Positions 1-15,775 are shown, numbered from the stretch's first letter. The stretch: DNA of 15,775 bases from Candidatus Aenigmatarchaeota archaeon (GCA_029932645.1 JAOZPR010000016.1:1-15775); one strand, 5' to 3'. Made by a program: numbers and translations. Notes: generated by a model not told the origin, from the sequence alone.

Positions 1-2
1 TC

Positions 3-269
3 ATGATGAATAAAAAAATTGCAATTAGTTCTATAAGAATAAATTATAACAGTACCAGACACCCTCTTTTCTTCTTTAAAAACTTAATATTAGAGTCTAA
101 CCAAACAATAACATTAACAACAGAAAATTATCAGGAATACGGAATTACCGATGAAGCTTTCTATATAGAGAGTTGTGGTGCTATAAATCCTTCCCATTCC
201 TTTATCGAGATTATGACCTCCGAAGGCTCTGTATTTTATAGGTTTTTAAATCCGAAATACCTAAAATAA
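3..269 (+). CDS. Hypothetical protein, probably 5'-truncated by the window edge; AT-rich
   Basis: Open frame from the window edge to TAA at 267-269. No recognisable motif. The stop overlaps the convergent ORF ending at 261. Confidence 0.5.
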   Translation: MMNKKIAISSIRINYNSTRHPLFFFKNLILESNQTITLTTENYQEYGITDEAFYIESCGAINPSHSFIEIMTSEGSVFYRFLNPKYLK

Positions 270-410
270 TCCCAGTTTCTTCAAAGTCTTATTATATAAT
301 GTAATTTTCCTGTCTTTTTTAGCCCTCTCTTTTATCCGTCTCAACGTCTCCTCATTCAAACCTATCCTTCTCGCCTCAGCATAGCTCATATTTGCCAAGC
401 TTTTCTTCAA
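261..410 (-). CDS. Small basic HTH-like protein resembling the C-terminal HTH of casposon Cas1 (casposase)/PolB; stand-alone gene or remnant
   Basis: Manual translation from TTG at 410 (alternative ATG at 389): LKKSLANMSYAEARRIGLNEETLRRIKERAKKDRKITLYNKTLKKLGLF*. An in-frame TAA lies upstream at 417-419. A purine-rich tract and TTTATAAA lie upstream on the - strand. The family resemblance is recalled, not searched. Confidence 0.6.
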   Translation of the reverse strand: MKKSLANMSYAEARRIGLNEETLRRIKERAKKDRKITLYNKTLKKLGLF

Positions 411-488
411 AAAAGATTATCTTTTTCCTTTTTATTTTTATTTTATAAACCTATATACACAATCTTACTCGATTTTAAACGTGATAGC

Positions 489-1118
489 ATGCTTCTCAAA
501 ATTTATGAAACTCTGTTAAAACATTTTGGTCCTCAAGCCTGGTGGCCTGTACGCGGCAAAGCCAATCCGGTTTATGAAATATGTGTTGGCGCCATACTGA
601 CACAAAACACGGCTTGGGCCAATGTCGAGAAGGCCTTGGATAATTTAATAAAAATCAACATGCTCGAGCCAAAGAAAATCTTGGCAACGCCAGACAAAAA
701 ATTACAAAAACTCATAAGGCCTGCCGGCTTTTTCAACCAGAAGGCTGAGCGGCTGAAGATATTCAGCAGGTTCTTTCTTGACAACCCAAAACCAACAAGA
801 GAACAACTGCTTGCTCTCAAAGGTATTGGGCCAGAAACAGCCGACTCTATAATGCTCTATGCTTTCGACAGGCCGCACTTCGTCATAGACGCTTACACGA
901 GGCGCGTTTTTAGCCGGTTGGGGTTGGTAAAAGGAGCTGACTATGAAGAACTTCAACGATTTTTTGAAGAAAATCTGCCGAAAAAAGTCAGCCTCTATAA
1001 AGAATACCACGCGCTCATTGTCGAGCTGGCGAAAACATATTGTAAGAAAATCCCGCAGTGCGGTAAATGTCCTTTAAAAAGTGTTTGTGAGTATAATATG
1101 AAAAGTATGGGAAAGTGA
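489..1118 (+). CDS. Endonuclease III-related HhH-GPD DNA glycosylase with C-terminal [4Fe-4S] motif (COG2231-like)
   Basis: GAILTQNTAWANVEKA, HhH motif LKGIGPETADSI, VIDAYTRR and CKKIPQCGKCPLKSVC. Glu replaces the lyase Lys of true Nth. Confidence 0.9.
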   Translation: MLLKIYETLLKHFGPQAWWPVRGKANPVYEICVGAILTQNTAWANVEKALDNLIKINMLEPKKILATPDKKLQKLIRPAGFFNQKAERLKIFSRFFLDNPKPTREQLLALKGIGPETADSIMLYAFDRPHFVIDAYTRRVFSRLGLVKGADYEELQRFFEENLPKKVSLYKEYHALIVELAKTYCKKIPQCGKCPLKSVCEYNMKSMGK

Positions 1119-1840
1119 TTGAAATGACACTTAGATGTGTAATATTTGACTTGGGTGAAACCCTTGTCGAAAATACTGAAACTTTCATGAAATCCAAAGT
1201 CGAAAGGAACATGAAATACTTAGAGGCAGCAGGAATCAAACTAGCCGAAGAAGACCTAAAGCAAGCGATAAAAAAAGCCCGCGAAGATATAGACAACACA
1301 CATGGAACAACAAAAAGATTCGAGCGTGCCGCCTATTACAAGGCGCTTTTTAAACACCTTAACAAAGATTTAGACGAGAGAACGCTGGACAAGGTTTATA
1401 ACATGTATACTATAGAATGTATTGACGATATGAAACTTCTTCCCAACGCTCTTGAGGTAGTCATCTACTGTAAGGAGCTGGGACTAAAACTCATTCTCAT
1501 AACAAACGGCCGCAAAGACATGACAGATGCGATACTTGAAAAATTCGGGCTTGAAAAATATTTCGATTATGTCATAACATCATATGAGTTCGGTCATGAA
1601 AAATCGAGCCTCGAACCATTCAAACATGTTCTTGAAAAATTTGGATTGCAACCGAAAGAATGCATCGTGGTGGGCAACCGTCTTGATGAGGACATAGCAG
1701 CCAAAAAAGTCGGCATGCTCACGGTCTGGCTCAAAAGAGACGATGACAAGATTCTCGGAAAAGCAGAGGAACCGGATTTCACGATAACGCGCCTTTCCGA
1801 GCTGAAAAACATCATAGAGGGCCAACAAGAAACTTTATAA
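1115..1840 (+). CDS. HAD-superfamily hydrolase
   Basis: Motif I VIFDLGETL, motif II LITNG, motif III K (GHEKS), motif IV VGNRLDEDI. The GTG start overlaps the upstream TGA (GTGA); alternative ATG at 1124. Confidence 0.9.
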   Translation: MIEMTLRCVIFDLGETLVENTETFMKSKVERNMKYLEAAGIKLAEEDLKQAIKKAREDIDNTHGTTKRFERAAYYKALFKHLNKDLDERTLDKVYNMYTIECIDDMKLLPNALEVVIYCKELGLKLILITNGRKDMTDAILEKFGLEKYFDYVITSYEFGHEKSSLEPFKHVLEKFGLQPKECIVVGNRLDEDIAAKKVGMLTVWLKRDDDKILGKAEEPDFTITRLSELKNIIEGQQETL

Positions 1841-1841
1841 A
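1834..1841 (+). promoter_or_regulatory. Putative TATA box for tRNA-Glu
   Basis: TTTATAAA preceded by purine-rich CAAGAAAC, about 40 nt upstream of the mature tRNA 5' end. Confidence 0.45.
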
Positions 1842-1879
1842 AACTTTCTGCCGAAGTTTTAAACACGGCGTGAGATAAA

Positions 1880-1990
1880 GCTCCTGTAGTCTAGTCCGGT
1901 CAAGGATACGAGCCTCTCGAGCCAACCTTTAGAAAAGGTTGGATCCAAAGGGGAAAGCTCGGGACCCGGGTTCAAATCCCGGCGGGAGCA
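1880..1990 (+). tRNA. tRNA-Glu(CUC) with a 36-nt intron (1920-1955) at canonical position 37/38
   Basis: Acceptor GCTCCTG/CGGGAGC+A, D-arm GTCT..GGAT, anticodon stem CGAGC/GCTCG, loop CT-CTC-G^A, T-arm CCGGG-TTCAAAT-CCCGG. Intron hairpin CCAACCTTT-AGA-AAAGGTTGG. Relaxed BHB helix CUCU/GGGG. No encoded CCA. Confidence 0.93.
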
Positions 1991-2093
1991 TAATTCTCTC
2001 TAGCTATTTCGTAATTTTCATGTAATTGGAGAAAAGATTAAATGTGTTGCTATTTAAAAATAATTACACTAATAGTTGACAGTTGTGGTTAAA

Positions 2094-3008
2094 ATGAGTC
2101 GAACTTCAGATACTAATATTTATAATACAGGCCATTTTTTTCTGGGAGACTTGATTTTTCATGGTGGAATATCCTATCGTGATGTTCAAGCATATGTAAA
2201 TAAGAATACAACTTATCCTAAAGGTGCTGCTGTGGTCGGTTTTTTCGGTTCTGCGGGAATGGGCTATCGTGAAGATATAGATCTCAAAGAAAGTGCGTAC
2301 ACAATAGGAAAAGAGATAGCACTTCACGGAAAAGGATTTTCAAAAGATAAAAACCAACGACTTGTTTTATTAACTGGTGCGTGTCCTGGATTACCTCACG
2401 AAGCAGCGAAAGGAGCTTCTGATCATGGTGGTTTCGTGATTGGAGTTACAGCTGCGGACTCTTACGACACTCATAAAAAAATAGTTGGAGAAAATCTCGC
2501 ATTAGAACAAAAGAAAATATACAATATAATAGTTTGTCCTTCTTTTAAATTCCCAAAAACTGAGGAGAAGATAACACCAGATATAGTAAAGGACATGCTT
2601 AAATGGAGAAACCCGTTGAATACTGCTCTAAGTGATATTTCAATAGCAATAGGTGGGAATTATGGTACATTATATGAAATTTCCACTGCACTACATCCTG
2701 CATATTCTATTGTTGGTCTTTTTAGTCCAAACATTGAAAAATCTTTTGAAGAAATGCCAAGAGATAAACTAACAACCCCAGATTTTATTAATCTTTTTCA
2801 CGAAGAAATCGGACATAAAAAAAATGAACAAAAGATTGTATATACGAATAATCCTAGAAAATTAGTAGACGAACTTTATGAAGCATATAAAGAAAGAGAA
2901 GATAAAATTAAAAAAGAAAATATTTATCATCCATCTATGCAAAAATATATGGAAGAGCTGATTATAAATCCCCTTGAAGAAAGTATGGCTGGCTGGGGAG
3001 ACTTTTAA
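2094..3008 (+). CDS. SLOG/LOG-like (TIGR00725-type) Rossmann-fold nucleotide-binding protein with terminal extensions
   Basis: VGFFGSA, LLTGACPGLPHEAAKGA, GGFVIGV, RN..N...SD..IAIGGNYGTLYEI. ATG at 2094 preferred over TTG at 2076. Codon usage is A/T-rich. Confidence 0.8.
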   Translation: MSRTSDTNIYNTGHFFLGDLIFHGGISYRDVQAYVNKNTTYPKGAAVVGFFGSAGMGYREDIDLKESAYTIGKEIALHGKGFSKDKNQRLVLLTGACPGLPHEAAKGASDHGGFVIGVTAADSYDTHKKIVGENLALEQKKIYNIIVCPSFKFPKTEEKITPDIVKDMLKWRNPLNTALSDISIAIGGNYGTLYEISTALHPAYSIVGLFSPNIEKSFEEMPRDKLTTPDFINLFHEEIGHKKNEQKIVYTNNPRKLVDELYEAYKEREDKIKKENIYHPSMQKYMEELIINPLEESMAGWGDF

Positions 3009-3102
3009 AAGTCCGATATGTTCGTATTCATAAATACAAATAATTCTGCTAGACCGTGTCTTTAGAAAAATCATTTATATTTGTTCGGCTCAAAGAATAA
3101 TC

Positions 3103-3822
3103 ATGCGAACAGGACTTTTTGACTGGCTTTTTAATAATTACGGCGAATATGAGCAGCGCGAGAAATGGGACCGAATAGCTGACCAATGGTACGAGTTCAG
3201 ACACTATCCGCTGCTTGAAGTGAAAGACTTTGCCATGTTCATAGCAAAGCAGCCTGTTCCGCCGTGGCCGCTGAAAAAAAATGTTCTTGACATAGGAGCA
3301 GGCGCCGGCCGCAACTTGTTGCCGTTCAAAAATCATCATCTGTTTGCTTTGGATTTCTCTGGAAAGATGCTCAAGCAGGTTAAAAAATATTCCAAAAAAT
3401 TTGACCTGGACGCGACTATTGCAAAAGGTTCTGCAACAGCATTGCCATTCAAGGATAATTTCTTCGATGCCGTTTTGTGCGTGGCAACGCTGCACTGCGT
3501 TGAAACGAAAGAAGAGCGTTTAGAATGCCTGAAAGAAATGAAAAGGGTTATGAAACCGGGTGGGTTTGCTTTAATAAGCGTCTGGAACCGATGGCAATGG
3601 CGATTTTTTCCGAGAAACATATTTCTATCTGATGTCTATGTCCCATGGCACAGGCAAACCGAGGTCATAAAGCGTTTTTACCACACATTCAGCTATGGCG
3701 AGCTAGAGGAGCTCGCAAAAAAAGCGGGGTTTGATATCATAAAAACATATCCAGAGCTAAAATACTCAGGCTTCAAAAATTTCTCAGAGAATATATTTGC
3801 CATTGTGCAGAAGCCCGCGTAA
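3103..3822 (+). CDS. Class I SAM-dependent methyltransferase, Trm9/ALKBH8-like (putative tRNA wobble-uridine methyltransferase)
   Basis: VLDIGAGAGRN, ALDFS, LPFKDNFFDAVLCVATLH, RVMKPGG..LISVW, and the Trm9-type tail DVYVPW...RFYHTF...EL. The substrate is inferred. Confidence 0.85.
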   Translation: MRTGLFDWLFNNYGEYEQREKWDRIADQWYEFRHYPLLEVKDFAMFIAKQPVPPWPLKKNVLDIGAGAGRNLLPFKNHHLFALDFSGKMLKQVKKYSKKFDLDATIAKGSATALPFKDNFFDAVLCVATLHCVETKEERLECLKEMKRVMKPGGFALISVWNRWQWRFFPRNIFLSDVYVPWHRQTEVIKRFYHTFSYGELEELAKKAGFDIIKTYPELKYSGFKNFSENIFAIVQKPA

Positions 3823-3832
3823 TTGATTAGTT

Positions 3833-3971
3833 CTCGGTTGTGCTCAATCTTTCTATGAAAAATAGTAAAACAAAATAGTAAAACCAAAGGCAAGCCTGTC
3901 GGCTGATGCCTGAAAGAGAATAGCAAAGGCTCCAGCGTACAGCTGAAACCAGAGACTTCTGCCTTGCTTTT
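3833..3971 (+). repeat. Dispersed non-coding element, copy A (candidate structured RNA)
   Basis: Aligns along its length with the reverse complement of 13912-14012. GCTGAAACCAGAGACTTCTGCCTT (3942-3965) is identical in both. Contains a 13-bp tandem duplication (3859-3884) and a longer central insert. Confidence 0.9.
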
Positions 3972-4007
3972 ACAGCGGAGGTTTTGAAAACTGAGCATAA
4001 AAATCTT

Positions 4008-4015
4008 TTTAAATA
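4008..4015 (+). promoter_or_regulatory. Putative TATA box for tRNA-Leu
   Basis: TTTAAATA with an A-rich BRE-like tract upstream, ending 28 nt before the tRNA 5' end. Confidence 0.55.
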
Positions 4016-4042
4016 TTGTCTGAAATAATCTTCTACTGACAA

Positions 4043-4213
4043 GCGGAGGTACCCAAGTCTGGTCTAACCCTTTCCGCTGCGCGCAAAGCGTTAACGGAAA
4101 TGTTACAGAAAAAGGGGCTAGGCTTAGGTTATGTGACCTAAGGGCAATGCCCAGAAGCCGATGAGAAACCTAGTAGCTTAGTGCTTTCGTCAGTTCAAAT
4201 CTGGCCCTCCGCA
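4043..4213 (+). tRNA. tRNA-Leu(UAG) with two introns: about 4064-4111 (D-loop, about 20/21) and 4129-4167 (37/38)
   Basis: Acceptor GCGGAGG/CCTCCGC+A, D-stem CCC/GGG, anticodon stem CTAGG/CCTAG, loop CT-TAG-G^A, long variable arm, T-arm GTCAG-TTCAAAT-CTGGC. BHB helices TCTG/CAGA (intron 1) and CTTA/TGAG (intron 2). Confidence 0.88.
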
Positions 4214-4256
4214 TACATACACATATTATAATTATTTGTACGGTGGGTTGTTTCTA

Positions 4257-4700
4257 ATGATTCGAAAGGCCGTAGTCGGAATCGTATTTGATGGTAAGCA
4301 TTTTCTTGTCCTTCACCGCGTTCTCGGCTGGTCTGGCTGGGAATTTTCCAAAGGAGGTGTTGATGAAGGAGAAGACGAAGAGCAGGCCGTGCTGAGAGAA
4401 ATAAAAGAAGAGACTGGATTGGACGTCGAGATAATAGAGAAGGTTCCTTTTGTTATTAAATATGACTATCCTGAAGATTACAAGAAAAAATACGGCTTTG
4501 ATGAAACAGAACAAAGCGTATTCTTGGTAAAAACCACTGATAAAAAAGTAAGACTTTCCGAAGAGCATGATGAATATAAATGGCTTGACTACAATGAAGC
4601 CAGAGAAATTCTGACACACAGCAACCAAAAAGATGCGCTAGACAAGGCGTGGGAGATATTGAAAGGCGAGGAAAATGCTGATACGGAAAATAGTGAATAA
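4257..4700 (+). CDS. Nudix hydrolase (Ap4A hydrolase/RppH-like)
   Basis: Nudix box GGVDEGEDEEQAVLREIKEETGL and LSEEHDEYKW. ATG at 4257 preferred over TTG at 4236. Confidence 0.92.
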   Translation: MIRKAVVGIVFDGKHFLVLHRVLGWSGWEFSKGGVDEGEDEEQAVLREIKEETGLDVEIIEKVPFVIKYDYPEDYKKKYGFDETEQSVFLVKTTDKKVRLSEEHDEYKWLDYNEAREILTHSNQKDALDKAWEILKGEENADTENSE

Positions 4701-5142
4701 AGACGCGAAACAAGCAGCCAAACTTTTGCAGCAGGAGTTCGGCAGTGATTACAAGCCTTTCCACTTTACTGAATCGTGGCTGCTTGAGAAGATAACTTAT
4801 CCTAACGATTTGTTTCTCGTGGCTATGGAGGATAATAAGAAAAAAGACGAAAAGATTGTTGGCGTGGTCCGTGCGTGCATGGTTGACCTTGACCTTGCAG
4901 AACTTCGTAATATTGTTGTTCATAAAGAGCATCGTGGTGAAAAAATATCAGAAAACCTGATAAAAGAGATGCTTGCGCTGCTGAAGAAAAAGGGAATGCG
5001 CAAGGTTATAACAAGAACAAAGGCTGATAACAAACCAGCGCTGGCGCTCTTCCGTAAGCTAGGTTTCAAAAAGGAAGGCTATTTTCCAGAGCATTTTCGG
5101 CGCGGTGTGGATATTGTGCAGATGTATAAGTTCTTAAAATAA
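4675..5142 (+). CDS. GNAT-family N-acetyltransferase (RimI-like)
   Basis: IVVHKEHRGEKIS (motif A variant) and NKPALALFRKLGFKKEG. A GAGG RBS lies upstream; overlaps the Nudix gene end. Confidence 0.9.
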   Translation: MLIRKIVNKDAKQAAKLLQQEFGSDYKPFHFTESWLLEKITYPNDLFLVAMEDNKKKDEKIVGVVRACMVDLDLAELRNIVVHKEHRGEKISENLIKEMLALLKKKGMRKVITRTKADNKPALALFRKLGFKKEGYFPEHFRRGVDIVQMYKFLK

Positions 5143-5259
5143 AAAACACTGCAACTTTTCAGAATCTAAAAAAATATAAATGGCGCCTGCAATAACTATC
5201 TATGGTAACTTGTTCATAATCATGAACTTATCATGGAATTATATTCAGGAGGCAACAAA

Positions 5260-7554
5260 ATGCGAACAAAAAAGCGTGGAAGAAAATATGTGGTTTGGTT
5301 TAATGAAGTAGGTAGTAAGGACATCGGCTTGGTTGGCGGGAAAGTAGCATCTCTTGGCGAGATGATTCAAAAGGTAAATGTGCCTGTGCCAGGCGGTTTC
5401 GCAGTAACAGCTGATGCTTACCGATATTTTGTGAAAAAAAATAACTTGGACAAAATAATTAAAAAGGAGCTTAAAGGGCTGAATGTTCATAACCTCAGGA
5501 AGCTGCAAAAAGCAGGTATGAGAATAAGAAAAGATATAAAAAAAGCCAAGATTCCTGAAGACCTCAAAAAGGATATTATGGACCATTTCAAAAAGATGCA
5601 AAAGAGGTTCGGAAAAAATCTCATGGTTGCTGTCCGGTCGTCTGCAACAGCAGAAGACCTTCCTGATGCGTCTTTCGCAGGACAGCAGGAGTCGTATTTG
5701 CACGTAACTGAAAAGGATTTGGTGGAAAAGGTCAAATCCTGTTTTGCTTCCTTGTTTACAGACAGGGCCATATCATACAGAGAAGACAAACATTTTGACC
5801 ACTTCTCTGTTTATCTCTCTGTCGGCGTGCAAAAGATGGTCGACTCGCAAGCAGCCGGTGTTATGTTCACGATAGACCCTGACACGGGGTTTGAGAATAC
5901 CGTCGTCATAAACGGCTCTTGGGGGCTTGGTGATTATATTGTTCAGGGCAATGTCACGCCAGACGAATTTTATGTGTTCAAGCCCACGCTTGGTATATTG
6001 AAGAAAAGGCTCGGCTCAAAAAAAATCATGGAAGTACGGGCCGGAAAAGCCGGCGTTAAGAAAAAGCTTGTGCCAGCGAGCAAGCGAAAGGCCTTTGCCT
6101 TGTCTGACAAAGAAGTTAAACAACTGGCAAAATACGCGATAACAATAGAAAAACACTATGGAAGGCCTATGGACATAGAATGGGGAAAAGACGCTGACGG
6201 TCGACTATATGTTTTACAGGCGCGTCCAGAAACCGTGCAGTCAATGAAAAAGAAAAATGTTGTTGAAACATACAAGCTTCAACAAAAGTCAAAAATTCTT
6301 ACGCAAGGCCAGGCCATTGGCCGAAAAATCGGTGCGGGCAAGGCCAATGTCATAAAGAATGTTTCTGGTATAAGAAACTTCAAGAAGGGGCAAGTTCTGG
6401 TAACAGAGATAACAGATCCTGACTGGGAACCGATAATGAAGATAGCTTCAGCCATTGTAACAGAGAAAGGTGGCCGTACCAGTCATGCGGCAATAGTGTC
6501 AAGGGAGTTGGGAATACCTGCTATCATCGGCGCAGAAGACGCGACCAAAAAGATAAAACAAGGGCAGACTGTGACAGCGGACTGCACATCAGACCCAGGC
6601 ACAGTGTGGTCAGGCGCATTGAAATATAAAATAGAAAAAAGAAGCATAGAAAAACTGCCCAAGACCAAGACAGACATATTAGTTAATATAGGAATACCTG
6701 AAGAGGCATTGGAAGCATCGCGTCTGCCTGTTGATGGTGTAGGACTTGCTCGCGAGGAGTTCATAATAAACTCATACATAGCAGAGCATCCGCTTGCAAT
6801 GATAGAACAGGGCCGTGGCAACGAGTTTACAGAGAAACTTGCCGAGGGCGTAGCAGAACTGGTTGCTCCATTCTATCCAAGGCCTGTGATAGTGCGGCTA
6901 TCTGACTTCAAGTCCAATGAATATGCAAACCTGAAGGGCGGCAAGAAGTTTGAGCCCGACGAACACAACCCAATGATTGGCTGGCGTGGAGCATCGCGTT
7001 ACATAGACCCCGCGTTCGAGCAAGCGTTCCGCCTCGAGTGCAGGGCAATCAAAAAGGTCCGCGATGAAATGGGCTTAACAAATATGATAGTAATGATACC
7101 GTTCTGCCGAACGCTTGAAGAGGCGGAGAAAACAATTAAGATAATGGCAAGCGAGGGTCTGCGACGCGGCAAAAACGGCCTCAAGGTTTTTGTCATGGCT
7201 GAGATACCATCTAATATTGTTCTTGCAGACAAATTCTCTCAATACTTTGACGGCTTCTCCATAGGTTCAAATGATTTGACACAGCTTACGCTCGGAATAG
7301 ACAGGGACTCTGAAAAGCTCGCAGGCACCGCAGACGAGCGAAACCCTGCTGTGATGCGGCTTATCGAGCAGCTCATCCCCACCGCACACAAATACAGAAG
7401 AAAGGTCGGGATATGCGGCCAAGCACCGTCAGATTTTCCAGAGTTCGTGGAATTCCTCATAAAAAACAAGATAGACTCCATATCAGTGAACCCAGATGTG
7501 GCTGTGAAAACAAAGATTATGGTCGCAAAGATGGAGAAAAAGTTGAGGAGATAA
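5260..7554 (+). CDS. ppsA: Phosphoenolpyruvate synthase (pyruvate, water dikinase)
   Basis: VGGK, VAVRSSATAEDLPDASFAGQQES, phospho-His motif GGRTSHAAIVSRELG, NPMIGWRGASRY, FSIGSNDLTQLTLG, GICGQAPSD. AGGAGG RBS before ATG 5260 (track start 5233). Confidence 0.97.
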   Translation: MRTKKRGRKYVVWFNEVGSKDIGLVGGKVASLGEMIQKVNVPVPGGFAVTADAYRYFVKKNNLDKIIKKELKGLNVHNLRKLQKAGMRIRKDIKKAKIPEDLKKDIMDHFKKMQKRFGKNLMVAVRSSATAEDLPDASFAGQQESYLHVTEKDLVEKVKSCFASLFTDRAISYREDKHFDHFSVYLSVGVQKMVDSQAAGVMFTIDPDTGFENTVVINGSWGLGDYIVQGNVTPDEFYVFKPTLGILKKRLGSKKIMEVRAGKAGVKKKLVPASKRKAFALSDKEVKQLAKYAITIEKHYGRPMDIEWGKDADGRLYVLQARPETVQSMKKKNVVETYKLQQKSKILTQGQAIGRKIGAGKANVIKNVSGIRNFKKGQVLVTEITDPDWEPIMKIASAIVTEKGGRTSHAAIVSRELGIPAIIGAEDATKKIKQGQTVTADCTSDPGTVWSGALKYKIEKRSIEKLPKTKTDILVNIGIPEEALEASRLPVDGVGLAREEFIINSYIAEHPLAMIEQGRGNEFTEKLAEGVAELVAPFYPRPVIVRLSDFKSNEYANLKGGKKFEPDEHNPMIGWRGASRYIDPAFEQAFRLECRAIKKVRDEMGLTNMIVMIPFCRTLEEAEKTIKIMASEGLRRGKNGLKVFVMAEIPSNIVLADKFSQYFDGFSIGSNDLTQLTLGIDRDSEKLAGTADERNPAVMRLIEQLIPTAHKYRRKVGICGQAPSDFPEFVEFLIKNKIDSISVNPDVAVKTKIMVAKMEKKLRR

Positions 7555-7580
7555 AAACTTTGTTCTAATACTGAGTCGGT

Positions 7581-7679
7581 CTAAGAAAAAATAAGGACAT
7601 CGTTTATTAGAAGATATGCTCCGATTAGTAGTATGATAGTTATGATAATGATTACTGACCAGTCCAGTTTTGAAGCCAT
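7581..7679 (-). CDS. Putative 32-aa single-pass membrane microprotein
   Basis: MASKLDWSVIIIITIILLIGAYLLINDVLIFS*. GAGG RBS-like sequence upstream. It fills the ppsA-pcm gap, and an AT-rich TATA-like tract at about 7709-7720 is shared with divergent pcm. Confidence 0.65.
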   Translation of the reverse strand: MASKLDWSVIIIITIILLIGAYLLINDVLIFS

Positions 7680-7745
7680 CTCAACGCCTCTTGATTACTT
7701 ATAGCTTAACTTAAATATAAAGTTTTTTCTTTCTTATTAAGAATT

Positions 7746-8402
7746 ATGACAGATGACATGCTCGCCGAGAAAAAAGAGATGCTCATAAAACATCTTGTCA
7801 AGGCAGGACACCTGAGAACAGAACGCGTTATCCAGGCTTTTCGTCGCGTTCCGCGCGAGGCGTTCGTGCCAGAGCATCTTATAGACTATGCTTATGTTGA
7901 TGAACCCCTGCCGATTGGCGAGGGCCAGACTATATCACAACCGCTAACTATAGCAGATATGACAGAAGCACTGGAGCCAAGGCCTGGCCAAAAGATACTG
8001 GAAATAGGCGCAGGCTCAGGATACCAAGCTGCAATACTTGCAGAAATAGTCGGAAGCAAAGGAAAGGTCATATCTGTGGAAAGGGTTGAAAAGCTCGCCA
8101 AAGAAACAAGACAGCGCATTGCTCAGCTTGGCTACAAGAATATAAAAATAGTCACAGGCGACGGCTCGCTCGGCTATGCTAGGAAAGCGCCATATGACAG
8201 GATTATCGTGACGTGTGCAGCGCCGTTTGTGCCAGAACCACTTAAGGAGCAGTTAAAAATCAGTGGTGTGATGGTGATACCAGTCGGTTCTTGGCTGCAG
8301 CAGATATTCAAGATAAGAAAAACCGCTGCAGGCTTCGAGCAGAAAAGCATTGGCTTTTACCAGTTCGTGCCGCTCATAGGTGAGCATGGTTTCAATCCTT
8401 AG
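7746..8402 (+). CDS. pcm: Protein-L-isoaspartate(D-aspartate) O-methyltransferase
   Basis: VPREAFVP, AYVDEPLPIGEGQTISQP, ILEIGAGSGYQAA, GDGSLG, APYDRIIVT, FVPLIG. Confidence 0.96.
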   Translation: MTDDMLAEKKEMLIKHLVKAGHLRTERVIQAFRRVPREAFVPEHLIDYAYVDEPLPIGEGQTISQPLTIADMTEALEPRPGQKILEIGAGSGYQAAILAEIVGSKGKVISVERVEKLAKETRQRIAQLGYKNIKIVTGDGSLGYARKAPYDRIIVTCAAPFVPEPLKEQLKISGVMVIPVGSWLQQIFKIRKTAAGFEQKSIGFYQFVPLIGEHGFNP

Positions 8403-8405
8403 AAA

Positions 8406-9395
8406 CTAATCCTTAGAAACTATTGAGCGGTGGAACAAGAACCCGGACACGAGTAGTATGCCAATGACTATCAATTCTATAATTTTAAAGAGGCCGAAAT
8501 TAATTATTATTTCTTCAGCAGCAAATTCAAGAAAACCCATCCATAATATTTCATAAGCAATAAGGATAGAGAATGAAATAAATGAAAAGAAGGACAAAAG
8601 CATGGTAATGGATTTCTCGCTTGTCAGCATCCCAGCAACAGAAACCACAAGCAAAGAGAAAAAGCTGAAAACGTAAAAGAAGCTGCTGAAATGTGTTAGA
8701 ATATTATATACCAGAATTATCATCGACAGGGAAAATAAAGAATATTCCCAGGGTCTTTTTATTCTAACTGCTTTTACGGTCTGCGCTGGACCAAGCTTGA
8801 GCAATGGTGTTTCTTTGTAGAACAACAGGAAAGACACCATCAACAAAATGTTAAAATAAACAGAATTTATTCTCGGATAATAAAACATCAGGCTCATTAT
8901 TAACTGTATAATGTATATACAACAGGCTGCAATGCCCAAGACACTTATAACCCTGAACTCTCTAAATAGCAGAGCAAATGCTTCAAGTGCGACCAACAGG
9001 CACAAAATACTTGTCATGATCCAGAAGTTCAACCCGGAAAAATATATGGGTATGATGAAAATCAGCGGAATCAGCAGCTGAATAAAACTCTTATCTTTGA
9101 TATACGCAACTACGTGAGTCAAAAAAATAACAAATAGAACTATCTGCAAACCATGAAATGCTACTAGATTAGCACCAGAAAGTTCAAGAAACGCAATAGC
9201 AGCAGCAAACAAAAATGCCAGTGACAAAAACAAAAAGCTGTTTGCCAGCTTGTAATATCTTTTTCCTATTCTAAAGGATAACAGGAAGCAAACAAGAAAA
9301 GTAATAAAATTCATCAATATGTTTGCCAGTTGCAACAAAGCCATGATATAGTATTGTTCTGCCTTTTTAAAAACTTTTTTGCTCTTTTTGTTCAT
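8406..9395 (-). CDS. Polytopic membrane protein of unknown function
   Basis: About 10-11 hydrophobic segments, no recognisable motif. Lies directly downstream of lysS on the same strand. The start could be ATG 9344. Confidence 0.75.
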   Translation of the reverse strand: MNKKSKKVFKKAEQYYIMALLQLANILMNFITFLVCFLLSFRIGKRYYKLANSFLFLSLAFLFAAAIAFLELSGANLVAFHGLQIVLFVIFLTHVVAYIKDKSFIQLLIPLIFIIPIYFSGLNFWIMTSILCLLVALEAFALLFREFRVISVLGIAACCIYIIQLIMSLMFYYPRINSVYFNILLMVSFLLFYKETPLLKLGPAQTVKAVRIKRPWEYSLFSLSMIILVYNILTHFSSFFYVFSFFSLLVVSVAGMLTSEKSITMLLSFFSFISFSILIAYEILWMGFLEFAAEEIIINFGLFKIIELIVIGILLVSGFLFHRSIVSKD

Positions 9396-9410
9396 ATGTC
9401 ATATTTTTTA

Positions 9411-11021
9411 TCAAACCGTCTCGAAAATCTTTTTGGCCCTTTCAAGGCCTATCGCAAGAATTAGCGGCGCAAGCCTCGGGCCGCGCGCACTGCCGAGCAG
9501 GGCAGCGTAAGCACCAGTAAAAAAGTCTTTCACAGAGATGTCATTTGACTTCGCTATCTCAAAGAATTTTGAGTAGAGTTCGTCCTCTGTTATACTTGGT
9601 CGCAGCTCTTCTGCAAGGCTATGAAGCGCAGCACGCTGCTTCTCTGTTAATACTATTTTTTCTTTTTCCTCTTCTGTCTCAGCTAACCAGCTTCTAACAT
9701 ATTCGAACCTTTTCTCCAGTTCTTCCTTTTGCTCATTGCTCATTTTTTCTGGCAGGTGTTCTGTCCTGCGTAAGATATCTTTTACTATATCTTTGTCCTT
9801 TACCAGTTTCACGAAGCCGGCTAAGAGCCTGTAAGGTATCCTTATTTGTGGCTTTTCTGGACTTAGAAAATAGACATACTCGTAGAGCCGCTTGGCATGA
9901 GCAATTTCCTTGTCCGAGAGTTTCTTAGCAAGTGCCTCATCTTCATTATAATAGATTCTGGACAAATTGTCTACTTCGTCCATATATTTTGGTATCTCGT
10001 AAACATCAACAACCCTGGTCGTGCTGAGCCGTTTCAAGAACAGCAGACGTATGCTCTCCTTGCTGCCATACCTAAGCCAGACCTGCGGTGTGAACACATT
10101 GCCTTTACTCTTGGATATTTTTTGTCCTCCTCTCTCGACAAAGAGCTCATAGAATGAATGAACAGGTGGCTCGTAGCCAAGTATCTGCCTGCATATCTCG
10201 TCATTCACAGCAACACTGTCAGCAATATCCTTTCCATAGGCCTCATAATTTATCTTGAGAGCACGCCAACGCGCAGCAAACTCTACTTTCCACGAGAGCT
10301 TGCCATCTCTTATGGAACATTCACCTTCATGTCCGCAACCATTAATAACAATCTCCTCGCCAGTGTTTGAATCCTTGCCAACAAAAGAAGAGTCGCACTT
10401 GTAGAGAACCTTTTTTTCATCAGGCAAAAATTTGTAAGCCCGAGTCGTGTATATCCGGCCACACTTCTCGCATATCGGCAGGAATGGTAGTTGTTGCGTG
10501 TATTTGTCCTGGTTTGTCAGCTTGCGTATTATTTCACCAGCCTTTTGTGCATTCGCGAGTATTTCTATTATCTCCTTGTCAAGCAGGCCGTTTCTATAAG
10601 CGTCGTCGCCTGTCTGTAAATTGTATTTAACACCTATCTTCTCGAATGCATCAATAAGCAGGGACGAAACATGCTCACCGAAGTTTTTATGACATCCAAA
10701 AGGGTCCTCTATCATGGAAACAGGCTTGCCTATGTCTTTTCGCAGCGAAGCAGGAAACCCAGCAGGCACCTTTCGCAGACCATCCCTGTTGTCCGAAAAA
10801 GCGATGAGCTCGCTCTTATAACCAAGTTCTTTCAGAGCCAGCGCAACAACAAATGACCTTATTCCGTCACCAGCAGAGCCCACGTGCGGAATGCCGCTTG
10901 CTCCGAGCCCCATCTCTGTGCGATAAACATCTACTGCTCTGCCTAGCTTTTTTTCACGCTCGACAATTTCTTTTGCTATTTTATCAGCCCAAAATATATT
11001 ATCCATTCCTTTCTTGTTCAT
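9411..11021 (-). CDS. lysS: Lysine--tRNA ligase, class I
   Basis: FWAD, GASGIPHVGS (HIGH-like), DGLRKVP, Zn-binding CEKCG, GKLSWKVEFAARW, EAYGKD, KISKSKGN (KMSKS-like), C-terminal GPRL. Confidence 0.97.
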   Translation of the reverse strand: MNKKGMDNIFWADKIAKEIVEREKKLGRAVDVYRTEMGLGASGIPHVGSAGDGIRSFVVALALKELGYKSELIAFSDNRDGLRKVPAGFPASLRKDIGKPVSMIEDPFGCHKNFGEHVSSLLIDAFEKIGVKYNLQTGDDAYRNGLLDKEIIEILANAQKAGEIIRKLTNQDKYTQQLPFLPICEKCGRIYTTRAYKFLPDEKKVLYKCDSSFVGKDSNTGEEIVINGCGHEGECSIRDGKLSWKVEFAARWRALKINYEAYGKDIADSVAVNDEICRQILGYEPPVHSFYELFVERGGQKISKSKGNVFTPQVWLRYGSKESIRLLFLKRLSTTRVVDVYEIPKYMDEVDNLSRIYYNEDEALAKKLSDKEIAHAKRLYEYVYFLSPEKPQIRIPYRLLAGFVKLVKDKDIVKDILRRTEHLPEKMSNEQKEELEKRFEYVRSWLAETEEEKEKIVLTEKQRAALHSLAEELRPSITEDELYSKFFEIAKSNDISVKDFFTGAYAALLGSARGPRLAPLILAIGLERAKKIFETV

Positions 11022-11225
11022 CTTGTCACCATTTATCTAAATTTTAATGGCCATCAAATATATATAAATTGAATCGTTTCAAAGACAAAAATAAACAGTG
11101 CTAAACCTATGAGAAATCAAAGACGCTTGTGTTTTTGGCTACTCGCTGTAAACAAATCCATAGAATAAAAATGGCTGCACAAATACTTAAATCTTTTTAT
11201 TGTTTGTGTTGCAAAAATAAGGTAT

Positions 11226-12398
11226 ATGTTTGAGTCCATAACATTTGAGAGTATAAGTTTCGTAGTTTTCATACTATTCCTCCTCGCGGTTGTGCATAGG
11301 GACAGAAAAAAGATAAAAATCGAGGGCATAATGATAATGCGACGAACGCGGAAAGGCAGGGATTTCATAGACCGTGTTGCAAGGCTGTGCCCGCGATGCT
11401 GGAACTCTCTTGCCATCGTTGCTGTGCTTCTTTCGCTTGTGGTCATATGTGTTGGCCCGTTCTTTCTCTGGAATCAGGCCGCGTCTATTGCAGCGGGTGA
11501 GGCAAAGGAAGGCGTGCGGCTAATACTACCGTGGGCTGTTTCTGAGGTTGAATCAAGGCCAGGCATTCTCCTGCTACCGTGGTGGCTGTGGGTTATTGCA
11601 GCATTAAGCGTCATGATACCACATGAGCTTTCGCATGGAATAGTAAGCAGGGTAGAAAAAATACCTATCAGTTCGCTTGGCTGGGTATTATTTCTCTTCC
11701 TGCCTGGCGCATTCGTGGAGCCAGATGAGAAAAAACTAAAAAAAGCAAAAAAATCTACGCGGCTCAAGATATATGCAGCCGGCTCATTCGCGAATTTTAT
11801 TGTCGCTTTGCTGGTCTCAGGAATTGTTTTGCTGATTAATCTAAGCATGTTGACACCAAACGGCATAATACCAGCAGGCCTTATAGCAGACTATCCGTGC
11901 TACCAGGCAAATGTTACTGGTGTTATTCAGGGAATAGCTGGCCAACCTGTCCTGGTCGCGGAAGATGTCTCGAGGATATTGTCAGAAATATCAGTAGGTT
12001 CAAACATCACGATAAGGACAGATGAAGGGTTATTTAATATAACCACTGCCGAAAATCCTGACCAAGCAAACAAATCATTCATAGGCATAGCAGGGCCATT
12101 TGGCCAAAGCTATGCACTTAAAGACAATATCAAAGCGAAATTCGGCGACGTCATGCCGCACATAGAAACGCTGAAGATGATACTGTTCTGGGTATTCCTC
12201 ATCAATGCCGGTGTTGGCATCGTGAACCTGCTTCCTCTAAAACCATTGGATGGCGGCATAATATTCGAAGAAATCATCAGCGACATGACAACGAACGCAA
12301 GAAAAGTCACAGGCGCAGTATCCATAGCAATGTTGCTACTACTTTTATTCAACCTATTCGGACCTTACATAGTTAGTTTTGTTTCTTCGGTCGTGTAG
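11226..12398 (+). CDS. Site-2 protease family (M50) intramembrane metalloprotease with PDZ-like insert
   Basis: HELSH (HExxH), GAFVEPD, IYAAGSFAN, NLLPLKPLDGG. Confidence 0.95.
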   Translation: MFESITFESISFVVFILFLLAVVHRDRKKIKIEGIMIMRRTRKGRDFIDRVARLCPRCWNSLAIVAVLLSLVVICVGPFFLWNQAASIAAGEAKEGVRLILPWAVSEVESRPGILLLPWWLWVIAALSVMIPHELSHGIVSRVEKIPISSLGWVLFLFLPGAFVEPDEKKLKKAKKSTRLKIYAAGSFANFIVALLVSGIVLLINLSMLTPNGIIPAGLIADYPCYQANVTGVIQGIAGQPVLVAEDVSRILSEISVGSNITIRTDEGLFNITTAENPDQANKSFIGIAGPFGQSYALKDNIKAKFGDVMPHIETLKMILFWVFLINAGVGIVNLLPLKPLDGGIIFEEIISDMTTNARKVTGAVSIAMLLLLLFNLFGPYIVSFVSSVV

Positions 12399-12422
12399 CA
12401 AAAGTCATGAATTTGATGAGAA

Positions 12423-12977
12423 CTACACCTCTCTCTGGTGACCGGCAACAAACAGATAATATTTCTGGTTGCCCTGCATTTCTTCCATGACCCGCTTTTC
12501 TATTACCTTGAGTGGGTCAGGCATGAGTTTAACACGGTTCCTTATGTCCTCAAAGCTCTCAAACGGCTTTTTTCTTCTCTCTGCCAATATGTTTTCAACG
12601 TGCTTTTTGCCTATTCCTGGCAAAAGCTCAAACTGGTGCATCCTTGGCGTAATCATGCCGGCATGATTGAAGAAGTTTACAAAGCGTTTTTCATGCTTCA
12701 AAAGCATGCCTTGTAAAATCTCGGGAAGCGAGGAAAAGGCAACATTTGTCAGGTCTTTCTGGTATATCTTGCGCTTGATATACTTAACCTTGTCTCTTTT
12801 TTCAGGACCAATATACAGACGCTCGCCGAGTTTCACAGATGTATCAGGCTTTACAGCTAATTCCAGTAAAGAAAAAAATTGCTCACCAATAGCCTGGGCT
12901 ATGGGTTCTGACCTTCTGTCGCCAGCATGCCCTGCTGACAAAAAATCCAGTACTATAGCATATTCTTCTCTTCTCAT
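12423..12977 (-). CDS. DUF655 family putative RNA-binding protein
   Basis: EEYAIVLDFL, AQAIGEQFFSLLEL, FVNFFN, RMHQFELLPGIGKK, PFESFEDI. Conserved position after rpl21e-rpo4. ATG at 12977 preferred. Confidence 0.92.
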   Translation of the reverse strand: MRREEYAIVLDFLSAGHAGDRRSEPIAQAIGEQFFSLLELAVKPDTSVKLGERLYIGPEKRDKVKYIKRKIYQKDLTNVAFSSLPEILQGMLLKHEKRFVNFFNHAGMITPRMHQFELLPGIGKKHVENILAERRKKPFESFEDIRNRVKLMPDPLKVIEKRVMEEMQGNQKYYLFVAGHQREV

Positions 12978-13094
12978 AGACCATAACCCCAAACGCCGCA
13001 AGCATCATTATCAGTTAATAATTTAGTTAATAGTTTAGCAGTCAACAATTTAGTCGCGCGTTCTTCACATCCCCACATAACTCAGACTAATAAC

Positions 13095-13421
13095 TTATAC
13101 CACGGAATTTACAATGTCAACTATCTTCTTGATTTCGTCCTTCTTCAGATTCGTTCTCTCCTTGGCAAATATTATCTTAACCTCATCTTCTGTGGTGGGT
13201 AGGTTGTTTATTATCAATGCACAATGCCTTGGCTTAAGTATAGCTATTTTCGACAGCCCAGACATCAGTTTTTCCAATTTTGCCTTTGTAAGAGTCGAGG
13301 TCTTTTCAAGATATTCCAAACAAATCTTTTGTTCATAAACAAAATCTCTCTCCTTCTTTCTCTCTTCTAGTATCTTCTTGGCCTCTGATATGGATATTAC
13401 TTTTTCTTCCAAGACCTTCAT
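13095..13421 (-). CDS. rpo4: DNA-directed RNA polymerase subunit Rpo4 (F)
   Basis: ISISEAKKIL, YEQKICLEYL, IINNLPTTEDEVKIIFAKE. GGAGGT RBS before ATG 13421. Syntenic with rpl21e. Confidence 0.92.
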   Translation of the reverse strand: MKVLEEKVISISEAKKILEERKKERDFVYEQKICLEYLEKTSTLTKAKLEKLMSGLSKIAILKPRHCALIINNLPTTEDEVKIIFAKERTNLKKDEIKKIVDIVNSVV

Positions 13422-13422
13422 T

Positions 13423-13716
13423 TTAAAGACCTCCCTTGGCAACAGCTGGATATAGGTGTTGTGCCCTTGAAATTATTCTCTTTGTTTTTTTGCGGTCTTT
13501 GACCTCAACAATATAAGCCTCGCCTCTCTTAGCAACAATTCTTCCTGTCATAGCATGAAACTTTGGGTGCGGAAAAGACTTTGCGCCACTATGAATATTT
13601 ACATGAACCTTGTCACCAATATTAAATTTTCTCAGTATTGCGGTAATGGTCGGCTTTTTCTTCACCTTAAGTTTATGTCTTGTTCTACTTCTAGATCCTC
13701 CGGATTTTCTCACCAT
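13423..13716 (-). CDS. rpl21e: 50S ribosomal protein L21e
   Basis: S.G.RSRTRHKL, FNIGDKVHVNI, PHPKFHAMTGRIVAKRGEAY, KRIISRAQHL. AGGAGGAG RBS. Confidence 0.96.
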   Translation of the reverse strand: MVRKSGGSRSRTRHKLKVKKKPTITAILRKFNIGDKVHVNIHSGAKSFPHPKFHAMTGRIVAKRGEAYIVEVKDRKKTKRIISRAQHLYPAVAKGGL

Positions 13717-13911
13717 ACTAGCTCCTCCTTTTTGTGTTACAAATATACCCTATGCTAACTACATCTAAACAATTGCCTTTCTGATTGTCCTGCTCTTTTA
13801 ATTTATGGAAAAAAAGCTTAAAAAGCTTAAAATACGCAGGACTGTCGCAATACAAAAATTGACCAATAACTGGTTTATGTACCCCAAACGCAGTATGACA
13901 TAAGAAGTTAA

Positions 13912-14012
13912 AAAAGTAAGGCAGAAGTCTCTGGTTTCAGCCGTGTGTTGCAGCCACGACAGGCTTCGCCCTTGGTTTTACCTTTATCATACAAAGATTG
14001 AGAACAATCGAG
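13912..14012 (-). repeat. Dispersed non-coding element, copy B (candidate structured RNA)
   Basis: The - strand reads CTCGATTGTTCTCAATCTTTGTATGATAAAGGTAAAACCAAGGGCGAAGCCTGTCGTGGCTGCAACACACGGCTGAAACCAGAGACTTCTGCCTTACTTTT. It is homologous to 3833-3971, begins 1 nt after the pus10 stop, and ends in a T-tract. Confidence 0.9.
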
Positions 14013-14013
14013 C

Positions 14014-15249
14014 TTATTTTAACTTACCTATTTTAATGACATCCAGTTGTTCGCAGACGCATTTTGTGCCGAGCAACTCTGCCACAGATGGTCGCGTCCT
14101 GCCATTGTCTCCAGATATTAACTCCTTAATATAGGTACCCGCGACTGTCTCAACAGTGAGCAGAAATCTTCTTTTGTCTTTGTATTTTGTCCTCAGTTTC
14201 CGTACCTTCCTTTTCCTCCGCCTGTTGGCGCGCCTGTGCGAAACGCGCGATGGTGTCCGCTGCTGGATTTCGCCAACGAGCTTCTTCAGCTTTTTAAGGT
14301 CCTTTCTGCTGATGTCCTTACCTGTCTTGACAAGTGCCGAGTATGTCTTCAAGGGTCTTGCTTGCTTCAGCGCCCGCACCTCTTTTATACCGCTTTTTCG
14401 CAGCCGCCTGACCTGCACACTCTTGCTCTTGTTTATTTTTTTCTGCAGCGCCTTCAGCTGCAGCCGCCTCTTGCTGGGTTCTGTGATTTCCAGCACAAAA
14501 GGTCGCCATCCGAGACAGCGCGCATCTATGTCCTCGCGACCCGCGCCGTGAAACTTATGCCACTCGCCGCGCGTCGCAGCCATGACAGGCTTTGCGATAA
14601 TCTGCTGCACGCTTGTTTTGTACTTGCCAGAAGGCCATATGGTCTGCGGTATGCCACGGCGCAGCTTCTGATACTCTCCGTATATGAACAAAGGGTTCTT
14701 CTCCACTTTGACACGGCCCGTGGAAAAATTAAGAATGATATTAATATCCGGGCTTTCCAGATCTGCGCGCTTACCAAGTGCGCGCTCCACGCGCTTGCCA
14801 GTTTCCCTGTTTATCTCTGCCTTTATCGGCTCACAAAAATCTATGCCTACTTTCTCCCACAGGCGCTCTTCCCTATCAATCAAATCAGCATTCAGCTTTG
14901 TGCCAACCAGAAACGTATTAAACTCGACACCTTTGACAGCTTTCTTTATCTTTTTTGTCCACTTATCAATGCCCTCAAAAAGCCCGCCACAGACAATACA
15001 TTTTGACTTCTTCTTGGACCGCTTCACGGTTTTTTTAAGCTCTTCCGAGTGAAACTGCTCTGTGATGTTCGCCTTGTCTATATCTATCTTGCGCTGAGCG
15101 TCAGCATTCATGAGAAAGGCCTTTCGCAGAATGCGGCCGCGCTCGTCATTACTATAGCCTTCAAGGAGTTGGGCAAACTGCCTGCCAAGACAATGATCAC
15201 AGACATAGCCCAACTTGAGAATCATTCCAACCTTTTCCATCACACGCAT
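14014..15249 (-). CDS. pus10: tRNA pseudouridine(54/55) synthase Pus10
   Basis: N-terminal CDHCLGRQFA and CIVCGG, THUMP region, catalytic FHGAGREDIDARCLG..RPFVLEI, IQQRTPSRVSHRRA, GTYIKELISGDNGRTRPSV. Alternative start ATG 15240. Confidence 0.96.
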   Translation of the reverse strand: MRVMEKVGMILKLGYVCDHCLGRQFAQLLEGYSNDERGRILRKAFLMNADAQRKIDIDKANITEQFHSEELKKTVKRSKKKSKCIVCGGLFEGIDKWTKKIKKAVKGVEFNTFLVGTKLNADLIDREERLWEKVGIDFCEPIKAEINRETGKRVERALGKRADLESPDINIILNFSTGRVKVEKNPLFIYGEYQKLRRGIPQTIWPSGKYKTSVQQIIAKPVMAATRGEWHKFHGAGREDIDARCLGWRPFVLEITEPSKRRLQLKALQKKINKSKSVQVRRLRKSGIKEVRALKQARPLKTYSALVKTGKDISRKDLKKLKKLVGEIQQRTPSRVSHRRANRRRKRKVRKLRTKYKDKRRFLLTVETVAGTYIKELISGDNGRTRPSVAELLGTKCVCEQLDVIKIGKLK

Positions 15250-15294
15250 AGTTATTTGTTAGGTTCGTAAGATATAAAAAAAGAAGAGATAGGT

Positions 15295-15648
15295 GTGAAA
15301 CTCAGATTGCTTTACAAAGCACCCCCTGTGGAACCTTGGGGACGTCTATCTGACAAGTATGAAGAAGTACCTGGAACGGTAGAATATGAGATTCATAGGC
15401 ATGGCATACCATATAATAAGGGGGAAATACCTTGGGGAAGTAAAAGAGCCTTTGTTGACGACCTTGTTTTAATTGTAGACAATGGATCTGGTGTACCAAA
15501 AACTCTTGAAAAAGCTCTAAAAAGATTCAAAGACGTTGCCGTTTTCGCTAAGCATACTGGACCAGCTGAGGATTTGGGAAGATTCTTTACTAAAAAAGAA
15601 ATTCCAGAAGGGTATGAGAAAGTGTGGCTTGACAAGGTTCCCTATTAA
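15295..15648 (+). CDS. Hypothetical protein
   Basis: 117-aa ORF with a GTG start and plausible amino-acid composition, divergent from pus10. No recognisable motif. Confidence 0.6.
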   Translation: MKLRLLYKAPPVEPWGRLSDKYEEVPGTVEYEIHRHGIPYNKGEIPWGSKRAFVDDLVLIVDNGSGVPKTLEKALKRFKDVAVFAKHTGPAEDLGRFFTKKEIPEGYEKVWLDKVPY

Positions 15649-15710
15649 ATTCAAACTAAAAGATAGGGTAAACTCTTAGCGATGAAAGACTCTTTTTCTT
15701 CGTTTTTTAT

Positions 15711-15775
15711 TTAGTTATCTTTAGTTTTAGTGACTTTTCTGTTAAATCTTATTTTTCTCACAACGCCACAGGGCT
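15711..15775 (-). CDS. 3' end of a gene entering from the right edge; possibly a zinc-ribbon tail such as RNase P subunit Rpp21
   Basis: ...PCGVVRKIRFNRKVTKTKDN*. Only the CG..R..R pattern is suggestive; too short to assign. Confidence 0.3.
   Translation of the reverse strand, partial: PCGVVRKIRFNRKVTKTKDN

Follow-up and report, generated by a model that had tools for sequence, protein, structure and literature searches.

The two repeated segments that follow a Trm9-like methyltransferase gene and pus10 in the 15,775-nt window (the whole stretch of DNA analysed) are probably two of some 25 copies of a decaying, non-autonomous, MITE-like inverted-repeat element of about 150 nt. An earlier note, made from these two copies, here called A and B, had placed them in a repeat tied to tRNA-modification genes and had offered a new RNA family or a non-autonomous mobile element as its nature. 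As a two-copy tRNA-modification element they are not supported, a profile search having placed the repeat at 24 loci in the genome and at one more past a contig end; among the options that had been offered, the mobile element fits best.

Copies A and B in the window

The two copies, their parts and the neighbouring genes are arranged as follows:

3103..3822, plus strand: Trm9-like SAM methyltransferase gene, upstream of copy A (context only)
3833..3971, plus strand: copy A, with left arm, inner part and right arm; 61 bits with the family model
3859..3884, plus strand: A-rich box of the left arm, tandemly duplicated, private to copy A (from sequence and alignment)
3942..3965, plus strand: 24-mer identical in copy B and unlike the family consensus (from sequence comparison)
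3980..3991, plus strand: what probably remains of copy A's right terminal inverted repeat (from an alignment of extended copies, placed by eye)
4043..4213, plus strand: likely two-intron tRNA-Leu(UAG) gene with a TATA box of its own, downstream of copy A (context only, read by eye)
13423..13716, minus strand: rpl21e, downstream of copy B (context only)
13879..13903, minus strand: likely decayed right-end extension of copy B (placed by eye)
13912..14012, minus strand: copy B, left end at 14009; 63 bits with the family model
14014..15249, minus strand: pus10, upstream of copy B (context only)

Copy A begins 10 nt past the stop codon at 3822 and copy B 1 nt past the one at 14014. These coordinates and spacings, the shared blocks and the identical 24-mer (3942-3965 (+) in copy A, 13941-13918 (-) in copy B) are as the earlier note had described them. 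The family's left end falls at 3836 in copy A, 3833-3835 being common to copy B alone. On the right the element reaches some 20-30 nt further 3′ than the note had it, to a decayed end of which both copies keep only outer traces. When left out of the family model, copies A and B score 47 and 45 bits.

The two inverted-repeat pairs here head the window's list (44 nt at 86% and 41 nt at 78%), and copy B has an internal deletion relative to copy A. Copies A and B share 85% identity (102 aligned columns), compared with 57% as the family median, which makes it likely that one derives from the other, or was converted by it, since the split from the sister species; copy A may be a later local copy of B, or may have been homogenised with it. 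Gene order between the two sites shows no inversion in the sister species. Both copies are present in a sequencing run (X2), and in a 1717-nt piece from this run two of seven substitutions and the sole indel fall inside copy A, where all three differences are towards the family consensus and a G is inserted in the terminal 'U-tract'.

The identification of the upstream genes as tRNA-modifying holds for Pus10 (TIGR01213, 425 bits with a cut-off of 200). For the Trm9-like protein it comes from the C-terminal half, whose top PDB match is the tRNA methyltransferase 5CM2 (E 2.5e-7); the protein falls below every NCBIfam cut-off. The likely tRNA-Leu(UAG) gene is conserved in the two other genomes compared, and neither ARAGORN nor cmscan calls a tRNA at 4043..4213.

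Copy number and range of the family

Iterated profile searches of the source genome (G000, an archaeal bin of 719 kb, 89% complete) recovered 23 loci, of which 13 score at least 40 bits in leave-one-out scoring. A sequence-only family model (R1), built from 17 copies, gives 25 matches at 24 loci in this genome, 7 matches in a congeneric genome (G001, the sister species) and 0 in a further genome (G002). An extra copy (L147) lies just past the end of contig C9, in a record that extends this contig. Two weak matches, one within the Trm5 gene (C5, E 0.036) and the other on C12 (E 0.27), were discarded, and the family model matches nothing inside tRNA introns. Chromosomal clustering was not seen, the copies being spread over many scaffold chains.

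Beyond the genus, model R1 found no multi-copy family in 68 other genomes of the order. Nine of these hold single weak matches, which were judged by eye to be composition or coding noise, and a sample of the class gave one single weak match; with 48 candidates scored per genome in the order search and 22 in the class search, the family is to be described as not found outside the genus, rather than shown absent. In a BLAST search of copy B against 40 relatives, all matches outside the source genome were 36 nt or shorter. Three pattern scans of viral contigs gave no match, and scans of metagenomes gave none and then six, among which L144 and L147 show no difference from the source genome where they overlap it, and the other four match a short motif alone. 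A single pattern match in a species genome proved to be a terminator-like hairpin. No description of this repeat family was found in the literature covered (mostly titles and abstract openings, supplements excluded), and our verdict is that its sequence is new while its kind, MITE-like, is already known.

Anatomy of the element

When the flanks are taken into account, whole copies are 142-162 nt long. In 12 copies the left end can be aligned gap-free for about 28 nt, and the right end is an imperfect inverted copy of it with matching end motifs. The left side carries two A-rich boxes and the right side one, in inverted orientation; a length difference of about 7 nt breaks the outer inverted repeat. 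The terminal 'U-tract' is complementary to the A-rich left arm and forms part of the inverted box, rather than a tail in its own right. Terminal inverted repeats beat their own shuffles in 32 of 40 cross-copy pairs, modestly (15.7 vs 13.4).

Across 18 copies the arms pair far better than shuffled arms on both strands, at -16.6 vs -10.7 kcal/mol in the sense and -16.3 vs -11.6 kcal/mol in the antisense direction. In the same copies an arm pairs no better with its own partner arm than with that of another copy (p 0.34 in the sense and 0.80 in the antisense direction). Arm pairing on both strands with no within-copy gain is the pattern expected of an ancestral palindrome decaying from a common master, and the hairpins would then be a by-product of the inverted repeats and not a selected RNA fold.

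Tests of RNA structure

The segments could instead be a multi-copy structured RNA or a 3′-UTR/terminator element, transcribed by read-through or from the mirror side of a symmetric TATA box, and some features suit such a role: the gap-free left ends, the 5′ hairpin and the 13 of 23 loci that lie behind a gene on the same strand. We nevertheless regard it as unlikely on the structural tests. Rfam covariance models have no match in the window or at 7 further loci (cmscan, at E-value level). The statement that pairing is preserved on the sense strand only was not confirmed, since neither copy folds worse on the antisense strand (z -1.85 sense and -2.01 antisense for A, -0.46 and -1.69 for B). Over 20 copies the mean fold z is -0.48 sense and -0.69 antisense, and RNAalifold predicts 0 pairs.

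The three helices that had been drawn from A and B show no covariation excess across the 17 copies, their score being reached by 94 of 500 shuffles; 62.6% of their cells are paired, a value equalled in 178 of 500 shuffles. Pairing is found in 39% for the inner hairpin and in 76% for the columns of the 5′ hairpin. The family's own register raises pairing to 77.4%, again with no covariation excess (346 and 405 of 500 shuffles). Covariation not above shuffles and fold z near -0.5 on both strands argue against the new ncRNA or 3′-UTR family that had been proposed, and neither of the marks of a structured ncRNA, covariation and strand-specific folding, was found.

Comparison with the sister species

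At 55,843 fourfold sites the source genome and its sister species are 45% identical, from which an identity of 64% to the ancestor is expected along each lineage. The 5′ part of the copies is 63% identical to the family consensus, near this neutral-drift value; the 3′ arm, at 73%, lies above it, which counts against the MITE-like reading, although this block had been picked as a conserved one. Most of the insertions are probably old.

Of 16 orthologous sites with both flanks mapped in the sister species, 15 score 15 bits or less or have no match, and the sixteenth, at the TBP locus, holds a full copy. By eye, six of the 15 low-scoring sites hold remnants, including a 5′ piece at pus10, and four (C37, C1, C16 and C17b) look empty with blurred borders; a clean pair of filled and empty sites whose borders are exact was not found. 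Loss or gutting of the element at most sister-species sites also counts against a structured RNA. Full or near-full copies are common to both species at the TBP, thioredoxin-reductase, C30 and L147 sites, and the source genome keeps its copies far better than the sister species, even at sites occupied before the split, a point that counts against the MITE-like reading.

The two genomes have 37 near-identical tracts genome-wide, and a single one touches a copy, that at the TBP locus; sharing of this copy may therefore reflect later exchange between the species. With one tract in 37, a link between the copies and interspecies exchange tracts was rejected.

Genomic setting of the copies

The copies are intergenic and occur in both orientations; a few overlap the end of an ORF, and some ORFs end inside a copy. 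By crude ORF calls, 23 loci have an upstream ORF, which is on the same strand at 13 and head-to-head, on the opposite strand, at 10. The proposed insertion behind stop codons thus fails at 10 of 23 loci, and is not specific, given the short gaps between genes and the presence of copies in either orientation.

The upstream genes of further copies encode a pilin, Elp3, a phosphoribosyltransferase, an MFS transporter, ThyX, a PIN ATPase, TBP, SRP54, PPDK and unknowns. A regulatory element of a tRNA-modification regulon would account for the Trm9-like, Pus10 and Elp3 genes that each precede a copy (3 of 13 same-strand cases). It is nonetheless most improbable and largely refuted, because the table of neighbours shows unrelated genes: 21 of 24 loci have another upstream neighbour or none, and the orthologues of all three genes in the sister species lack an intact copy. 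The link to tRNA modification dissolves when copies A and B, which had suggested it, are excluded, leaving Elp3 as the one tRNA-modifying gene in 11 same-strand cases.

Spacing from TATA boxes

At four of seven measurable head-to-head copies (C16, C34b, C41 and C14), exactly 22 nt separate the left end and the divergent gene's TATA 8-mer; at the other three the distance is 13, 18-19 and 25 nt. On the gene side, 22 nt is also the distance from TATA to start (ATG at +23 for TBP and PPDK). Four equal distances among seven on a 40-nt window have a nominal P of about 0.0006, a value that overstates the case, since the pattern was spotted post hoc, three of ten head-to-head loci were left out as having a left end or TATA that could not be placed, the TATA of C14 was picked from the ATG rather than as the script's top score, and that of C41 is a tie.

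Two accounts suit the spacing: TBP/TFB may have guided insertion, or transcription may start on the mirror side of the TATA box. For transcription, and thus for a structured RNA, speaks that 22 nt is a transcription-start distance and that the first base is a purine in 4 of 4 cases. Guided insertion would leave the kind of mobile element as we propose it and add a means of choosing sites at TATA boxes, comparable to the guidance of Ty3 by TBP and Brf1 in yeast; of the landings, those on the upstream side would have survived and those on the gene side disappeared. Four copies that lie directly upstream of tRNA genes are in keeping with it. Against it, copies behind stop codons have no TATA anchor by eye and are left unexplained by a 22-nt spacing, distances from the right end to a downstream TATA vary, and no enzyme for such insertion is known. 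TATA-guided insertion of MITEs in archaea was likewise not found in the literature covered (mostly titles and abstract openings, supplements excluded). Guidance by TBP/TFB at TATA boxes thus seems doubtful to us, and an archaeal non-autonomous element that lands 22 nt from a TBP/TFB-bound TATA, at the mirror of the start site and by an enzyme not yet recognised, is something of a long shot.

Ty3 integrates at RNA polymerase III start sites (PMC6673722). The likeness to it is a possible fixed insertion distance to a TBP-bound site and nothing else: Ty3 belongs to the LTR retrotransposons of eukaryotes and brings an integrase, whereas here no reverse transcriptase or integrase was found and the targeting is putative.

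Likeness to hairpin-site repeats

A long bulged palindrome with modular inner repeats also resembles single-strand DNA hairpin sites of the REP/BIME or attC type, which an HUH enzyme or a tyrosine recombinase would spread or use and which would mark points of gene exchange, and copies C7, C9, C34c and L147 border genes present in one species only. We hold this to be improbable. Gene-content breaks are not enriched at the element (9 of 21 element gaps vs 103 of 325 others, p 0.34, on crude ORF calls), so that a cassette hotspot was rejected; a copy is reached by just one of the 37 tracts that are near-identical between the species; neither end has a conserved tetranucleotide beside it; and the source genome has no Y1 transposase and its assembly no tyrosine recombinase.

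More specific identities of this sort were set aside in turn. The repeated A-rich box does not belong to a dif-like site, and a dif/IMEX-like site has no support. An integron attC or Xer-type site was rejected on the dispersal of the copies, on a XerA-like locus in the sister species that lacks an element array and on the lack of a dif-like match. A derivative of IS200/IS605 (PATE) or a TnpB guide RNA was rejected because no flanking tetranucleotide is shared and Y1 and TnpB domains are absent from the source genome, the one genome searched for them. With REP/BIME and TIR families and their RAYT/TIRYT enzymes, as described in PMC3733652, the element shares lineage-restricted palindromic repeats near or overlapping gene ends. 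It differs from REP/BIME as given there (PMC3733652) in its length of about 150 vs 20-40 nt, its few copies and the lack of a GTAG/CGTC tag and of a Y1 enzyme in the source genome; membership was rejected in the absence of GTAG/CGTC-tagged 20-40 nt palindromes and of any RAYT (Y1) match there.

Likeness to MITEs and the search for a partner

The copies are short (<500 bp), non-coding, multi-copy and intergenic, with terminal inverted repeats that are imperfect. In these respects, and in being AT-rich with stem-loop potential, they resemble prokaryotic MITEs as outlined in PMC10969869, which also has MITEs reported for Sulfolobus and Haloquadratum. They differ in that neither flanking direct repeats nor a partner IS was found, in ends that are interrupted as well as imperfect, and in being far more diverged (median 57%). 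On the MITE-like reading, a transposase acting in trans, since lost or unassembled, would have made DNA-level copies of the element, whose ends and boxes may have served as its binding sites.

At placed ends, none of six copies has a target-site duplication, the best partial flank matches being 6/9, and 7/8 with a 3-nt shift; such duplications fade with age in MITEs, as stated in PMC10969869. The search for a partner transposase covered nine families in the source genome, eight of them in G001 and G002 as well apart from Y1 and TnpB, in assemblies about 90% complete. DDE_Tnp_1, IS110, RT, resolvase, IS1595 and IS630 were not found in the three genomes compared. IS1 transposase occurs in 0 of 301 genomes of the phylum; IS6-like genes occur in 45 of 301, not including these three, and none of 25 IS6-like loci carries the element's ends. 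IS1 and IS6 were thus rejected as parents on gene absence and non-matching ends. The first bases recall IS1A of E. coli, a superficial likeness, and the IS1A locus scores at most 3.1 bits on the left-end profile. Pfam scans of 123 of 164 ORFs specific to the sister species and 107 of 119 specific to the source genome, with some 630 shared proteins excluded, gave no partner. With no target duplications or partner transposase found, membership among the MITEs is unproven.

Significance

As an addition to known repeats, a decayed MITE-like family is a modest one. The TATA spacing would carry more weight, should it hold: it would point to TBP/TFB as guides of transposon targeting in archaea, a prokaryotic counterpart of the promoter-guided integration of the Ty3 type, and such landing, if true, would keep the element out of genes in a very compact genome. 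On the MITE-like reading, copies A and B illustrate that two decayed copies of a mobile element can mimic a regulatory RNA, and a streamlined DPANN lineage without a detectable transposase would once have carried a burst of small mobile DNA.

Variable sites next to tRNA and rtcB genes

The window carries two tRNA loci of interest, the first with a gene directly behind it:

1880-1990: intron-containing tRNA
1991-3067: SLOG-family gene
4043-4213, +: likely tRNA-Leu(UAG) gene with two introns

The SLOG-family gene is skipped in the main contig of sequencing run X2 and is replaced by another gene in the congeneric genome G001; the interval it fills is a variable slot at the 3′ end of the tRNA. The tRNA-Leu(UAG) candidate was missed by both ARAGORN and cmscan, and its counterpart is conserved in G001 and in the further related genome G002. 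Elsewhere in G000, the genome bin of the window, five different tRNA genes carry near-identical introns, with up to 99% identity over 110 nt (C14:19431, C26:536, C33:342, C37:32433 and C42:1911).

A further site of differing content adjoins rtcB (L147:466-1374, in a record extending G000 contig C9; L115:10276-15306 in G001). One genome of this pair has an AbiEii-type gene, in place of which the other has an 831-aa gene and a 2.4-kb block holding a second, facing copy of the A/B element. A tyrosine recombinase (XerA) was not found in the whole G000 assembly, which may reflect an assembly gap, and is present in G001 and G002.

A second repeat family consists of direct units of ~40 nt, has a conserved 9-mer and is common to both congeneric genomes:

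G000: C14:7889, C18:2012, C19:13726, C29:8194, C39:26
G001: L084, L089, L098, L118, L125

It looks unrelated to the A/B family, with whose core it has a 17-nt look-alike in common.

Near-identical tracts between species

Within the window, positions 15278-15775 are 89.6% identical to G001, clearly above the surrounding sequence; a 117-aa ORF therein had no match in a Pfam search. Genome-wide, where the median identity between G000 and G001 is 76.5%, 37 tracts reach at least 92%, for example:

C33:4851-6651
C36:151-3001
C40:1-1501
C14:17051-17801

Some of the 37 consist of rRNA or tRNA sequence or may be binning errors; several fall in coding DNA, such as that for TBP. Otherwise the tracts likely represent recent exchange between the G000 and G001 species.
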